Part shown: positions 1 to 64,000 of the stretch, in pieces
How the letters are laid out: each line of letters starts with the position of its first letter
Position numbering within the stretch: the stretch's first letter is position 1
IMG/VR virus record: IMGVR_UViG_3300037467_000966
Length of the DNA stretch: 64,000 bases
Reading direction: 5' to 3' (one strand)
DNA from: a virus
Lineage: Duplodnaviria; Heunggongvirae; Uroviricota; Caudoviricetes
Notes under the pieces: generated by a model
Told to the model about the DNA's origin: nothing
Databases searched by the model: none
Seen by the model: only the letters and a program-made list of their open reading frames with translations
Made by a program: the position numbers and the translations under genes

Positions 1-1
1 A

Positions 2-784
2 ACGCCTGCTCCTGCCCCAACTACTCCAGCAGTAGACCACACTGGTCACCATGACATCATGGGTAAATCTGTTGTCGTAGCCGAGCAAATGGTTGCTTTC
101 GTAAAGGCTGTTAATCCAAATTTCGATGAGGCAATTGCTCCTGCTTATTTAAAAGTAGGTGAGAAGTACGGCATCCGTGGTGATGTAGCTTTCGCACAAT
201 CCGTAATCGAAACTGGATACTTCAAATTCGATGGTGGAACTGCCGTTACTCCAGACCAGCACAACTATTGTGGCATGGGTGTAACATCTAAAGGCATGAA
301 GGGTAACTCCTTCGCTACTATCGAAGATGGTGTTACTGCTCAAATGCAGCACCTATTAGCTTATGCGTCTAAGAATGCAATCCCCTCTGGTGATGCTGTA
401 TTAGACCCACGTTTCTCTCTTGTGAGCCGCGGCGTTGCTCCACACTGGGAAGACCTTAACAATCGTTGGGCTATGAACAGCAACTATGGTCAATCCATTC
501 TTGCAGTCTATGAAAAGTTAAAGGCTACTCCAGTGCCAGCACCTAAACCAGAACCAGCTCCTGTAGTTCCTCCTGTAAAGGAAGAGCCTCCAGTAGTTGA
601 GCAGCCAGCTCCTACTCCAGTAGAGGAGACTCCAGCTGCTCCCGTTGAAGCTCCTGAGGTTGTTGCACCAGCTCCTGTTGAAGATGCTCCAAACCCAGAT
701 GAGAAAATCAACGGCGGTCTAGTAAACCGTGTGCTCCAAGCTATCCTTGATTTCTTCAAGAATATGTTTGGTAAGAAAAATTAA
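2..784 (+). CDS. Endolysin, 5' truncated by window edge; glucosaminidase (GH73-like) domain flanked by Pro-rich linkers
   Basis: Frame is open from base 2 (TPAPAPTTPAVDHTGHHDIM...). Motifs GIRGDVAFAQSVIETGYF, NYCGMG and YGQSILAVY are glucosaminidase-like; gene precedes a holin. Confidence 0.8.
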   Translation, partial: TPAPAPTTPAVDHTGHHDIMGKSVVVAEQMVAFVKAVNPNFDEAIAPAYLKVGEKYGIRGDVAFAQSVIETGYFKFDGGTAVTPDQHNYCGMGVTSKGMKGNSFATIEDGVTAQMQHLLAYASKNAIPSGDAVLDPRFSLVSRGVAPHWEDLNNRWAMNSNYGQSILAVYEKLKATPVPAPKPEPAPVVPPVKEEPPVVEQPAPTPVEETPAAPVEAPEVVAPAPVEDAPNPDEKINGGLVNRVLQAILDFFKNMFGKKN

Positions 785-788
785 TCAT

Positions 789-806
789 GGGGCTTCGGCC
801 CCTCTT
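789..806 (+). terminator. GGGGC-TTCG-GCCCC hairpin after endolysin stop
   Basis: 5-bp GC stem with UUCG tetraloop; weak U tract (TCTT). Confidence 0.5.
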
Positions 807-825
807 ATACCAAGGAGGAACTATA

Positions 826-1068
826 ATGAACCCTGTATCTATTGGAACTAAAATCAGAACTACTGCTTTATTCTTGACTCTTATCAATCAAGTATTGGCT
901 GTATTCAACATCTCTCCAATCCCATTTGACCAAGAGCAAGTAACATTAGTTGTTTCTACTGTTCTTACTGGCGCAGCTGCTATTTGGGCATGGTGGAAAA
1001 ACAACAGCTTCACTAAGGCTGCTAAGAAAGCAGACGAAGTAATGAAGCAAGAGAAAGCTAATAAGTAA
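826..1068 (+). CDS. Holin, SPP1 family
   Basis: GTKIRT..LINQVL..SP.P and two TM segments ending WAWWKNNSFTKAA; start set at ATG 826 after AAGGAGG. Confidence 0.9.
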   Translation: MNPVSIGTKIRTTALFLTLINQVLAVFNISPIPFDQEQVTLVVSTVLTGAAAIWAWWKNNSFTKAAKKADEVMKQEKANK

Positions 1069-1070
1069 TT

Positions 1071-1949
1071 ATGACTTTGGGCATTGCCTTTGCTGGAGGA
1101 GGAGCTAGAGGAGCTGCGCATCTAGGCGTTCTCCAAGCACTAGAAAAAAACGGCATCGTAGCTGATTGTTATGCAGGTACAAGTGCTGGCTCTATCATTG
1201 CAACAATGAAAGCATTAGGTAAGACCAATCAAGAGTGTCTTGACATGGCAAAAGAGGCGGGCATGTATCTGATTGATATTTCTTATTGGGATATCATGAA
1301 GAGCTTTCCTCATAAGTTTTCTACATTAGAAGGTTTGGCAAAGGGAAATGAGATGAAGAAGTACCTCAGCAAACACATAGGAGAAACATCGTTCTTGCGG
1401 AACGTAAAGAAGCCTCTCTCCATTGTCTCTACGGATATTAATACTGGTTCTCAGATTGTATTCAGCTCAATGGATTTTGAGAGAAGGGACTTACGAAGAA
1501 TTGATGATAAGATTAAAGCCTATGACCGCTACACTCCTCTTAACCTTCCAAACATTGTTTATGCTTCTAGTTCGATTCCTGGCGTATTCCAACCGATTAC
1601 ATATAACAAAATGAAGTTGGTTGATGGAAGCGTTACGAATAACATTCCTGCTGACTTAATGAAGTTAATGGGCTGCGATAAAGTTATCGCCATTAACCTG
1701 ACTCAAAGAACTCCAGCTAACAATAAAGTAAATGGCATCTTCAATATTCTTGGACAATCCGCCGTTACTATGATTGAGCAAAATGAATTCCTTTCTTTAA
1801 GCAACACAGAAAATGTCATTCTATTGAACCCAGACATGACTGACATAGGCATCTTAGATTTCGACAAAGCTATGCAGGCATACCAGGTTGGATACGAATA
1901 TGGAACGAAAATGATACCCGATATAAAAAAGAAATTGGAGAGCAATTAA
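1071..1949 (+). CDS. Patatin-like phospholipase
   Basis: GGGARG oxyanion loop, GTSAG nucleophile elbow, DGS catalytic Asp. Confidence 0.9.
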   Translation: MTLGIAFAGGGARGAAHLGVLQALEKNGIVADCYAGTSAGSIIATMKALGKTNQECLDMAKEAGMYLIDISYWDIMKSFPHKFSTLEGLAKGNEMKKYLSKHIGETSFLRNVKKPLSIVSTDINTGSQIVFSSMDFERRDLRRIDDKIKAYDRYTPLNLPNIVYASSSIPGVFQPITYNKMKLVDGSVTNNIPADLMKLMGCDKVIAINLTQRTPANNKVNGIFNILGQSAVTMIEQNEFLSLSNTENVILLNPDMTDIGILDFDKAMQAYQVGYEYGTKMIPDIKKKLESN

Positions 1950-2070
1950 GCTCTCCTTTTCCTTTGAACATTTTAGGCAATATTGGAAAACGGATACTTG
2001 TCTGCGACAAACACCTCATTCCAAAATTGTTGTAGTGCTTTAGGAACACTACCCTATTATGATATCCATG

Positions 2071-2751
2071 TTACGGATTTATATTCACACTCAATTGAAT
2101 TCTTTGCAATGCTTGAGTTGGGCTGACAGTAAAGTTTACCGTGTACATTTCAGACGGATAACCTCGCGGTGCTATGTCACGTTCAATGCTTTCCACATGA
2201 TACCCTGTAATATCTCCACGCTCCATAAAGCTCCCAAGCGTATCATTCATATGTCTTCTTAAAGCTGCTTGCGTTGCACCATCCCTTATGGTATTAAGAC
2301 CTGTCTGATAAACACTTTCTCTGATTTGTTCTACGGTATCACGAACACTTCTCATCCCATCATAGCGAACCGTTCCGTCTAGAATAGATGCTCCCGTGTG
2401 CATATGGGTAGTTGCATAGTCAGTGAAGTTTGCAACAACAGGACGGCCCCAATATGGCTTTCTCTTGTATGATATTCTTACTGTCCAGCCAGGTTCCATA
2501 AAGCCTTGCTTAGGATGAACATAAAGCTCATAGCGTTCTACAAGCTCTGGAGCAAGCTCCTTGAATTTCTCAATGACGTGCTTCCGTAGTACGCCGCTAA
2601 TAACCTCGGCGGAATAATCCTGCTCTTCACTGCCGATTGCTGACAGGGCTTCGTTCGCATTATCGGTTAGAATAACCATGATAGCATCCAACTTATCATC
2701 AGTAGAAGAATCATTTCCCTCTAGCAGGGCTTTGTATTTTTTATTACTCAC
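2071..2751 (-). CDS. Hypothetical protein with C-terminal region resembling the contractile tail sheath C-terminal domain
   Basis: LRRHMNDTLGSFMERGDITGY...YTVNFTVSPTQALQRIQLSVNI resembles sheath C-termini; pattern recognition only. Confidence 0.45.
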   Translation of the reverse strand: MSNKKYKALLEGNDSSTDDKLDAIMVILTDNANEALSAIGSEEQDYSAEVISGVLRKHVIEKFKELAPELVERYELYVHPKQGFMEPGWTVRISYKRKPYWGRPVVANFTDYATTHMHTGASILDGTVRYDGMRSVRDTVEQIRESVYQTGLNTIRDGATQAALRRHMNDTLGSFMERGDITGYHVESIERDIAPRGYPSEMYTVNFTVSPTQALQRIQLSVNINP

Positions 2752-3448
2752 GGTATAACCTTCCTTCTATACCCTCTTGCATCGCAGAGCCTAATGCCAT
2801 AACTGGTTCCTGCTGTGTGACGTTGCAGATAATCATAAGGCCCATAAAGTGCATTTCATGAACATCTGTCGTATGCATCTGTCTTGCACGGCTCCGCGCC
2901 TCTAACCAATAGGAACGATAATGCTCTCTGTCCAGACTAATCCACATTGGTCGGTCATGATACCTTGCTTGGTAGCGGTCAACTTCCATCATTATCTTTG
3001 TTAAGATATCTGGAATGGTCTGTTCAATACTTTCCCTTTGTGGATTAACTGCCCCAACGAATGGGCTGCCTGCATACCTGTAGACTTCCTCTCGGATACG
3101 CTGGTCAAGTCTTTCAGCATTTATCCTTGCATAGTCTCTTGTCGCATCTGCTACGGTATCGCTCCAATAAACATTGTTGTTTAATGTCAGTGGGCCTGTC
3201 ATAACGTCTGCATTGATTGTAAGGTCAACAGGCACGGTTACGCTATGCACAGGATTGACAGAACCTACTTCACGGATAGGCTCAACACTTCTTGTAATGT
3301 TTGCAGCTTTAATACTCTGCATCCCCATGATTTCTTTCCATGTACCGTCAGCTTTCTTCATCATAAACTTCACATCATGCGATGGCTTCTTTGCTACGGG
3401 CTTCCCTTCTTCATCCTGCAGCCGCCATAAGTTTTCTTTATTACTCAT
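2744..3448 (-). CDS. Hypothetical protein with N-terminal tail-tube-like segment
   Basis: IMGMQSI...ITRSVEPIREVGS resembles gp19-like tube motif; remainder unassigned. Confidence 0.35.
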   Translation of the reverse strand: MSNKENLWRLQDEEGKPVAKKPSHDVKFMMKKADGTWKEIMGMQSIKAANITRSVEPIREVGSVNPVHSVTVPVDLTINADVMTGPLTLNNNVYWSDTVADATRDYARINAERLDQRIREEVYRYAGSPFVGAVNPQRESIEQTIPDILTKIMMEVDRYQARYHDRPMWISLDREHYRSYWLEARSRARQMHTTDVHEMHFMGLMIICNVTQQEPVMALGSAMQEGIEGRLYRE

Positions 3449-3458
3449 ACCAACACTC

Positions 3459-3884
3459 CTATTTCATTAATGGCTGGATTAAATCTTTACCCCTGAATCC
3501 TTTTCGGTATCGGGCCTGTATAGTAGGATACTTAATGCCTGACACCTCTGACCATTCTTTAAGGCTCTTTGATACACCATCAATTTCAATCTGCATAGCT
3601 GGTCTCTTTGTGGAATGAAACTCTTCCTTTGTTCTCCACCTGCAATTCCATGGAGAAAAGTCTGCGCTTTCATCAATCAGGCAAAGCATCAATCCATCTT
3701 TAAATCCAGTGTCAGTTGCCCAAAGATAGAAGTTAACAGGGTCTTCTAACCAGATGTCACATACCTTAATGCCGCGACCACCATAGCGATGATAATTGTT
3801 GTTGTTTGGATTGTAACACTTGTTCTTCATTTGTTTCCAGATACAATAGATTCTATCCCTCTTTAAACCGTGTCTGTAATTCAT
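3459..3884 (-). CDS. HNH-type endonuclease-like protein (degenerate) with C-terminal HTH
   Basis: CYNPNN..Y..YGGRGIKVC..W and NCRW motifs; the usual IDRIDN core is replaced by LCLIDE. Confidence 0.7.
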   Translation of the reverse strand: MNYRHGLKRDRIYCIWKQMKNKCYNPNNNNYHRYGGRGIKVCDIWLEDPVNFYLWATDTGFKDGLMLCLIDESADFSPWNCRWRTKEEFHSTKRPAMQIEIDGVSKSLKEWSEVSGIKYPTIQARYRKGFRGKDLIQPLMK

Positions 3885-3898
3885 CTTGCCCTCCCTAG

Positions 3899-3923
3899 AA
3901 AAAAAGGGCTAATTGCTTAGCCC
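3899..3923 (-). terminator. Intrinsic terminator after dnaB
   Basis: GGGCTAA-GCAA-TTAGCCC followed by T7 on - strand. Confidence 0.8.
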
Positions 3924-5017
3924 GATATCATTTGATTGTAACGCACTGCACCAGCTGCAGGAACTTCCTTGAAGTATGACATCGCTGGCATAAACTCAAA
4001 GAATACTCTTCCTTTGAAACTACCAAACTTGTTTTTACCGATTTGACATTCAAACACAGGTTGCTTATCTGGAGTAGAAGGGTCTGTCCAGAAGATTTGT
4101 GATTGCTGTCCTCTTAAACCAACTTCATTATAACATAAGACGATTGCCTTGGCTTCGTAAATTATCTTTACCGATTCACGAATGTCATCCAATTTCGGAC
4201 GACGGTTCCCGTTCAGCTTACGGAACTCTGCTGTACAGATAATCGGACAGTCAAACTTAGAAGCAATACGTGATAGCTGGTCAGAGATATAATCGTACTT
4301 ACCATTTCCATCGGAACCAAAGTTTACATCGCGAACCGTAATATCATGGAAGTTATCAATCATTAAAACTATTTGATAGGCTGGGTCAATCTTCGCCAGC
4401 TCTAATGCATAACGCTCCGCTGTTGCTTCAATGTGCTCGATATCAGAACCTTCGTTTACGTCCATCATATTGATATGCATAACACTGTTCTTGAGGTTTT
4501 CAAAGCCTACCTTACGTCTATCCATAAAGTGCTTATTATCCTGATACTTCTTTGGGAAACGTACTGCGTTAATCGGAATCTTCTGGTCAATCGCAACCAG
4601 ACGCGGAAGTAATTCATTGTTACTATCATCGAGTGAGAAGTAAAGAACGAATGCTTTACGCGGATTCTGCGGCGTTGGTATCTGATTACTCTGTGCAATC
4701 TGCCATCCCATCTGCATCATGATACCTGACTTACCTACGTTGGATTGTCCTGCGAATAAGTGAACACCTGTATTCAAACCTTCAAAGGCTTTATTGAATC
4801 CTTCAAAGCCCCAGTCAAGACCACCCTGTTCGCCACGTTTCCATGAGTATTCATCTACATCATTAATTGTCTGTAGCATCTTCGTCTTGAAGAATGGATT
4901 AGTGTCACTCATTACATTGATAGGCAGTGCTGGTACTTCAATTACATTGGGTAGTGCTTCCCCTAAATCTTCGATGCCGTCCATGGTTAGCATCTGTTCT
5001 AAGCTAAACTCTGACAT
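3917..5017 (-). CDS. dnaB: Replicative DNA helicase, DnaB family (SF4)
   Basis: Walker A AGQSNVGKS, LMIDNFH, DDIRESVKIIYEA, IGKNKFG. Confidence 0.9.
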   Translation of the reverse strand: MSEFSLEQMLTMDGIEDLGEALPNVIEVPALPINVMSDTNPFFKTKMLQTINDVDEYSWKRGEQGGLDWGFEGFNKAFEGLNTGVHLFAGQSNVGKSGIMMQMGWQIAQSNQIPTPQNPRKAFVLYFSLDDSNNELLPRLVAIDQKIPINAVRFPKKYQDNKHFMDRRKVGFENLKNSVMHINMMDVNEGSDIEHIEATAERYALELAKIDPAYQIVLMIDNFHDITVRDVNFGSDGNGKYDYISDQLSRIASKFDCPIICTAEFRKLNGNRRPKLDDIRESVKIIYEAKAIVLCYNEVGLRGQQSQIFWTDPSTPDKQPVFECQIGKNKFGSFKGRVFFEFMPAMSYFKEVPAAGAVRYNQMISG

Positions 5018-5064
5018 TACAGTTTCCCCCTGTTTCCTTTTCCTCTTCCTTTGCCTGTTGCCTA

Positions 5065-5256
5065 TTACTGCTCTTGCAGTTCAGCCGCCATCTTATCGAA
5101 GATGTCATGCATATCTTTCTTTATGCGTTGGAACGATTTGTCTGTTGGACAAACCTTCTCAAACTCCTTTAGGATTTCTCCCTTGCCTGTGTCGAGGACA
5201 GCCTTTAGCTTGTCCTCTTTGCGACTGATTTCGAATGCAACAACACGTTTACTCAT
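5065..5256 (-). CDS. Hypothetical protein
   Basis: ORF with GGGGGAG RBS, co-directional. Confidence 0.6.
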   Translation of the reverse strand: MSKRVVAFEISRKEDKLKAVLDTGKGEILKEFEKVCPTDKSFQRIKKDMHDIFDKMAAELQEQ

Positions 5257-5267
5257 CGTTTCTCCCC

Positions 5268-6299
5268 CTACCTCTGTTTAGGCTTTCTATATAATGGACA
5301 TTTCTCTTTCACACAGGTTGCTAATGATTCGAGTGTCGAGCAACCATACTCATAATTGTTATTGTATACGCTTTGCATGGTATTTTTCAATTCCCATTCT
5401 GGCATAGAATCGTTATTCCACTTGACCAAGTTCTCCCATACGCCTTGTTCAGTGTTGCCTTGCTTCTTCCAGAATGATGTAAGTACTGCCGCCGTATTAT
5501 TTCTTAAGCCTTTCTGCGGCCCAACGTCAATTAATTCCTGAATACAATGTGGCGTGAATGTTAATGGCTTTGATTCAAACTTCTTCGAGTTATCAAACTT
5601 CTTGCCATAACGATTTGCCCACTTCTCAATGTTGCTAATATACTCCTGCTTGGCTCTTGTGATTTCATAAGGAGCATCATACTGAATGGCTCTTGGGCCT
5701 TTGGCAAGCTCCTTAATCTCTTCGTGAGACATCATCACCAATTCAAAGTAGGTGAGCGGTATCTTGTAAAGCAACGTGTCTGCGTGACGGCTATTAGCCA
5801 TGCGAAACAAACGGCGGCGGTCATATATCTTTAAGTCTAATGTGCCGTGTGTGACATGTTCTGAAATACCAGTAGCCATTGTCTTATAGTATTCATTCAG
5901 ATGCTTGTCTGGCTCTGCTCCGAATACAGTGGCAGGAACAACAAGATGGAGTCCTTTCTTTCCACTGAAGTAAATACGAATGAAGGCTTCAGGTATGTTA
6001 TAAGTAAACGACTGCTTTAAGTATGTGATAGCGGCAATTGCGTCCTCACGAGCCTTCTCGAAATTATCTTCTGCATCAAAGTCCAGATAAAAATCTGCGT
6101 ACAGGTTTGCTTCCTTCACATCTAGGCTATCATAGATGTAGGCAGTTAGGTAGATGCCTGTGTTGTCATTCTTTTTGCGATATTCCTGTACCTGGTCTAT
6201 CGTCATGTACTCATTGCGGGTGAACTTCCCACCAGGGAGGTTTCTCCCTCCTTCGATATAAATAAACTTACTTGCTTGTTCTTGGGATAACACGGTCAA
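5268..6299 (-). CDS. Archaeo-eukaryotic-type primase/polymerase with PriCT-like C-terminus
   Basis: Motif I LDFD, motif II FSGKKGLH, motif III IYD...FR; C-terminal GLRNN and Cys cluster. Confidence 0.85.
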   Translation of the reverse strand: MTVLSQEQASKFIYIEGGRNLPGGKFTRNEYMTIDQVQEYRKKNDNTGIYLTAYIYDSLDVKEANLYADFYLDFDAEDNFEKAREDAIAAITYLKQSFTYNIPEAFIRIYFSGKKGLHLVVPATVFGAEPDKHLNEYYKTMATGISEHVTHGTLDLKIYDRRRLFRMANSRHADTLLYKIPLTYFELVMMSHEEIKELAKGPRAIQYDAPYEITRAKQEYISNIEKWANRYGKKFDNSKKFESKPLTFTPHCIQELIDVGPQKGLRNNTAAVLTSFWKKQGNTEQGVWENLVKWNNDSMPEWELKNTMQSVYNNNYEYGCSTLESLATCVKEKCPLYRKPKQR

Positions 6300-6987
6300 G
6301 TCCCTCCATATAAGCTGAATTTTTTCTGTCTTCTAATACCGCGATAGCATCCTCTGCATAATCACGAATGTCAAACGGAGTAGTTGGTATTGGCTTTCCT
6401 ACATCTTCACACGTCGCTCTTGCTTCATTAATCATATAAAGCACTGTATCAATGTCATAAGACTTGAGCATGTGTTTGAATGCACCCATGTCTCTGTCTC
6501 TGAAATCCGCATCAATATCCATGACTTTATAAAAGTAATCCACTAGGTCGGATAATGTAAAGACCTCTTTCATTTCCAAATAAAATTCTTCATCTTCATA
6601 AGAAGAATAGAATGTTCCATCATCCCGTTGCATGATAGTTGGTGGCGGCGGAGCAACCTGTAAAGCAGGGTGATAATAAAACTTTCCTGGCTCTAGTAAG
6701 TTATTAGGGTCGCGCTTGATTTCTTTCTTGTCCGCTTTCACTTTGAAGTAAGACAGAATATCATCAATCATATATGCCTCTTGTGGTGAAGGGTGAATCG
6801 CCTTATAACGATTCATAAGGGTTTCAATTTCTTTAACACTTGTACCGCCAGCTAATAGCTGCTCGATGTTCTTCATGACATTAATCTTATAAGCCTCTGG
6901 TGCCTGTACCTTTCCATTCGAATCTTTCCCGAAGCCTTTGATTTCACTGAAGAATTTAATGCTTAGTCTGATTGCATCATTAATCAT
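6268..6987 (-). CDS. Hypothetical replication protein (possible DnaD-like domain)
   Basis: In operon between sak and primase; LVDYFY...MLKSYDIDTVLYMI helical pattern. Confidence 0.4.
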   Translation of the reverse strand: MINDAIRLSIKFFSEIKGFGKDSNGKVQAPEAYKINVMKNIEQLLAGGTSVKEIETLMNRYKAIHPSPQEAYMIDDILSYFKVKADKKEIKRDPNNLLEPGKFYYHPALQVAPPPPTIMQRDDGTFYSSYEDEEFYLEMKEVFTLSDLVDYFYKVMDIDADFRDRDMGAFKHMLKSYDIDTVLYMINEARATCEDVGKPIPTTPFDIRDYAEDAIAVLEDRKNSAYMEGLDRVIPRTSK

Positions 6988-7024
6988 GCTTAGCCAACTC
7001 CTTTACCTTTTCCTTATATAATAT

Positions 7025-7048
7025 AAAAGAGGGCTTGCGCCCCCTCTC
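7025..7048 (-). terminator. Intrinsic terminator after sak
   Basis: GC-rich stem with GCAA loop then TTTT. Confidence 0.6.
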
Positions 7049-7049
7049 A

Positions 7050-7916
7050 TTAAATCGTTTCTGCTTTCTTACCTAAGAAGATATTGAAAGCCTTAATGTT
7101 TTGTGGGTTAATGTTCTGCCAGTGAACATCCTTGTTATCGAAGAACTCACGAACATATGGATTCAACTGCTCGTTGTTTGACATACCCAAGATTTGTTTT
7201 AACTCTTTCAAGCGATTGATATCGTCTGGCTGCCATCCACCAGCAGGAGCTGAAGCTGTTTGTGCTTGACCTTGTGACTCCTGTTTAGCAGGTGGGGTCT
7301 GTGGCTGTGCAGGTGGCGCTTGGTACTCTTGCTTAGGTGGTGCTTGGTATGTTTGCTTAGGCTCTTGATAAACCTGCTTAGCTGGTTGCTGTGCTGGTTG
7401 TTGTTCCTCATCACCAAAGCCCTCATCATCACCATATAACTCTAAGCCAATACCGAACAAGGAAGCGCATTTCTTTAATGCATCTGTAGAAGCAGATTTG
7501 AATGCTGACTCCTGTTCAGTTGCTCCACCGATAAGAACCTTTGAACCATACTGCTCTTTAACACCAAGACCAGGAACTGTTAAGCGTCCAAGTACTTTTG
7601 CTACTGGCGGCTGTGCTTCCATTCTCTGTGAACCATCTTGATTTAATACGGGTTTACGATTCTTTCCCCATCCATCCCACATTGGCTTTGGTTGAGATTC
7701 CTTTACTTCTTCAGTAACAATCTCAAATGACCATTGTAATCCGAATGCTTTATTCAATAAACGAATAACAGTGTGACCACCGATATATGATAAAGTCGCT
7801 CCGCCTTGTTGACGTTGCTTAATCCATTGTGGATTTAACTTCGCATCAATTACTTCCTTTGCTTTCTCTACATCGAAATCTGCTTTCATTCCAAATACAT
7901 CTAAACCGTTTGACAT
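7050..7916 (-). CDS. sak: Sak/Rad52-family single-strand annealing protein
   Basis: IKQR..G..LSYI.GH.VI..LN..FG..WSFEI and AFKSASTDALKKCASLFGIGLELY; Q/P-rich linker. Confidence 0.9.
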   Translation of the reverse strand: MSNGLDVFGMKADFDVEKAKEVIDAKLNPQWIKQRQQGGATLSYIGGHTVIRLLNKAFGLQWSFEIVTEEVKESQPKPMWDGWGKNRKPVLNQDGSQRMEAQPPVAKVLGRLTVPGLGVKEQYGSKVLIGGATEQESAFKSASTDALKKCASLFGIGLELYGDDEGFGDEEQQPAQQPAKQVYQEPKQTYQAPPKQEYQAPPAQPQTPPAKQESQGQAQTASAPAGGWQPDDINRLKELKQILGMSNNEQLNPYVREFFDNKDVHWQNINPQNIKAFNIFLGKKAETI

Positions 7917-7949
7917 TAATATTTCCTCCTCTTGATTAACCTATAATTT

Positions 7950-7979
7950 ATTATATCATAAAGTTATGACATTTGTAAA
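7950..7979 (-). promoter_or_regulatory. Sigma-A promoter of replication operon with palindromic operator TCATAA-N2-TTATGA in spacer
   Basis: TTTACA-18-TG.TATAAT on - strand; inverted repeat within spacer. Confidence 0.75.
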
Positions 7980-7989
7980 CATCATTACT

Positions 7990-8073
7990 TTATTTCCTAA
8001 TGAAAAAATCAAAGACGATAAAGCCGACTGATAGAACTGCAACAAACATCAGCGGCAGCATTGTAATATCCAC
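7990..8073 (-). CDS. 27-aa single-TM peptide (not in ORF track)
   Basis: GTG start after AAGGA; MDITMLPLMFVAVLSVGFIVFDFFIRK. Confidence 0.4.
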   Translation of the reverse strand: MDITMLPLMFVAVLSVGFIVFDFFIRK

Positions 8074-8075
8074 TA

Positions 8076-8231
8076 TTAATCTTCCTTCTTCTCATACTTC
8101 TTTAGCAAATCTTCAACCGCTTCCTCGAATAGGCGGGACTGCGGAATTCTTGTCTCATCAGAAATCTTCGCAATGGAATCCTTAAGATTCTCTGGAAGAT
8201 ATGTTGTGAAGCGAACTTTCTGCATCTCCAT
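8076..8231 (-). CDS. Ribbon-helix-helix DNA-binding protein, 51 aa (not in ORF track)
   Basis: GGAGGT RBS; MEMQKVRFTTYLPENLKDSIAKISDETRIPQSRLFEEAVEDLLKKY is a typical beta-strand plus two helices RHH pattern. Confidence 0.8.
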   Translation of the reverse strand: MEMQKVRFTTYLPENLKDSIAKISDETRIPQSRLFEEAVEDLLKKYEKKED

Positions 8232-8257
8232 TTCCCTTACCTCCTTTATTTATATAT

Positions 8258-8286
8258 ATCATAACATATCATAACATGTTTGTAAA
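8258..8286 (-). promoter_or_regulatory. Sigma-A promoter of RHH gene with tandem TTATGATAT repeats
   Basis: TTTACA-17-TATGAT; direct repeat ATATCATAAC x2 overlaps spacer and -10. Confidence 0.7.
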
Positions 8287-8320
8287 CTAAAAAGATTATT
8301 CAGATAATCGTAAAAATCCA

Positions 8321-8349
8321 TTGACAGAAAGCTCCAAACTGGTTCTGAT
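8321..8349 (+). promoter_or_regulatory. Sigma-A-like promoter for phoH arm
   Basis: TTGACA-17-TCTGAT; weak -10. Confidence 0.5.
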
Positions 8350-8412
8350 GTAACCAAGAGGTAGTCAAACTATCTCCGAGGGTTAATAGAACACCTACCA
8401 GGGGGAGTCACA

Positions 8413-9750
8413 TTGAATATTGTAGCCTTAGACACTAACGTACTTTTAGACAGAACTTTAGAACAAGTACTGGAAACTTTTGAAGAACCAACTCAGGTCA
8501 TCATTCCGCTTGTTGTATTGGAAGAAGCAGATACATTCAAGAAAGGATTCGAAGCCAAGAATGAGTACGCACGGGCGCTTAACCGTTACCTTGATTCATT
8601 AAGAAAGATTGGTAAGCTGCACGAAGGCGTTGAAGTCGGAGACCACATTGTGCTAGTCGATATTAAGATAGAAGAACTAGACCTGGACAAGCCCGATTAT
8701 AAAATCATTTTAACGGCTAAGAAGCAGGGAGCCTTACTGATTACTCAGGACATCAATGTTCGAGTGGTTGCTGATGCTCTTGGAGTAGAATCATCTTCCT
8801 TTGCGCCAAACGATGTCAATGTCAATGAGCTTTATAAAGGCTACATAAATGTTGACATTGATGAAGACCAAGTACAACGGTTCTACAAAGATGGTTTCCT
8901 TGCCATTGATACAGTAGAAAAAGACGGAACCATTCAAGCATTACTCAATAACCAATTCGTTGTCATGACTGATGACTTTGGTGGAGAACACGAAGGCATT
9001 TACAAAGAAAGAGATAAGGGTGTTCATGCTCTTGACCGCTTCTATGAGGCATGGGGATTCAAGCCTAAGAAGGACAAGAAAGGAAAACCAGTACGTGAGC
9101 AGAAGTTCTTACTTCACTTACTGCTTGACCCAGACATTCACTTTGTATCAGCTATCGGGCCATCAGGTTGCGGTAAAACATTCTTAGCGCTGGCGGCAGC
9201 ATTAGAACAAACCTTACGTGATGACACATACAACAAAGTAACAGTTATGCGCCCACTGATTGCAGTAGGGAATAACGATATTGGATTCCTACCTGGAGAC
9301 AAACTTGAAAAGCTAGAGCCATGGATGGCATCCACGTTCGATGCACTAGATGTTCTCTTAGAAAAATATGAAAGCAAAGATGGAGACGACTGGATGGGCG
9401 GCAGCAAAGCAAAAGTGTACAGCCTTATCCAAAACGGAAAGCTTGAGCTTGAAGCAATGGCTCATATCCGTGGTCGTTCCTTACCATATCAGTTCTTAAT
9501 CATTGATGATGCACAGAACTTAACACAACATGAAGCAGTAACCATTATTACTCGTGCTGGAGAAGGCACAAAAGTAATATTCCTCGGAGACCTAAGCGAG
9601 AAGCAGATTGACAACCACAGATTAACACCATCAAGCAATGGTCTTGCTTACGTTATTGACCGATTCAAAGGGGAAGACATCGTGGGTCACATCACTCTGA
9701 ATACAGTCGTTCGTTCAGGACTTGCACAACTAGGAGTGGAAAAATTGTGA
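8413..9750 (+). CDS. phoH: PIN-PhoH fusion (PhoH2-type RNase/ATPase)
   Basis: PIN LDTNVL, EEAD, PDYKI, TQD; PhoH GPSGCGKT, RGRS, IIDDAQN, TRAGEGTKVIFLGD. Confidence 0.92.
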   Translation: MNIVALDTNVLLDRTLEQVLETFEEPTQVIIPLVVLEEADTFKKGFEAKNEYARALNRYLDSLRKIGKLHEGVEVGDHIVLVDIKIEELDLDKPDYKIILTAKKQGALLITQDINVRVVADALGVESSSFAPNDVNVNELYKGYINVDIDEDQVQRFYKDGFLAIDTVEKDGTIQALLNNQFVVMTDDFGGEHEGIYKERDKGVHALDRFYEAWGFKPKKDKKGKPVREQKFLLHLLLDPDIHFVSAIGPSGCGKTFLALAAALEQTLRDDTYNKVTVMRPLIAVGNNDIGFLPGDKLEKLEPWMASTFDALDVLLEKYESKDGDDWMGGSKAKVYSLIQNGKLELEAMAHIRGRSLPYQFLIIDDAQNLTQHEAVTIITRAGEGTKVIFLGDLSEKQIDNHRLTPSSNGLAYVIDRFKGEDIVGHITLNTVVRSGLAQLGVEKL

Positions 9751-9956
9751 CAACCAGAAAAGCAAGAAAACGAACCAAATGGATATATGGCGATGAATCG
9801 AATAAGTGGGTGGAGTGCTTAGACTGCACCTACGAATACTTCATTGAGAGCCACGAACTCACTCCCTGCTGCCCGTGCTGTGGCAGTAAGGAGTATGAAG
9901 ATTCAACACCAGAAAAGGATTACCTAGACTTAGATGAATTGGATGGGTTGCTATGA
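9747..9956 (+). CDS. Small Zn-ribbon protein
   Basis: CLDC...CPCC; overlapped start. Confidence 0.65.
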   Translation: MTTRKARKRTKWIYGDESNKWVECLDCTYEYFIESHELTPCCPCCGSKEYEDSTPEKDYLDLDELDGLL

Positions 9957-10144
9957 GCGATAAGGTGAGAATCAGCATAGAAGAAGAAGAGTGGGAAGCT
10001 TGCGAACCAGCCAAGCGTAAACGAATCATTGAACTTATGAAGGAATATGGTTATCCTACAGATGCTTTAGAGGCACTAGAGAGAGAAATTGGAGAACAAA
10101 CAATAGAAGATATCTACAAACAATTTTACGGAGATGAAGAATAA
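9953..10144 (+). CDS. Hypothetical protein
   Basis: ATGA overlap with upstream gene. Confidence 0.65.
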   Translation: MSDKVRISIEEEEWEACEPAKRKRIIELMKEYGYPTDALEALEREIGEQTIEDIYKQFYGDEE

Positions 10145-10542
10145 TGGGTGGAATCAAACACAACTTGTACCAATATGGAATACCAGGCAACGCAGGCACA
10201 CAAAAGTCGGAAGCTGTTTTCTTAAACGGTGCAACAGACTTTGAAAGACAGATTGCAGCAACAGCAATCAATCAACAACCTTACTGTAAGTACTGCGGCG
10301 GATTCATCTATGGCACCGAACAGGATGAAGAAGGACGCAACGGACATCCTGAATGGGAACTAATTAATAAAGCTCACTTCAAGTGCGCATCAGCTGCAAC
10401 AGCTAAGGAACAAGAGAAAGCTAAACTAGCAGCTGCTGAATATGAACTTAAGCGTAAAGAAGAAGAAGCTAAACGTGAAGAAGCAGCAAAGAACTTCGAC
10501 TGGGAAGCTTACATGAAAAATGCAATGCAAAAGGATGAGTAA
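10144..10542 (+). CDS. Hypothetical protein (CxxC...HxxC, coiled-coil tail)
   Basis: TAATG coupling; CKYC and HFKC. Confidence 0.65.
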   Translation: MGGIKHNLYQYGIPGNAGTQKSEAVFLNGATDFERQIAATAINQQPYCKYCGGFIYGTEQDEEGRNGHPEWELINKAHFKCASAATAKEQEKAKLAAAEYELKRKEEEAKREEAAKNFDWEAYMKNAMQKDE

Positions 10543-10544
10543 TA

Positions 10545-11330
10545 ATGGAACTTACACTAGACCAAATTCATACTTATTTACAATGCCCTGCATCATATCA
10601 TTTTAAATATGAAATGAATCTGGACGGTGAAGATTCCGACACTGTTAAATATAGCAAAGCTCTTCATAAGACAGTGTCTTCTTTTTACTTTACATTGATG
10701 GGTGGCTTCCTTCCTTCTGCTAAACAGATGAAAGATAAATGGGCCACAATATGGAATGACTTTAAGGACGGGCCAGTAGACTTAACCGAAACCTTATTAA
10801 AGGAACGACTATATAAGCCTAACAGGAAAGACAAGATAGACAAGCAGATAGTTCAGGGTATGGAAACTATCCACAACTTCTATCACTTCACTAAAGACAA
10901 TCCTGGCACTCCTATTGCAGTTGACCACGAGTTCCGTGTTCCGATTGCAGGAGTAACCATCAAAGGAAAATTTGAATTAATTCGAGAAAGTATTGACAAA
11001 ACTACGTCAAACCGTTTTATTGAAATAGTAGACTTCAAGACTGGCAATGAGGCAACAGACATGTTCCTTGTTAATCATGATTTGAACCTTACGATTATGT
11101 CTTATGCATTCCGTAATCTGTTCCAATCAGAAGAAGACAGACTTACATTAAGCTATCTGAAAACAGGAAAAGAAATTTATACTTTACGTTCAGATAAAGA
11201 GTTTGATAGAATGAAAGCTGTGATTGAGGGAGTGGCTGAGGGGATAGCCAACAAACGCTTTTATCCTAGACAGACATTCATGTGTAAGTCATGTCCATTC
11301 AAGAACGTCTGTGACATGGCTAGGTTTTGA
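10545..11330 (+). CDS. PD-(D/E)XK nuclease, Cas4/AddB-like with 4-Cys Fe-S staple
   Basis: YLQCP..Y, IVDFKTG, C-terminal CKSCPFKNVC. Confidence 0.85.
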   Translation: MELTLDQIHTYLQCPASYHFKYEMNLDGEDSDTVKYSKALHKTVSSFYFTLMGGFLPSAKQMKDKWATIWNDFKDGPVDLTETLLKERLYKPNRKDKIDKQIVQGMETIHNFYHFTKDNPGTPIAVDHEFRVPIAGVTIKGKFELIRESIDKTTSNRFIEIVDFKTGNEATDMFLVNHDLNLTIMSYAFRNLFQSEEDRLTLSYLKTGKEIYTLRSDKEFDRMKAVIEGVAEGIANKRFYPRQTFMCKSCPFKNVCDMARF

Positions 11331-11356
11331 AATTAATTATCAGGGGGAACTTAAAC

Positions 11357-11611
11357 ATGACTAAAAAAGTAGTAGCACAAGAAGAAGTAGTAGAAGCTGA
11401 ATTCACTGAGGTAGAAGCTCAAGAAGCTCCAGTGCAAGAAGAGAAAGCAATCCTTTGTGGCTTTTCAGTAATCATGACTGAAGATGGAGACATCTCTTTC
11501 CATCCACATGGTTCTAATCCTAATCTTGTAACTCTTGATGGACTCTTAAAATACGCTGAGCGCTACCTAGAAAAGGAATGGGCACCACGCCTAGCACCAG
11601 CTGCAGAATAA
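11357..11611 (+). CDS. Hypothetical protein
   Basis: Start moved to ATG 11357 after GGGGG RBS. Confidence 0.65.
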   Translation: MTKKVVAQEEVVEAEFTEVEAQEAPVQEEKAILCGFSVIMTEDGDISFHPHGSNPNLVTLDGLLKYAERYLEKEWAPRLAPAAE

Positions 11612-11661
11612 TAGATGGGGAGCCGCTGTGCTCCCTTTAATAATATAAAAGGGGAATATAT

Positions 11662-11943
11662 ATGTTAGATGCTTTAATCACATGGTTACCGAACATTGCA
11701 ACAGTACTATTAATCATTTGTTATGTACCACAGATTGCACACTTACTTAAGACAAAGAAGACGGAAGGATTGTCCGTATCATTCTGGATAATCTTAATCC
11801 TAGCATTACTTACATTTACAGCTTTTAATGTTTGCTTATTCATTAAGTTCGGTACATTCTTCGGTATCATCACTGAGGGCGCGAACTCATTACTTGCTAT
11901 CATCGTGTTCAGCCTATTACTTAAATACCGAAAGAAGGATTAA
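11662..11943 (+). CDS. PQ-loop/SemiSWEET-family small membrane transporter
   Basis: YVPQIAHLLKTKKTEGLS PQ motif, three TM helices, 93 aa. Confidence 0.8.
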   Translation: MLDALITWLPNIATVLLIICYVPQIAHLLKTKKTEGLSVSFWIILILALLTFTAFNVCLFIKFGTFFGIITEGANSLLAIIVFSLLLKYRKKD

Positions 11944-11945
11944 TC

Positions 11946-12182
11946 ATGGCAAAGAAATATCGTGGAAACATAAGAGTGACAGCAGAACTGCTGCATAGCA
12001 TGTTGCACTTACCAAATGAAGTGGAAATCATCAATGTTGTTTTCGACAACAAGAGAGAGCTTATCAATATCATCATCAGAAGCAATGAAGAAGTAGAACA
12101 CCTTACTCTCCATACTGGTGAATCAATGGAGTTCCCTTCTGCTAATGTTGAATTTTATTTTGGAGATGAGAAGAATGCTTAA
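11946..12182 (+). CDS. Hypothetical protein
   Basis: AAGGA RBS, co-directional. Confidence 0.6.
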   Translation: MAKKYRGNIRVTAELLHSMLHLPNEVEIINVVFDNKRELINIIIRSNEEVEHLTLHTGESMEFPSANVEFYFGDEKNA

Positions 12183-12333
12183 ATTCGTTACCAAAGAAGG
12201 CAAGCTATTATGCGAACTTCATGACAATGGAGAGATGCTTGTAACAGAAGCTAAGTTTGGGGAAGAACTAAAAGCGGCTGGAGCAACCATCAAAGAGAAG
12301 AAGGAAGACGAAGAGAAAGAAGATGAAGAGTAA
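12175..12333 (+). CDS. Hypothetical protein
   Basis: ATG 12175 after GGAG RBS. Confidence 0.55.
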   Translation: MLKFVTKEGKLLCELHDNGEMLVTEAKFGEELKAAGATIKEKKEDEEKEDEE

Positions 12334-12453
12334 TGTGCAAAGCATGCATGTTAGATTTCATGGATAAAGAAATTGTTTCTTTCCTACGTGGGGAAGTTAA
12401 CTGGGACTTATATGAATCCCAATATAAAAAATGCGGTGACGAGGGGCGTCTGC

Positions 12454-12870
12454 ATGAAGAAGAGACAGTTCAAGAAGGACAGGAAAAAAGGTAAGCATTC
12501 GTTTTTTGTGGGGAGACCTGGTTCTCTCCTTCTTGGTTTTTGGAAGGACGAACTAGCAAGACAGAAAGCGAAGATGGAATCTGGTGTTATTCGTAACAGC
12601 AGGATGAAGGCTAAGCTGCAGGATAAGATTGACCGATTAGAATATCTTATCTGGGACCATGAATCCTTCCATCCAAAGCGTCGTGAAATCATGAGGCTAT
12701 CGAAAGAACTCGTGGATAAAGTTAAGAGGGAACTTACCATCGAGGAAATCTATTCGATATGTGACCAGGTTAAATACCATACCAAGCCTAAAGAAGTTAA
12801 ATACAAGGTAATAGAGAGGGAGAATCAACGTGTCAGAAGAAAAAACACTCGTAGGGGAAAAAGAATTTGA
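12454..12870 (+). CDS. Hypothetical basic protein
   Basis: ATG 12454 after GAGGGG RBS. Confidence 0.55.
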   Translation: MKKRQFKKDRKKGKHSFFVGRPGSLLLGFWKDELARQKAKMESGVIRNSRMKAKLQDKIDRLEYLIWDHESFHPKRREIMRLSKELVDKVKRELTIEEIYSICDQVKYHTKPKEVKYKVIERENQRVRRKNTRRGKRI

Positions 12871-13420
12871 GGGAATGAGTGGTATCTTTATCGCTGAATA
12901 CGATATGGCTAACATGAAGATGGAGCGCATCGTCGTTTCTAATCCAGCCATCCTTGCCATCTTAAAGGTAGTTAAGCTTCCAGAAGCGGCACAAGAGAAA
13001 GCTGTGTATGACTTAGTTGACCGTACACCTGAATGGAATAAGCTAGATACAGAAGTGCAGGTAGCAAAGATTAAAGCTATCCTGACTCAGGAATCTGTTA
13101 TTGAATTCTTAAAGGCGAAAGAAGTTATCCGTCCTAAGTGTGATGTTGTACAGACTGGTATCGACATTGAAGGTTCTATTGTTATTGAAGCTTACTATGT
13201 GTCATTGAACCGTGAGCAACGCCGCCTGATTGACAAGACTCATTCTGAAGCAGAGAAGCAACGACTTGCTGAAGCTGTCAACATCATGGGCAGCAATGAC
13301 AACCTAATTGATATGGCTAAGGCTCGTATGGAGAAGCTAGCCAAAGAGGGTAAGGTTGTTAAGCCACGCGAACAACGCCGCAAGGTAGACAAAGAATGGC
13401 GCAAGAACCCGTGGAAATAA
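12830..13420 (+). CDS. Hypothetical protein
   Basis: GTG start after GGGAG; long ORF. Confidence 0.7.
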   Translation: MSEEKTLVGEKEFEGMSGIFIAEYDMANMKMERIVVSNPAILAILKVVKLPEAAQEKAVYDLVDRTPEWNKLDTEVQVAKIKAILTQESVIEFLKAKEVIRPKCDVVQTGIDIEGSIVIEAYYVSLNREQRRLIDKTHSEAEKQRLAEAVNIMGSNDNLIDMAKARMEKLAKEGKVVKPREQRRKVDKEWRKNPWK

Positions 13421-13434
13421 ACGTCATAAAATGA

Positions 13435-13463
13435 TTGTAAGTTATGACATCCAATAGTATAAT
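13435..13463 (+). promoter_or_regulatory. Sigma-A promoter with TTATGACAT in spacer
   Basis: TTGTAA-17-TATAAT; inverted copy GTCATAA at 13423-13429. Confidence 0.7.
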
Positions 13464-13488
13464 ATAAGTAACTAAACAAGCTCATCTT

Positions 13489-13980
13489 ATGGTGGGCTTT
13501 TACTTTTGGGAGTGGTTAAATGTGTACAACACCTACGTTGAAGAAGGTGCATCCATCGACAGCACCATGGCCGACATCTGGGTCACTACAAGAAACGGTC
13601 AGGAGATTAAAGTCCTCTCAGTCGAGTACCAGCTCGTCGTCGAAAGGGAGCCTATTTACTCGTTCGGAGACCGACTACCTGCTTACTTTGCTCCACGCCG
13701 TCGTAGATTTCTGTCTACACTTTATCTCGAACCGTCTGCTTTCCGTGGCATTATGGCTACTCAAGACTTTTTTAATATTCATATCAAGCCTCATGAATCG
13801 AAATACGAAGTCGTCGTTCCAAATGTGTCCGTAACACAATCAAGACAATCCACAACATGGAATGGATATATCTGTGATTGTATATCCGAGGGTCACATGG
13901 AGGAGAAGTTTCACATTCCAAAGAATCCTACAAACAAATCAGTGAAAGACTTATTGCTGGCTAGTCCAGATGAATTATAG
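13489..13980 (+). CDS. Hypothetical protein with tail-tube-like motif
   Basis: ADI...VLSVEYQLVVEREPIYSFGD..P..F..R.R resembles tube proteins of large myoviruses; start uncertain. Confidence 0.45.
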   Translation: MVGFYFWEWLNVYNTYVEEGASIDSTMADIWVTTRNGQEIKVLSVEYQLVVEREPIYSFGDRLPAYFAPRRRRFLSTLYLEPSAFRGIMATQDFFNIHIKPHESKYEVVVPNVSVTQSRQSTTWNGYICDCISEGHMEEKFHIPKNPTNKSVKDLLLASPDEL

Positions 13981-13991
13981 GGGGAATCATC

Positions 13992-14618
13992 ATGGCAAAG
14001 AAGAAAGATGAAAACAAAGTAGTAGAGCTTGTACCAAAAGAAGAGACGCGGGAATTAACAAAAGAAGAACTTGAATACATTAAAGAACAAGACGAGAAAG
14101 AGATTGAAGGATACTTGAGCAAGTTCCAAACCTTCAACAGTGTGGCTGACTCTTCTAACGTAGAAGAAGAGGACGAAGATGAAGAAGAAGAATTCACTAT
14201 TGATTTTGATAAGGGCGAAGCTTACTCCAAACAGGAGACATTCATTGCTGGTGAAGACATCCTTAAACAGATTGAAGAAGCCATTGGTGCATCTAAACCT
14301 AAGCTTCAAGTACGGTACGGTGACCTTATCACTGAGCGCTTTGTATCAAAGGCAATTGCTAGCTTAGTAGGAAAGCTTAACAAGGCGATTGAAGCAGTAG
14401 AGGACGCGGCGGAAGAACAGCTAAAGCACTTTGGCTATGCCGACACCTTTGCAGAGGATGCATCCAAGCCATTGTACAAGAAGAAGGAAGAGTTGCGAAG
14501 AGCCTTCTACCTGGGCCGCATTGACTATGATAAGATTCCTCAGTGGGCAGAAACCTATATTCAGGAATACATTGAGAATGCTATCAACAGCATGCTAGAC
14601 TTTACGGAGAGGGACTGA
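13992..14618 (+). CDS. Hypothetical acidic protein
   Basis: GGGGG RBS; followed by hairpin terminator at 14608-14630. Confidence 0.7.
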   Translation: MAKKKDENKVVELVPKEETRELTKEELEYIKEQDEKEIEGYLSKFQTFNSVADSSNVEEEDEDEEEEFTIDFDKGEAYSKQETFIAGEDILKQIEEAIGASKPKLQVRYGDLITERFVSKAIASLVGKLNKAIEAVEDAAEEQLKHFGYADTFAEDASKPLYKKKEELRRAFYLGRIDYDKIPQWAETYIQEYIENAINSMLDFTERD

Positions 14619-14687
14619 CCCTCTCTTTATTTTTATCTTTACAAAACCCACCAATAGTGGTTACAAATAACGTATGGAGGGATTGTA

Positions 14688-15116
14688 ATGATAACACAAA
14701 TGCTAAAAGTATATGATACCGTAGTAACGGTACACTCCTATGAATTCGATGCTGACATCACGATTGAAGGACTATCAGATGAACGTGAGTTAATTCATTT
14801 TGGCGGCGAATACAAGGCACCAGCGAATCGTCATGTTGGTTCTTATGTAGCCAAGGGTTTTACTCCAGATTTTCATTATGTTGTACTGGCAAAAGGGATT
14901 GACCAGAAACAACTGTCCAACATTCTTCATTCATTAGATGTCGTAGATGGAGTAGCCTATGAAGTGGACACTGACTTAGTAACAGTGATTAATAATAATC
15001 CAAAATCAATTGCAGACTTTGTAGAAGGTGAACTTGCATCAGCTGAAATTACTGAGGCTAAGATTTCGCAAGCTACAATTAGCGATAAGAAGTTTAAAAA
15101 GAAAAGACGTAAGTAA
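14688..15116 (+). CDS. Hypothetical protein
   Basis: GGAGG RBS. Confidence 0.7.
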   Translation: MITQMLKVYDTVVTVHSYEFDADITIEGLSDERELIHFGGEYKAPANRHVGSYVAKGFTPDFHYVVLAKGIDQKQLSNILHSLDVVDGVAYEVDTDLVTVINNNPKSIADFVEGELASAEITEAKISQATISDKKFKKKRRK

Positions 15117-15131
15117 TCGGGGGAAACGGCA

Positions 15132-15632
15132 ATGAACATTTTAGGTATTGACCCATCCACTGCTTCAAGTGGATTTGCAGTAATGAATGAACACAGAGAA
15201 CTTCTTGCTTATGGAGTAATCAAACCAAACAAGAAGAAGATGACTATTGGACAGCAGGCAGCAATGCAATACAATACACTGGCTAAAGTCATTGAAGAGT
15301 GTGCAGTAGAATATATCCTATGTGAAGACCAACATGGTGGACTCAATAAGGATACATTAAAGAAGCTTGCTCGTACATCTGGACTCATGGTACTGCTTGC
15401 AGGGCAATATGATTTGCCGTTCGAACTGATGCATCCCAGCTCTTGGAGAAAGATTACCCATGGGAAAGGTAATGCTAAGAAAGAAGATACTCTTAACTGG
15501 GTAAATGAAGTGTACGGTCTGGAATTGACAGACAAAGAAAACGATATTGCCGATGCTATAGGCATTGCTTATGCTGGCGTATCATACTTTACGGGGGAAG
15601 ACAATGGAGATACTGGAGAAAAAATTAGTTGA
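15132..15632 (+). CDS. ruvC: RuvC-like Holliday junction resolvase
   Basis: ILGIDPS...GFAV, CEDQ, PSSWRK...G.AKKED, DIADAIGIA. Confidence 0.88.
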   Translation: MNILGIDPSTASSGFAVMNEHRELLAYGVIKPNKKKMTIGQQAAMQYNTLAKVIEECAVEYILCEDQHGGLNKDTLKKLARTSGLMVLLAGQYDLPFELMHPSSWRKITHGKGNAKKEDTLNWVNEVYGLELTDKENDIADAIGIAYAGVSYFTGEDNGDTGEKIS

Positions 15633-15858
15633 GAAAGACACTGTAACAGATGTCCTTTGCAATAAGTGCGGCAAGTCTTGCAGGTATGAACTAGGCGAAG
15701 ACATGGTCAACTTTAATTCAGCTGTCATCACTGCCGACTTCGGATATGGTTCAACCAAGTACGATATGGAAGACTTTGAAGTTCACTTGTGCGAAGATTG
15801 CTATTCCGAATTGGAATCAACATTTAAAATTAAACCAACCAAAACACTAAAATGGTAG
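15604..15858 (+). CDS. Zn-finger hypothetical protein
   Basis: CNKC...CEDC; ATG 15604 after GGGG RBS. Confidence 0.65.
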   Translation: MEILEKKLVEKDTVTDVLCNKCGKSCRYELGEDMVNFNSAVITADFGYGSTKYDMEDFEVHLCEDCYSELESTFKIKPTKTLKW

Positions 15859-15886
15859 CTAAAGAATACGTCTGGAGGAGCTAATA

Positions 15887-16354
15887 ATGAGAATTTATAA
15901 AGGTGAGGCGGGCGTTGATTTAACGCTTGAAAGCTTTCTTGACTTGTTGGAAGAGGACGCATTAGAGGATATCATCGACATGGTGCTTGACCTGGAAGCA
16001 ACAGGCTCTATCAAAGGTACGTCATTCATCGGGGATTTTGATGGCGACTTTGATGATGACGTTGTATTCCTTGGGGTCATTAACCTTGAAGACTTTGATG
16101 GCGATATCGACAGTCTGTTTGAAGATGAAGGTGTCGGGTTTGCAAATCTATTTGACTTCTTATCAGAAGAGCAAGGTTACTTTGACAACCTAAGCGAAGA
16201 AGATTTGGATTTAATCTTCGGGCCGACATCAACATTAGGAGCTTCATTCCCTACGGAAGAAGAACTAATGGAGAACTTCTTATGCAGCAACGAAGACTTG
16301 AAAGTAAAAAGGATTGTACAGCGCTTCCGTCATATTCTTGACGCTCAAAAATAA
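15887..16354 (+). CDS. Highly acidic hypothetical protein
   Basis: GGAGGAG RBS; about a quarter of residues are D/E. Confidence 0.7.
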   Translation: MRIYKGEAGVDLTLESFLDLLEEDALEDIIDMVLDLEATGSIKGTSFIGDFDGDFDDDVVFLGVINLEDFDGDIDSLFEDEGVGFANLFDFLSEEQGYFDNLSEEDLDLIFGPTSTLGASFPTEEELMENFLCSNEDLKVKRIVQRFRHILDAQK

Positions 16355-16363
16355 GGAGCGATT

Positions 16364-17209
16364 ATGATGAGAAAAGAGAACTACAACCCAGACAACAATA
16401 TTGATGAGTTGGTATTTGCTTATCAAAACGGTAGCGAAGAAGCTGCAATGGAACTCCTTGAAATCTACGGTGGGCATCCTAAGAAGAGAGACCTAAGCCT
16501 TTACTTAGGCAAGTACTTCAAGATGCTCCGCTATGGCAAGCTTGACCTGAATGACAGGGACAGCCGCCTATTCATCTCTTTATTCCTTGAAGACCCTTGC
16601 ATGCGGAAGGAAATGAGAAAGGCTTATCAGTACAAGCCAACGCAACAAGCAGCGCGGAGAAAGCTTCAGAACCTGGAGCATTCATTACGTGTTATGACGG
16701 ATGATGACTTACGCCAAGAGCTTGTAGCCATGTTCCTGAAGGTAGCCAAGAAGTACAAGAAGGTAAAGAAGAACGTGGATTTCAACGGATACCTTTACAA
16801 CTACTACCGATTTGAAGTAGCCAACTTTATCAAGAAGTTACTACAACCAGATGAAATGTATGTAAAACATCCTGACCGCCTGATTCGTATAGCAGATGAC
16901 CTGCTTGGCGATGATGATAGCGTGATTGAATTACAAGACAGTATCCTAATGAATCTTCCTATCATGCAGATGGAAGAAGAATTGGATATCAACTGGGTTC
17001 GTGGGTTCACATGCGGAGAAGAGTTTAAAGAATTATCTCAGCTGCAACGTTTGATTATCAAGCTGAACTACGAAGACGGCTGGAGCGATGGAAAGATTGC
17101 CGACATGATGGGCATTCATATTAACACCATCTTCCGCCAACGCAAGAAAGCTGATGCCATCGTAAAAGAAACAGTAGAAAAACTAATACAAGAGGGCTTT
17201 TATTCATGA
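16364..17209 (+). CDS. Phage RNA polymerase sigma-70-family factor
   Basis: AYQNG..EA..EL region 1.2/2 pattern, DDLRQE, FNGYLY; region 4 LS.LQRLII.L.Y.DG....IA..MGI....I. Confidence 0.8.
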   Translation: MMRKENYNPDNNIDELVFAYQNGSEEAAMELLEIYGGHPKKRDLSLYLGKYFKMLRYGKLDLNDRDSRLFISLFLEDPCMRKEMRKAYQYKPTQQAARRKLQNLEHSLRVMTDDDLRQELVAMFLKVAKKYKKVKKNVDFNGYLYNYYRFEVANFIKKLLQPDEMYVKHPDRLIRIADDLLGDDDSVIELQDSILMNLPIMQMEEELDINWVRGFTCGEEFKELSQLQRLIIKLNYEDGWSDGKIADMMGIHINTIFRQRKKADAIVKETVEKLIQEGFYS

Positions 17210-17757
17210 CAGAACTTAACGTAACGAACTGTACAGAGTGCGGAAAAGAAATTAAATATACAACGAAGAAGCCGAAGGTTTGTTCAACCTGCCGTTTGAC
17301 CGTCAAGAAGAAGCCAGCGGCTAAGAAGACAGCCACAAAGAAACCTTCTAGTGGTAAGAAGTTCCCTGATAACAAGAACACTCAGGGTGAGCTTATTTTA
17401 TTCCGTGCTCTGGATTCGTTACTGGGAGGACATGACTATATTAATCATGGTTATTACTCCTTCCTATTAAGCCCGAAGGGATATCCGCTCCAGATGGACC
17501 GATACTATCCTGACTTGAAACTCGGCTTTGAATACGATGGCAAGCAGCACGAGGAGTACAATAAGTACATCCATAAGTCGAAGAAGAACTTCGAATACTA
17601 CAAAGAGTGCGACAGACTGAAGGAAGAAGCCTGCAAGAAGAAAGGCATTACGTTAATCCGTGTGGCTTATAACCATAAGATAACAACAGATGCCTTGAAG
17701 CTTGATATTTTAAAGGCAAATAAAAAACTACACAACCAAATTTTCGGGGGGAAATAA
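17206..17757 (+). CDS. Zn-ribbon plus DUF559/Vsr-like endonuclease
   Basis: CTEC/CSTC; MDRYYP...GFEYDGKQH...DRLKEE.C...GITLIRV. Confidence 0.75.
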   Translation: MTELNVTNCTECGKEIKYTTKKPKVCSTCRLTVKKKPAAKKTATKKPSSGKKFPDNKNTQGELILFRALDSLLGGHDYINHGYYSFLLSPKGYPLQMDRYYPDLKLGFEYDGKQHEEYNKYIHKSKKNFEYYKECDRLKEEACKKKGITLIRVAYNHKITTDALKLDILKANKKLHNQIFGGK

Positions 17758-17761
17758 CACT

Positions 17762-17905
17762 GTGGTTAGCCTGACAGATGAACTGTTGGACCAATTAGGG
17801 GAAGAGTACGATATGAAAAAGACAGAAGAAATCTTAACAGGGGTATATGAGAACGACACGTTCTACTTATTCGTTGTAAGGAAAATGAAGGAGTTAGCGT
17901 CATGA
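17762..17905 (+). CDS. 47-aa hypothetical protein (not in ORF track)
   Basis: GTG after GGGGGG RBS, ATGA overlap with next gene. Confidence 0.55.
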   Translation: MVSLTDELLDQLGEEYDMKKTEEILTGVYENDTFYLFVVRKMKELAS

Positions 17906-18294
17906 CTCAATCATCCATCCGTAAACACATCTCTCAAATGTCGCTGGAGGAAGTAGACTTCTTTACTTCACTGGTAAAGAGGAAGTCATGGATAATGAGT
18001 GGGCATGTACGTCAACAGATGGAAAAGCGCGGCGGTACTTTGTCTGATATTATTGAGGCCATTGAATATGGTAGCTTAATAGAATACCATTGTCGGAATG
18101 GACATAGTCGTTTACTGTTCCGCAGTGAGACACCGATACATAACTGGGTTCCATGTGTGGTAGTCGAGATAGCCTCTGAGCGTATCATCACTATCTTCTG
18201 GAATCATGTAAAGGATAATCACCGTACCATTGACATGAGCCGATACGATGAAGACTTGGATATTATCGCAATGTTCGAGGAGGAAGAAGAATGA
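17902..18294 (+). CDS. DUF4258-like protein (RelE/barnase-like fold)
   Basis: SGHVRQQMEKRG...DIIEAI..G.LIEY...R.L...VVV......IIT. Confidence 0.6.
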   Translation: MTQSSIRKHISQMSLEEVDFFTSLVKRKSWIMSGHVRQQMEKRGGTLSDIIEAIEYGSLIEYHCRNGHSRLLFRSETPIHNWVPCVVVEIASERIITIFWNHVKDNHRTIDMSRYDEDLDIIAMFEEEEE

Positions 18295-18485
18295 AGGAAT
18301 CTACTGGAATCATACTATGGGTTTTAACAACCATGATTATGACGGCTATTGTAGTTGGCTTTACTTATTTAGCAGTAGGAAAGATTCCGATGGTAGTACT
18401 TGTTGCAACCATCATCTATGAGGGCGCGATGGTCGCTGCTCTATGGGCGTTCTATAATTATGTATTGATTGATAAAAGTAAATAA
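18291..18485 (+). CDS. Two-TM membrane protein
   Basis: Two hydrophobic segments. Confidence 0.65.
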   Translation: MKESTGIILWVLTTMIMTAIVVGFTYLAVGKIPMVVLVATIIYEGAMVAALWAFYNYVLIDKSK

Positions 18486-18490
18486 TAACA

Positions 18491-18540
18491 GAGAAGCAGC
18501 CTACCGTCCCAAGTAAGCTGCTTTTCTAATCGTATTTTTT
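18491..18540. terminator. Terminator between convergent genes
   Basis: AGAGAAGCAGC...GCTGCTTTTCT stem followed by T tracts. Confidence 0.65.
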
Positions 18541-18568
18541 ATGAATTGGTTGTTAGTGTTATTATCTT

Positions 18569-18760
18569 CTATCGGTGAATCCCTGAGTAAGCCATTGCAC
18601 AAAGACGTTTGGTAATCTCCCCGCCAACGGAACCGTTAGCACGAGCAGTTGATTCCGCTCCGAGCTGGACTCCAAACTCTGAGGCAATTTCAAACTTCAT
18701 TTGGTTAAGAGCAGATTCAACACCAGGAACAATCAAACTATTTCGGTTGTTAGATGCCAT
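18569..18760 (-). CDS. ssp: Small acid-soluble spore protein, alpha/beta type
   Basis: VPG...[18 protein letters not shown]...[16 protein letters not shown]; ATG 18760 after GGAGGT. Confidence 0.95.
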
Positions 18761-18808
18761 GTTATCCACCTCCTTTAAGTTATGTTGTCCAGAGGTGGCG
18801 GCTCTATC

Positions 18809-19672
18809 CTAAAATAGCTCTTCCAAATTATAGCTGTTTATAACAGGATGACAAATATCACGGTAATCACAATAGCGACATTCAAAAGAAGTAGGTTGAT
18901 ATTCGCGGTCAGGTAAAGTCCCATTATCAATATGATGAATAACGAACTCAATGTCCGCCACGATTTCATCCACAATCGCTTGGTTATATGTGACATAATA
19001 ATACTTTTGGTCTTGGGTGTTTTTGTTTTCATAGTAGACTAGCCCTGCCCGTATCCCTGTCAGAAAGAAGTAGAGCTGTAACTGCATCTCATGTTTCTTA
19101 TCTGGCTTTGTCTTTGGGATGTAGTCATTGTAGCTTTTCTCTTTTGCTGATTTAAACTCAACAATTAAAACATCAGAAGCAAGACCTTCATATACTAACT
19201 CTTCTCCAGTTTCATTTCCCTCTTCATCATAGACAGGCTTGTATAGCTTAATCACCTTGTCATCCTCAATGACATCGTCGGGTTTCTTCATGAAGTTCCA
19301 AACGATAGCGTCGCTTCGTCCTGATATGCGAAGCTTCTCATCTTTTAGTTTTAGTTCGGGCGCAATCATGATTCCCATTCTCTCGAAGGTCGCTTCCATT
19401 CTTTCATGAAAGTAAGTACCGTTATCAAGGATTAGGATGTTTCTTCCTTGCTTAGGCTTACCTGGGTAACCCATCATTTGATAAGCAATCAGACGCTTGC
19501 ATTTCCCTACTGATGATGGATAGAACTTTCCAATCCTTCCATCTTCATAACGCTTTTGCTGATTAGCTTGGTCTTCTTCCACAAGGAATTGATGCACCAT
19601 ATCAACGAGATTCATATCCCCATACTTCTCGTTAATCTTTTGAATCTCTTTTCGAATCTGTGCTGTATCCAA
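18809..19672 (-). CDS. Cas4-like PD-(D/E)XK exonuclease
   Basis: YPSSVGKCKR, GTYFHE, GRSDAIV, VEFKS, QLQLY, CRYCDYRDIC. Confidence 0.85.
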   Translation of the reverse strand: MDTAQIRKEIQKINEKYGDMNLVDMVHQFLVEEDQANQQKRYEDGRIGKFYPSSVGKCKRLIAYQMMGYPGKPKQGRNILILDNGTYFHERMEATFERMGIMIAPELKLKDEKLRISGRSDAIVWNFMKKPDDVIEDDKVIKLYKPVYDEEGNETGEELVYEGLASDVLIVEFKSAKEKSYNDYIPKTKPDKKHEMQLQLYFFLTGIRAGLVYYENKNTQDQKYYYVTYNQAIVDEIVADIEFVIHHIDNGTLPDREYQPTSFECRYCDYRDICHPVINSYNLEELF

Positions 19673-19742
19673 CCGAATTCCTCCCGATTCTATTGATTTA
19701 TCTATGTTAAATGCTTATATTACCGTAAGAATACTCCACCTT

Positions 19743-19772
19743 ATTATAGCATGGCAAATGTCATAAAGTCAA
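19743..19772 (-). promoter_or_regulatory. Sigma-A promoter of Cas4-like gene with TTATGACAT in spacer
   Basis: TTGACT-18-TG.TATAAT on - strand. Confidence 0.75.
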
Positions 19773-19790
19773 AGGAGGTTAAGGTAACAC

Positions 19791-20177
19791 ATGGCATATA
19801 AGAAACAGTACAATAATGCTGACCGTGACGATGGTGTAAGAGGAGAACTCCTCAAGGCCAAGGACAATGAAGCTGCTCTCGCGAAGCTCGATGGGATGAG
19901 CAAACCAGTCCTCAATGGAGATGGTAACCCACCTGCCAAGAGTCAATGGAGCACAGGCCGCGGCTGCCCTAAGTGTAAACATCAAATGGCTTTCAAGGAA
20001 ATCACGAAGTCTGGACAGACTGTTGTGTTCTGTCATAACTGTCATAGAGAATGGTATGCTGCAGACCTTGAGAACACAACCAAGAATGGTGACTTCATCC
20101 ACCGCGATATTCCTGATGAACTCATCCTACGCTACATGATGGCGAACGATGCACGCCTTAAATTAGAAGGCAAATAA
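19791..20177 (+). CDS. Zn-ribbon hypothetical protein
   Basis: CPKC...CHNC; GGAGGT RBS. Confidence 0.7.
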   Translation: MAYKKQYNNADRDDGVRGELLKAKDNEAALAKLDGMSKPVLNGDGNPPAKSQWSTGRGCPKCKHQMAFKEITKSGQTVVFCHNCHREWYAADLENTTKNGDFIHRDIPDELILRYMMANDARLKLEGK

Positions 20178-20229
20178 AGCTTGACGAATGTTCCTCCTAG
20201 TGGATAAAAATGAGCTAGGGGGAATTATT

Positions 20230-20565
20230 TTGAAACAGATGATTAGAGAAATTGCAGAGAGCTATCTGTATTACATTGCTTGCCTAGTTGTTTACTTCAT
20301 TCTTGTCCACTTTCATGTTCGCCCATACTATCCGCAAAAGCATTTTGGTTTCTGGACTATCATGCTGACGATTGCGGTGACTATGTATGGCGGAGGCTTC
20401 CTTATTAAGAAGTATGAGAGGTATCTTCTAAAGAGAGATGCTATCAACATACTAAGGGAACAGGGGTACAAGAAATCAGATATAGAGAAGATAGAAATCT
20501 TTCGTGATGGTGATGATGAAGTAGTAGAGATTACATTAAAAGATGACCAGGGGGAAAAGAAATGA
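20230..20565 (+). CDS. Two-TM membrane protein
   Basis: TTG after GGGGG RBS; two hydrophobic helices. Confidence 0.6.
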   Translation: MKQMIREIAESYLYYIACLVVYFILVHFHVRPYYPQKHFGFWTIMLTIAVTMYGGGFLIKKYERYLLKRDAINILREQGYKKSDIEKIEIFRDGDDEVVEITLKDDQGEKK

Positions 20566-20942
20566 ATCCAGAATACCAATTCAAAGTAGAGAAGCTTACA
20601 GACAAAGAGAAGATTGTAGATGGGTTATTAAGCTCAGGACACATTGTAGCATGTGAGCAGAAGTTTGGTCACTATGAAATCTCTGTGTATGGCAAACAAA
20701 CTGTAAGTGGCAAGGGCGGTAAGCCAACTGATTGGTTTGAAAAGAATACAACACCAGCCATTATTAAGACGCCTTACTATCCACCAACGACTGCTTACTT
20801 TGGTACTGGTTCAATTACTACGACTCCAGGTTATACAACAACTGTCATGAATTGTAATGTTTCAGAAGAAGCGGACTTGGAAAAGATTAAAGATGCGATT
20901 ACTAAAGCTGTGGAATTCGGAACAAGAGAGGTAATGGAATAG
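20562..20942 (+). CDS. Hypothetical protein
   Basis: ATGA overlap. Confidence 0.65.
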   Translation: MNPEYQFKVEKLTDKEKIVDGLLSSGHIVACEQKFGHYEISVYGKQTVSGKGGKPTDWFEKNTTPAIIKTPYYPPTTAYFGTGSITTTPGYTTTVMNCNVSEEADLEKIKDAITKAVEFGTREVME

Positions 20943-21133
20943 TGGGAGAATTCAATTTCAGCGACATCGTATATGTGCCAATTAAATGTGAAGATTGCAA
21001 GAAGGAAGGCCAAGCGCCTACCCTCAAGCAAATCTTAGATAATAAAGAAACCAAGCTAAGCCAAACTTTAGAAGAGCTTGGATACATCCCTGTTACATGT
21101 GGATGTGCAAACGAAGAGACCACGGAAGAATAA
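20942..21133 (+). CDS. Small Cys-containing hypothetical protein
   Basis: CEDC...CGC; overlapped start; terminator follows. Confidence 0.55.
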   Translation: MGEFNFSDIVYVPIKCEDCKKEGQAPTLKQILDNKETKLSQTLEELGYIPVTCGCANEETTEE

Positions 21134-21146
21134 CCGTGGCTCTTTT

Positions 21147-22217
21147 TTATTGGGCAGTTAGTGCCTCCAATTGTTTTCCAATGTATCGTGTGACGATGTT
21201 TACACCAGTACCAGTACCAACAAATGTGACTGTTCCATCCACTCTGTTTGCTCCAAACTCTTCCCATGGTGCATTGATAGTGAAGTCTGTATTAGCAATC
21301 GCAAGAAGAATATCTTCTTCGCTTACTCCAGCAAACTTGGATAGGTAAATGAATCGTGCGATACCTTGGATGACCGCGGACTTATTCATCACATACTTTT
21401 TGTGGTCATTTAAATCGTCAGGTAAAACCTCAAACACTTTATTGAATGTGCTTTCTACATAAGCTCTTACTTCATCATAGTTTTCTTCGTTCAATACATC
21501 ATCAGAAGCAGACTTATCTGTTCCAGTTAAGAGATAGCTTACAGAGTTAGTAAGGATAGAAAGCAAGAATGTGTTTGGATTCGCATCAGTCAATCTTGTC
21601 TTCTCCATCTCTACGCCATACTTTGTGAAGTACTCATTGTTAGTGGCAAGATACTTTGCAACTCTTGTGTAAAGATTTGTCTGATTAAATTTCAAGCTTA
21701 CTGACCTTGTTGGGCGCTTAGCCAATTGGTTCAAGTCATGGAATAACTGGCGCTCCATATCTTCTGTAATCCCTGCAAAGATAACCACTGGTATCTGCAT
21801 GTTCTTTAGAGCCTCCAGCTTGCGCGAGATTAAGAATTTCTTACGCTTGTCTTCCTCTGCCTTCAGTTCTTTCTCAAGGACGCTGATGGCTCTTACAATC
21901 CCTTTAAAGCGATGCTGCCCATCATTAACAGAAAGTATACTTTCAATATCAATAGAAACTTCTTCCTTCTGATGATTGTAAAGAATGTCACCACGACAAG
22001 TAGTTGTAATAGATGTAAGGAAGCTCATGTTGTCTTCTCTCAATCCTTTTAACACATACTTGGAAATGCTGATAACCTTTTCTCTATCAATGTTACGTTG
22101 CACCTCTTTGAAGACCGCTAAGAATTCCTGTAACTCATGGAACTTTAATGTGATGTTGTAAAATTTACGTCCGAATTGCGTTCCCTCTGTGCCACTTAAT
22201 TTAACATATGTTGCCAT
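21147..22217 (-). CDS. DGQHR-domain protein (DndB-like, ParB superfamily)
   Basis: VQRNID, SVNDGQHR, ERQLFHDLN; start set to ATG 22217 after GGAGGT. Confidence 0.88.
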   Translation of the reverse strand: MATYVKLSGTEGTQFGRKFYNITLKFHELQEFLAVFKEVQRNIDREKVISISKYVLKGLREDNMSFLTSITTTCRGDILYNHQKEEVSIDIESILSVNDGQHRFKGIVRAISVLEKELKAEEDKRKKFLISRKLEALKNMQIPVVIFAGITEDMERQLFHDLNQLAKRPTRSVSLKFNQTNLYTRVAKYLATNNEYFTKYGVEMEKTRLTDANPNTFLLSILTNSVSYLLTGTDKSASDDVLNEENYDEVRAYVESTFNKVFEVLPDDLNDHKKYVMNKSAVIQGIARFIYLSKFAGVSEEDILLAIANTDFTINAPWEEFGANRVDGTVTFVGTGTGVNIVTRYIGKQLEALTAQ

Positions 22218-22337
22218 ACCAATTACCTCCTGATTGTTTTGCGTTAGCAATGATTTTATTATAAACATACACGATAAGTTTTAACCCTAGGCAAAAAAAT
22301 AAATCATTTTTCTATTAGCCAAAGGTATTTACAATAC

Positions 22338-22364
22338 AAAAAAAGAGGAGTAAGAATACTCCTC
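22338..22364 (-). terminator. Intrinsic terminator after NlpC/P60 gene
   Basis: GAGGAGTA-TTCT-TACTCCTC then T7. Confidence 0.8.
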
Positions 22365-22962
22365 ATGGCAATAACAACTTCTGTCCTACATAAATCGTAG
22401 TGGAAGTCATATTATTTTTCTGCTGGATAGCAGAGACAGTTGTGTGGAATTTCTGGCTTATGCCCCATAGTGTGTCGCCAGAAACTACCGTGTACGTAGC
22501 TACTGATGTTTGTGTTTCAAGAACTCTCCGTGCCTGCACAAGGTAATTCCCCCAGTAGTAATGAGTGTCAGCAAACGCAACACCTGTAGAAGACTGAGCG
22601 CCAAGCATATAATACGGAGAGACGTAAATAGAAACATGGTCAACGACACCATCCCTATTTATGTCGAAGAACAGTAGGTCTCCTTTTTGCAGATTATTGA
22701 CAGAGACTTGAGTTCCTACTTTAGCTTGGTCTCGGCTTACTCTTGGTAAGGTAACACCATTCTGTGCATATATATACTCTGTAAAGGAAGAACAATCAAA
22801 GCTTGATACATTTCCATATACAGCACCGTATGAGTACGGAACCCCCAAATACTTCTCCCCTGTATTAACAATGTCATCCCCTGTTGCTGCTGATGCAGCG
22901 TAAGCGCCGACGTTCATCGACAACAGTATGGCACCTGCAAGAGCTAGTATTTTGGCTTTCAT
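22363..22962 (-). CDS. Secreted NlpC/P60 peptidoglycan endopeptidase with C-terminal LysM
   Basis: Signal peptide; YLGVPY, FDCSSF, GDLLFF, DHVSIY; LysM YTVVSGDTLWGIS...IYVGQKL. Confidence 0.92.
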   Translation of the reverse strand: MKAKILALAGAILLSMNVGAYAASAATGDDIVNTGEKYLGVPYSYGAVYGNVSSFDCSSFTEYIYAQNGVTLPRVSRDQAKVGTQVSVNNLQKGDLLFFDINRDGVVDHVSIYVSPYYMLGAQSSTGVAFADTHYYWGNYLVQARRVLETQTSVATYTVVSGDTLWGISQKFHTTVSAIQQKNNMTSTTIYVGQKLLLP

Positions 22963-23057
22963 GACAACACTCCTATCTTAAGTTATGTACTCACTAACCA
23001 TAACCCGAAGTCAATTCGGTTGTCATTGCGAAAATGTTGCCAAGAATATTACGAATA

Positions 23058-23675
23058 TTACTTTTTCTTTACACCAATCTCTTCTAAGTGTTTGTCCAAT
23101 ATCCAGCGGATACTGCTGACACTACGATTGAATACCTTGGCTACCTGTGGGCGGGAGTAACCTTGGTCAAGTAATTCAATGGCACGTTTCTTTTCTTCCT
23201 CTGTCCAGCGCTTGCGCGTAACAGGCTTCTCATAATCAAGCTGTCGTTGCTTTGCCACCCATTCTGGTTCAGGCGGAATGCTATCCATCTCAATGAGATA
23301 GAAGTTTAACTTGTCACGATTCTTCTCTGCCCACTTCCAAAACTTATAAGGGTCAATCATCCAGCGATGGGCTTCCCTATTCTTATAAGTTAACTGAGGC
23401 TTCTTAGCAGGAAGTCCATCTTCATTAATCAGCTTGATGATGTAAGACTTGTTTCGCTTCACTAATCGAGCCAGCTCAGCGGCTGTCATCATCCCTGTGT
23501 GCAATAGCATGTCTGTTGTATCCAATTCCCTTAGGCGATTCTCAACGGCCCTTGGAGACCGCTTTAACTTGCTTCCAATGAAATTAAATCCTGCTTGTCC
23601 TGCCATCTCTAATATGATTTCATCTTCTTCTTTTGTCCATGTACAGTTGTCTCTTTCTGGTCTCTTCTTAGCCAT
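23058..23675 (-). CDS. DNA-binding protein with two Myb/HTH-like repeats
   Basis: WTKEEDEII...RSPRAV and WTEEEKKRA...RSVSSI. Confidence 0.65.
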   Translation of the reverse strand: MAKKRPERDNCTWTKEEDEIILEMAGQAGFNFIGSKLKRSPRAVENRLRELDTTDMLLHTGMMTAAELARLVKRNKSYIIKLINEDGLPAKKPQLTYKNREAHRWMIDPYKFWKWAEKNRDKLNFYLIEMDSIPPEPEWVAKQRQLDYEKPVTRKRWTEEEKKRAIELLDQGYSRPQVAKVFNRSVSSIRWILDKHLEEIGVKKK

Positions 23676-23686
23676 TGAGATACCTC

Positions 23687-24127
23687 CTATTTCTTTTTCT
23701 TTGGTGCGGCAACTTTCCTTACCTTTGGCTTCTCTTCTACATAGTCATGCGGCACTAAGCTTCTTCCATATCTTCCAATGAAGTGTTCAAAGTCATCATT
23801 GAAATTTGATAGGGTATCTTTCTTATGATACCAAAGCTGTCTGAATGCAGTTGTAACAATTTGCGGCGGGTAATCTTCTAATCGAATAAAGAAAGCAGAG
23901 CCACTTGACTCTCCACCTCCACCTACAATATTGTAGTAAGGAAGTTTCTTTGCTTCTTCTGGATACTTCTCAAGAAGCTCTACCAGTCTTACGCATATCC
24001 TATCATACTTATGGTCATCAATAATGCTTTCATCCAGTGCGTAGTAAAGATAACCATGGACAAGGAACTGCTGTATCCTCATCCATAGTTCTTCAAGTTC
24101 AGTTTGCTGATACGCCATAGCGCTCAC
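23687..24127 (-). CDS. Stand-alone NAD-dependent DNA ligase domain Ia-like protein
   Basis: YLYYALDESIIDDHKYDRI matches the LigA Ia Y-Y/H..D.....D..YD motif; no KxDG core. Confidence 0.7.
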   Translation of the reverse strand: MSAMAYQQTELEELWMRIQQFLVHGYLYYALDESIIDDHKYDRICVRLVELLEKYPEEAKKLPYYNIVGGGGESSGSAFFIRLEDYPPQIVTTAFRQLWYHKKDTLSNFNDDFEHFIGRYGRSLVPHDYVEEKPKVRKVAAPKKKK

Positions 24128-24617
24128 TCATTTCTTTGATGACTTTTTCTGCATTAGCCATCTTGCCAATCTGACGAGCATGTTTGCGAATCTCTGATGA
24201 CATTAAACGAAATGATTTCTGATGAACATGAACCTTAATCTTATGCTGTGGCAATTCATCAATCTTTGTTCCTTCATGGTAGTGTTCTTCTGGGGACTTT
24301 CTTTCTCCAGCATAAACACTATCATAATCATTCAGGCAAATCATTAGAGTCTGCTGTGTCTGATATACTTCTTGTTCAACATGGTAGAAAAGGTGAGGAA
24401 CTTTGTTAATCAGCTTCCCTACCCACTTGCGAACCTCAGGCATCTCCCAAAGCTCTACTGATGTATCATCGTAACCGTGGAATGCAATGGCTACTCTTTG
24501 GAAAGTATCAACGCCAGCGCTTTCTAGTTTGCTGATTGCCTTTTGAATATCTAAAACTCTTCCTTCATCCACCATATCTTTTGTAACAATCATTGAATAC
24601 ATGCTGCCTTTACTCAT
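24099..24617 (-). CDS. CRR6/DUF1817-like domain protein
   Basis: FHGYDD..VELWEMPEVRKW...L...PHLFY. Confidence 0.55.
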   Translation of the reverse strand: MSKGSMYSMIVTKDMVDEGRVLDIQKAISKLESAGVDTFQRVAIAFHGYDDTSVELWEMPEVRKWVGKLINKVPHLFYHVEQEVYQTQQTLMICLNDYDSVYAGERKSPEEHYHEGTKIDELPQHKIKVHVHQKSFRLMSSEIRKHARQIGKMANAEKVIKEMSERYGVSAN

Positions 24618-24629
24618 CCAACATCCTCC

Positions 24630-25421
24630 TTAACTGTCAAAACCGAATACGATGCGGACATCGCTTCCGTCTATATTATCCGCCAGCTCTTTCAGTTTGT
24701 CCATAGAATCAAACCAGTAAGTGCCGACGGCGTCACGGTAGCTCTCGTGCCAGGAAACTCTTGTATAATAAGTCTTTCCTTCTTCGCGCTCTTTCTTTCC
24801 TGCAATCAGGTCTTCCATCTCTTGCTGTGTAATCTTAATAATATTCTGACCCCATACATCACCTGAGTAATGCTTAGGCTCCCCTTCTTCTTTGAAGACC
24901 TTGTATTCTTCTTCGCTGACTGTACCATATTGAGTGGTCACTTGGTCCCAGTCATACTGGATAAGTTCATCCAATCCTACGTAGCTCATGCTGTGATAGC
25001 CGCCGTCTTCTTTTAAGTAGTCTTCTACTTCTTCTGAAATGTCATCAGGAAGACCACGAGGAGTATCAATGGAATTGAATCCCTCTCCTGTTTCGACACC
25101 AGCAAATCCACGACCATTGCGTACATCAGCTAGGATGGCAAACAAATCATAGTTGCGTCCATCATATACCCAACCTTCATACACCTTCGGTGCGTTCCAA
25201 TCGAATTCCCATCGGCGGGTAATCCCTTTTAATGCTTCGCCAGATGCAATGTCCGCAGCCAACTTCTCGTGTTCCTCAGCAGCTTCTATTCTGCCGTTCT
25301 CGCGGTCACGTTCTGCCCATGCTTTATACATAGCAACGCGTGGGTTCGGTCCTGCTACACCTTCCCAATAGCCGTGTTCTGAATTGTACTTCTCAACAAA
25401 CATATGAATATCTGTGCCCAT
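24630..25421 (-). CDS. Conserved phage hypothetical protein
   Basis: MG.DIH..VE, RNY.LFA.LA.VRNG, PRGLP.D, HS.S...L.EL, VRIVFGFDS. Confidence 0.75.
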   Translation of the reverse strand: MGTDIHMFVEKYNSEHGYWEGVAGPNPRVAMYKAWAERDRENGRIEAAEEHEKLAADIASGEALKGITRRWEFDWNAPKVYEGWVYDGRNYDLFAILADVRNGRGFAGVETGEGFNSIDTPRGLPDDISEEVEDYLKEDGGYHSMSYVGLDELIQYDWDQVTTQYGTVSEEEYKVFKEEGEPKHYSGDVWGQNIIKITQQEMEDLIAGKKEREEGKTYYTRVSWHESYRDAVGTYWFDSMDKLKELADNIDGSDVRIVFGFDS

Positions 25422-25546
25422 TATTCTTTTACCTCCTTAAGTATTTCAATTGCTTTTCTGAATTCATCTGCTACATCACTGTCGCCATCACCATCAAGTT
25501 CTATACTGTGGAGGATAGCTTCCAGTTCCTCAATGACATGAAACAT
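25421..25546 (-). CDS. 41-aa acidic protein (not in ORF track)
   Basis: TAATG coupling at both ends. Confidence 0.55.
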   Translation of the reverse strand: MFHVIEELEAILHSIELDGDGDSDVADEFRKAIEILKEVKE

Positions 25547-25920
25547 TATTCTTCCTCCTTCTTCTTTCTGTTTGCTTTGTTTCCTCTTGTAAAGTTTCTA
25601 ATGTCTGGTTCCATACCAAATGGTGTCCATGGTGCAGGCTTTCCATTGATTAATGTAATGGCAAGAGCACCAGCATCAAAAGCTTCCTTAATATATTCTT
25701 CTGGTGTCTTCTCTTCAGTGTAGTCCTCTAAGTTTTCTGAGTAACAATTCTCACACATGAAAGTTCCATGTTCGAAGCTAGGGTTTTCAAAGTTCTCACT
25801 CTTCCACCATTGGAACTCCCCTTTATAATCTACCAATGCATCGCAGTCAACCTTTGCTGGCTGAATGAACTGGTCTGATATGTGTCCACAATCTGTACAC
25901 TTTTGCTTCGGTGTATTCAT
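25546..25920 (-). CDS. Zn-finger hypothetical protein
   Basis: CTDC...CENC. Confidence 0.65.
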   Translation of the reverse strand: MNTPKQKCTDCGHISDQFIQPAKVDCDALVDYKGEFQWWKSENFENPSFEHGTFMCENCYSENLEDYTEEKTPEEYIKEAFDAGALAITLINGKPAPWTPFGMEPDIRNFTRGNKANRKKKEEE

Positions 25921-26252
25921 TATTCTTCCTCCTTATAATCATCAAAGTCAATATCGTTTGGGACTTCTTGCGGGTCGTTCTCAGGGTTAAAATCTTCCTC
26001 TCCTTCGTAATCCATATCTTCTTCTGTATAGAAGTAGTAACCTTCATCTTCGCATGTATAATAATACGTTTTAAACCATTCGCCGCTGCTATCCCATGGA
26101 GCTTCGTCTTTTCTATTGATAGTGTCGATTAAATCTTGCACACCTTCAATGAACGTTTCTCCATAAGCAAATGATTCTACATCAGCTGGCACCCACTTCA
26201 CACTTACACATTGCAAATCAAATCTCACTGCTGGATTCTTCTTCGTCATCAT
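25920..26252 (-). CDS. Acidic hypothetical protein
   Basis: Start moved to ATG 26252. Confidence 0.6.
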   Translation of the reverse strand: MMTKKNPAVRFDLQCVSVKWVPADVESFAYGETFIEGVQDLIDTINRKDEAPWDSSGEWFKTYYYTCEDEGYYFYTEEDMDYEGEEDFNPENDPQEVPNDIDFDDYKEEE

Positions 26253-26397
26253 ATTCACCTTCTTCGTCTTCTGTTGTGTACTGATATGTCCAGTCAGTAC
26301 CAGCATATTTAATTAATAGTTTTTCCAACTCATTTGCGAATTCATCATTCCTGCTTGCAGGTGTTCTTAAATTCATATGCTTAAAGTAGATATACAT
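26218..26397 (-). CDS. Hypothetical protein
   Basis: ATG 26397 after AAAGGAG. Confidence 0.6.
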   Translation of the reverse strand: MYIYFKHMNLRTPASRNDEFANELEKLLIKYAGTDWTYQYTTEDEEGEYDDEEESSSEI

Positions 26398-26415
26398 ATT
26401 GTCATCTCCTTTCAT

Positions 26416-26442
26416 AAAAAAAGAGAAGGCTTACGCCCTCTC
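26416..26442 (-). terminator. Intrinsic terminator directly upstream of an RBS
   Basis: GAGAGGGC-GTAA-GCCTTCTC then T7. Confidence 0.75.
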
Positions 26443-26661
26443 TGCTCTTCTTGGATATTTTTCACTGAGTATGCGCTCAGCATACCTCATGATATAGCCT
26501 TCTTCTTCCTCATCTTGAATGTCAACATGGTCGCTCCAATCCATAGCAATGTTGTGGCAGACCAATGCAACTTCATCCCAGTTGTCAAAAGGCTCAATTA
26601 GATTTTCTCCTTCAAGTATCCCTAACATGTAGGCTACTTTTGCTGAGGCTTCATTGAACAT
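26431..26661 (-). CDS. Hypothetical protein
   Basis: ATG 26661 after GGAGG. Confidence 0.6.
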   Translation of the reverse strand: MFNEASAKVAYMLGILEGENLIEPFDNWDEVALVCHNIAMDWSDHVDIQDEEEEGYIMRYAERILSEKYPRRAERA

Positions 26662-26671
26662 TCTGTCCCTC

Positions 26672-26869
26672 CTAGTCCTCATATTCAATTGGGGATTTCT
26701 TAGCCTGTCTTTCAATCGGCCAGTACTCAATTACCCATGTCAGTGGGAGGATAATATCCCCCGCATCTGACTCTGGAAGTTTCTGAATTGTGTATTCCAT
26801 ATCCAACATTTCCAGAGCTTCCAGATACATAAATAGCTCTTCTAATGTATGAGCTTTTTTAATTAACAT
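26672..26869 (-). CDS. Hypothetical protein
   Basis: AGGAG RBS. Confidence 0.6.
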   Translation of the reverse strand: MLIKKAHTLEELFMYLEALEMLDMEYTIQKLPESDAGDIILPLTWVIEYWPIERQAKKSPIEYED

Positions 26870-26877
26870 GTTGTCTC

Positions 26878-27081
26878 CTACTTTCTTGCAATGTCCTCAA
26901 TGTCATTAATGTTCCAACATGTTGGACAAGTATAACGATACTCTGGAGAATCAGCGACTTCGATTGGCATGATGTTATGCGTCTCGAAATCTTCTTCCGT
27001 TGTTTCGTTCCACTCTTCTGCTGTATGCTCTGATTCACATACTGGGCATTGATACAATGTATCTACTGATGGCATGGACAA
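26878..27081 (-). CDS. Zn-finger hypothetical protein
   Basis: CPVC...CPTC. Confidence 0.65.
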   Translation of the reverse strand: MSMPSVDTLYQCPVCESEHTAEEWNETTEEDFETHNIMPIEVADSPEYRYTCPTCWNINDIEDIARK

Positions 27082-27088
27082 CCCTCCT

Positions 27089-27394
27089 TTACTGTTCTGA
27101 GTGATGTAGTCTTGCTTCTTCCTGAAGTAACTTACGCTTCTTCAAGACATCTGGGTCTGTTGGAGGAAACAATCCCGAAGACTGGATACTTCGTCTTGCC
27201 CGCGTGATGCTTTCTGCCGATGTAGAATGACCAACAAAAGCCTGGACAAAACCTTCACCCATTGGGATGCTATCAACCACTTGCCAGTATTTCAGCAACA
27301 AGTATTTGTCACTGTTGCGTGCTTGTTCGAATGCCTCTAACAATGCTAATACGTTTTGTTTGATTTGTTTCTGGTTCTCTCCATATGTGCTCAT
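27089..27394 (-). CDS. Hypothetical protein
   Basis: SAESITRARR.IQ motif, paralog-like to 33166-33447. Confidence 0.65.
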   Translation of the reverse strand: MSTYGENQKQIKQNVLALLEAFEQARNSDKYLLLKYWQVVDSIPMGEGFVQAFVGHSTSAESITRARRSIQSSGLFPPTDPDVLKKRKLLQEEARLHHSEQ

Positions 27395-27396
27395 TA

Positions 27397-27585
27397 CTAT
27401 TCTACCTCCCGTGGGTCTTCTACTTCTCCCTCTTCATCTACATTGTGCAAGATGTCTACAATCTCTAAATCGTAGCGGTCTTTCTCTTCCACATTCTCTG
27501 TGTTAATTACATTACCGTCATCATCTAATGTGACGATAGCATAGCTTTCAACCACTTCTGAGATAATGGCTTCTACTACTCGCAT
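27397..27585 (-). CDS. Acidic hypothetical protein
   Basis: GGAGGT RBS. Confidence 0.6.
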   Translation of the reverse strand: MRVVEAIISEVVESYAIVTLDDDGNVINTENVEEKDRYDLEIVDILHNVDEEGEVEDPREVE

Positions 27586-27794
27586 TCTACTACCTCCTTT
27601 ACTAAAAGGCTAGCTCTCATTTGAAGCTGCGTGCTTCTCTGAAACATACTCTCTGGACTAATAACGTCAATAGGATACTTGTCATTAATGACTGGGCCAT
27701 TTAATATAATTACATGCTTTCCAATTAGCGAACGATATAGACCAGAGAGAACATCATTGTCCTTTACAAGACAGATGTCTCCTGGCTTGAACAT
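27576..27794 (-). CDS. Hypothetical protein (SH3/KOW-like start MFKPGDIC)
   Basis: GGAGGTG RBS. Confidence 0.6.
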   Translation of the reverse strand: MFKPGDICLVKDNDVLSGLYRSLIGKHVIILNGPVINDKYPIDVISPESMFQRSTQLQMRASLLVKEVVECE

Positions 27795-27806
27795 TTATTT
27801 CACCTC

Positions 27807-28334
27807 CTACTTTTTCTTTGGCAATGGAATAATCTCTTCCATCAATCCAATTAACTCATCTGAGCTGTTAACAATATAGCCATGCTCTTTGATGCCACCA
27901 ACCACATAAAGATTGCGATACATAAATTGGTTTTCAGCAACCTCATTTACTAGTGCATCAATTTTCTTGGCATTCTCTGCACCTTGTTGACGTACATCTG
28001 TATACAACCCAAAGACATAGCGTGGTGCATAACCGTCCATACCTTCTTCCCATTCCTTATGGGTAAGGAAACGTCCTACTTCGGCAGCCACTCCAGAATC
28101 AATTTCGATTCCATCCAGAACCGCAATTAAGATGTCCGCTTCATCAAGATATCTGTTATCTCCTTTAAAGATAGTGCGGCTGTCAGCGTACCCAGTTTTG
28201 TCGTTAAGGGCTTCATTTTCCTGCGGAAGGTATAAGTCTACCCAAGGCAAACTCATTCGAATACGGTGTGCTAGGTACTCGTTATATGCCTGGTCTGCCT
28301 CACTGAATAATCCATTTGCTAAGTATGCTTTCAT
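27807..28334 (-). CDS. Nucleoside 2-deoxyribosyltransferase-family protein
   Basis: YLANGLF, YLPQEN, D...LDEADILIAVLDG..IDSGVAAEVG. Confidence 0.85.
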   Translation of the reverse strand: MKAYLANGLFSEADQAYNEYLAHRIRMSLPWVDLYLPQENEALNDKTGYADSRTIFKGDNRYLDEADILIAVLDGIEIDSGVAAEVGRFLTHKEWEEGMDGYAPRYVFGLYTDVRQQGAENAKKIDALVNEVAENQFMYRNLYVVGGIKEHGYIVNSSDELIGLMEEIIPLPKKK

Positions 28335-28456
28335 TCTTCTTCCTCCTCGAAATCTGTTTCTAGTTCTTCTTCGGTGCTACCACATTCGGGGCAAAAGTAA
28401 GTATCACAACAAGGACACTTCACGAACCACGCTCTACATGTAGGACATTTCTCCAT
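28331..28456 (-). CDS. 41-aa Cys-rich protein (not in ORF track)
   Basis: CPTC..CPCC..CPEC, acidic tail, ATGA overlap. Confidence 0.55.
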   Translation of the reverse strand: MEKCPTCRAWFVKCPCCDTYFCPECGSTEEELETDFEEEEE

Positions 28457-28471
28457 ATTCCATAACCTCCT

Positions 28472-29047
28472 TTAACAGGATGCCCAACCAAAGAACATGT
28501 ATTTATTCTTTCCGCCCTTTACTTTGACATCTTTTGTCTTAGGCTTAATGGTGATAATCTCTTGGCTGCCATTCACCAATCGCTTCTCAATACGAATCTT
28601 CGCTACTTCATTATTAGCTTTCACCCAATCTTTTGCAAACTTCTCTGCTTCAGTCTGAGATGTAAAACTGCGAGATGCACCACCAGCTCTGGAATAAACA
28701 GTGAATACTGTCTCCCACTTGCGAGCACCTTGCTGGTCATAGCGTTCCACCGTTGTAGCATATGGAACTTTCTCAATAGCATCCTGTGATTCTAGTAAAA
28801 TACAACCAGCAGGCCCCCACTTATCTTCAATGCGGTGGTCATCTTTATTCATTAAATGGTAGGCATACTCTTGCTCTTTGCCTTTCCACTTAGCTGGAAC
28901 TGGAATCATAACGAATTCGCTTTTCTCTGCAATCGTTCCAGTGTATCCTCCATGACCATATTCATGTGCGGCATCTGTCACTGCAATGCTGAACGCCTCC
29001 TGCGGTGTCTTGCCCCATGCGTAATCTTCAAATGTACTTGCTCCCAT
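28472..29047 (-). CDS. Hypothetical protein
   Basis: MGA..F; GHGGYTGTIAEK; KWGPAGCI. Confidence 0.7.
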   Translation of the reverse strand: MGASTFEDYAWGKTPQEAFSIAVTDAAHEYGHGGYTGTIAEKSEFVMIPVPAKWKGKEQEYAYHLMNKDDHRIEDKWGPAGCILLESQDAIEKVPYATTVERYDQQGARKWETVFTVYSRAGGASRSFTSQTEAEKFAKDWVKANNEVAKIRIEKRLVNGSQEIITIKPKTKDVKVKGGKNKYMFFGWASC

Positions 29048-29059
29048 TGTTCTTCCTCC

Positions 29060-29257
29060 TTAGTCTACAATTTGCGAATTCAATTCATCAATATGTCCTT
29101 CTAATGCTTCTACCATTTCATCTACTTCTTTTCCTAATGCATCTAGCTTCTCCCATAACTCAGGAGAAAGATTCTCGTGGTTGTCATCCATGAATGATTC
29201 AATTAAAGTGCCAACCTCTGTTTTTCTAACAGGTGCATACCCTCTGTAATATGGCAT
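29060..29257 (-). CDS. Hypothetical protein
   Basis: ATG 29257, TAATG coupling. Confidence 0.6.
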   Translation of the reverse strand: MPYYRGYAPVRKTEVGTLIESFMDDNHENLSPELWEKLDALGKEVDEMVEALEGHIDELNSQIVD

Positions 29258-29757
29258 TACTCTTCCTCCTCTTCGTCCCATCCTTCAAGATAGTAATCAT
29301 CACCGAAGTAATCGGCAACAAATTCAGCAAAGGCTTTCCCTTCGTGCTCCTCTTTGTGTATGATTTCTCCGTCCTTAAAGATAAACAAACCAGCAAATTG
29401 CATACCTTCTTCGTAGTAAGCCAACTCAAATCGTACACCTGGAAAGTCTGGAGATATGTTATTAAACAATTCAAGGGGCGGCCCCCATGGAGTTTCAAAC
29501 CCATAGCCACAATACTCTGGCTCGGAAGCATGCGGCTCTTGATTATCGCGACCCGATATGTCCCACTTGCATCCCCAGTTCTCGACGCGCCAGCCATACC
29601 ATCCTTCATTTTCTTCAAGTTCCTTTGGCATTGGTAGTAGCTTATCAAAGGATAGCCATGGTTCTATGCTCTCATCATTCGCAAGAGCAATCCGCCACTT
29701 ATCCATTGCATCTACTGAACCTGTTACTTCTAATGTATTGTTACACCAGTTAGGCAT
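29257..29757 (-). CDS. YubB/DUF1281 ferredoxin-like family protein
   Basis: MPNWC.N.L, WY.WR..NWG.KWD, FETPW.PP, YYEEG..FAG. Confidence 0.7.
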   Translation of the reverse strand: MPNWCNNTLEVTGSVDAMDKWRIALANDESIEPWLSFDKLLPMPKELEENEGWYGWRVENWGCKWDISGRDNQEPHASEPEYCGYGFETPWGPPLELFNNISPDFPGVRFELAYYEEGMQFAGLFIFKDGEIIHKEEHEGKAFAEFVADYFGDDYYLEGWDEEEEE

Positions 29758-30037
29758 TCTCTAACATTCCTTTCATTTCTGCATTTGTCATTCTCTGTCT
29801 TGATGCCTCAAAGTTTGCATGAATAATTGTATGAACATTGTTTTGACAAAGAGCTACTCTGTGTTCAGAATTTAATAGTTTAATCACTTCATCCGTTGAT
29901 ACATACGACCCTGGTCTAAACATATTTGTTCTGCATTTAGCAACGCTGTAGATACCATTCGATACTTCCATGAAGATGTAATGAGCTTCATAAACAAACT
30001 CAACGCTGTACTGTTTCTTTCTAAACATCTGTATCAC
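29750..30037 (-). CDS. Hypothetical protein
   Basis: ORF track, co-directional. Confidence 0.55.
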   Translation of the reverse strand: MIQMFRKKQYSVEFVYEAHYIFMEVSNGIYSVAKCRTNMFRPGSYVSTDEVIKLLNSEHRVALCQNNVHTIIHANFEASRQRMTNAEMKGMLENA

Positions 30038-30227
30038 TCTCCTTTCTTTTTACCCATCCTGGTTTGCCTCCCAAATCTAAATGATAATCAAGGTAGTCAT
30101 CTACGGCAGGCATGACTTCTTCTGTTACGTTGATACTTGCGCCGCCAAGCTTTCCTTCCTCACTAATATGAAGAACAATATGTCCATTGATGTGTTGGAA
30201 ATTAATCTTATAATTAAATGCTTCCAT
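30021..30227 (-). CDS. Hypothetical protein
   Basis: GGAGG RBS. Confidence 0.6.
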   Translation of the reverse strand: MEAFNYKINFQHINGHIVLHISEEGKLGGASINVTEEVMPAVDDYLDYHLDLGGKPGWVKRKESDTDV

Positions 30228-30238
30228 TAGCTAGCCTC

Positions 30239-30409
30239 CTAGTATGCATACAAATCAAAGGAATCATTTTCTTTTATTTCAACGCCAAGTTCTTTAAACT
30301 TTGCTTTGCCCATCTCAATTAAGCGATGGTCTGATACATTTTCATTTACATTTTCAAGTGAGGTTCGGATGTCATATCCTACTCGCTCGATGACAACCAT
30401 TACATCCAT
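30239..30409 (-). CDS. Hypothetical protein
   Basis: ATG 30409 after GGAGGG. Confidence 0.6.
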   Translation of the reverse strand: MDVMVVIERVGYDIRTSLENVNENVSDHRLIEMGKAKFKELGVEIKENDSFDLYAY

Positions 30410-30426
30410 AGTTTTCCCTCCTAAAT

Positions 30427-30453
30427 AAAAAAGAGACCCCATTAGGAGCCTCT
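30427..30453 (-). terminator. Intrinsic terminator after SNF2 helicase
   Basis: AGAGGCTCC-TAAT-GGGGTCTC then T6, then ATTTAGGAGG. Confidence 0.7.
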
Positions 30454-32245
30454 ACTTTTTCTTTCTAGTCTTACCAGTACCCATGATTTTACTCATGAGG
30501 TTTGCGGATAAGCGATTCATCATGGCACGTTCTTCATCGTTCTTTTCAACGATTTGTCCAGCCAGCTCCCGCTTACGATATAAGGCTTCTTCCACCTTCT
30601 CGTCGATTCCGCCCTGCGTGATAATATCAATAATGAATACATTCTTATGCTCCCCGCCAATACGATGTACGCGTCCCGCACGCTGGTCATACGTTGCTGG
30701 ATTCCATGGGATGTCTAGGTTAATAAGGACATTAGCGAACTGCATGTTCAACCCGTAGTTTGCAGCATCCGTACACACCAGGAAGTTTATTGCTTCATTA
30801 TACTTAAAGTTATCAAGAGCTGCTTGCCTTTCGAAAGGTTTCATTGACCCATTGATAACTTCAACACCACCCATGTCTTTTAATCTGCCCACAGCTAGTG
30901 TTTGCATACGTGCGAATTGGGTGAACACCACAATCTTTTTATTTCCAGATTCAATGTTCTCTTCACATATCTTCTCCAGCTCATCCAGTTTTGGACTCTT
31001 CGGATTCGCTGTCAGCATATCTGTGTATCGGGCCGCCATATTTGAATCACTCATTTGAAGTAGCTCAGGTGCATCCGATACAGCCAGCAATAAGTTGAAG
31101 AACCCAAGCATCTGTCCTTGCTTTGGATGTTCTGTTTCTTCATCCGATTGATTGCGTTCATTAAACTGCTGAATTTCTTTTAGCAATTCTACGAACTCTT
31201 GCTGGATAGCATCCTGAATGCGCTGCTGTTCAGGCGTCATCTCTACACGATACTTATTGAATATCATCTCTGGAAGTTCTGGAGCCACGTCTATCTTCAT
31301 TCGACGGAGCATCTTCGGAGCTACACGCCTGCGAAGTTCACCCAATCGTTTGTATCCAATCTCTACATTCCGCTTGCCAAACTTCTCACCTGTCACCACA
31401 TAGCGGTTGCGGAAAGCCCAGTAGTTTCCTAGCACAGTTGGGTCAAGCCAGTCCATTACATTCCATAATTCATCTGGCTTATTCTGCATTGGCGTTCCTG
31501 TTAATCCAAACTTATACGGAGCATCCAGCATCTTCATCGCTTGTGAAGTCTTCGTCTTATGATTCTTAATGCGATGACATTCATCTGCTACCAATACATC
31601 TACTCGTATCTGCCTGATAGTTTCTAAATCATTTCTGACTAATTCATAATTTATAATAGCAAATAAGTATTCATCTGAGGAAGCGAACTCTATCAGCTGT
31701 TCTTTTCTCTGCTTAGGTGTGCCGTCAATAACAATTCCCTTATGCTCGGTGAACTTACTGATTTCTTCCTTCCACTGATACTTCAATGATGTCGGGCAAA
31801 CTACCAATGCTTTTCTTGCTCTGCCTTCTTTCCAGAGGCGGTGTACTGCACCGATAGCTTGCGGCGTCTTCCCTAATCCCATCTCATCAGCCAGCAATCC
31901 TGTTTGAATATCATGCAGGAAACTAATGCCCACTGCCTGGAATGGATAAGGGTTCAATTTTAAATCCGACAGACCTATGTCTGATACTTCGAATCTTGGG
32001 ATGACAGATTCTTTAATCCCCTTGATTTCTTCCAATGAATTAAACCAAGCAATCTTGTCCTCGCCAACGAAGTTCACGATGTCATCAACATACTCTTTTG
32101 GAATAATCCATGTGTACTTCTCTTCCCAATAGAAAGCACCAGTGAGGCTTCGGAATAGAGTCATTAAGTTTTTGTACGTGTTGCCTCCTAACTGCGTCTC
32201 TATTTTGAGATGGAGGACGTTTCCACTTAACTTAATTGATAACAT
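30452..32245 (-). CDS. SNF2-family (SF2) helicase/translocase
   Basis: LLADEMGLGKT, VVCPTSL, DECH, LTGTP.QN...EL, GLNMQ, WNP...QRAGRVHRIG. Confidence 0.93.
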   Translation of the reverse strand: MLSIKLSGNVLHLKIETQLGGNTYKNLMTLFRSLTGAFYWEEKYTWIIPKEYVDDIVNFVGEDKIAWFNSLEEIKGIKESVIPRFEVSDIGLSDLKLNPYPFQAVGISFLHDIQTGLLADEMGLGKTPQAIGAVHRLWKEGRARKALVVCPTSLKYQWKEEISKFTEHKGIVIDGTPKQRKEQLIEFASSDEYLFAIINYELVRNDLETIRQIRVDVLVADECHRIKNHKTKTSQAMKMLDAPYKFGLTGTPMQNKPDELWNVMDWLDPTVLGNYWAFRNRYVVTGEKFGKRNVEIGYKRLGELRRRVAPKMLRRMKIDVAPELPEMIFNKYRVEMTPEQQRIQDAIQQEFVELLKEIQQFNERNQSDEETEHPKQGQMLGFFNLLLAVSDAPELLQMSDSNMAARYTDMLTANPKSPKLDELEKICEENIESGNKKIVVFTQFARMQTLAVGRLKDMGGVEVINGSMKPFERQAALDNFKYNEAINFLVCTDAANYGLNMQFANVLINLDIPWNPATYDQRAGRVHRIGGEHKNVFIIDIITQGGIDEKVEEALYRKRELAGQIVEKNDEERAMMNRLSANLMSKIMGTGKTRKKK

Positions 32246-32255
32246 CTAATCACTC

Positions 32256-32840
32256 CTACACTTCTTCAGCTTTACGCTTTAACTCGTTATAATACTTGCG
32301 GCATACAGGAAGGTAGTTGATACCTGGAGATACCTGGTCACCATTAAACAATGGTTCACCATTTTCATCTAGTCTCATATTAATGATAGCCTTCTTACCG
32401 CAGCAAGGGCAAATCGTTTTCAGCTCTTGGAACTTATCAGCTATTTCGTACAGCCTTCTACTGCCTTCAAATAGGTTTGTAAAAGCATCTGTACGTAAGC
32501 CGTAGGCCATAACAGGGATTCCTAAATCATCTACGATTTCTCCCAGTTCATCCACTTGTCTAGCCGACAAGAACTGAGCTTCGTCTACTAAGACAGCGGC
32601 GTAATCACTGCCTTCTACTTCCTTATAGACATGCCAATGGTCGTTTGGTCCTATGACTAAGTCCACTTCCCTTTTTACTTCTAATGCTCTAGACTGTACG
32701 TAGACGCCGTCACGAGTATCAATAGCAGGTTTAACAATCAGTACTCGATGACTACGCTCTTCATAATTGTGAGCAGTCATTAATAGCTGAGCAGACTTGC
32801 TTGAATTCATTGGTGCCTGAACAAAATAAAGACTCGCCAT
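32256..32840 (-). CDS. tdk: Thymidine kinase
   Basis: APMNSSKS, VLVDEAQFL, YGLRTD...F.GS, CPCC, Y..VCR. Confidence 0.95.
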   Translation of the reverse strand: MASLYFVQAPMNSSKSAQLLMTAHNYEERSHRVLIVKPAIDTRDGVYVQSRALEVKREVDLVIGPNDHWHVYKEVEGSDYAAVLVDEAQFLSARQVDELGEIVDDLGIPVMAYGLRTDAFTNLFEGSRRLYEIADKFQELKTICPCCGKKAIINMRLDENGEPLFNGDQVSPGINYLPVCRKYYNELKRKAEEV

Positions 32841-32907
32841 TATCTTCTCCCTTTCATAACAAAAGTCAGTTACTTACGCCCCCTCACGCTTTCACTGACT
32901 CTTGAAT

Positions 32908-33153
32908 TTATTTCTCTGTAAGTTCTTCACCTGTATGCGGGTCAATCTTTTCATACCACTTGTGGCGGCAGTTGCGTTTCAAACAAGTATAAGCAACTCG
33001 TGTACGCCAAGTATCCTTGTATGCGCGATTGTGACCGCACTCAGGACAATCCTTTTCTACGTACCTGTCTTTGTACTCGTTACCTTTTGTTTTATATCCC
33101 CGTGACGTACTGATGAATTGATTGTTCTCGTTACTCAAGTAGAGTTCTCCCAT
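32908..33153 (-). CDS. Zn-ribbon hypothetical protein
   Basis: CPECG...C....C. Confidence 0.6.
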   Translation of the reverse strand: MGELYLSNENNQFISTSRGYKTKGNEYKDRYVEKDCPECGHNRAYKDTWRTRVAYTCLKRNCRHKWYEKIDPHTGEELTEK

Positions 33154-33165
33154 CCATATTGTATT

Positions 33166-33447
33166 TTATGGTTGCTCTACCTCTTCCAGTTCCTGTACCA
33201 TGCGTTGCAACTCTAGCAATTCTCTATATCTAGCCAGTTCCTTAGCCTTGCGTCTTGCCCTGCCAATGGTTTCTGGTTGCGTAGCCTTTTCGACTATCTG
33301 GTTGACAACATGTTCTGGTATGTCAATTTCATCGAATACTTGCCAGTAGCTTATTAGCAAATGCAAGTAGTTGTACCTTGTCTGTGGAATATTGTCCATT
33401 AAGAATGCTACTCTTTCTCTGGAGCAATCCAGCTTTAACTCTGCCAT
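33166..33447 (-). CDS. Hypothetical protein
   Basis: ATG 33447 after GGGGG; YWQVFD and PETIGRARR resemble 27089-27394. Confidence 0.6.
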   Translation of the reverse strand: MAELKLDCSRERVAFLMDNIPQTRYNYLHLLISYWQVFDEIDIPEHVVNQIVEKATQPETIGRARRKAKELARYRELLELQRMVQELEEVEQP

Positions 33448-33553
33448 GCGTATCCCCCTATAACTTGTACAAAGACAGAAAATGCCGTACATATATTCCG
33501 TTAAGAATATTATACAGCATTTTAGAAGAAATGGAATATATTTTTCAAAATTT

Positions 33554-34027
33554 TTACTTGCTATTTTTATATTTATTGTATATGTCATTCAGGATTCGGG
33601 CACGTATCTTCCGATACTTTTCGAAGTCCGTCAATCCATACTCCGTTAGCTTCTCTTTATCAATCTTATCCTGAAGGATAATGTCGATATCCTCGAAGCG
33701 GGAAACTAATTCTTGAATATCATTCTGAAGATAACCAAAGACAATTGTTTCACCTGCTGCCTCTGTGAACTGATAGAAGGCATCAAACAAAGTATCAAGT
33801 TCACCTTGAGCAAACTTCAATGCTTCCTTTTCTTCTTCTTTGGTTTGTGCAGGCGGCTCAGGAATCTTTACCCGACGTGTCGGAGTTTTCTTCTTTGGCT
33901 TCTCCTCTGACTTCGGCTCTTCCTTTGCCTCTTCTTTCGGCTCTTCCGTCTTTGTGAATAAATCCTCTAGCATCTTTTTGAACTCTTCATCTGGCTCAAA
34001 ATTTGGCACCTTACCTAACTCCATCAT
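33554..34027 (-). CDS. Hypothetical protein
   Basis: GGAGG RBS. Confidence 0.7.
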   Translation of the reverse strand: MMELGKVPNFEPDEEFKKMLEDLFTKTEEPKEEAKEEPKSEEKPKKKTPTRRVKIPEPPAQTKEEEKEALKFAQGELDTLFDAFYQFTEAAGETIVFGYLQNDIQELVSRFEDIDIILQDKIDKEKLTEYGLTDFEKYRKIRARILNDIYNKYKNSK

Positions 34028-34035
34028 AATTCCTC

Positions 34036-34221
34036 CTATAATTGTTCGTTGTATTTATGTTCGATGTGTCCGCAACCAACGCAATGGTATTGGATTTCCT
34101 TCTTGTAGATGTCTGGCATTTCATAAGATTTCGAACCCTTATAGATAAGGACGAACTCTTTCTTTTCAAACCAACCTTGTCCGCACTTAGGACATCGTTT
34201 GAATTCTTCTGGCAATAACAT
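34036..34221 (-). CDS. Zn-ribbon hypothetical protein
   Basis: CPKCG...CVGCG. Confidence 0.65.
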   Translation of the reverse strand: MLLPEEFKRCPKCGQGWFEKKEFVLIYKGSKSYEMPDIYKKEIQYHCVGCGHIEHKYNEQL

Positions 34222-34233
34222 ATTATCGCCTCC

Positions 34234-34434
34234 TTAAAACAAATACTTTCCTGCTATCATTCCAAGACAGATAGCGATTGTGCAGAATCCTACTATAAGT
34301 ATGCCGATGGCATGTCCTATACCCCCAAGGTATCCTCCTTCTTTTTCTCCAAAGTAGGCAAGGATTCCACATACAATAATGCAGACTACAATAATTAATG
34401 CAATTATTCCCCAAAAAGGAATGGTGATTGTCAT
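34234..34434 (-). CDS. Two-TM membrane protein
   Basis: Two hydrophobic helices. Confidence 0.65.
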   Translation of the reverse strand: MTITIPFWGIIALIIVVCIIVCGILAYFGEKEGGYLGGIGHAIGILIVGFCTIAICLGMIAGKYLF

Positions 34435-34649
34435 TTAATCCCTCTCCAATCATTGCAACCACAGTTTGTGCTGAATGCATGATTAACTTTCATGTTGCAC
34501 CCTAAGCAAAGGATAGAACCATCTTGCATTCTCACTCTTCCAGCACCGATACGCTCTATAATTTTAAAGCCTTGCTGCAAGTCGCGCAATGGTTCTTCAT
34601 TGTCCTTTGAGCTTTTGAAGTTCAGCTTGTAGTCTTTCAATTTCTTCAC
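34431..34649 (-). CDS. Hypothetical protein
   Basis: GTG start, overlap-coupled. Confidence 0.5.
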   Translation of the reverse strand: MKKLKDYKLNFKSSKDNEEPLRDLQQGFKIIERIGAGRVRMQDGSILCLGCNMKVNHAFSTNCGCNDWRGIK

Positions 34650-35340
34650 GAGCCTTTCTTAATTCAAATACCAATTCAAGCTCATGGTCGTATGGCTTAA
34701 TCAAATAGATGGCATCATCATTCTTATAACCGAAGGGAAGATACCAGTAAGGACGTTGCTCTTGGAACGCCTCCAACTCCTGCTTCTCCAGCCAATGCTT
34801 TGGTATGCTTATGGTTTTCTCACCTTTGGAGTTCGTGCTTCCACGCTCTTTGCATTCCATCAAAGCATGATGAAGTTTGATATCACCTTTACTATGCCAC
34901 ATCGCTCCTGAGTTCACCTGGCGCTGCGCTTCTTGCTTTACATATTTCTTAGCAGGCTTTGGTGTATTACCTAAGAAGGTAGGTGCTGTTATTCCTTCAT
35001 CTACTTCTTCTTCTGGTTCATCATCAAAGTCTACACTAATACGTGGCTTTGCAACTGGCTTCTTTTTCTTCTTCGTTCCGAACTTATCATTCCAAGCTCC
35101 AGCTACACGCTTCTCAAAGCCCATACCTTCTTTCTTTTCCTTCTTGTAGGACTTTACTAAAGCATGTTTCTCCGCTTCCTTATTCTCTTCACGGATACGC
35201 ATCTTCTCTTGGAACTCTGCCTTCGGGTCTTTGAAGAGTGCTTCCCCATCGCACAAGTGACACAAAGCATTGTTCGAACAACGTGAATGCATGTCTTCAT
35301 TACACTTGTACTTTCTCATTCTATCACCCACAGTTTTCAT
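34597..35340 (-). CDS. Hjc-like Holliday junction resolvase with N-terminal Cys cluster
   Basis: G..FEKRVA, NSGA....KGDI, LMECK, W.EK...EA. Confidence 0.7.
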   Translation of the reverse strand: MKTVGDRMRKYKCNEDMHSRCSNNALCHLCDGEALFKDPKAEFQEKMRIREENKEAEKHALVKSYKKEKKEGMGFEKRVAGAWNDKFGTKKKKKPVAKPRISVDFDDEPEEEVDEGITAPTFLGNTPKPAKKYVKQEAQRQVNSGAMWHSKGDIKLHHALMECKERGSTNSKGEKTISIPKHWLEKQELEAFQEQRPYWYLPFGYKNDDAIYLIKPYDHELELVFELRKAREEIERLQAELQKLKGQ

Positions 35341-35554
35341 TTGGCGGCAGTATCGTTACTACCATTCCCTTTTCACATACTGCTATAAACTTTGGTGTCC
35401 AGATTCGGTACTGACCTGTCTCTTTGTAATACACCTTCTTTATAGTAGATGTTTCAATATGCTTCTTGATGTCTTTCTCAATCCGCTCTCTTGTTGCCGT
35501 TCGCTTGCCAATTCTTTTTTTGTATCTTCTGATAGCATGCTTCCCGATTTTCAT
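35324..35554 (-). CDS. Small basic protein with HAxxRyxxR motif (DUF4258-like)
   Basis: MKIGKHAIRRYKKRIG...VVTILP. Confidence 0.5.
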   Translation of the reverse strand: MKIGKHAIRRYKKRIGKRTATRERIEKDIKKHIETSTIKKVYYKETGQYRIWTPKFIAVCEKGMVVTILPPNENCG

Positions 35555-35646
35555 CCCCTTGTTTCCCCTCCAAAAACCTTATGTTACTTTGATTGGAAGC
35601 TATTGGAGGGAACCTGTCAAGAGGGGGATTGACCTATTCCCTATGC

Positions 35647-36099
35647 CTACAAAGTACCATAAGGAGATAAATCTTTCTCTAGTTTCAGTACGCCTGAGAT
35701 AGTAATGAGTCGTGCCTGCTTTCCATTTAATACATCTAGCACACCGTATAAGAATGAAGACTTTTCTACCAGCTCTCTCTGTACATCATAGAGATTAATA
35801 ATAGAACCGTTAACATCATACTTCTGAACAGCTTCTGATGCGGCTTTCTTACGGGCAATCTCATTGCTGCCATTTGCCTTTACTCGTTCGATTTCTCGAA
35901 TCAGAATTTCAATCTGTTCTTTCTGGGCACTTATCTCTGCCACTTCTAAGCGAAGCTCAGAGAAGAATGCATCAATGCGGGCTAATAAACCCTTAGCAAC
36001 TCCAGCTGAAATATCCAGAGGGATAACAATCGTAGCTAGCCGCTCTTTATAAGCTTGCTTTTGTTGTTGCCATTGTGTGTCTACTTGCGTAATAACCAA
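35647..36099 (-). CDS. Helical hypothetical protein
   Basis: Long coiled-coil pattern. Confidence 0.65.
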   Translation of the reverse strand: MVITQVDTQWQQQKQAYKERLATIVIPLDISAGVAKGLLARIDAFFSELRLEVAEISAQKEQIEILIREIERVKANGSNEIARKKAASEAVQKYDVNGSIINLYDVQRELVEKSSFLYGVLDVLNGKQARLITISGVLKLEKDLSPYGTL

Positions 36100-36683
36100 C
36101 CAAAATCAACTCCTTTTAAAGCCTCGACAATCTCAGCGTGAACATCTTCAATGGATTGCATACCATTTATTTTAACATTCTTACGCTGAAGGAAAAGCTC
36201 ACGAACCTTAGAAAGCAATTCGAAGTCACGCTCGTAACGGTCATTCTCTCCGTTGTTGTGCTTCCCTTTACGGCGCATACTTTCTTCGGCAGTGACATCA
36301 ATGAATAATTCCAAATCAGGTTTACGCATATACTGCTGAAGCATTGCTGCCCATGTAGGAGCTACTCCATTTGCATATGAATAAACCTGCTGGCTTCCCA
36401 CGTATCGGTCTAATACAAGGATGTCAACGCCCTCTTCTTCCAGTTCATCAAACCATTTTTGCTGAGCTTGCTTATCAGCTGCCATAATCAATTCAATGGT
36501 GTGCTGGTCTACATCATATCGACCAGTCAACCACTTCATGATAAGCTCACCAGTTGGCGTATCATATCTATGAAACTCTGACCTTACTACATATAGTCCT
36601 TGAGTTGTAAGATACTCCTGTAGGAATTTAACAGCTGTGTGTTTTCCTGATTTGTCTAAGCCTTCTACTGCAATAATCTTCAT
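36081..36683 (-). CDS. tmk: Thymidylate kinase
   Basis: IAVEGLDKSGKHT, LDRYVGS...Y, KPDL..FIDV; ATG 36683. Confidence 0.92.
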   Translation of the reverse strand: MKIIAVEGLDKSGKHTAVKFLQEYLTTQGLYVVRSEFHRYDTPTGELIMKWLTGRYDVDQHTIELIMAADKQAQQKWFDELEEEGVDILVLDRYVGSQQVYSYANGVAPTWAAMLQQYMRKPDLELFIDVTAEESMRRKGKHNNGENDRYERDFELLSKVRELFLQRKNVKINGMQSIEDVHAEIVEALKGVDFGWLLRK

Positions 36684-36754
36684 GCCAACCTCTCCCATGC
36701 ACAATATATATGTCCCATTGTAGCATAAAAGATTGGGGGATGGGGGACTAATTT

Positions 36755-37027
36755 TTAGCGGTCATTAATGTCAAACCAGTCACGAGTAGCTGCAGACTGA
36801 GTGATGCTTCGCTTCGTTGGTACTTGTTTACGTCTTAGGTCTACCTTGAATCCAGTAAGCTTCTGACCAGTAACCATTCCGCTTTCTCTTGGGTCACGAG
36901 AATATTCTTTCTCATATTCTGGCGTAACCTTTGTGACATCGTATCCTTCTTTAGAAGCATTCTCCTGAATCATCGCTTCGATTTCTTTCAGGCTAATGTT
37001 AGCTGTGATACTCTCAGTTATCTTCAT
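36755..37027 (-). CDS. Hypothetical protein
   Basis: ATG 37027 after GGAGGG. Confidence 0.6.
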   Translation of the reverse strand: MKITESITANISLKEIEAMIQENASKEGYDVTKVTPEYEKEYSRDPRESGMVTGQKLTGFKVDLRRKQVPTKRSITQSAATRDWFDINDR

Positions 37028-37047
37028 AAAATCCCTCCTAAAAAAAT

Positions 37048-37072
37048 AAAAGACCATACAGTTAGTATGGCC
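37048..37072 (-). terminator. Intrinsic terminator directly upstream of an RBS
   Basis: GGCCATAC-TAACT-GTATGGTC then TTTTATTTTTT. Confidence 0.7.
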
Positions 37073-37079
37073 CTCTCTC

Positions 37080-37328
37080 CTACTTTGCAGTAAACTCTTT
37101 TAGCTTCTCTTTGAAGCCAGCGTTTCTTTCTTTATCTTTTACTGCTTTCTCTTTAAGTTGTTGTAGTTCTTCAATCGCTGTATCTAAGCCTGCAATCGTC
37201 ACATCAAGTTTCGATTGTGCTTCGTCAATTTTCTTTTCAGCCTCAGTAAACATACTGATTGATGAATCAAATAACTTTCCAGCTTCTTGAATTACAGATT
37301 GATGTCCCTTGTTTTTTCCCAATCCCAT
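37080..37328 (-). CDS. Coiled-coil hypothetical protein
   Basis: GGGGGA RBS; heptad pattern. Confidence 0.65.
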   Translation of the reverse strand: MGLGKNKGHQSVIQEAGKLFDSSISMFTEAEKKIDEAQSKLDVTIAGLDTAIEELQQLKEKAVKDKERNAGFKEKLKEFTAK

Positions 37329-37344
37329 TTCAAATCCCCCAATT

Positions 37345-37520
37345 TGATATGTTGTTTGGCGACAGGTACTACTTAGCTCTCTCTCCGTGTAGCTAAAAAT
37401 ATGTTGTCAGCTTCTTGTCGCCGCTGACTGTCTATGTTTGATGGCCCACCACTTGCTCTTTACGGAAGCAAGAAACCGTATCTGTTTAGTCTAAGGTTTA
37501 GACTTTGCAGAGGTCTGCAA
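37345..37520 (-). ncRNA. Candidate structured RNA (several hairpins, two possible pseudoknots) downstream of tRNA-Asp
   Basis: At least five helices found by eye; no ORF; family unknown. Confidence 0.4.
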
Positions 37521-37594
37521 CGAGAACAAAGGGACTCGAACCCTCGGCCTCCACCGTGACAGGGTGGCGCTCTAACCAACTGAGCTATGCTCCC
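37521..37594 (-). tRNA. tRNA-Asp(GTC), CCA not encoded
   Basis: Cloverleaf; anticodon arm CCACC-CTGTCAC-GGTGG; T loop TTCGAGT. Confidence 0.95.
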
Positions 37595-37595
37595 A

Positions 37596-37671
37596 TGGTG
37601 CTGGCTGCAGGAATTGAACCCGCGACCTACTGATTACAAGTCAGTCGCTCTACCTACTGAGCTAAGCCAGC
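37596..37671 (-). tRNA. tRNA-Thr(TGT), CCA encoded
   Basis: Anticodon arm ACTGA-CTTGTAA-TCAGT; 3' ACCA. Confidence 0.97.
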
Positions 37672-37674
37672 GTA

Positions 37675-37734
37675 TGATGCAGGCAGGTGGACTTGAACCA
37701 CCGCCGTTCTAGAATAGCCGTACCATGTACCTGC
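37675..37734 (-). ncRNA. 60-nt tRNA-like element: acceptor stem and T arm, no D stem or anticodon arm
   Basis: GCAGGTA/TGCCTGC acceptor, GGTGG-TTCAAGT-CCACC T arm, 3' A-TCA; only 25 nt between acceptor and T arm. Confidence 0.7.
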
Positions 37735-37737
37735 ATA

Positions 37738-37811
37738 TCGGGAAGACAGGATTCGAACCTGCGACCCCTTGGTCCCAAACCAAGTGCTCTACCAAGCTGA
37801 GCTACTTCCCG
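37738..37811 (-). tRNA. tRNA-Pro(TGG), CCA not encoded
   Basis: CGGGAAG/CTTCCCG acceptor; CTTGG-TTTGGGA-CCAAG anticodon arm. Confidence 0.97.
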
Positions 37812-37812
37812 T

Positions 37813-37833
37813 AAAACGAGGGCCGAAGCCCTC
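37813..37833 (-). terminator. UUCG hairpin just upstream of tRNA-Pro
   Basis: GAGGGC-TTCG-GCCCTC-GTTTT. Confidence 0.55.
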
Positions 37834-37857
37834 TTACCGCATAGGTTATGACAAAAA

Positions 37858-38001
37858 TTAAGGCTTAGTTGGAGCCTTGATAGCAGGTCCTTTAGCTGGT
37901 GCTTTAGGAGCAAGCTTAGGAGCAAGGTTAAGTGGCTTCATTGAACCGCCTTTTTTCTGTGGTTGTAAAGGTACTCCACCATTGTACTGGATGTTTGCCA
38001 T
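37858..38001 (-). CDS. 47-aa Lys/Pro/Ala-rich peptide (not in ORF track)
   Basis: GGAGGAG RBS; MANIQYNGGVPLQPQKKGGSMKPLNLAPKLAPKAPAKGPAIKAPTKP. Confidence 0.6.
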   Translation of the reverse strand: MANIQYNGGVPLQPQKKGGSMKPLNLAPKLAPKAPAKGPAIKAPTKP

Positions 38002-38019
38002 GCGAATCTCCTCCTGTTA

Positions 38020-38499
38020 TTAGTCTTCTTCCCGTTCTAGAGGAACGGTCTCTTTGCCGTCTTGGACTAGCTTTTGACTAATCCAAGCTGGGAATGTGAT
38101 GTTATGTATACCGTTAGCAGAACCATCGGTCATGCCGCCTGTATGATGCTCTTGGCAAAGCACCATCATATTACGGATATCGTCAACGCTAGTAAGAGGT
38201 TTGTTTCTTAATAGTTTTCCGTATCCATATACATCCCATTCTTCCACGAAGTCTTTCAACTTCTGCATGTCTAGGACATTTTCTAATGACCATTCACCGC
38301 CGTAGTGATGAACCTGTAGCTCGTCAGTTGAACCACATACATAGCAATGATAGTGACCATCTTCTCGAAGTCTTTTCTTAGACTCTCTGAACATAGAACT
38401 TTCTTTGCGTTGAACGTGCTCTGGCGTATGAACGATTTCAGTTAGGTGTCTGACTTGGTCATGAGCACCTACCATCTTCTTCTGTTCCATAGCAGTCAC
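38020..38499 (-). CDS. HNH-family nuclease-like protein
   Basis: CYVCG...LQVHH...NMMVLCQEHH...GIH. Confidence 0.75.
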   Translation of the reverse strand: MTAMEQKKMVGAHDQVRHLTEIVHTPEHVQRKESSMFRESKKRLREDGHYHCYVCGSTDELQVHHYGGEWSLENVLDMQKLKDFVEEWDVYGYGKLLRNKPLTSVDDIRNMMVLCQEHHTGGMTDGSANGIHNITFPAWISQKLVQDGKETVPLEREED

Positions 38500-38559
38500 A
38501 TCCTATAGCAGTATGCCATAAACGTAACCTGTTACTATGAAACTATCAAGTATTATTTA

Positions 38560-38631
38560 CTGCTCTGGCAGGATTCGAACCTGCGACCTGCGGATTAACA
38601 GTCCGTCGCGCTACCACTACGCCACAGAGCA
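38560..38631 (-). tRNA. tRNA-Asn(GTT), CCA not encoded
   Basis: TGCTCTG/CAGAGCA acceptor; loop CTGTTAA; GCAGG-TTCGAAT-CCTGC T arm. Confidence 0.95.
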
Positions 38632-38778
38632 AAGGTGATATAGGGAACCTAGGTTAACCAAACAAGAAAGGCGCTGTACCAAAAACCTCTGCGGGAGGGA
38701 AAAATGTACAGCTATCACGAAAAGGAGATAATCAATATGAAAGGAGTGTTATATGCAATTACTAGGTTCCCCTTCACA
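38632..38778 (-). ncRNA. Candidate sRNA / tRNA leader with several anti-SD motifs
   Basis: Closing stem 38643-38652 with 38762-38771; inner stem 38673-38679 with 38706-38712; CACTCCTTTC, TCTCCTTTTC, CCCTCCC and GCCTTTC motifs; promoter upstream. Confidence 0.5.
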
Positions 38779-38784
38779 CTATCT

Positions 38785-38814
38785 ATACAAACCATTTTTT
38801 GAGTGTTCTGTCAA
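38785..38814 (-). promoter_or_regulatory. Sigma-A-like promoter for tRNA-Asn leader/cluster
   Basis: TTGACA-18-TTGTAT; spacer resembles promoter at 8321. Confidence 0.55.
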
Positions 38815-38839
38815 CAGGTTTAATTAAAATTTCCTATTT

Positions 38840-39082
38840 TTATTTATTCATTATTTCTATTGTCATGTTATGCATGGGTAGTTCTTCTACATGAACGCTA
38901 CGCTCTTTTACTTCCCCACCTGCAACAAAAACATAACGAAGAAGTTCACCTTCATTCTTTTTGACAATGGCATAGATAGCATCCCAACCCCTGTGTTTTT
39001 CCCAAAACGAAATCTTAATAGGAGTACCTGACCTAATCAATCCGTTAAACTGCTTTACTGTTACCTCCCTGACTATGTCCAT
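38840..39082 (-). CDS. Hypothetical protein
   Basis: GAGGAG RBS. Confidence 0.6.
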   Translation of the reverse strand: MDIVREVTVKQFNGLIRSGTPIKISFWEKHRGWDAIYAIVKKNEGELLRYVFVAGGEVKERSVHVEELPMHNMTIEIMNK

Positions 39083-39197
39083 GCTCTTCCAACTCCTCTA
39101 TTTGTATTGCTAGTTTGTCAATTAACTCTTCGAGCTTAGCAGCAACCTTAACCATCTGCTCTCTCTTCATCTTTAGCTTGAGTACCTCGGCTCCCAT
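39045..39197 (-). CDS. 50-aa coiled-coil peptide (not in ORF track)
   Basis: GGGGG RBS; heptad-like. Confidence 0.45.
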   Translation of the reverse strand: MGAEVLKLKMKREQMVKVAAKLEELIDKLAIQIEELEEHGHSQGGNSKAV

Positions 39198-39217
39198 TTT
39201 ATTTTCCCCCTAAAATG

Positions 39218-39241
39218 AAAAAAGCCACCCCGAAGGATGGC
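39218..39241 (-). terminator. Intrinsic terminator
   Basis: GCCATCC-TTCG-GGGTGGC then T6. Confidence 0.8.
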
Positions 39242-39285
39242 CTTTAAATCCGAACTTTATAAATTAATCAGGAGTTGGTTGGTAT
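39218..39285 (-). ncRNA. Candidate ~68-nt sRNA with 5' anti-SD seed
   Basis: Lies between consensus promoter 39292-39320 and terminator 39218-39241; 5' region CCAACCAACTCCT; no ORF. Confidence 0.55.
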
Positions 39286-39320
39286 ACTTGAAGTATAACC
39301 GATGCATCGCTGTCTGTCAA
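39283..39320 (-). promoter_or_regulatory. Near-consensus sigma-A promoter with palindrome over -10/+1
   Basis: TTGACA-17-TATACT; TATACT-TGA-AGTATA inverted repeat at 39283-39297. Confidence 0.8.
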
Positions 39321-39329
39321 CTTCCTATA

Positions 39330-40037
39330 TTAATTTACAATTGTAATCTCAATTGTTCTTCGTCCCCATTGTAATGCATCATGGGTACTAGGAAAGTGGA
39401 CATCAATTTCATGTCCGTTAATGCCGCCGCCAGTATCGGCAGCAACTGCATAGCCATAGCCTGGTACATAAACTTTCGTACCTAGGGGAATAACATTAGG
39501 GTCTACCGCAATAACCTTAGCGTGCGGATTCGCGGCTAGATTATATCCTGTAGCTGTAATACCTGTACATCCCTCGCTGCATGTAGCTATGTATCCTGTC
39601 GCTTCAACAGTCACCTTACGTCCCTGTGGTGATTTTGTTGAAGGAAGGGTACTAGCGGCAATCGCCTTCCCTTCATTGGCTTTCTTAAAAGCCAGCTCCT
39701 TCTCCAAATCTTTAATCTTAGCTTGAAGAGTTTCCCTCTCGGTTTCAAAACTCTCCGTTGCTTTTTGATTATCAGCTTTCTGTTTACCGAGCTGTTCACT
39801 TAATTTATTCACTTGGTCATTAAGTTGTTTGAGTTCCCTTTTCTGATTCACCAATGTATCTTTCTGTTGGTCTATCAGACTCCCTTGCTCGTTCAGCTTT
39901 TGCTGATACTCGTGAATAAGTTTATCCTGCTTTTGTACGGTATAACCTTCATACCCTACGCCAGCTACCAGTAGCGCCCCAATGCCTGCTGCGATAACCT
40001 TATTCCGTATACGTCTGGGGTTGTCTTTATGGCCCAT
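39330..40037 (-). CDS. Membrane-anchored coiled-coil plus 3D-domain (YocH/MltA-like) cell-wall protein
   Basis: TM helix, long coiled coil, VEATGY, IAVDPNVIPLGT, AADTGG.I.G..IDV. Confidence 0.9.
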   Translation of the reverse strand: MGHKDNPRRIRNKVIAAGIGALLVAGVGYEGYTVQKQDKLIHEYQQKLNEQGSLIDQQKDTLVNQKRELKQLNDQVNKLSEQLGKQKADNQKATESFETERETLQAKIKDLEKELAFKKANEGKAIAASTLPSTKSPQGRKVTVEATGYIATCSEGCTGITATGYNLAANPHAKVIAVDPNVIPLGTKVYVPGYGYAVAADTGGGINGHEIDVHFPSTHDALQWGRRTIEITIVN

Positions 40038-40168
40038 GTCATCATCCTTTCTATAGATAGGTTGACAGCGATACAATAGTATAACCTATTGTTGGTAATA
40101 TTGGAACCCTAAGGTTCCCATTCAATGCTGTCGGCCTCAGGTTGGGAAAGGGATGCCCACACTTCCCT

Positions 40169-40855
40169 TCAGCCTAATACATCTTTGAATCCATTGTCTC
40201 TATACTCTTTTACTTTCTTTAATCCATTGAACACATCCCACTTCGCACGGTTCTGCTTCTCGCTGCCGTCTGCTAGGTAAAGAAGATAAGCTGGATGGAA
40301 GACAGCAAGTGCTCTCCGTCCGCCTACCTCAAACCAACTGCCGTGTTCTTGTGTTACTTTGAAGTCAGGATGAATCAATGTATTCGCTGCGGTGCCGCCT
40401 AAACAAACAATCACCTTAGGATTCACGTAATCAATCTCTGCTTTTAGATGTCTAAAGCAGGCTCTTACTTCTGATACCAACGGATTTCTATTGTCAGGTG
40501 TACGACACTTACATACATTCGTAAAGTAATACTGGCTTCTGTCAATGCCCACTGCCTCTAATGCTTTGTTCATTAATTGTCCTGATGGGCCAGTGAATGG
40601 AATACCTGTATGAGTCTCCACCTCTGCTGGCGCTTCACCGACAAACATGATGTCAGCGTTCATTGGGCCGACGCCAGGAACTTTATTTGCACAACCCTCT
40701 GCAAGAGGACAGTCTGTGCAAGCCTGCAAGTCTACCCGCATGGATGCTTCTGTTTCTGCACGATTGATTTCAACCTCGATTGCAGTCCTTGCTTCGCCAG
40801 TAACCTTACCCAATACCCTATCCTTTAACCTTCTGACGACTTCTAATTCATTCAC
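40169..40855 (-). CDS. Uracil-DNA glycosylase family 4 (SPO1 polymerase N-terminal-like)
   Basis: CTDC.L, FVGEAP, PFTGPSG, TNVCKCR..DNRNP, C...L..EI, FHPAYLL. Confidence 0.9.
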   Translation of the reverse strand: MNELEVVRRLKDRVLGKVTGEARTAIEVEINRAETEASMRVDLQACTDCPLAEGCANKVPGVGPMNADIMFVGEAPAEVETHTGIPFTGPSGQLMNKALEAVGIDRSQYYFTNVCKCRTPDNRNPLVSEVRACFRHLKAEIDYVNPKVIVCLGGTAANTLIHPDFKVTQEHGSWFEVGGRRALAVFHPAYLLYLADGSEKQNRAKWDVFNGLKKVKEYRDNGFKDVLG

Positions 40856-40866
40856 AGTATTACCTC

Positions 40867-41127
40867 CTAATATTCATTATCCAAGAAGCCTATTGCTTCT
40901 GCATTCGTGTCAGGCATTTCAATCTCGATAGAGAATACATGAACATCATCTGAGACAACATAGAATGTTCCGCTCTCATAGTTAAGTATCTGAATCAATG
41001 TAAAATCTACATCTGTCACGCCAGGATAATAAAATCTTTTAAACTCTGGAACCTGGGACACATCAATAACGATGTGCTGCCCCACCTCCAAAGGTCTGTT
41101 GATTGATGCTTTAGGAAAGATACTCAT
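40867..41127 (-). CDS. Hypothetical protein
   Basis: ORF track, co-directional. Confidence 0.6.
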   Translation of the reverse strand: MSIFPKASINRPLEVGQHIVIDVSQVPEFKRFYYPGVTDVDFTLIQILNYESGTFYVVSDDVHVFSIEIEMPDTNAEAIGFLDNEY

Positions 41128-41438
41128 CTAGATATTCCTATCTTACCCTCAGGGTATTCCTTAAACTTCTCAATCAGGTCTGCCAGCCACGGCACCGCTT
41201 GCTCGTATGTTCCCCATCCATTGGATGCGCTGAACTTTTTAAATCTTTCTGGCTCATTTACCATAAGAACAAGGCCATTCTCTAGCTCAGGAAGGACATC
41301 CATTGCCCTCTTTCCTTCTGACCTGTAGAGCGCATCATAGATACCTGCCTCTACCCACATCTTGCCTAGATTGTGTGTAATGTTTCTACTTACTACTTCA
41401 TGTTCTACTACTGCTGTTAGCCATATATCTAGGCTCAT
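41124..41438 (-). CDS. Conserved phage hypothetical protein
   Basis: MSLDIWL...NITHNL..MW.EAG...SNGWGTYE; ATG 41438. Confidence 0.65.
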   Translation of the reverse strand: MSLDIWLTAVVEHEVVSRNITHNLGKMWVEAGIYDALYRSEGKRAMDVLPELENGLVLMVNEPERFKKFSASNGWGTYEQAVPWLADLIEKFKEYPEGKIGISR

Positions 41439-41617
41439 TTCTTTTCGCCTCCTAAATAAATTATCTCTGCTCCTGACTCTTTCATCATTTGCACCCACTT
41501 CTTGTTCTGTTCTTCCGCCCACATATCAAGCAGGTTTCTTATTGCTTTCTGTGAGTCCCAAATCATCCATCCCATAATCAAGATAATAATAAACTGAATT
41601 ACGATAACCCAAATCAT
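41435..41617 (-). CDS. Single-TM membrane protein
   Basis: N-terminal hydrophobic helix. Confidence 0.6.
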   Translation of the reverse strand: MIWVIVIQFIIILIMGWMIWDSQKAIRNLLDMWAEEQNKKWVQMMKESGAEIIYLGGEKK

Positions 41618-42831
41618 TTCTTTTCTCCTATCAAAGTTTCGATTGGGATATGCAGCTGGTGTGCTACCTGAGCAACGAACACATCTCGTTCGTCACCCTC
41701 TGGAATTTCCATGATGACTGGCTTCACTACCTTAATAGTACTTAAGACAAGCTCATTCATCTTGCTAATATGAGTAAGCATAATCTTTTGGATTTCAAAT
41801 TGGGATGCAAGCACCGCGTTCTCTTCAATCCATTCACAAGCATCACGCTTTTCTTTCAGCATTTCCATGAAGACATCATCAGGGTCTTTGTCACGGACAT
41901 TCAATATCTTAACCAGCAAGCCTTCTTTCTGTAGAGCTTTCGCATGGCGGCTGGTAGCTTCTATCCCTGCTGGGTCGCCGTCCATCCAAAGAATCACTAC
42001 ATCTGTATGGCGCTTGAGTAATCTGATGTGATTATCTGTTAAGCTTGTACCCATCATACTGACAAATGGAACACCTGCTTTCTGTCCCATGATAGTATCT
42101 CCAAAGCCTTCGCCAACTACCGCATATCCTTTTTCTCTTATACGTTTCTTTACAAAGTTCAGACCATAAAGAATGGAGCCTTTATCAAAGATGGCACTCT
42201 TTGCAGAGTTCACATACTTAGGCCCCGTTAATTCTTTCTTATGAAATTCTTTTGTCATATCCCTATGAGAGAATCCAACCGTCTGTCCACCCTCATTCAT
42301 GAGAGCGAAGGTTAGCTTTCCTTTATGAAAGTGTCTGGCTTCTTCTGGGATATAACCAATGCGCCACTGGTCTATCTCTGCTTTACCTATGCCTCTTGCT
42401 TTCAGATACTTCAGCGCCCGTGGTTCCTTCTGAAGGTCTTCCCACATGCGTCTATTCATATCTGTCATCAGTTGAATCTGTTCCTGCTTTTTCTTTTCCT
42501 CTGGTGACAACTGCGCCTTCGGGATTGAGATTCCCTTTAAGGCACATATCTTTGTCACTGCTTCCATGAAGCTACAATTATCTACCCACATGACAAAGGA
42601 GATAACGTCTGCGCCCTCTGTCTTCGGTCTCTTGCCTGCTCCACATCCAAAGCAATAGAAGGTATTGGTCTGGGTAAAGAACGTCAAGGACGGGCTGTTA
42701 TCTCCCTTGTGAATGCAATTGGTTTGATAGATATTCCCCATGTTGTTGAGGTCAAAATAGTTCTCCGCTATCTCCTCAATCGGGATGTCACGGACTTGCT
42801 TCAAGAAGTCATCTGGTAGTTGCTTCGCCAT
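41614..42831 (-). CDS. dnaG: DnaG-type DNA primase
   Basis: Zn finger C.H..D.SPS...FYCFGCG; KYVNS; TOPRIM EGFGD, MDGDPAG, KDPDD. Confidence 0.93.
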   Translation of the reverse strand: MAKQLPDDFLKQVRDIPIEEIAENYFDLNNMGNIYQTNCIHKGDNSPSLTFFTQTNTFYCFGCGAGKRPKTEGADVISFVMWVDNCSFMEAVTKICALKGISIPKAQLSPEEKKKQEQIQLMTDMNRRMWEDLQKEPRALKYLKARGIGKAEIDQWRIGYIPEEARHFHKGKLTFALMNEGGQTVGFSHRDMTKEFHKKELTGPKYVNSAKSAIFDKGSILYGLNFVKKRIREKGYAVVGEGFGDTIMGQKAGVPFVSMMGTSLTDNHIRLLKRHTDVVILWMDGDPAGIEATSRHAKALQKEGLLVKILNVRDKDPDDVFMEMLKEKRDACEWIEENAVLASQFEIQKIMLTHISKMNELVLSTIKVVKPVIMEIPEGDERDVFVAQVAHQLHIPIETLIGEKK

Positions 42832-43105
42832 GATGTTTGTCTCCTTCTATGAAAGTCTTAATAAAATTCTCGATGTATGTTGCTCTAGCTTTTACTTCTT
42901 CATCCCAACCTAAATCGTCAAACAAGTCACGAGTACTGGTCTCTCTGAGTCTCCCGCTCTCCGTATTAAGGATTTGATAGATTAGGTAGTCTGAAGGAAT
43001 CGGCTTCTTTGTTGCAAGGTCATTCAAGTCAGTAAAGCTAGCTTTCAGGTCATTCATTCCTCCTTTCGGATAATAATTATCAAAAGCAAATACCATGTAA
43101 GCCAT
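42809..43105 (-). CDS. Hypothetical protein
   Basis: FAFDNYYP.GGM.D motif. Confidence 0.6.
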   Translation of the reverse strand: MAYMVFAFDNYYPKGGMNDLKASFTDLNDLATKKPIPSDYLIYQILNTESGRLRETSTRDLFDDLGWDEEVKARATYIENFIKTFIEGDKHHGEATTR

Positions 43106-43106
43106 G

Positions 43107-43406
43107 TTACCAACTCTCCTCTAATATATATTTGGCAGCTTCCTTGTTGCTTTCTACTTCTACCTCCACATAAACTTTATTAAAGTAGTGATTGTAGTTG
43201 TAATTAAAGCTGCTGCAAGATGGACAAATGAAGAACACTTCACCATCCATCTTTGAATCTTCAATCTTGGTCATCCGTTCCATCGTGTAAGTGGTGTCGA
43301 TTTCCTGTTGGATGTATCTCAGCGTCATTTCATTCCAGTCGTCTGGAGTATGAGCTTCACCACAATCAGGACAGTCCCACCCATATGCTTTGATTCGCCT
43401 CTTCAA
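43107..43406 (-). CDS. Zn-finger hypothetical protein
   Basis: CPDC...CPSC; paralog-like to 26878-27081. Confidence 0.6.
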   Translation of the reverse strand: MKRRIKAYGWDCPDCGEAHTPDDWNEMTLRYIQQEIDTTYTMERMTKIEDSKMDGEVFFICPSCSSFNYNYNHYFNKVYVEVEVESNKEAAKYILEESW

Positions 43407-43746
43407 TTGGAATCAATCTCCCTTCGTGTTCCATCTGGAATCCCATCTTACTTCCATAACGGAAATAATATCTGTCTTCTTGAAGGCAACTCACAAATGT
43501 ATTCATAGAATCTCTGTCGCTCACCCCTTCACCGTACCATTCCAGCAACTCTCTGTCTTGCAAGTGGTACTTGATGGTCACTGTTCCATAGTGTTTGAGA
43601 TAAGCAATGCGTGCATTCCTGTCTATGATAACTTCATAAACGGCGTGACCACGTCGCATGGTACGGGCGGACCCAATACCCGACGCTCTCCTTGAGTTCT
43701 TCATTGCCTGTTGGTATAAGTTTTCAACCGTAACGATTCTCTTCAT
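43366..43746 (-). CDS. Hypothetical protein
   Basis: GAGGTG RBS. Confidence 0.6.
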   Translation of the reverse strand: MKRIVTVENLYQQAMKNSRRASGIGSARTMRRGHAVYEVIIDRNARIAYLKHYGTVTIKYHLQDRELLEWYGEGVSDRDSMNTFVSCLQEDRYYFRYGSKMGFQMEHEGRLIPIEEANQSIWVGLS

Positions 43747-43890
43747 CTGGAAGCACCTCTATTTCTTCTAGCCATTCTCTATATTCAGATTTCATGGCAT
43801 CCATCTTTTCATTAATACATCTTCTACATAGCCATCCACCCACTGAATACCGAAAGCATTCAGGGCAATTCATATCCATTTTAATTCCTC

Positions 43891-44211
43891 CTAGAACTCA
43901 GCATATCCCCATTGGTCAGGCTGATATCTAATAGCCCGTTGCTGCTGTGGTCTTGGCTCCTCCTGCACTGGAGATAATAGATGCGCATTATCTTTATTAG
44001 ATAACGTTATCTTCTGCAAATTTAAAATGTCCGTCTTAATAGTCTGCAATAACCCATGGGTGCTAGGCCCATAACTTGCATACTGACGGAAATGTTCACG
44101 CAAGAATGAGTCTTGCATACTAATGTGATATTGCAGCTGGTCAATAGTCTGAGTCAAGTCGCTTAATATTTTTATTGTTAGTTGTTTCTCCGACATACCC
44201 GTGTTCTCCAT
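43891..44211 (-). CDS. Hypothetical protein
   Basis: AAGGAG RBS. Confidence 0.55.
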   Translation of the reverse strand: MENTGMSEKQLTIKILSDLTQTIDQLQYHISMQDSFLREHFRQYASYGPSTHGLLQTIKTDILNLQKITLSNKDNAHLLSPVQEEPRPQQQRAIRYQPDQWGYAEF

Positions 44212-44416
44212 GACACTTAATCACTCCTTCGTGAAAGTTAATGTACTTGTTAAATGCATCCGTATCTTTGTAGTCCACCCACTCTAATAGGATGCCAGGG
44301 CACTCATTACATATCCATATATATGATTTGTTTTCTCTCCCATTGGGAGCAGATTCCAACTCTGTTAATGGCATATCAGCGCCGCACAATGGACACTCTA
44401 CTTTATTACCATTCAT
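44141..44416 (-). CDS. Zn-ribbon hypothetical protein
   Basis: CPLC...CNEC; ATG 44416 after AGGAG. Confidence 0.55.
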   Translation of the reverse strand: MNGNKVECPLCGADMPLTELESAPNGRENKSYIWICNECPGILLEWVDYKDTDAFNKYINFHEGVIKCHGEHGYVGETTNNKNIKRLDSDY

Positions 44417-44684
44417 ACGTCGGCAACTCCTTTTCAAAGTCAGCATCCTTGTCTAGATTAATCCATTCACATCCCAATCCCTTTGCATAATAAAGAACGG
44501 CAATAAGGTCGCGCGGGATATTTGTAATATGAACTTCCTCTTGATAGTCTAATACAGGAATCAACCAGCCATATTCTCTAGGATAAACAAGGAATCCTAC
44601 TGTTGTACCAGCTGTCATTAGCCAATCATTTGTACTCTCTGTAATGTGTCCTGTTGAAATGTCTAACATGTTTACTACTGCCAT
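44406..44684 (-). CDS. DUF5983-like protein
   Basis: LDISTGHIT, YGWLI, P.DL..VL.YA...GC.WI.LD.D. Confidence 0.55.
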   Translation of the reverse strand: MAVVNMLDISTGHITESTNDWLMTAGTTVGFLVYPREYGWLIPVLDYQEEVHITNIPRDLIAVLYYAKGLGCEWINLDKDADFEKELPTYEW

Positions 44685-44695
44685 AATAATCCCTC

Positions 44696-45034
44696 CTAAT
44701 ATTCTTTACTTAATAATCGTTTTGCTTTAATGTTGCTTTTAAAATCCATAGGTGAATGAACACGCACCTTTGTCCAATCATCTTTAGAGCAATAATCGTA
44801 TTCCAACTTATCAGTAAACCCATGGTCTTCTTTCATGCGGCTTTGGATATAGCCTACCCATAGTTGCACATGCTTCTGAAATTGCACATTGTTCTCTGCA
44901 CTACCTCGTGAGCCATACTGACTAGCCCCACAATTAAACTCTACAGACGTACCCTTCAGCAGCATTTTAGAAATAGCCCCAAAGTTATTGGCATTGATAC
45001 CATCAGGATACCGATAAACAGTTGTGAACTCCAT
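44696..45034 (-). CDS. Hypothetical protein
   Basis: ATG 45034 after GGAGGG. Confidence 0.55.
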   Translation of the reverse strand: MEFTTVYRYPDGINANNFGAISKMLLKGTSVEFNCGASQYGSRGSAENNVQFQKHVQLWVGYIQSRMKEDHGFTDKLEYDYCSKDDWTKVRVHSPMDFKSNIKAKRLLSKEY

Positions 45035-45057
45035 ACCTAAACCCTCCATTTCATAAT

Positions 45058-45085
45058 AAAAAAGCCTCACCCGAAGGCAAGGCTT
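45058..45085 (-). terminator. Intrinsic terminator
   Basis: UUCG hairpin then T6. Confidence 0.65.
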
Positions 45086-45088
45086 GAT

Positions 45089-45304
45089 TCACCATCCACT
45101 AAAGATGGCTTCTAATATTGCTCCTAAGAATTCAAAGAGCACTTCAACTACGAAGACTGTTGCGTGTCCCAGTCCCTTAATCAACCACCAAATACCTTTA
45201 AAGAACAATACGATTAATTTAAATGGTAAACAAAAAAGGTCTAGCATCAGCTCGAAAGCATCCTGCCAGAACCCCTTTCGCTTTTCCTTCTCCAGATTAA
45301 CCAT
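45089..45304 (-). CDS. Membrane protein
   Basis: Long hydrophobic segment. Confidence 0.6.
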   Translation of the reverse strand: MVNLEKEKRKGFWQDAFELMLDLFCLPFKLIVLFFKGIWWLIKGLGHATVFVVEVLFEFLGAILEAIFSGW

Positions 45305-45809
45305 TGATTTGACGTTTGATTTCGACTTCTAGTTTTGCTTCTGGCGGCTCCCAACCCTCTGGCTTCATAATCTTTCCGTCTGATTCACGGATGATTGGCT
45401 TACCATCAGCACCAAGCTTCGCCATGTTTGCAGCTTGCACGATTTCGAATAGAGCTTGTGGTTGAATACCAATCTCTACGCAAGTACCTGCAAGGAAGTA
45501 GAATGCATCTACTACAGCATCCATCTGACCGATAATCTTTTCGATATCAGTCTTATTGTACTCCATGCCTAATGATTTTACTTTCGCTTTCTCAAGACCA
45601 GCAATCATCTTGTCGTAAGCAGCTAGGAATTGTTCCTCATTGTCAGCAGACTGTTGAAGGAATTCAACCAACGCTTCTTCCCCTGTCCAGACAGCACGGT
45701 TTGTGCCGCGTCCAATCTCTAATGGCTTTGCTTCCTTCGCCACTGGATGATTAAATGCTGTGTGGAACTTTGCTACTTCTGCTACTACTAAATCTAAACC
45801 TTTAGTCAT
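45297..45809 (-). CDS. MazG-like/PRA-PH-like NTP pyrophosphohydrolase
   Basis: V..FH.AF.HP, EE..E, DA..D..Y, F..V..ANMAK..DGK...R.DGKI.KP.GW.PP. Confidence 0.85.
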   Translation of the reverse strand: MTKGLDLVVAEVAKFHTAFNHPVAKEAKPLEIGRGTNRAVWTGEEALVEFLQQSADNEEQFLAAYDKMIAGLEKAKVKSLGMEYNKTDIEKIIGQMDAVVDAFYFLAGTCVEIGIQPQALFEIVQAANMAKLGADGKPIIRESDGKIMKPEGWEPPEAKLEVEIKRQING

Positions 45810-45865
45810 GTTCTCAACTCTCCCTGATTAATTTATATTTGATTCCCTTTAATAGGATATCTCAC

Positions 45866-46816
45866 TTACTCGTTGCCGTCAATTCCAATTTCATTCATGA
45901 TTTCGTCAAGTTTCGACTCGATTGTTTGACGGTGATTCACACTGTTTTGCTTGAATGTCCAAGTCGGTGCGTTAATCATTCTGTCTACCTCATCCAAGAT
46001 AAAATTTCGTTGACGGTAGATGTGGTGTTTGTTATAATTAAGATTGCGACCAACCTCTTCCAACTGGGTATTTAAGCGCTGGACTTCTGCTGAGAGGTCC
46101 ATTTCTTTTTTCTGCCAGTCTTTTTGTGCTCTGGTTAGCTCGTCGATTTCCTCCATGAATCCATCGACTTCCTTCATAATATCCTCTTGCTTCGTTACCA
46201 ATGCAGCTTTCTCATTCTGCAATGTCTCAATTTGAGCACGAAGATTATCAATCAGATTCTCATCAGTTACTTCAATCTTATTTGCAATTGAATTCAAATG
46301 ACCAGTTATCTCAGCAGGGAAGGTTTGAAGGTATCCAATGATATCATTCATCGCACCTTTCAGCTCAGATAATACTTGATTGTTATTCCCTACTAGGATA
46401 ACAGTCTCTGCATTATCCTCTTGAGTTAACTTACGAACAATTTCTACTTCAGGTTGAACCGCGGCTTTCATCTCATATTCCTCCCGTTTTGGTCTTGTTC
46501 TTCCAGCTTTCTCTCTCGTTGTAACATTCCCAAGGTTGCTCAATAATTTATATACATTCCAATGCGACGGCGTTCCTTGTCTTCCTAAGAATGTTCTGTC
46601 TAACCATCCTTCATTTGATAGATATGTAACCACTCCATTCAGATACGAAATACTTCCGAAGTGAGGAGCTACAATTGGGTCTTCAAGCAGCTGCCGAATC
46701 GTAAAGCGAACCTCGTTTGTGTTGTCCTTGTACTTTACCATGTAGTCTGCGATTGCTTTCAGTTGTTTCTCTGAAGGAATAATTTCATATTTTCCTAACT
46801 CTTTTGTTTCTGTCAT
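45866..46816 (-). CDS. Putative wHTH plus coiled-coil protein
   Basis: N-terminal helical/wing pattern, long C-terminal heptads. Confidence 0.55.
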   Translation of the reverse strand: MTETKELGKYEIIPSEKQLKAIADYMVKYKDNTNEVRFTIRQLLEDPIVAPHFGSISYLNGVVTYLSNEGWLDRTFLGRQGTPSHWNVYKLLSNLGNVTTREKAGRTRPKREEYEMKAAVQPEVEIVRKLTQEDNAETVILVGNNNQVLSELKGAMNDIIGYLQTFPAEITGHLNSIANKIEVTDENLIDNLRAQIETLQNEKAALVTKQEDIMKEVDGFMEEIDELTRAQKDWQKKEMDLSAEVQRLNTQLEEVGRNLNYNKHHIYRQRNFILDEVDRMINAPTWTFKQNSVNHRQTIESKLDEIMNEIGIDGNE

Positions 46817-46840
46817 TTGTTTTCCACTCCTTTAATAGAT

Positions 46841-46864
46841 AAAAAAGAGGAGCCATAGCCCCTC
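46841..46864 (-). terminator. Intrinsic terminator after pcrA
   Basis: GAGGGGC-TATG-GCTCCTC then T6. Confidence 0.75.
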
Positions 46865-46890
46865 CCCGACTTACCTATATTCTACAAAAT

Positions 46891-48819
46891 CTAAATTCGT
46901 TTTACAAATCGCTGAGGAACTTCCCTCAAGAATCTCGATGGACGATTAAAGATTGGGCGCTGCTGACCATACTCATAACGTTGTTTGCAGTAAGTCATAA
47001 ACAATCTTTTCTCTGCTCGTGTCATTGCTACATACATCAGACGGCGCTCTTCTTCCATCTCCATTGGGTCATCCATTGAACGACCATGTGGGAAGATAGT
47101 CTCTTCACATCCAATGATGAATACGTTCTTGAACTCCAATCCTTTAGCGGCATGCACTGTCATTAATGTAACAGCACTCATGTCTTCCATTGAATCAATA
47201 TCAGCTACTAGAGTTGTTTCAGTCAGGAATTCTGCCAGTGATTTTGTTTCACTTTCGGATTCCTCCATCCACTTACCAGCCATGTTGATAAGCTCTTGAA
47301 TGTTCTCATAACGAGATACATCTTCTTCCTTATCCAGATTCAATGTACTCATGTAATTGGTTTCTCTAATCACCAATCGAATCAATTCAGGTACGGAGAA
47401 TTCATCCGAGCCTTGGAACTCATCGAACTTCTTCATCATGGCTAAGAATTCTTTTATGGAAGCCAATGCTTTCTTTGGAATCTTTGGAATGTCATCCACA
47501 TTCTCTAGTGCTTTCGGGAATGGAATGCCACATGCATTTGCATAATCCTGAATCTTTCCAATGGTTGAATCACCAATGCCACGCTTGGGTACATTAATGA
47601 TACGGTTAAAGGCTAGTACGTCTACCCCATTATCAATAGCCCGCAAGTAAGCGACTAAGTCTTTAATCTCTTTTCTATCATAGAAGGCATGTCCTCCTAC
47701 CAGTTGATACGGGACTCCATACTGGGAGAATGCTTTTTCTATTTCACGGGACTGGCGATTGGTACGATAGAGAACAGCGTACTGGTCCCAGTCATCTTTA
47801 TTTACAAACTGTAAACGTCTGATGGCTTGGCAAACAAAGTCTGCTTCACGTCCGTCGTCGTCCGCCTGATACATATAAATAGGCTCACCAATCTCTGCTT
47901 CAGAGAAAGCTGTCTTCTCCAGCCGCTGTGTATTCTTTTCAATAACAGCATTCGAAGCATCAACGATGTTGCGTGTTGAACGATAGTTCTGCTCCAGCTT
48001 ATACACCTTTGTACCTGGGAAGTACTGAGCAAAGTTTAAGATGTTTGCAATCTCTGCTCCACGGAATCTATAGATAGATTGGTCTGTATCACCAACCGCG
48101 AATAAGTTTTGATGACCAGCAGATAGCTGTTGTAATAATTTAAATTGAGCCTTGTTTGTATCCTGTGTTTCATCTGTCATTACATATCTAAACTGCTGCT
48201 GATAATGGTCGCGTGCTCGTTCACATACATTGAACAGTTGAACTACTTTCAAGATACAGTCATCGTAATCAATATAATTATTCTCTACCTTCTTCTCTTC
48301 GTAAGCAGCATAGACATGAGCTACTTCCTTCTCATACTCGCTAGTCGCTTGAGCCAAATAATCTTCAGGACTTAACAGAGCATTCTTCGCATTACTAATC
48401 TCTGTCTTCATGGATGCTGGTTCTTTATCGCTACCAATCAGAGCCAAGACTTCTTTGAAGATTTTTGTTTGGTCAGGGTCATCAATAATAGTGAATTTCT
48501 CAAGACCAATCTCGCTACCGAATCGAGATAAGATACGGATACAAATACTATGGAAGGTTCCCATCCAAACATCGCGTCCAGCAGGCCCCACTAAGTCCAC
48601 GATACGAGCCTTCATTTCTTTCGATGCTTTGTTTGTAAAAGTCACCGCAAGTATTTGCCAAGGCTTCACCTGACATGGGCCTAATAGATAAGCGATACGG
48701 TGTGTTAGAACGCGTGTCTTCCCCGAACCTGCGCCTGCTAACGTCAGCAAATAACCTTCTGTATCCTTTACAATCTCTCTCTGTACTGGATTCAAACCAT
48801 TCAATAATTCCACCAACAC
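46891..48819 (-). CDS. pcrA: PcrA/UvrD SF1A helicase
   Basis: AGAGSGKT, DETQDTN..Q, GD.DQSIY.FRGA, LEQNYRS, HAAKGLEF, EERRL.YVAMTRA. Confidence 0.97.
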   Translation of the reverse strand: MLVELLNGLNPVQREIVKDTEGYLLTLAGAGSGKTRVLTHRIAYLLGPCQVKPWQILAVTFTNKASKEMKARIVDLVGPAGRDVWMGTFHSICIRILSRFGSEIGLEKFTIIDDPDQTKIFKEVLALIGSDKEPASMKTEISNAKNALLSPEDYLAQATSEYEKEVAHVYAAYEEKKVENNYIDYDDCILKVVQLFNVCERARDHYQQQFRYVMTDETQDTNKAQFKLLQQLSAGHQNLFAVGDTDQSIYRFRGAEIANILNFAQYFPGTKVYKLEQNYRSTRNIVDASNAVIEKNTQRLEKTAFSEAEIGEPIYMYQADDDGREADFVCQAIRRLQFVNKDDWDQYAVLYRTNRQSREIEKAFSQYGVPYQLVGGHAFYDRKEIKDLVAYLRAIDNGVDVLAFNRIINVPKRGIGDSTIGKIQDYANACGIPFPKALENVDDIPKIPKKALASIKEFLAMMKKFDEFQGSDEFSVPELIRLVIRETNYMSTLNLDKEEDVSRYENIQELINMAGKWMEESESETKSLAEFLTETTLVADIDSMEDMSAVTLMTVHAAKGLEFKNVFIIGCEETIFPHGRSMDDPMEMEEERRLMYVAMTRAEKRLFMTYCKQRYEYGQQRPIFNRPSRFLREVPQRFVKRI

Positions 48820-48855
48820 AACCTCCTTTAGTTTCCACTCTATATTGTTACATGA

Positions 48856-49044
48856 TTATTTCGTGGTGTCCAGTGCTAAAAGTTTCTGCAATCTGTCATG
48901 CGCTTCTTTCAATTCGTCTAGTTCTGCAAAGCGGACACCCTTGTACCAAACTTCCCAGAGTTGTGTTTCTTTATCTAATATGATGCCCGTTTCAGGAACA
49001 ATCACTGGCTGCGGCATCTTCTGAACTGTGCTTCTTGATAACAT
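48856..49044 (-). CDS. Hypothetical protein
   Basis: GGAGG RBS. Confidence 0.55.
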   Translation of the reverse strand: MLSRSTVQKMPQPVIVPETGIILDKETQLWEVWYKGVRFAELDELKEAHDRLQKLLALDTTK

Positions 49045-49045
49045 A

Positions 49046-49489
49046 TTAATGAACCTCCCTTTGTTCTACTGTAAATACATAGTCAATTTCATTTCCTTCT
49101 TCATCGCCAACACAATCCAGTTCAGGGAACTCAGGATACTTATCTTGAATGAACCTTGATAAGTTACAGTTGCATGAATAGTTACCATCTTCAAACATAT
49201 ATTCAGCCGATTCTACAGGGTAGCCTGGGCCGTAATCATATTCAAATGTGTAACGCTTGCCCTTGAATCTTGCGTCCACTAGAACGACTGTGTGAAGCCT
49301 TACATCTGGTCCTTCGTATTCAGCAAAGACAATAATCTGGTCGCCTGCTGCTTGCTTAATAGCTTCCTTAAACTCAGCTCTTTCTTCTTTAGTCGAGAAG
49401 AAGTAGCCATCTTCCTGATAGAAGTCACCAAGCTTTTCTTTTATCCTAGGCTCTGCTTGACCCCAGAACTTTATATAATATTCGTACAT
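49046..49489 (-). CDS. Hypothetical protein
   Basis: GNYSCNCN..FI...C motif. Confidence 0.65.
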   Translation of the reverse strand: MYEYYIKFWGQAEPRIKEKLGDFYQEDGYFFSTKEERAEFKEAIKQAAGDQIIVFAEYEGPDVRLHTVVLVDARFKGKRYTFEYDYGPGYPVESAEYMFEDGNYSCNCNLSRFIQDKYPEFPELDCVGDEEGNEIDYVFTVEQREVH

Positions 49490-49533
49490 GTTACACCACC
49501 TTAAGTTATTTGGTAGTAGGAAACAACAGCGGA

Positions 49534-49821
49534 TTAAACCGCTGCTGCCACCATTTTCTCACCATCGTATTTCTTCTTCAAGAAGTACAACCATACACCA
49601 TAGACAATACTGTGAAGCATGTTAGCTAAGCCTGCGATAGATGACTGCATGTGGAAGACCAGCAATAACAGCCAGCTCATACCAAACGCATACGCTAGGT
49701 TTAATACCCAACCAACGCCTGGTAAGTGCAATAACTTAACCAATGCTCGACGGTACTTCCATACTGGAATGATTGTAGCTACCGTAGAAATACTGGTGTA
49801 GATAAGAAGTTCTCCTACCAT
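49534..49821 (-). CDS. Membrane protein, 3 TM
   Basis: ATG 49821 after GGAGGGG. Confidence 0.6.
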   Translation of the reverse strand: MVGELLIYTSISTVATIIPVWKYRRALVKLLHLPGVGWVLNLAYAFGMSWLLLLVFHMQSSIAGLANMLHSIVYGVWLYFLKKKYDGEKMVAAAV

Positions 49822-49867
49822 TAAGAACCCCTCCTTTATTAAGATATATATAAAACAAAAGAGCAGG

Positions 49868-50398
49868 CTAGGCCCGCTCAAATGTGATATATTGCGATGG
49901 ATACTTGTCATCATCTGCTTGAAGCACATCACCATAATGTGTCTTCCAAGTACCTGTAATCGTAGGGAACTTTGTGTCCCCCTCTAAATGCGCTAATACC
50001 TTTGTGATATAAATCTTATCAGCATAAGGTAGGAACTGCTCATAGATTTGAGCACCGCCAATAATAAAGAACTCTTGCTCAGGAGCAAGTTTGGCTAGTT
50101 GAAAGAACTCTTCAATGCTAGGAACAACTGTTGTGTCTGCATAGAGAGGATTCATTTCCACCATTTTCTTCCCCCGAATATCAACAGCAAGTGAGGCATC
50201 ACGAGATAAGATAACATTATTTCTATTAGGAAGGGGGCGACCAATACTTTCGTAGGTCTTCCTTCCCATTACAACTACCTTACCTGTTGTTAATTCTTTA
50301 AATCGGCGTAAGTCCGACTTCATTTCTTTTCCCCAAGGCATGTCACCATCAAGACCAATGTTACGATTCCTATCCATAGCGGCTATCAGCGATATCAT
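49868..50398 (-). CDS. dfrA: Dihydrofolate reductase
   Basis: LIAAMD.N..IG..G.MPW, DL..FKELT, VMGRKT.ESIG.PLP.R.N, IIGGAQIY. Confidence 0.96.
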   Translation of the reverse strand: MISLIAAMDRNRNIGLDGDMPWGKEMKSDLRRFKELTTGKVVVMGRKTYESIGRPLPNRNNVILSRDASLAVDIRGKKMVEMNPLYADTTVVPSIEEFFQLAKLAPEQEFFIIGGAQIYEQFLPYADKIYITKVLAHLEGDTKFPTITGTWKTHYGDVLQADDDKYPSQYITFERA

Positions 50399-50556
50399 AC
50401 GTCGTAGTTATCCTTACAGTAACGAACCATAATGTCAGATAACTCTGCGATGTTTGCATTCAAGATTTCCTGGGTAGGGCTATTCAAAACTTCATAACCC
50501 TTACCTTGAATCAATGCTTCCTTCAGTGCGTTTAATGCCAGTATCATTTCATCCAT
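50395..50556 (-). CDS. 53-aa hypothetical protein (not in ORF track)
   Basis: TAATG and ATGA coupling between thyA and dfrA. Confidence 0.5.
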   Translation of the reverse strand: MDEMILALNALKEALIQGKGYEVLNSPTQEILNANIAELSDIMVRYCKDNYDV

Positions 50557-51455
50557 TAGATAGCCACCTCGAATGGGATAGTTGGTCCGCTGATATAATC
50601 AAACAACTTAATGTCATCCATAGTGAAGTCATAGAAGTTTGTGATGTTTGGATTCAACCATAATGTCGGAGCAGGGAATTCCTGATTCCTCATTTGCTCT
50701 TCCAATCCATTCACATGACGCTCATAGATGTGGGCATTGTTAATGTTGAATGTTAATGTCCCGATATCATACTTACATACCTGAGCCATCATACGCTGCA
50801 ACACGTAGTACTGGTAGACATTGAATGGATTGCCCAAGGCCATGTCATTGCTTCTTACTCCTACGATTAAGTGAAGCTTACGGTTCTGCACAATCCATTG
50901 TGAGTTCCATACGCAAGGAGTCAAAGCCATTTCATCCAAGTCTGTAATGTTCCAAAGACTTACGATGTGACGGCGGCTGGTAGGATTCGTTTTCAATTGC
51001 CAGATAAGATAGTCTACTTGGTCAATCAACCAGTTGTTCACATCAAACTCAATGATTTCTTTCTTAGGGTCATGAAGCGTAATGTCATATTGACTCTTCG
51101 GAACAACGCGGCAGGGCTTACCAAGTTGAGCACCGTATGCTGGCCCAATAGTTCCATCCTCTTTAATCCATTCATCCCAGATGGTCACACCCATGTTATG
51201 AAAGTCTTCTGCTCTATTGGTCTTCATTTGCCAGAACAAAAGCATCTCTTTCGTAGCGGTTCTTTCTGCTACCTTCTTCCTTGTCAGAATAGGTACTTCT
51301 GTTCCATCGAAATGCATTTGAGCATTCAGGATACTCTGGGTGTAAGCAGGTGTACCGTCAGACCATTTCGTCCGCACAGGTTCCCCTCTGTCCCAGACTC
51401 CTTCCATCATGATTTGGTGAATGATTTTGTCGTACTCTTTATCAGCTTGTGGCAT
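50556..51455 (-). CDS. thyA: Thymidylate synthase (ThyA)
   Basis: IWDEW, GPAYG, SRRH, ALTPC, RSND..LG.PFN, NAHIY; ATG 51455. Confidence 0.95.
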   Translation of the reverse strand: MPQADKEYDKIIHQIMMEGVWDRGEPVRTKWSDGTPAYTQSILNAQMHFDGTEVPILTRKKVAERTATKEMLLFWQMKTNRAEDFHNMGVTIWDEWIKEDGTIGPAYGAQLGKPCRVVPKSQYDITLHDPKKEIIEFDVNNWLIDQVDYLIWQLKTNPTSRRHIVSLWNITDLDEMALTPCVWNSQWIVQNRKLHLIVGVRSNDMALGNPFNVYQYYVLQRMMAQVCKYDIGTLTFNINNAHIYERHVNGLEEQMRNQEFPAPTLWLNPNITNFYDFTMDDIKLFDYISGPTIPFEVAI

Positions 51456-51476
51456 GTTTGACTCTCCCCCTGTTAT

Positions 51477-51507
51477 AAAAAAAGGGAGCAACCCGCAGGC
51501 AACTCCC
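51477..51507 (-). terminator. Intrinsic terminator after recA
   Basis: GGGAGTTGCC-TGCG-GGTTGCTCCC then T7. Confidence 0.8.
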
Positions 51508-51516
51508 CGTATTTAA

Positions 51517-52575
51517 TTAGTAACCTTCTTCTGAAACCTTCTCGTCTTCTGCTATATCTGGTGCTTCAAGTTCCACACCACGAAGCTTGTTCTCAAGTTC
51601 AATTAAGAAGCTTGGATGTTGACGAAGGAATTCAGTCATCGCTGCGCGGCCTTGCCATTTGCAAATCTCACCATCGCGTTCTAATGGTTCACCGTTCTCA
51701 TCTTCATAGCGGAACCAAGCACCAGCTTGACGGATGATACCAGCTAATAATACCAGCTGAGAAATCTCATCCACACGGTCAACACCTTTGCCATAGAACA
51801 AGCTGAAGGTTGCCTCTTTACCTGGCATACCTACTTTGTTCTTAACAACTTTGACCTTCATCTGATGACCAATTTGGTCTCCAGCTTTGTTCTTGAACAG
51901 TTCACCAGAACGTACATTCAAACGGACTGAGCTGTAGAATGGTAACGCACGACCACCTGAAGTTGTTGTAGGCGTACCAGCTGGGCTGAAAGCACCTGGC
52001 TTTTCACGAATCTGGTTAATAAATAACACAGTACAATCGTGGTGGTAAGCTGGGCCATTTAACTTCTGGCAAGTAGTACTCATGAATCGGGCTAACAGTG
52101 CCATCGTTTGTTGTTCAACAGATGACTCAACAATCTTTGATGGTGTTAAAGCCGATACAGAGTCAACAATGATTAAGCGAACTTCGCCTGAACGAATCAG
52201 AGCGTCGGTAGTATCAATCGCATTCTCAGCAGTTTCTGGGTCAATGTAAATCAATGAGCCTAAATCTACACCGTATTCAGCGGCAAGTACAGGGTCAAAT
52301 GTATGCTCCGCATCGACAAATGCTACATATCCTTCTCCTGCACGTTGCACTTCCGCAGCGTGTAGTAATGCTAGTGTGGTTTTACCAGCTGATGTCGGGC
52401 CGAATACTTCAACCAAACGACCTCTTGGAATCCCACCTCGTCCTAGTGCTAGGTCTAATGTTAGTGAACCAGAGTTAAACACTTTGATTTCACGAACGTA
52501 ATCAGGTGTTAGGATTTGCGCTGTGCCAGCACCAAACTGCTTATTAATTTGAGCTAAAACTTTGTCTAATGACAT
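51517..52575 (-). CDS. recA: RecA recombinase
   Basis: SGSLTLDLALG.GG.PRGR.VEVFGP..AGKTT, DSVSAL, INQIR, GGRAL.FY.SVRL, KNKV. Confidence 0.97.
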   Translation of the reverse strand: MSLDKVLAQINKQFGAGTAQILTPDYVREIKVFNSGSLTLDLALGRGGIPRGRLVEVFGPTSAGKTTLALLHAAEVQRAGEGYVAFVDAEHTFDPVLAAEYGVDLGSLIYIDPETAENAIDTTDALIRSGEVRLIIVDSVSALTPSKIVESSVEQQTMALLARFMSTTCQKLNGPAYHHDCTVLFINQIREKPGAFSPAGTPTTTSGGRALPFYSSVRLNVRSGELFKNKAGDQIGHQMKVKVVKNKVGMPGKEATFSLFYGKGVDRVDEISQLVLLAGIIRQAGAWFRYEDENGEPLERDGEICKWQGRAAMTEFLRQHPSFLIELENKLRGVELEAPDIAEDEKVSEEGY

Positions 52576-52598
52576 ATACCAAACAACTCCCCGTATAG

Positions 52599-52919
52599 TT
52601 AGCTAATTTTTATATCTAATGCGTCGAGTGCAGCCTGCATTGCATCTACTTTCTCGGCATAGTATAACTGCATGTCGTAGTCTTTAAGCGAATCAATTTT
52701 GTCTGTTAGTTCTTTAATCTTAGCAGACAACTCTTCCTTTGCGGAAGATTTCTTTAATCCATCTGGATTGAAATATTTATACTCTTCGTCGATACATTCT
52801 TGAACGAGTTCCTTGGCCTCGTCTTGCCCATGACTCTGTGAATAATTCACGTATAATTGCATTAAGAATTGATGAAGCCCTTGCTTTAATTCGGCTCTCG
52901 CCTTACGTTGGTCAGACAT
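52599..52919 (-). CDS. Hypothetical protein
   Basis: GGGGG RBS. Confidence 0.65.
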   Translation of the reverse strand: MSDQRKARAELKQGLHQFLMQLYVNYSQSHGQDEAKELVQECIDEEYKYFNPDGLKKSSAKEELSAKIKELTDKIDSLKDYDMQLYYAEKVDAMQAALDALDIKIS

Positions 52920-52966
52920 CTAAATCCCCCTTAAATACATTGCCCCCGAAGGGTTAGGAACACCTA

Positions 52967-53401
52967 TTAGAAAGGTGCTCCGCCTGCGTATGGGTCTGGT
53001 GTATAAGCAGGTTCTTGTGGTGGTGGTGTTTGACGTTGATATCCTCCGCCACCTTGACCGCCGCCAGAATCTTTCGCGCTGCCTAAGAACTGAACCTTAT
53101 CAGCGTGCAACTCCCATACATCGCGTGGGTATTCAGCACCTTCTGGTGTCTTCGCTGTGTAAGTACGCTTTTGCATGCGTCCTGTTACTAATACCTCACG
53201 ACCCTTGGTTAGGTACTTGCCGACATTCTCAGCTTGCTTTCTCCAAACTACTACATCATAGAAGTCTGTGCCTTCTCCGTAATCACGGTCACAAGCCACT
53301 GCAAAGTTAGCAACTGCTGTTTCTTGTCCTCCTACCATTACATTGCGAACCTCTGGGTCCTTTGTTAAACGTCCTACTACAAATGTTTGAGATAAACTCA
53401 T
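52967..53401 (-). CDS. ssb: Single-stranded DNA-binding protein
   Basis: GRLTKDPE.R, VA.F.VA.DR, DFY.VV.W...AE....YL.KG..V.V.GR; C-terminal PF. Confidence 0.96.
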   Translation of the reverse strand: MSLSQTFVVGRLTKDPEVRNVMVGGQETAVANFAVACDRDYGEGTDFYDVVVWRKQAENVGKYLTKGREVLVTGRMQKRTYTAKTPEGAEYPRDVWELHADKVQFLGSAKDSGGGQGGGGYQRQTPPPQEPAYTPDPYAGGAPF

Positions 53402-53555
53402 ACCAAAACAACTCCTAATATCTATTTATTTTTGAGAGCATAATGCTCTACTGACAGGATATAATAGACTTACATCCTCTAAGTAAAGCACTATGGTAGG
53501 AGACCGCTAGTATTCAGCGGCCTTTTTATTGTACCATAATGTCAAGACATCGTCA

Positions 53556-53792
53556 TCAATTTCGTGAGAGGATTACTTCGACAAAGTTTATGAACTGCTC
53601 CAGTAAATCCTTGCCGTCCAATGACTCGCCCCACTGTTCCAACTTACATGTAAGATAGCCGCGGGTATAATCATCCCAGCTTTCATCAGTGATAATCACA
53701 TCAACAATATCAAATGCGCTATCATCAGGCTGGAATTGTTCCAACTCATACTGCGCTTTAAGTAGCATCGCTTCGCTTACGTTTAACCCCAT
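53556..53792 (-). CDS. Hypothetical protein
   Basis: GGAGG RBS. Confidence 0.6.
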   Translation of the reverse strand: MGLNVSEAMLLKAQYELEQFQPDDSAFDIVDVIITDESWDDYTRGYLTCKLEQWGESLDGKDLLEQFINFVEVILSRN

Positions 53793-54031
53793 GGTCCTTC
53801 CGCCTCCAATATAAAACTTGCCATGCTTCGATTCGTAACGCCATTCACATCAGCATTGTCACGAACCTCTTTGGCTAATTCATAGTACTCACCAATGAAT
53901 CCCATTGCATCCCCTTTGACCCTGCCAGTGAATTGATGACCCAGCCACTGAGTAATGGTAGCGATGGCTCGCTCTTGCCTCTGTGTGATAGGGTCATTCC
54001 ACCAAGAAGGTCGATTCGTCCAGCGTGCCAT
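53783..54031 (-). CDS. Hypothetical protein
   Basis: GAGG RBS; T..Q..AI..I...L...FTG..K.DA..FI motif. Confidence 0.6.
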   Translation of the reverse strand: MARWTNRPSWWNDPITQRQERAIATITQWLGHQFTGRVKGDAMGFIGEYYELAKEVRDNADVNGVTNRSMASFILEAEGPWG

Positions 54032-54041
54032 CCTCTACCTC

Positions 54042-54230
54042 CTACTCCATCTCTTCTGCCTTGTCTATAATTTCATCATAGTGATTAAGAAGAATTTCAT
54101 CAGCCAACACTGCACAACAATCACAAAAGTATAATTGTTCGCGGCATCTCGGACACCTTGTATGGTCATCAGCATTATCCTTCATATCACTAAGCTCTTT
54201 CCATTCAACAAGCTTTTCTTTCAATGACAT
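54042..54230 (-). CDS. Cys-rich hypothetical protein
   Basis: CPRC...CDCC. Confidence 0.6.
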   Translation of the reverse strand: MSLKEKLVEWKELSDMKDNADDHTRCPRCREQLYFCDCCAVLADEILLNHYDEIIDKAEEME

Positions 54231-54241
54231 CTTACCACCTC

Positions 54242-54433
54242 CTAAAACTTACTATTGAACATTATGTTTACGCCTTTCATAAAGTTCGTCATTAACGGAA
54301 TCTTCTCATGGCTTCCTAGTTCAATCGCATACATGGCGAATAAGAAAAAAGCTATGACTGTAAGACCAGGGAAACTTTTAAACAACCATACTGCGATAAT
54401 GGCTGCTACTACAATTAATAATAATGGCTCCAT
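54242..54433 (-). CDS. Membrane protein
   Basis: Two hydrophobic segments. Confidence 0.6.
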   Translation of the reverse strand: MEPLLLIVVAAIIAVWLFKSFPGLTVIAFFLFAMYAIELGSHEKIPLMTNFMKGVNIMFNSKF

Positions 54434-54446
54434 ATAACACCGCCTT

Positions 54447-54689
54447 TTAATAATCTGTTTCTAATAACTGTTTTGCCTCTTGATTGGATTTATAATCAAC
54501 GGGCATACATTCCGTAGCATTGAACCACCAGTCAAGTTCACCAAGACCGAGAGCTGACATAGACCAATAAGAACCTGAGTCAGATTTTTCTACTGTATTA
54601 AGGGTTACCTTCTCCCCAATCTGGAAGGCATGTCCTGATGTATTCTTTATAATAATAACTTCTTCTCCTACTCTATACGGATAACCCAT
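54447..54689 (-). CDS. SH3/KOW-like hypothetical protein
   Basis: YRVGEEVII...FQIGEKV. Confidence 0.6.
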   Translation of the reverse strand: MGYPYRVGEEVIIIKNTSGHAFQIGEKVTLNTVEKSDSGSYWSMSALGLGELDWWFNATECMPVDYKSNQEAKQLLETDY

Positions 54690-54693
54690 ATTG

Positions 54694-54870
54694 TCACTCC
54701 CCTTTACGTATTTCCTTTAGAGCGCTGTCTTGTTTCTCAGCAGTTAGAGTCATGACTCCTAGGTTTATGAATTTTTTAATCTGAGCATAACCTTTTTCAA
54801 TTGCTTCATCCTCATTCTTAGCCGTCACATTAACACCTATTCTATTTGTACTGACAGTGTACTTCGGCAT
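54694..54870 (-). CDS. 58-aa hypothetical protein (not in ORF track)
   Basis: AAGGA RBS; MPKYTV...VTAKNEDEAIEK. Confidence 0.55.
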   Translation of the reverse strand: MPKYTVSTNRIGVNVTAKNEDEAIEKGYAQIKKFINLGVMTLTAEKQDSALKEIRKGE

Positions 54871-54897
54871 TTAATTCACTTCCTTTTTGAGCATAAT

Positions 54898-54921
54898 AAA
54901 AAAGCCACTCCGAAGAGTGAC
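54898..54921 (-). terminator. Intrinsic terminator after subtilase
   Basis: GTCACTC-TTCG-GAGTGGC then T6. Confidence 0.8.
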
Positions 54922-54931
54922 TCTTTCATGA

Positions 54932-55843
54932 TTAGCGTAAGCCGTCGTTATTGCCTTTTAACAGGCGCATCACGTTGATAAGTCCGTTACCGAACATGTC
55001 GTCGTGGCCTTGGTTACCCATGTCAATAGAACGCTCACTAATCATTTGTACGATTTTATCAGGAGTAGCTTGAAGGCCCAGCTTGCGGCAGTATCCAACA
55101 ACTAGTGCAATAACACCAGACACCATTGGAGTAGCCATAGATGTACCTGAAAGCTTTGCATACTGACCATTCTTGTATGTAGATAAGATGTCAACACCAG
55201 GAGCTGCAACGTCAACCTCTGGTCCGAAGTTAGAGAAGTTCGCACGCCCGAAAGTTTGGTCAACAGCAGCTACAGCGATTACTTCGTCGTAAGCAGCAGG
55301 CCAGCCAGTGTGTGAGTTCTCGTTACCAGAAGCGGCTACAATGATGATACCAGCATCATGAGCACGTTTGAAAGCTGCGTGGAAAGCTTCACCAGGGTCG
55401 GCACCGCAACCTAATGACATAGAAATGACATCAACTCTTTGGCTAATTGCCCAGTCGATACCTTTCACAATTGCATTAAGGTCTCCAGAACCGTTGTCGC
55501 CAAGTACTTTACCAATGTAAAGCTCAGCCTTAGGAGCCACACCAACAACACCAAAGTTGTTATCTACACCAGCAATAATACCAGCGCAGTGTGAACCATG
55601 TCCCTGTCTGTCCATGTAGTCATTCACGTTAGCAGAAGTGAAGTTCTTGCCAGCTTTGATATTGCCCTTAAGGTCAGGGTGATTATAGTCAATCCCTGTA
55701 TCAAGGATAGCTACCTTCACGCCTTCGCCACGAGTCAAAGACCAAACCTGTGGAGCTTGAACCACACTTACACCCCAGTCAATTGCTTGAGCAGGTGCAA
55801 CAGCCTCTACATTTAGAACATCAGAATCAATACGAAATTCCAT
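54932..55843 (-). CDS. Subtilisin-family (S8) serine protease, intracellular type
   Basis: Triad VAILDTG, GHGSHCAG, SGTSMATP; no signal peptide or large prodomain. Confidence 0.95.
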   Translation of the reverse strand: MEFRIDSDVLNVEAVAPAQAIDWGVSVVQAPQVWSLTRGEGVKVAILDTGIDYNHPDLKGNIKAGKNFTSANVNDYMDRQGHGSHCAGIIAGVDNNFGVVGVAPKAELYIGKVLGDNGSGDLNAIVKGIDWAISQRVDVISMSLGCGADPGEAFHAAFKRAHDAGIIIVAASGNENSHTGWPAAYDEVIAVAAVDQTFGRANFSNFGPEVDVAAPGVDILSTYKNGQYAKLSGTSMATPMVSGVIALVVGYCRKLGLQATPDKIVQMISERSIDMGNQGHDDMFGNGLINVMRLLKGNNDGLR

Positions 55844-55926
55844 CAGCGATTCCTCCTATATCATACTAGGGTATAAGAGTAACCACTTCAGGAATTTATG
55901 TCTACTATTTTAATAGAATTATAATC

Positions 55927-56451
55927 TTACCAAGCTGCACTACTTACATTCCGTGCATGAATAGAGAAGGCTGGTTCATCAGGCCATTCTGTTTCTAGTT
56001 CGAAATCAACAGCCGCCGCTTTCATTTCCTCAATTATTTCATTCTCGTTGAACTCACTGTGCCTATTTAAGATAGGAGTAATGTTTCCATTCTTCAGCTT
56101 CTTGTAATACTTTAAAGCTGTCTCATGTACCTCAAGGGCTTCCCACCTCTCTTGGCTAAGATGTTCACGAATCTGAACACCAATCGCACGGTAAGCAGGT
56201 TCATATCCACCATCACGATAGAACTCTTCCTCATTCAAGCGAATCTTTAACTTATTTAGAAATGGATATAGCTCTTTGTTAATATAGCTTCCATTGCTAC
56301 GAGCACGCCTACTGTATAGTTCGACTGTAAAGTAACACATTACATCCATATGCATGTGCCGACGTTCTTCTGGATTGTATCTATACACTCTTCTCATCTC
56401 AGAAAATTTCCATAGCACAGCACCAGCTGGTAGACCACTAACGATTGCCAT
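55927..56451 (-). CDS. Hypothetical protein
   Basis: GAGGAG RBS. Confidence 0.65.
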   Translation of the reverse strand: MAIVSGLPAGAVLWKFSEMRRVYRYNPEERRHMHMDVMCYFTVELYSRRARSNGSYINKELYPFLNKLKIRLNEEEFYRDGGYEPAYRAIGVQIREHLSQERWEALEVHETALKYYKKLKNGNITPILNRHSEFNENEIIEEMKAAAVDFELETEWPDEPAFSIHARNVSSAAW

Positions 56452-56465
56452 GTCTCCTCACCTCC

Positions 56466-56654
56466 TTACCATCCTCTTTCCTTTTCTAATAGATGTTTTA
56501 CTTCCTTATTTTTAAACTCTTGTTTACCCTTAGCTGTGTACGTTCCACTGTACCCATAATAATTATTGGTCGTGTAATAATAACCAGTCGTCGTTGAATT
56601 ACTACTAGTAGATATTGTGAAGTAGCCATTGTTGCTAGGTCTGTAGTAAGCCAT
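56466..56654 (-). CDS. Tyr/Thr/Ser-rich small protein
   Basis: ATG 56654 after GGAGG. Confidence 0.5.
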   Translation of the reverse strand: MAYYRPSNNGYFTISTSSNSTTTGYYYTTNNYYGYSGTYTAKGKQEFKNKEVKHLLEKERGW

Positions 56655-56792
56655 ACTCATTCCTCCAAAGAGAAAGGGATTCTTTTTACAGAACCCCAAA
56701 AAAAATTTTTTACACCCCTAATAGTCTTTCCATTTTTCGCGCCAAAAAATAATAAAAAATTGCTCTATAATGGGACGCAATTTGGGAGCTTG

Positions 56793-57284
56793 TTATTCAT
56801 TTACTTCTTCGGCAGATTCTAGCATCTTATCCCAACGAGAGTTAATTTCGTTAATTTGTTCCTCCGTTAACTCACCATATCCGTCGGGATTCTCACCGTA
56901 ATGTTCCAGTACCAGATTTGCCAGATTGATGATAGCCTCCTCGAAAGTGTCACCGCCACAATCCAATTCCATGTCGTGAACATATCCACTCCAGCCATGG
57001 TCGGGGATGTCTTCCCAGTTGCCGCATTCCAACCATACGTTGGTCAGGGTATTCTTGCTTTCGTCATCATCAATTGCTTTTGTTTCTGGATTCACCTTCA
57101 CTACCATAATGGACAGTGACTCTTCGAAATGTGGCTCTTTCCATTTGCCGTGTTCGAAATAGTGGTGCTCACTCAAGAAGTGGTATGCGTCATGAAAATC
57201 TGTAAACTTATTCATCGTTTCCTCCCCATGGATATTGTTCCCAGTAATTAGGTTCTTCTTCACGATATACATGTTTGCCGACAT
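56793..57284 (-). CDS. Hypothetical protein
   Basis: WLECG...HD..LDCGG.TFEEA motif. Confidence 0.65.
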   Translation of the reverse strand: MSANMYIVKKNLITGNNIHGEETMNKFTDFHDAYHFLSEHHYFEHGKWKEPHFEESLSIMVVKVNPETKAIDDDESKNTLTNVWLECGNWEDIPDHGWSGYVHDMELDCGGDTFEEAIINLANLVLEHYGENPDGYGELTEEQINEINSRWDKMLESAEEVNE

Positions 57285-57702
57285 TTACAACTTCACCATT
57301 GCGCAATTCATATAATGTACTTGAATCCCATTCTTCATACAAGTACTCAATGTATTCGGTGCTACTGCAAATCTGAGGGACAACCTCTGAAAGAAAGGCA
57401 TCAATCTCATTGTTATAATTCTTCAAGCTGCATTGGAACGTCCAGTAGCCTGTTTCCATATCAATGCTTCGCTTAAAGCTGCTAGTTCTAATGTTGTCAT
57501 TATCGTCCCATTCACTCGGCATATAAGACAAGCTTCCGAATGGAATCATACCTGACCTTGGAAGATGGGCAAAGTCTTCGAGGAAAGGGAATTGCTCAAC
57601 GAACGCTTCCCAATACCCCGCAGTCTCTTGGACTTGTTTAATCATCTCTCGGTACTCAGGTTTCACAAAGCCTCTGAATCGAAGACCCGTATACATTCCC
57701 AT
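57208..57702 (-). CDS. Conserved phage hypothetical protein
   Basis: MGMYTGL, CSLKNY..EI..F, YEE motif; ATG 57702. Confidence 0.65.
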   Translation of the reverse strand: MGMYTGLRFRGFVKPEYREMIKQVQETAGYWEAFVEQFPFLEDFAHLPRSGMIPFGSLSYMPSEWDDNDNIRTSSFKRSIDMETGYWTFQCSLKNYNNEIDAFLSEVVPQICSSTEYIEYLYEEWDSSTLYELRNGEVVNVGKHVYREEEPNYWEQYPWGGNDE

Positions 57703-57920
57703 GTTTTTCTCTCCTTCCGTCTTGCTCGCTTCTGTTCCTTGCGCTTTTTCCTCCAAAGAGGCTTACGTGCTTTCGCATTGTAGGCTTTCTTTATGTCTTT
57801 CGTAAAACCTCTTTCGGAGGACATGTCCTTCCAGACAACTTGTTCAGCTAACCAAGGATAGTAAATGGTCTTTTGCTTGAAGCGATACTTCATACATTCT
57901 TTCTTCGGAAGATGTTTCAC
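57663..57920 (-). CDS. Basic hypothetical protein
   Basis: ORF track; weak support. Confidence 0.4.
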   Translation of the reverse strand: MKHLPKKECMKYRFKQKTIYYPWLAEQVVWKDMSSERGFTKDIKKAYNAKARKPLWRKKRKEQKRARRKERKTWECIRVFDSEAL

Positions 57921-58019
57921 TCATAATCCCTTGGGTCAACAGTAATATTTACGCACGTCCTATCGGCGCAGGCTGTCGAATCCCACTAGTGATTATGTTC
58001 GCGTTCCATAGAATCACCC

Positions 58020-58466
58020 CTACTCTGTTAAGTCAGACCAGTTTAAAGATGACGCCGTAATTTTATCAGCAGTCAATGAACCATTGTTAATGTAAGAAGC
58101 TGTAAGGCCGCGGAATGAACCTGACCAATCAAATTTGTTTTCAAAGATTTGCTCATACTCATTGTTTCCATAACTGCCTGCCGCATCAATCTCAACGTTT
58201 GTTTCCACATGAACACCTAGCTTACGAAGAAGCTTGTCATAAGAATGAACATGGTAACCTGGCTTGTGTGGCTCATTCGGACGCTTCACGAATTCTCCAC
58301 CTTCACCTGCTGCTTGAGACCATGCTTTCAAATCATTGCTCCACTTTTCATACTCGACTTTCCAAGCCTCTAATTGAAGCTTGTACTCCTCGATGTGCTT
58401 CTCACGATTTACTGTTAATAAGTCCTTTGCTTGTTGAACATTTACGATTAGTTTCAAACCAACCAC
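58020..58466 (-). CDS. Hypothetical protein
   Basis: AGGAG RBS. Confidence 0.65.
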   Translation of the reverse strand: MVGLKLIVNVQQAKDLLTVNREKHIEEYKLQLEAWKVEYEKWSNDLKAWSQAAGEGGEFVKRPNEPHKPGYHVHSYDKLLRKLGVHVETNVEIDAAGSYGNNEYEQIFENKFDWSGSFRGLTASYINNGSLTADKITASSLNWSDLTE

Positions 58467-58469
58467 TCC

Positions 58470-59555
58470 TTAATGATTAATTAATCTATCGGCAGCCAAC
58501 ACGAAGCTGGCACGACCAAACGTTTTAATGCTTGTATATGGAATACCATTGTTCTTGCAGAATGGAACAGCCCATTGTGTGCCGCCATGTCCTACATGTC
58601 CCAATGTCATAATCAAACAGCTAGAGCGCTTCAAGATACCAGCAAGGGAATCTCTTGCTTCTCTTCCTGTAATGCCAATGAATTCACCGCCGCGTCTTTC
58701 CACTTCATCACGGAAGTCAGACCAGCCTGGCTCATAACCCATACAACAGATAGTCTTACCAACAAATACTTGGTCTACTTCATCCTTACCATCTGTTTTC
58801 TTTTTATAGTATCCTGATGGTTTTGGCGTTTCAATGTTTCTCATTTCAGAGACGGAATGCCGCCATCTCACCTTTGGATTCTCTGGGTTGTTCTCGTAGA
58901 ATGCCAAGTCAATCACGTCATCTTCTTGTAACTTAAATGCGCGTGCATCATCTTCTATAATTGGAAGTACAAGCTTTTCTTGTCCTAGATAGATGCCATC
59001 GCCTCCTGCTGTCTTTGTAACAGCGAAGCCACTTTCAGTAGAAGGATAATATTCAACAATGCCATACTTCACTTCTATGATACCCTGTGGTGCCTTACCT
59101 GGGCCGCGTTCCACTAGCTCATATTCATAATGGTCAGGACCATCTTCTACTTCTTTAAGTAATGTTGCATATACTAGGTCACCATGATACAAATCTAATT
59201 CATTAATTATCTTTTCAGGAACGAAGGCATCAATCTCTGGAATGTATCCGCCACGAATCCTTCTTTCAAACCGATAAGGAATCTTTCCATCGTCAGCATC
59301 AACTGTTTCTGATTCTTCTAATAATTTAGCAAAGTCTTCTTCTTCCTCGAATGGAACTTCAGTGTGTTTAATTTCTTCCTGCACTGGTACAGCCACAGGA
59401 TGAAGCTTTAATAAGTCTCTTGTTGAATAGAGGATAACAAATATCCTAGTGAAATCTTTCTCCATCTCGGCCAAGTTATCGTAGTCTAATTGTTCCACAA
59501 CCTGTCTTAGATGTTCCTTGCTCATACCTAATACTTGCTCTTTCATTCCAACCAC
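58470..59555 (-). CDS. Protein with C-terminal DUF2325-like domain
   Basis: TICCMG....FR..VE.RGG.F, LK.S.C.I......GH.......CK...IPY. Confidence 0.6.
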   Translation of the reverse strand: MVGMKEQVLGMSKEHLRQVVEQLDYDNLAEMEKDFTRIFVILYSTRDLLKLHPVAVPVQEEIKHTEVPFEEEEDFAKLLEESETVDADDGKIPYRFERRIRGGYIPEIDAFVPEKIINELDLYHGDLVYATLLKEVEDGPDHYEYELVERGPGKAPQGIIEVKYGIVEYYPSTESGFAVTKTAGGDGIYLGQEKLVLPIIEDDARAFKLQEDDVIDLAFYENNPENPKVRWRHSVSEMRNIETPKPSGYYKKKTDGKDEVDQVFVGKTICCMGYEPGWSDFRDEVERRGGEFIGITGREARDSLAGILKRSSCLIMTLGHVGHGGTQWAVPFCKNNGIPYTSIKTFGRASFVLAADRLINH

Positions 59556-59563
59556 TCCTAATG

Positions 59564-59767
59564 TTAGTACTTTCTTTTTAGCTTATTTAATTCTTTACAT
59601 TTGTTCTTGTAAGCAATCACTAAATCATTATGGGAATTAACTAAGTTCTCAATGTAATCTAGGACATGATTCTTAATGGACTCATTCTCCATATTGTCTA
59701 TAATTAATCGCTTAATATGTTTCTTTGTGTTGTAGTTGTGATTCTTTTCCTTACCCACAACAGTCAT
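59564..59767 (-). CDS. Hypothetical protein
   Basis: GGAGGT RBS. Confidence 0.55.
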   Translation of the reverse strand: MTVVGKEKNHNYNTKKHIKRLIIDNMENESIKNHVLDYIENLVNSHNDLVIAYKNKCKELNKLKRKY

Positions 59768-59784
59768 GACTACACCTCCTAAAT

Positions 59785-59810
59785 AAAAAAGAGAAGCCCG
59801 AAGGCCTCTC
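59785..59810 (-). terminator. Intrinsic terminator after nrdH, directly upstream of an RBS
   Basis: GAGAGGCC-TTCG-GGCTTCTC then T6, then ATTTAGGAGGT. Confidence 0.8.
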
Positions 59811-59811
59811 C

Positions 59812-60072
59812 TTATTTTACCATATCAACTAGCTCTTGCAACTCGCCGCCGTTGAAGCCGCGTGAATGCTTAACCAATTTACCATCTTCAAGGACAACTG
59901 TTACAGGAACAGTGAATAGTCCTAATTCACCTAGGATTTCACGAGCTTTATCAGAGTTTTCATCTGAACCCATGATGTCCCACTTGTCATACTCTACACC
60001 AGTATCTTGTAGAAATGCTTCTACTTGATTACATGCTGGGCAGTTTGGTTTTTGAATCTTTACCAACTTCAC
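59812..60072 (-). CDS. nrdH: NrdH-like glutaredoxin
   Basis: CPAC, TVPV, GF; in nrd operon. Confidence 0.85.
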   Translation of the reverse strand: MKLVKIQKPNCPACNQVEAFLQDTGVEYDKWDIMGSDENSDKAREILGELGLFTVPVTVVLEDGKLVKHSRGFNGGELQELVDMVK

Positions 60073-60074
60073 GT

Positions 60075-60281
60075 TTATTCCTCCCTTGCGATAGCCGCAT
60101 TAGCCCAGAACATTGCTTCTTCAAGTTTTGTAATGGCAAGCGACTTCTCACGCGAATTAGGACAAAGCTCATCAATTTTATAAGCTGCTGCCTTAAGAGT
60201 CGCACGAATCGTTTCGTACTTCTCAGGCTGCCCTTCTTTCGGCGCATGATAGTTAAAGTTATTTTCATATTGCGGATTCAT
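60075..60281 (-). CDS. Acb2/Tad1-hairpin-like protein (candidate signal-molecule sponge)
   Basis: FNYHAP...CP.SREKSLAITKLEEAMFWANAAIAR; ATG 60281 after GGAG. Confidence 0.65.
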   Translation of the reverse strand: MNPQYENNFNYHAPKEGQPEKYETIRATLKAAAYKIDELCPNSREKSLAITKLEEAMFWANAAIAREE

Positions 60282-60305
60282 CCCAACCAACTCCATTCAA
60301 TTGTA

Positions 60306-61355
60306 TTACCAGCTCTTTACTTCAATAAATGCATCCATAAAATCTTCAACTGCACTCTTGTCTACCTTAACAGGCTGATATGCATTAGGGAAAACAAAGT
60401 CATCATCTGTTAAGTCTTCCACATTCGTTGCCTTTACATAGCCATTGCCCTTAACGCTGAAGAAATCATGATTCTTCGTGTCAGTTTTTAATCCATTCTC
60501 AACGATAGGATTAATAGGCTCATCATCGAAATGAACAGGAATTCCGAGATTCATGCAAGCTTTGTTCGCATTATAACGGATAAACTTGTTTACTTCTTCA
60601 GTAAGACCAACCTGAGCGTAGACATCATTAGTAAAGAGCAATTCATTGTCGTACAGATTAATAAGCAGCTGTTCACGTTCAACAGTAGCGCGGGCTTGTT
60701 CTTCTGCTGTTAACTGAGCAAAAGTCTCTTGAGCTAGTAAACCCACAAAAACCCCGTGAATTGACTCGTCACGAATTATTAGATTAATAATCTCGCCTGA
60801 TGCTGTTAACTTTCCTTGTCCAGCTAAGAACAATGGATAGAAGAATCCAGAATAGAACAAGAACGTTTCAAGGTAAACAGAAGCAACCATTGCCATGTAC
60901 AAGTCATACTTGCTAACTTGCGGCTGGAATAATCTCATATAATAATCAGAGATAGTCTGTCCTTTGTATTGAAGGTTTTCATGCGACTGAATCCAATCAA
61001 ATACTTCATCAATCTCTTCGTCAGTTGCTAGAGTTGTAAAGATAGTAGAATAAGATTTTGCATGAATCTGTTCCATCATACCCATGAAAGATAATACACC
61101 TTTACGCTGTAATCCTTCAACGTGCATCATGATTAACGGCATCCCCTCGCCGCCTTGTTCTGTATCCAGCATTGTTAAGCCGCCTAATGCTTTCTTATAA
61201 ACATCTTTTTCGGCAGGCGTCATTGTTTCCCATACGCCTTTGTCTGCTGTTACAGAGATTTCCTCTGGTAACCAGAACTGCTTTGTATTCTGCGTATAAA
61301 ACATTTGTGTATAATCGTCCTCATGACGATTCCAGTTAACCGCTGCTTTAGCCAT
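60306..61355 (-). CDS. nrdF: Class Ib ribonucleotide reductase beta subunit
   Basis: LDT.Q, MEQIHAKSYS (E, H, radical Y), LET.LFYSGF, RDESIHG. Confidence 0.97.
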   Translation of the reverse strand: MAKAAVNWNRHEDDYTQMFYTQNTKQFWLPEEISVTADKGVWETMTPAEKDVYKKALGGLTMLDTEQGGEGMPLIMMHVEGLQRKGVLSFMGMMEQIHAKSYSTIFTTLATDEEIDEVFDWIQSHENLQYKGQTISDYYMRLFQPQVSKYDLYMAMVASVYLETFLFYSGFFYPLFLAGQGKLTASGEIINLIIRDESIHGVFVGLLAQETFAQLTAEEQARATVEREQLLINLYDNELLFTNDVYAQVGLTEEVNKFIRYNANKACMNLGIPVHFDDEPINPIVENGLKTDTKNHDFFSVKGNGYVKATNVEDLTDDDFVFPNAYQPVKVDKSAVEDFMDAFIEVKSW

Positions 61356-61386
61356 ATTCTCTTTTTCCCCCAGTATATTAGCAAGT

Positions 61387-61405
61387 AAAGAGGGCCGAAG
61401 CCCCC
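61387..61405 (-). terminator. UUCG hairpin between nrdE and nrdF
   Basis: GGGGGC-TTCG-GCCCTC-TTT. Confidence 0.5.
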
Positions 61406-61414
61406 ATATCTAAT

Positions 61415-63508
61415 CTAGACCGCACATGCGATGCATTCATCAATAGCAAGATTACGTGTACGTGTATAGTACAGTGACTTCAGACCAATCTTTGCAGCGT
61501 AAACATAGTAACGTGAAAGCTCTCTTGTAGAGATGTCTGAATTTACATACAGGATAGTGGAGATACCTTGGTCAACGTGTTCCTGAGCCGCGGCAATCAA
61601 ATCCAATACCTTGAATTGGTCCATATCATAAGCTGACTTGTAGAACCAGAAGTTTGATTCATCCATGAATGGCATTGGGTAGTAAGTTGTAGAGTTCGCA
61701 TAAGTACGTGACTCGATTTGACTTACCACTGGCATTACAGAAGCCGTAGCATTCTGAACATATCCAATACTTTGCGTAGGAGCAACAGCCAAACGGTAAG
61801 CATTGTACATGCCATAACGTCTAACAGCCTGCGCTAGTCCCTTCCACATTAATGGAGTTGGAATCTCAATTCCTTCAAACAACTTCTTCACTTTCTCTGT
61901 CTTAGGAGAGAAGTCAACCACGAAGTATTTAAAGAAGTAAGAACCATTTGCGTAATCAGATTTGTCGAAATCTTTGAATGTTTCCTTGCGGTCTTTCGCA
62001 ATCAACATAGACTTCTCAATGGTGTAATAGTTCATCATCATGAAGAATGTGCGGACAAAGTCTTTCGCTTCTTCTGATTCGAATGGTATCTTATTAGCAG
62101 CAAGATAACCATGTAAGTTCATGGCACCTAATCCAACTGCATGCAATTCTTCGTTTGCTTTCTTAACTGTTGGTGCATTCTTTACGTCAGACATGTCAGA
62201 TACATCCGTCAATGCTTCAATACCAACATGACATGAGTCTTGGAATACACGGCCTGGTTTCATTACATTCGGAATGTTTAATGAGCCAAGGTTACAGTTA
62301 ATGTCACGCTTGATTAAGTCTTCAATACCGTAATCATTGATTTCAGAAGTTTCCTGAAGCTGGAAAATTTCTGTGCAAAGATTAGACATTTTTACTTGAC
62401 CAATATTTTTAAGGGCGTGTTGGTCATTCGCATTGGACTTGTTCATGAAGTACGGATAACCTGACTCAAGCTGAATCTGTGCAATCTTTGTTAACATGTC
62501 GCGGGCAGACATTACCACACGCTTCTTAACGTTTGGATTGGCAACAAGCTCTTCGTACATGTCGTCCATTCTCATATCGTCTAAGTGGATACCGTACTCT
62601 TTGTACACACTGTAAGGAGCGAATACATAAAGGTCTTCATTGCGCTCAGCAAGCTCAAAGAATTTATTCTCCACGATTAAGCCGATAGATAACTTCTGAA
62701 TACGTGATTTCTCATCAGCATTGATTTTCTTTGTATCCAAGAATTCAATAACATCCCAATGGAAAATATTTAAGTAGGCAGCACCTGCGCCTGCACGTTG
62801 GCCTAACTGGTTCACATAAGAGAATGTGTCTTCCATTAACTTCATTACAGGAACAACACCTGATGCAGCGTTCTCGATTCCTTTGATTACTTCATTGCGT
62901 CCACGTAGCTTAGATAAGTTAACGGCAACACCGCCACCAATCTTAGAAAGCTGACCACAAACATTCAACACGAAGTTGATGGAGTTTAATGTATCATCCA
63001 TTTCTAATAGGAAGCATGATACCATCTCTCCTCTTCTGGACTTTCCAGCATTAAGGAACGTCGGCGTAGCTGGCTGGTATCGCTGTTCAATCATTGCAAT
63101 AGCAGTACGCTTAGCTTTATCAAAGTCTCCTTTACCTAGGAATAAAGCCACGATAACAATACGGTCTTCATACTTCTCTAGGTAGAACTTCTTATCATTT
63201 GTCTTCAAGGCATAGTCTTTGTAGAACTTAGAGATAGCCATGTAAGACTGGAACTCAAAATGATAAGATTGAATAAGTGCTGTAATCTCTTCCAGTTGTT
63301 CAACGCTATACTGTTCTAAAACTTCCTTGTAGTAAAAATCCTCTTTAACCATATAAGCAAATCTGTCTGCAACACTGTCGAAACGAATAAGTTTAGGGTC
63401 GATTTCAGATTTAATAAATTCTTTAACCGCCTCTTTATCCTTCTCCAATTTGAAGAAGCCATTATCGTTCAGCTGTGTCACCTCGTTGTTTAATTCTATG
63501 TGTCTCAT
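61415..63508 (-). CDS. nrdE: Class Ib ribonucleotide reductase alpha subunit
   Basis: PATPTFLNAG, VSCFL, SNLCTEI, CNLGS, APTQSI, KSLYY.R, C-terminal CxxC; no intein visible. Confidence 0.97.
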   Translation of the reverse strand: MRHIELNNEVTQLNDNGFFKLEKDKEAVKEFIKSEIDPKLIRFDSVADRFAYMVKEDFYYKEVLEQYSVEQLEEITALIQSYHFEFQSYMAISKFYKDYALKTNDKKFYLEKYEDRIVIVALFLGKGDFDKAKRTAIAMIEQRYQPATPTFLNAGKSRRGEMVSCFLLEMDDTLNSINFVLNVCGQLSKIGGGVAVNLSKLRGRNEVIKGIENAASGVVPVMKLMEDTFSYVNQLGQRAGAGAAYLNIFHWDVIEFLDTKKINADEKSRIQKLSIGLIVENKFFELAERNEDLYVFAPYSVYKEYGIHLDDMRMDDMYEELVANPNVKKRVVMSARDMLTKIAQIQLESGYPYFMNKSNANDQHALKNIGQVKMSNLCTEIFQLQETSEINDYGIEDLIKRDINCNLGSLNIPNVMKPGRVFQDSCHVGIEALTDVSDMSDVKNAPTVKKANEELHAVGLGAMNLHGYLAANKIPFESEEAKDFVRTFFMMMNYYTIEKSMLIAKDRKETFKDFDKSDYANGSYFFKYFVVDFSPKTEKVKKLFEGIEIPTPLMWKGLAQAVRRYGMYNAYRLAVAPTQSIGYVQNATASVMPVVSQIESRTYANSTTYYPMPFMDESNFWFYKSAYDMDQFKVLDLIAAAQEHVDQGISTILYVNSDISTRELSRYYVYAAKIGLKSLYYTRTRNLAIDECIACAV

Positions 63509-63860
63509 AGCGAATATTCTGCACCCTTTCCTTGAATGTCATCACATCTTTTGGCAGCCCGCTCATCTCAAACTTATGGATGATTGGTACTCCATACATA
63601 CTTGATATTTTATCAGCGCTTCTAGCAAACGAGTCACCCCAGTTGCGATTGCCACTAGCAGCGACGCCCTGTAAATAGATGTGATTTGACTCAAGGAATT
63701 TAGCCGTAGATGGCGGAACCATACCAAACCCTGTCGTATATGTAATAAGCACATACGGCTCATCAACTATTAAACTATCAGTGATTTGTTTCGATTCAAC
63801 ATCTAACGCTTCTATAAAGCGACGAACGTTTCCCGTCTTACTGTCAAACACAACCAGCAT
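63462..63860 (-). CDS. nrdI: NrdI flavodoxin
   Basis: FDSKTGNV.RF, TYTTGFG.VP, SGNRNWG..F, KFE.SG; ATG 63860. Confidence 0.95.
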   Translation of the reverse strand: MLVVFDSKTGNVRRFIEALDVESKQITDSLIVDEPYVLITYTTGFGMVPPSTAKFLESNHIYLQGVAASGNRNWGDSFARSADKISSMYGVPIIHKFEMSGLPKDVMTFKERVQNIRYETHRIKQRGDTAER

Positions 63861-64000
63861 CTCTTCCACTCCCATGATTAAGCAGATAAAAAGGAGCAAG
63901 CAAATCGCTCTGCTCACCCCTCTATTTTTAACAAGGGCTACTACATAGTGTTGCTAAGGTAACTACTTCCTCCACATATGGTGTCTAAGAATAATCTAAA

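Follow-up and report, generated by a model that had tools for sequence, protein, structure and literature searches.

A candidate family of structured RNAs with predicted exposed anti-Shine-Dalgarno motifs, usually upstream of tRNA genes, in Bacillus-type jumbo phages

Introduction

Base-pairing small RNAs (sRNAs) of known mechanism are, to our knowledge, few among the large phages of Gram-positive hosts. The c4 RNA of phages P1 and P7 is matured by RNase P. It is an antisense RNA that acts in trans by blocking a ribosome-binding site (RBS), with the ant mRNA as its target (PMC12197685); the same review never mentions Bacillus. Among bacterial RNAs, the sRNAs of Firmicutes with C-rich regions include RoxS, FsrA and CsfG of B. 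subtilis (PMC8216469) and RsaE and RNAIII of S. aureus (PMC8216469, PMC4152353), and LhrC binds the Shine-Dalgarno (SD) sequence through three redundant CU-rich sites (PMC4132741).

Here we describe an element on the minus strand of a viral DNA stretch of 64,000 nt (the window), which a preliminary description had read as a promoter-driven leader displaying four anti-SD motifs. The element is very probably a real conserved RNA, and it appears to represent a new structured RNA family whose function, as read from sequence, would be of a kind already known.

Genomic context and distribution

The element belongs to the 264-kb genome of a Bacillus-type jumbo phage. Judged by its primase, the nearest relative with a name is Bacillus phage vB_BauM_KLEB27-3 (47% identical), which has the same gene order. 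The host is probably a spore-forming member of the Bacillales, because the phage encodes a SigE/SigK-like sigma factor; this protein of 474 aa (L266 748-2172, equivalent to G000 127747-129171) has a long C-terminal extension, and its N-terminal part is ~50% identical to the counterpart in phage Goe8. The element is flanked by an 80-aa ORF and tRNA-Asn (Table 1). No second copy was found in its own genome, and the DNA contigs compared over it contain no variant inside. Genes for TROVE/Ro60, CsrA and Hfq were not found in the phage genome.

Relatives of the primase were used to fetch the syntenic region. Seven further full copies are present at the same locus (L021, L112, L113, L114, L115, L232, which is the same as L233, and L234), in phages whose primases are 57-89% identical to that of this phage, and a sequence-only model (R2) retrieves all eight copies, from which it was itself built, at E <= 1e-16. 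The variant loci L025 and L030 give weak R2 matches and keep the promoter and an ACCUCC(C/U)UUU motif. Neither R2 nor the earlier model search detected a copy in the complete relatives G001 and KLEB27-3. The structure line of the structural model R1 was one column off (29% paired at slide 0, 88% at slide +1), and the R1 negatives are weaker than they appear.

Neither the gathering thresholds nor an E cutoff of 10 gave an Rfam match over the element, and the homologue L113 had none at E up to 5. Searches with blastn against isolated phages returned tRNA matches and short start-region matches only; in viral contigs, the P1 pattern matched nothing but palindromic repeats that have no relation to the element, and the core pattern had one partial match there and none among species genomes. 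Three Bacillales chromosome records held no copy and a single weak match (E 0.09), over the start region of a small gene which we take to be SR1P. Loci fetched with an HNH gene as anchor were not homologous to the element. Three records listed as plasmids (L265, L267, L268) resemble chromosomes or chromosome pieces (5.5 Mb; dnaG-rpoD; sigE-sigG).

Table 1. Features of the element and its immediate surroundings, in window coordinates.
Feature	Position	Strand	Basis or property
Clade-specific promoter: TTGACA (38814-38809), 14 nt, TGG, TTTGTAT (38791-38785); A/T-rich upstream	38785..38814	-	conserved motif
Core RNA, 129 nt, closed by P1; likely transcript ~38780-38632	38643..38771	-	MFE -34.0 kcal/mol, z -3.75
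P1 5' arm, paired to 38652-38643	38762..38771	-	9-13 bp stem in 8/8, sequences differ
Anti-start unit 1: CAU (38755-38753), 6-nt spacer, CUCCUUU (38746-38740), C	38739..38755	-	predicted p(unpaired) 0.91, opening 0.7 kcal/mol
Anti-start unit 2: CAU (38739-38737), 9-nt spacer, CUCCUUU (38727-38721)	38721..38739	-	predicted p(unpaired) 0.72
Conserved hairpin: P2, U-rich internal loop, P3, loop CCGCA	38673..38712	-	covariation, conservation
Variable 3' pyrimidine linker, GCCUUUC here	38653..38672	-	comparison of copies
P1 3' arm	38643..38652	-	pairs with 38771-38762
tRNA-Asn(GTT)	38559..38632	-	ARAGORN and Rfam

Fold and conserved motifs

The copies share a fold in which P1 (9-13 bp) joins the two ends. 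Inside it, an open 5' region leads to P2 (6-8 bp), which a U-rich internal loop separates from the short-looped P3, and a variable 3' linker follows; the seven homologue cores measure 120-138 nt, with folding z scores of -3.1 to -6.3. Both stems of the preliminary description, the 10-bp closing stem and the inner 7-bp stem, were recovered as P1 (Table 1) and P2 (38712-38706 with 38679-38673). Among the seven alignable copies, 48 of 49 P2 cells are paired and five of the seven columns show double-sided changes, a result reached in 0 of 20000 shuffles, which ignore relatedness; P1 also covaries across the eight copies. P3 is CCUC/GAGG (38698-38695 with 38689-38686), invariant in seven copies and replaced by CCUGU/ACAGG in L115, and the purines that open the internal loop, A-G, are swapped to G-A in L232 and L234. 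The P2/P3 hairpin is the most conserved part of the RNA, and SD pairing does not explain it.

All four of the anti-SD motifs described earlier are present, but only two of them are both conserved and predicted to be exposed: CCCUCCC is caged in the hairpin and GCCUUUC is variable. Conservation among homologues, which had been proposed as a check, holds for CUCCUUU, which we take to be the core of the Bacillus 16S rRNA 3' tail and which is kept in all eight copies, once or twice in each. It is predicted to be accessible (p(unpaired) 0.72-0.99, opening 0.1-1.9 kcal/mol) and lies 4-8 nt 5' of P2 in seven of the eight. Because CTCCTTT is rare, with just 8 further occurrences in 105 kb of the element's coding strand, chance is unlikely to have placed two copies 19 nt from each other. 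The sequence CACUCCUUUC of unit 1 is present in five of the eight homologues. CCUCCC, in turn, forms the 5' strand of P3 (p(unpaired) ~0.34, opening cost 5-9 kcal/mol) and has a compensated stem in its place in L115; that seven copies keep it unchanged next to a P2 whose bases covary freely points to either a protein-binding site or a caged seed. The copies do not conserve GCCUUUC, but a pyrimidine motif of some kind occupies the 3' linker in six of them: ACCUC(C) stands in a hairpin loop there in L114, L232 and L234, whereas L113 and L115 lack such a motif. The element thus has the conserved SD-complementary motif of anti-SD sRNAs as a functional class and, by prediction, its single-stranded state, to the differing degrees just given for CUCCUUU and CCUCCC. 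The earlier reading of a discrete structured RNA on the C/U-rich strand with conserved unpaired anti-SD motifs, the expression of which we infer, is supported by the eight homologues and their covarying stems.

Absent from that reading is an anti-AUG at start-codon spacing. A CAU stands 5-10 nt 5' of the motif in 7 of 17 motifs against a background of 12% (binomial p 0.002, with variant loci counted and copies non-independent), and with this spacing the open region often reads as a tandem antisense of SD-spacer-AUG. L113, L114 and L232 lack the anti-AUG, and in L234 its spacing is off. A third anti-AUG, 5' of CCCUCCC, was rejected, as it is present in two of the eight copies.

Promoter and downstream genes

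What remains of the TTGACA promoter proposed earlier is a clade-specific form, TTGAC-N15-GGTTT-NN-AT, that is conserved in relatives, but a canonical -10 is absent at 16-18 nt. The usual A at -11 is also missing, and a sigma-70 promoter scan does not list the site. The motif precedes the RNA in seven relatives, with a one-base variant in L112, and every full copy is preceded by TTGAC-N15-GGTT(T)-NN-AT or something very near to it; the form occurs three times within a 41-kb stretch of KLEB27-3, and a promoter-pattern search gave chance matches only. TTGAC-N15-GGTTT would be an active promoter, and our guess is that a phage factor recognises it; the missing canonical -10 makes it a lead of its own on transcription control in these phages.

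The tRNA-Asn gene lies directly downstream, as had been noted, and the same order is seen in L021 and L113, with tRNA-Pro in its place in L112 and L115. Another folded RNA, in which ARAGORN finds no tRNA, follows in L114 and L232, and an ORF in L234; across the family, a neighbouring tRNA is usual and not obligatory. Release by RNase P at tRNA-Asn was an earlier proposal that fits this genome, where it is plausible and where 5' processing of the tRNA would define the 3' end of the RNA, but with two homologues lacking a detectable adjacent tRNA and one preceding an ORF, it would not be a rule for the family. A scan found no terminator 3' of P1 in the window.

Several other elements were seen in and around these tRNA clusters. 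An HNH-type gene in the window (38020-38499, minus strand; 52% identical to the AR9/PBS1 versions) lies within the tRNA cluster, as do HNH-type genes in L009 and L010. The clusters of L009 (~1195-1265, ~1620-1740) and L010 (~3420-3555) also contain stem-closed cassettes starting with ACAGCAAT, two of which hold apparent circularly permuted tRNA parts; we take these cassettes to be reminiscent of the skipping-rope motif. Downstream (3') of tRNA-Asp in the window, a non-coding, multi-hairpin segment (37345-37520, minus strand) has a weak wcaG score (E 0.02), and L025 and L113 contain its GTCAGC/GCTGAC hairpin as well. ARAGORN does not call several degenerate tRNA-like elements that have a T-arm and an acceptor-like stem; they lie at 37680-37735 of the window (minus strand), in L026 (13180-13260) and in L232 (14268-14355). 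A conserved structured non-coding element of ~170 nt, which has no Rfam match, stands near the end of the tRNA region in L113 (14670-14840), L114 (15065-15205), L112 (15900-16035), L232 (14755-14900) and L025 (14515-14650). L112 has an abiF RNA match just over the gathering score within its tRNA cluster (15447-15483), and L115 an anti-Pycsar Apyc1-like gene (8131-8862).

Candidate targets

The 9-nt matches reported for two genes, with starts at 3448 and 22962, are present, in that AGGAGTGTT lies in both RBSs, but they are of a generic kind (20 of the 291 predicted start regions of the phage contain AGGAGTG), and since both sites read TAGGAG, not AAAGGAG, the U-run pairs poorly with them. With generic matches and no orthologous target that co-varies, these two genes are not supported as targets. 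Among 14 core orthologue families near the locus there was no clear co-varying top target, and no long exact complement was found elsewhere in the genome, the best being 13 nt. Against start regions of phage or Bacillus, the real spacers had no advantage over shuffled versions, except for unit 1 on its own genome (p ~0.02 in one of six tests), and a full Bacillus chromosome, not a proven host, gave no match above control. Five small genes clustered at G000 148978-150636 have a common ribosome-binding box, AAGGAGTG.

Some 35-40% of start regions, in phage as in Bacillus, are predicted to pair with the RNA at <= -10 kcal/mol after the opening cost. AAAGGAG starts make up 9.4% (47/501) in the RNA-carrying phages against 16.7% (107/640) in three relatives in which no copy was detected (p 3e-4 by Fisher's test, though the gene caller was crude and the independent genomes were few and of unequal base composition). 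Two samples of Bacillus chromosome give 11.4% (p 0.30 against the RNA-carrying phages). Selectivity for host over phage was rejected on the latter comparison, and an early-gene RBS class was rejected as target, AAAGGAG starts being scattered. The host shutoff put forward earlier finds no counterpart in the duplex energies, which are equal on phage and Bacillus start regions (Bacillus being not a proven host); selective shutoff is unsupported because neither a conserved target nor a host-versus-phage bias was found.

A second sRNA candidate lies 450 nt upstream (window 39218-39320, minus strand), with a canonical promoter and a terminator and with a 17-nt anti-RBS seed that nine relatives share without change and L025 has in altered form. 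Such a seed is as expected of a single-target RNA; an invariant core of 7 nt, as in the element described here, would fit many targets or a protein.

Discussion

We lean, a little beyond even odds, towards a broad SD-masking sRNA that would work like RoxS, FsrA or LhrC while standing outside those families. A clade-specific phage promoter would transcribe this trans-acting sRNA at the head of a tRNA transcript, from which tRNA 5' processing would probably free it, and P1 would join its ends and hold one or two unpaired CUCCUUU(C) seeds. These seeds, equivalent to the core of the 16S rRNA 3' tail and often preceded on their 5' side by an anti-AUG at start-codon spacing, would base-pair to ribosome-binding sites of the AAAGGAG type in competition with the 30S subunit, so that translation of many different mRNAs, from the phage, the host or both, would be initiated less often. 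The invariant U-rich/CCUCCCG hairpin may serve as a protein-binding site or as a caged anti-GGGAGG seed.

The invariant 7-nt core is compatible with a protein ligand as well. The RNA may be a decoy, a mimic of the 16S rRNA 3' tail that would sequester a nuclease of host defence or another protein recognising that tail, as part of a counter-defence cassette co-expressed with the tRNAs; the invariant core is the 16S tail core with free flanks, the element adjoins phage tRNAs, and mycobacterial toxins that cut the anti-SD region have been reported (PMC12620021; PMC12274833). We nevertheless regard it as improbable, for most copies read CACUCC or UCUCC and not the 16S ACCUCC, no helix-45 mimic is conserved, the anti-AUG enrichment indicates mRNA, RelE1 cleaves within 30S/70S particles, and no such Bacillus toxin was found in the literature surveyed. 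Equally doubtful is a generic competitor of the 16S tail, whose exposed anti-AAAGGAG, caged anti-GGGAGG and variable 3' seeds would cover most Bacillus SD types and re-route ribosomes in an RNA-based takeover of the host; the lower use of AAAGGAG in RNA-carrying phages is a weak hint in its favour. The units of each phage resemble antisense copies of real start regions, unit 2 and L115 have a nine-base spacer stretch in common, and the neighbouring sRNA (39218-39320) exemplifies anti-RBS RNAs in the clade, as would suit an sRNA pairing with one or few genes in the host or outside the compared region. That narrow choice of targets is likewise unlikely, given spacers that vary freely where the neighbouring sRNA keeps its seed, the lack of a co-varying target and the absence of an above-control match in the full Bacillus chromosome.

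Less probable still is a role in the tRNA transcript as a structural leader or as a scaffold for protein, with a protein bound to the hairpin and the pyrimidine tracts as linkers: in seven of the eight copies the element lies no more than ~10 nt from the predicted start, and it usually stands before a tRNA or tRNA-like RNA and is best conserved in its hairpin, but the invariant CUCCUUU and the anti-AUG bias would go unexplained, and L026 and KLEB27-3 have tRNAs after the same promoter without the element. The plus strand folds equally well (z -3.3) and carries AAGGA motifs and three RBS-ATG pairs in the window, so that a GGA-rich CsrA sponge, as the preliminary description had suggested, or a short mRNA with tandem RBS-AUG pairs might be imagined. 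Both are highly improbable: the conserved promoter and the tRNAs are oppositely oriented, which together with the stem G-U wobbles, four of them on the C/U strand and a single, terminal one on the opposite strand, favours the minus strand and argues indirectly against transcription of the GGA-rich strand as a Csr/Rsm sponge; the ATGs are not conserved, and the scan gave no plus-strand promoter upstream of the element. A plus-strand peptide was rejected, being not conserved.

If broad SD masking is correct, phages can tune or seize translation through a copy of the ribosome's own anti-SD; if the decoy is, a new class of RNA would be added to a tRNA-type counter-defence cassette. The family is in either case well bounded and new, with a simple, testable seed.

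Membership in described families was assessed with Rfam models. RoxS/RsaE, FsrA, CsfG and LhrC gave no match at E up to 10, the 6S RNA covariance model none over the element, and CsfG of B. velezensis (the reverse of Rfam ylbH) has a terminator at its end and no match to the R2 model. Bacterial Y RNAs and 6S RNA resemble the element in having paired 5' and 3' ends around a pyrimidine-rich loop and in lying near tRNA genes; as a Y RNA it would lack both an Rfam match over the element and a TROVE/Ro60 gene in the genome. With c4 it has in common that a phage RNA would act in trans by blocking an RBS, whereas the target of c4 is defined, that of the phage element is not, and Rfam gives no match. 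The Cuckoo/CcsR motif, CCUCCUCCC, lies in tandem hairpin loops. These RNAs of Alphaproteobacteria are alike in their repeated anti-SD-like motif and unlike in that the phage RNA has CUCCUUU in an open multiloop, not CCUCCUCCC (PMC4615179). Listeria LhrC1-5 have redundant CU-rich anti-SD sites in each RNA and a stem able to open on target binding, as the phage RNA would, whereas the latter is single-copy, folds differently and has no sequence match to them. From the C-rich-region sRNAs of Firmicutes the phage RNA differs in its seed, CUCCUUU in place of UCCC/CCCC, and in ends that are closed by P1, without a terminator, within a tRNA transcript; it resembles them in its similar size, its several anti-SD pyrimidine motifs predicted to be single-stranded and its probable Bacillus-type host.

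Follow-up and report, generated by a model that had tools for sequence, protein, structure and literature searches.

Among the Firmicutes, small RNAs (sRNAs) such as RoxS/RsaE and LhrC are short transcripts with their own promoter and intrinsic terminator, which direct an unpaired pyrimidine seed against Shine-Dalgarno (SD) sequences and have several predicted mRNA targets. Other sRNAs, of the MicL/DapZ type, start from a separate promoter that is located at the 3' end of a protein-coding gene. DicF of the Qin prophage and further phage and prophage sRNAs (PMC12197685) are phage-borne, trans-acting RNAs of ~50-70 nt that are predicted to block ribosome binding sites (RBSs); they originate from Gram-negative temperate phages and have mostly host targets, and Bacillus is unmentioned in this 2025 review of phage-derived sRNAs. 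The c4 RNA of P1/P7 and the sar RNA of P22 mask the RBS of a phage gene, both acting on the adjacent ant operon as immunity functions. In T4, the RegA protein and the autoregulation of gp32 impose a post-transcriptional limit on replication and recombination genes by occluding initiation regions, and one of the regulated genes is of the ssb type and has an A/U-rich leader (PMC3014915, PMC535899). T4-like phages also contain PeSL cassettes, which are composite elements with the order terminator then promoter and occur in many dispersed copies (PMC2839356, PMC4122927).

The locus described here lies in a 64,000-nt stretch of viral DNA (the whole of which is called the window in the following) and encodes a predicted ~70-nt RNA that has the features named above for RoxS/RsaE and LhrC. 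However, it has no sequence or Rfam relationship to these RNAs. Their hallmark, two or more C-rich motifs in hairpin loops, is missing in the phage sRNA, which carries a single CUCCU in a linear tail; its seed of ~28 nt is located at the extreme 5' end instead of in hairpin loops and also covers the spacer and the start codon, and it is encoded by a lytic jumbo phage. In contrast to DicF and the sRNAs compiled in PMC12197685, the best predicted target is the phage's own ssb gene, and, unlike the ant operon addressed by c4 and sar, this target is 14 kb away from an RNA that has its own promoter and no immunity context. The resemblance to the T4 regulators concerns the type of gene and the occlusion of its initiation region, but these regulators are proteins whereas the regulator proposed here is an RNA. 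As in MicL and DapZ, the promoter lies within or just past the end of the upstream gene, here a 3D-domain gene, and the terminator is common to both; however, in two lineages (L013 and L027) an ORF parts the unit from the 3D gene, so that the unit is not tied to the 3D 3' UTR. The hallmarks of PeSL cassettes were not found, as the unit is single copy in 264 kb and has the order promoter then terminator, nor were those of antitermination or attenuator leaders (lambda PR'/qut, HK022 put, RAT-type), as the terminator is the only conserved structure and the downstream genes differ. Two features of the generic class of trans-acting sRNAs were present, namely an independent unit (promoter, Rho-independent terminator, no ORF) and a conserved unpaired seed. 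As far as can be judged from sequence, the phage sRNA would be akin in its action to the SD-masking sRNAs of Firmicutes and to DicF, c4 and sar, although neither its sequence nor its structure corresponds to any of these.

Results

Genome context and organization of the sRNA unit

The window corresponds to G000:C1:160423-224422, read on the reverse strand. The 264,094 bp of G000 form one virus record, which has 41.9% GC and is rated complete; the nearest matches of its proteins are Bacillus phage proteins, and it is a Bacillus-type jumbo phage. The genes around the sRNA unit are located on the minus strand inside a long block of replication and nucleotide-metabolism genes. A replication origin at the sRNA locus was rejected because the cumulative GC skew turns at ~93 and ~205 kb and has no inflection at 185 kb, the position of the locus. 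The unit comprises the following features.

39330, minus strand: stop of the 3D-domain gene, directly preceding the promoter
39315-39320, minus strand: -35 box TTGACA, invariant in 10/10 lineages
39298-39314, minus strand: promoter spacer of 17 nt, invariant in length, with 35-47% identity to the window in distant relatives
39292-39297, minus strand: -10 box TATACT (TATACT in 8 lineages, TATAAT in 2)
39214-39285, minus strand: predicted ~70-nt sRNA with its putative +1 at A39285 and its 3' end in the U tract
39258-39285, minus strand: conserved 5' region without base pairs (seed) AUACCAACCAACUCCUGAUUAAUUUAUA, which also stays single-stranded in the RNAalifold consensus
39220-39245, minus strand: intrinsic terminator hairpin of 11 bp with UUCG loop, followed by a U tract (39214-39219)

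A preliminary description of this DNA had reported a near-consensus TTGACA-17-TATACT promoter (39320-39292, minus strand) that faces a UUCG terminator only ~45-65 nt away with no ORF in between, and our analysis confirmed this arrangement, with ~70 nt predicted to be transcribed from the promoter into the terminator. The minus-strand transcript from the likely +1 begins AUACCAACCAACUCCUG, the stretch between the probable +1 (A39285) and the terminator hairpin reads AUACCAACCAACUCCUGAUUAAUUUAUAAAGUUCGGAUUU, and the terminator is composed of AAAGGCCAUCC-UUCG-GGGUGGCUUU and the U tract (39245-39214, minus strand). No plausible ORF was found in the interval from promoter to terminator, in which the sole start-like triplet is a GTG within the terminator stem; a 50-aa ORF with SD and ATG (39197) is located directly after the U tract. 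In the predicted fold of the 72-nt RNA (-18 kcal/mol, z -2.2) the 5' end is free and the terminator is the only hairpin, and the single CUCCU of the seed lies in the linear 5' tail. This 5' region is the reverse complement of a full translation-initiation region, in which an A/U-rich block is followed by AGGAG, then by a G/U-rich spacer of 9 nt and finally by the AU of AUG. With a covariance model (R1) one copy was detected in the 264-kb genome (83 bits, E 8e-17), while in an Rfam search only tRNAs passed, the best matches over the sRNA reaching 15-22 bits vs. cut-offs of 47-55.

Sigma-A-like promoters with at least 11/12 matches occur 8 times in the 264-kb genome compared to 7.6 times in shuffles. 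Since the promoter score is thus no better than in shuffled sequence, the promoter is supported by its conservation and not by its score. Judged by the same count, strong host-type promoters appear to be rare in this genome. A palindrome overlapping the -10 box and +1, which had been thought to suggest regulation, is indeed present, but the proposed role as an operator was rejected, since in L003 and L004 the -10 box reads TATAAT though the right arm has not changed, L013 is without the right arm, and no compensatory change or covariation between the arms was found in these lineages. A 45-aa ORF on the plus strand (39237-39374, with AGGAG as SD) was also rejected; a 1-nt indel in the conserved block distinguishes the window from all relatives, and the conservation is not codon-wise.

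Conservation of the unit among related phages

Relatives were found via a graded series of 3D-protein homologues whose contigs, derived from metagenomes or assemblies, were then examined. In addition to the window, nine further lineages carry the sRNA unit (L001, L003, L004, L005, L009, L010, L011, L013 and L027; n=10 including the window; the L013 contig is JASMRE010000002.1 of GCA_030143775.1), and their 3D proteins are 86% to 49% identical. While the promoter spacer is always 17 nt long, its identity decays to 35%, and boxes and spacing that stay fixed around a diverging spacer sequence are what marks a functional promoter. Over the first 28 transcribed nt, identity is 93-96% in seven lineages and 75-82% in the two variants L013 and L027, in agreement with the seed conservation to be expected in related phages for the sRNA of the preliminary description. 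By comparison, the 3' end of the 3D gene is 67-71% identical in distant lineages, below the value of the sRNA 5' region, and the sRNA beyond its first 28 nt drifts to 50-70% identity. In L013 the seed reads AAACCAACUCCUGAAUAAAUAUUG, with one CCAA unit fewer and no GUAUA, and in L027 it reads AUACCAACCAACUUCCUUUUCUGAUUAAUUAUUG, with a 6-nt insertion and the pyrimidine anti-SD CUUCCUUUUCU kept. The terminator hairpin is the only consensus structure found by RNAalifold, and 6 of its 11 pairs have changed on both sides with the pairing retained, the stem changes including G-U intermediates. The comparison of the 10 lineages hence supports the predicted small RNA that extends from promoter to terminator and exposes an anti-SD seed at its 5' end. 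Judged by this comparison, the unit is an autonomous, single-copy gene for a predicted sRNA under strong selection, and it represents a real, conserved and previously uncatalogued family of predicted phage sRNAs.

No relatives were obtained in single-protein scans of viral contigs with the 3D protein and with P0003 (38840-39082), the product encoded downstream of the unit; likewise, tblastn of P0003 against phages gave no match, and in megablast and blastn searches against phages only a tRNA or the 3D domain was matched. An alignment-based scan of viral contigs yielded 11 distant 3D loci, none of them with the sRNA. For an exact 21-mer there were 0 matches in viral or genome contigs and 1 match in metagenome contigs (L012), located inside a coding region. 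A degenerate 20-mer gave 11 matches in unrelated taxa that had no promoter or terminator context and were judged to be due to chance, and a 275-kb contig (L026) encoding a 3D protein with 46% identity was dismissed as belonging to another phage, since it showed neither synteny nor the sRNA.

The gene downstream of the unit varies by lineage, being an 87-aa ORF, a 48-aa ORF, a 161-aa ORF or an SNase gene. In most lineages it starts 15-30 nt past the terminator; in L003 another promoter is located directly after the sRNA terminator, and in L013 ~150 nt and a second terminator lie between the unit and the next gene. P0003 is conserved downstream in L001 and L005-L008. Since no separate promoter lies between the terminator and this conserved gene, termination is probably leaky; the sRNA promoter may also feed downstream genes. 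The neighbouring DNA shows further peculiarities. The extra ORF between the 3D gene and the sRNA promoter in L013 (10707-11231, 174 aa) and L027 (10759-11340, 193 aa) looks like mobile-gene traffic around the module, that of L013 resembling the window ORF 3510-3890. A neighbouring promoter with a ~147-nt leader RNA and a tRNA (window 38500-38830, minus strand) is conserved with ~66-76% identity in L001-L011, and in L003 it is this promoter/leader RNA/tRNA unit that directly follows the sRNA terminator.

Predicted targets of the seed

The sites considered as targets in the following are listed here.

53399-53426, minus strand: translation-initiation region of ssb (gene 52967-53401; Pfam SSB, E 2e-21), predicted target
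60283-60294, minus strand: RBS of the Acb2/Tad1-like gene (60075-60281), 12/12 complementary, duplex of -24.6 kcal/mol
58459-58470, minus strand: RBS of the 145-aa gene that starts at 58457, with a strong duplex (-24.8 to -27.2 kcal/mol) confined to this genome, the L029 orthologue having -12.5 kcal/mol
59548-59559, minus strand: RBS of the DUF2325 gene (start 59546), -22.7 kcal/mol here and -8.4 kcal/mol for the L029 orthologue

The real 26-nt seed was scored against 295 RBS windows, and the null consisted of block-shuffled seeds in which CUCC and the composition of both flanks were retained. The five best windows had a mean of -23.8 kcal/mol for the real seed compared to -19.2 +/- 1.5 kcal/mol for shuffled seeds (0/250), the ten best had a mean of -22.3 compared to -18.1 +/- 1.3 kcal/mol (0/250), and 16 windows were at -18 kcal/mol or below vs. 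4.9 in the null. However, the mean duplex energy over all 295 RBS windows was equal to the null, and this difference between the best windows and the overall mean suggests that the seed matches a subset of sites and not SDs generally. The top windows were those of the 145-aa gene (58457), the Acb2-like gene, the Pol III alpha-like gene, ssb, the DUF2325 gene, the DndB-like gene, the Cas4-like nuclease gene and recA, with uvrD ranking lower.

Orthologues could be compared along a syntenic stretch of ~30 kb that is shared by three genomes (the window; L029 and L011; L028 and L027), which provided 21 triplets. Among these ssb was an outlier, with predicted sRNA duplexes of -24.6 kcal/mol in the window and -28.1 and -23.7 kcal/mol in the two relatives, while the next triplet had a mean of -18.1 kcal/mol; as the three genomes are related by descent and both partners are inherited, these values are not independent. 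In shuffles, which ignore phylogeny and the general resemblance to a translation-initiation region, the best triplet had -15.9 +/- 1.3 kcal/mol and 0/300 reached ssb. Within the individual genomes ssb ranked 1st of 51 genes in the L011 lineage, joint 1st of 54 in the L027 lineage and joint 2nd of 62 in the window. The ssb duplex covers nt 1-28 of the sRNA (1-34 in L027) and involves the AU-rich block, the SD and the AU of AUG: the AUACCA(A) of the sRNA pairs with (U)UGGUAU of ssb, to which the first two letters (AU) of the start codon belong, the ssb SD is bound by the anti-SD, and the sequence upstream of this SD is bound by the AU-rich distal block. The 6-nt insertion in the L027 sRNA is compensated at its own ssb site by a 13-bp AU-rich distal block, the middle of the duplex being weaker, and in a 3x3 matrix of sRNAs and ssb sites every cognate pair was the best in its column. 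Complementarity to ssb was kept in 3/3 related genomes, while four other candidates (59546, 58457 and 39082; recA in L029) were not kept. From these comparisons, the translation-initiation region of ssb emerges as the best conserved and best-supported predicted target.

Further observations concern the leader of ssb and the neighbouring genes. The ssb leader contains a hairpin, GUAGAGCAUUAUGCUCUC (window 53427-53460, minus strand; L029 ~6215-6250; L028 ~4760-4790), which is conserved in position, varies in its stem and is followed by an A/U-rich unstructured stretch, an arrangement that recalls the T4 gene 32 translational operator. By analogy, the conservation of the ssb leader may have a different cause, e.g. 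SSB autoregulation as with T4 gp32 (PMC535899). In L029 (7095-9087), recA is present in two pieces (202 and 163 aa) split by a 209-aa ORF, which suggests an intron, intein or homing-endonuclease insertion in the L011 lineage. RBSs of the form AAGGAGUUG(G/A), with a weak, repeated partial complementarity to the seed, recur at orthologous genes, namely a 150-aa gene that follows thymidylate kinase and a gene for an SNF2 helicase (window 36099 and 32245; L009 20393; L011 19189; L013 18521).

The complementary sites named in the preliminary description are all present: GGAGTTGGTTGG at 60283-60294 (minus strand), 1 nt upstream of the ATG of a 68-aa gene, AGGAGTGGTTGG at 59548 and 58459, and AGGAGTTGG at 6994 and 39089; a further copy of AGGAGTTGG lies at 34773. 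The gene 60075-60281 was correctly recognized as Acb2/Tad1-like, its product being an Acb2_Tad1 hairpin protein (Pfam PF24729, E 1.4e-23). A count of the 12-mer with at most one mismatch, of the kind proposed earlier as an estimate of chance, gave 4 matches vs. 0.21 expected. At least 12 contiguous complementary nt to one of the 295 RBS windows were also reached by 3.5% of 1411 genomic CTCC-centred pseudo-seeds and by 6.4% of the flank-shuffled seeds. Since any seed with an anti-SD core easily finds an RBS, the 12/12 match is not exceptional, and the Acb2/Tad1 RBS is not supported as the defining target. In L029, which belongs to the L011 lineage and has an identical seed, the orthologues of 59546 and 58457 have non-complementary RBSs, and the initiation region of recA shows no complementarity to the seed; neither L001 nor L005, which likewise carry the identical seed, has the match of the P0003 RBS (start 39082). 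As targets, the genes with starts at 59546, 58457 and 39082 are thus not upheld, and the suggested locus of sRNAs controlling anti-defence genes was not supported. The Acb2-like orthologue P0125 is 94% identical; L029 ends one gene short of the Acb2-like orthologue and L028 stops before that region. A second gene-strand copy of GGAGTTGGTTGG is located outside the window (L042; G000:C1:138570-138581, equivalent to window position 85842-85853) and forms a duplex of -28 kcal/mol, stronger than any other in the genome. This second copy does not constitute an RBS and lies inside a stable 5' UTR hairpin ~35 nt upstream of the SD of a 589-aa ORF without Pfam match; this copy could be a decoy or standby site, or it could be due to chance.

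Discussion

Several other explanations for the conserved unit were weighed against an sRNA that addresses ssb. That the sRNA mainly represses the Acb2/Tad1-like anti-defence gene (60075-60281) and its neighbours by 12-nt SD pairing seems quite unlikely to us. The gene encodes a true Acb2_Tad1 hairpin protein, its RBS is fully complementary 1 nt upstream of the ATG, and the duplex of -24.6 kcal/mol is within the top three of the 295 RBS windows, but matches of at least 12 nt are also found in the 3.5-6.4% of control seeds mentioned above and the neighbouring proposed targets are non-complementary in L029. Moreover, the seed is invariant in lineages that are 50% diverged, the conserved sRNA region reaches 14 nt past the part pairing with the Acb2 RBS, and Acb2 proteins form a widespread family (2854 matches), of which none among the 120 matches listed was found on a relative's long contig. 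An RNA that mimics the 3' tail of 16S rRNA and damps many AGGAGU-type messages of host or phage, with no specific target, would explain why the CUCCU is flanked by A/C-rich sequence, which we take to resemble the B. subtilis 16S tail, and would fit the CUUCCUUUUCU of the L027 variant and the many RBSs of the lineage that read GGAGUUGG or GGAGUGGU. We nevertheless give such a general SD competitor very little credence, given that the commonest SD is AGGAGG (77 genes vs. 32 with AGGAGT), which mismatches the seed, that the duplex energy, averaged over all RBSs, is the same as in the null, and that the conservation reaches well past the anti-SD.

A role in cis is an unlikely, though somewhat less remote, alternative. 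The promoter would in this case serve the downstream genes, the 5' segment and the terminator would form an attenuator (phage-antiterminator site or sigma-dependent pause), and the short RNA would be a by-product. Read-through must occur where P0003 is conserved downstream (L001, L005-L008), in most lineages the U tract and the next SD are 10-30 nt apart and no promoter separates them, TATACC at +2 to +7, the putative pause element, repeats the -10 box, and in the read-through fold of L004 and L005 the CUCCU pairs with the next SD. However, this cis pairing does not recur consistently from lineage to lineage, L013 has no +2 to +7 repeat, and the unit is followed directly by a separate promoter in L003 and by ~150 nt and a second terminator in L013. 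A pure leader or attenuator role is made less likely by downstream genes that are unrelated between lineages and by the fact that no antiterminator pairing or other alternative structure is conserved, the terminator being the only consensus structure. Least probable of all, to a degree that we hardly reckon with it, is an element that acts as DNA and not as RNA, be it an operator, an origin-associated unwinding site or a PeSL-type recombination cassette. The conserved stretch is AT-rich and partly palindromic, and gene content changes exactly at the module, as at PeSL cassettes (PMC2839356, PMC4122927); yet the unit is present in one copy per genome, in contrast to multicopy PeSLs, and has the order promoter then terminator, its stem has undergone compensatory changes as are typical of RNA, with G-U intermediates among them, the conserved block tolerates an insertion of 6 nt (L027), and the GC skew turns at ~93 and ~205 kb and not at 185 kb.

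Our preferred reading, in which we have moderate confidence, is that the unit is an autonomous gene of Bacillus-type jumbo phages for a ~70-nt non-coding RNA, which would repress translation by base pairing in trans and would have ssb as its conserved primary target. Starting from the established gene and its conservation pattern, structure and complementarity, we infer the following course of transcription, action in trans, repression and choice of target. Transcription would be initiated at ~39285 by a host sigma-A-type promoter, which implies expression by the host RNA polymerase and probably at an early stage, and would end at ~39216 at the strong intrinsic terminator. The resulting sRNA, consisting of the unstructured, near-invariant ~28-nt 5' region and the terminator hairpin, would pair in trans with phage mRNAs and mask their SD and start codon, and pairing over both of these elements is expected to lower translation. 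The ssb message would be the conserved primary target, while recA and the Pol III alpha-like and uvrD genes, and in this phage also the Acb2-like gene, may represent weaker or lineage-specific targets.

A more far-reaching interpretation, which we put forward tentatively and consider doubtful, is that the sRNA represents the RNA counterpart of T4 RegA. Its 28-nt 5' end would then co-evolve with the ssb leader and set the level or timing of a replication and recombination regulon (ssb, recA, Pol III alpha-like and uvrD genes) clade-wide in Gram-positive jumbo phages, and accessory genes such as Acb2 could join this regulon by acquiring a matching RBS. The unit stands out by unusually clean support from the comparison of lineages, and the seed variants of L013 and L027 represent natural compensatory-mutation experiments. 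If the prediction holds, the replication proteins of these phages would be under RNA-based control, and the anti-RBS RNA would offer a simple handle for tuning phage gene expression.
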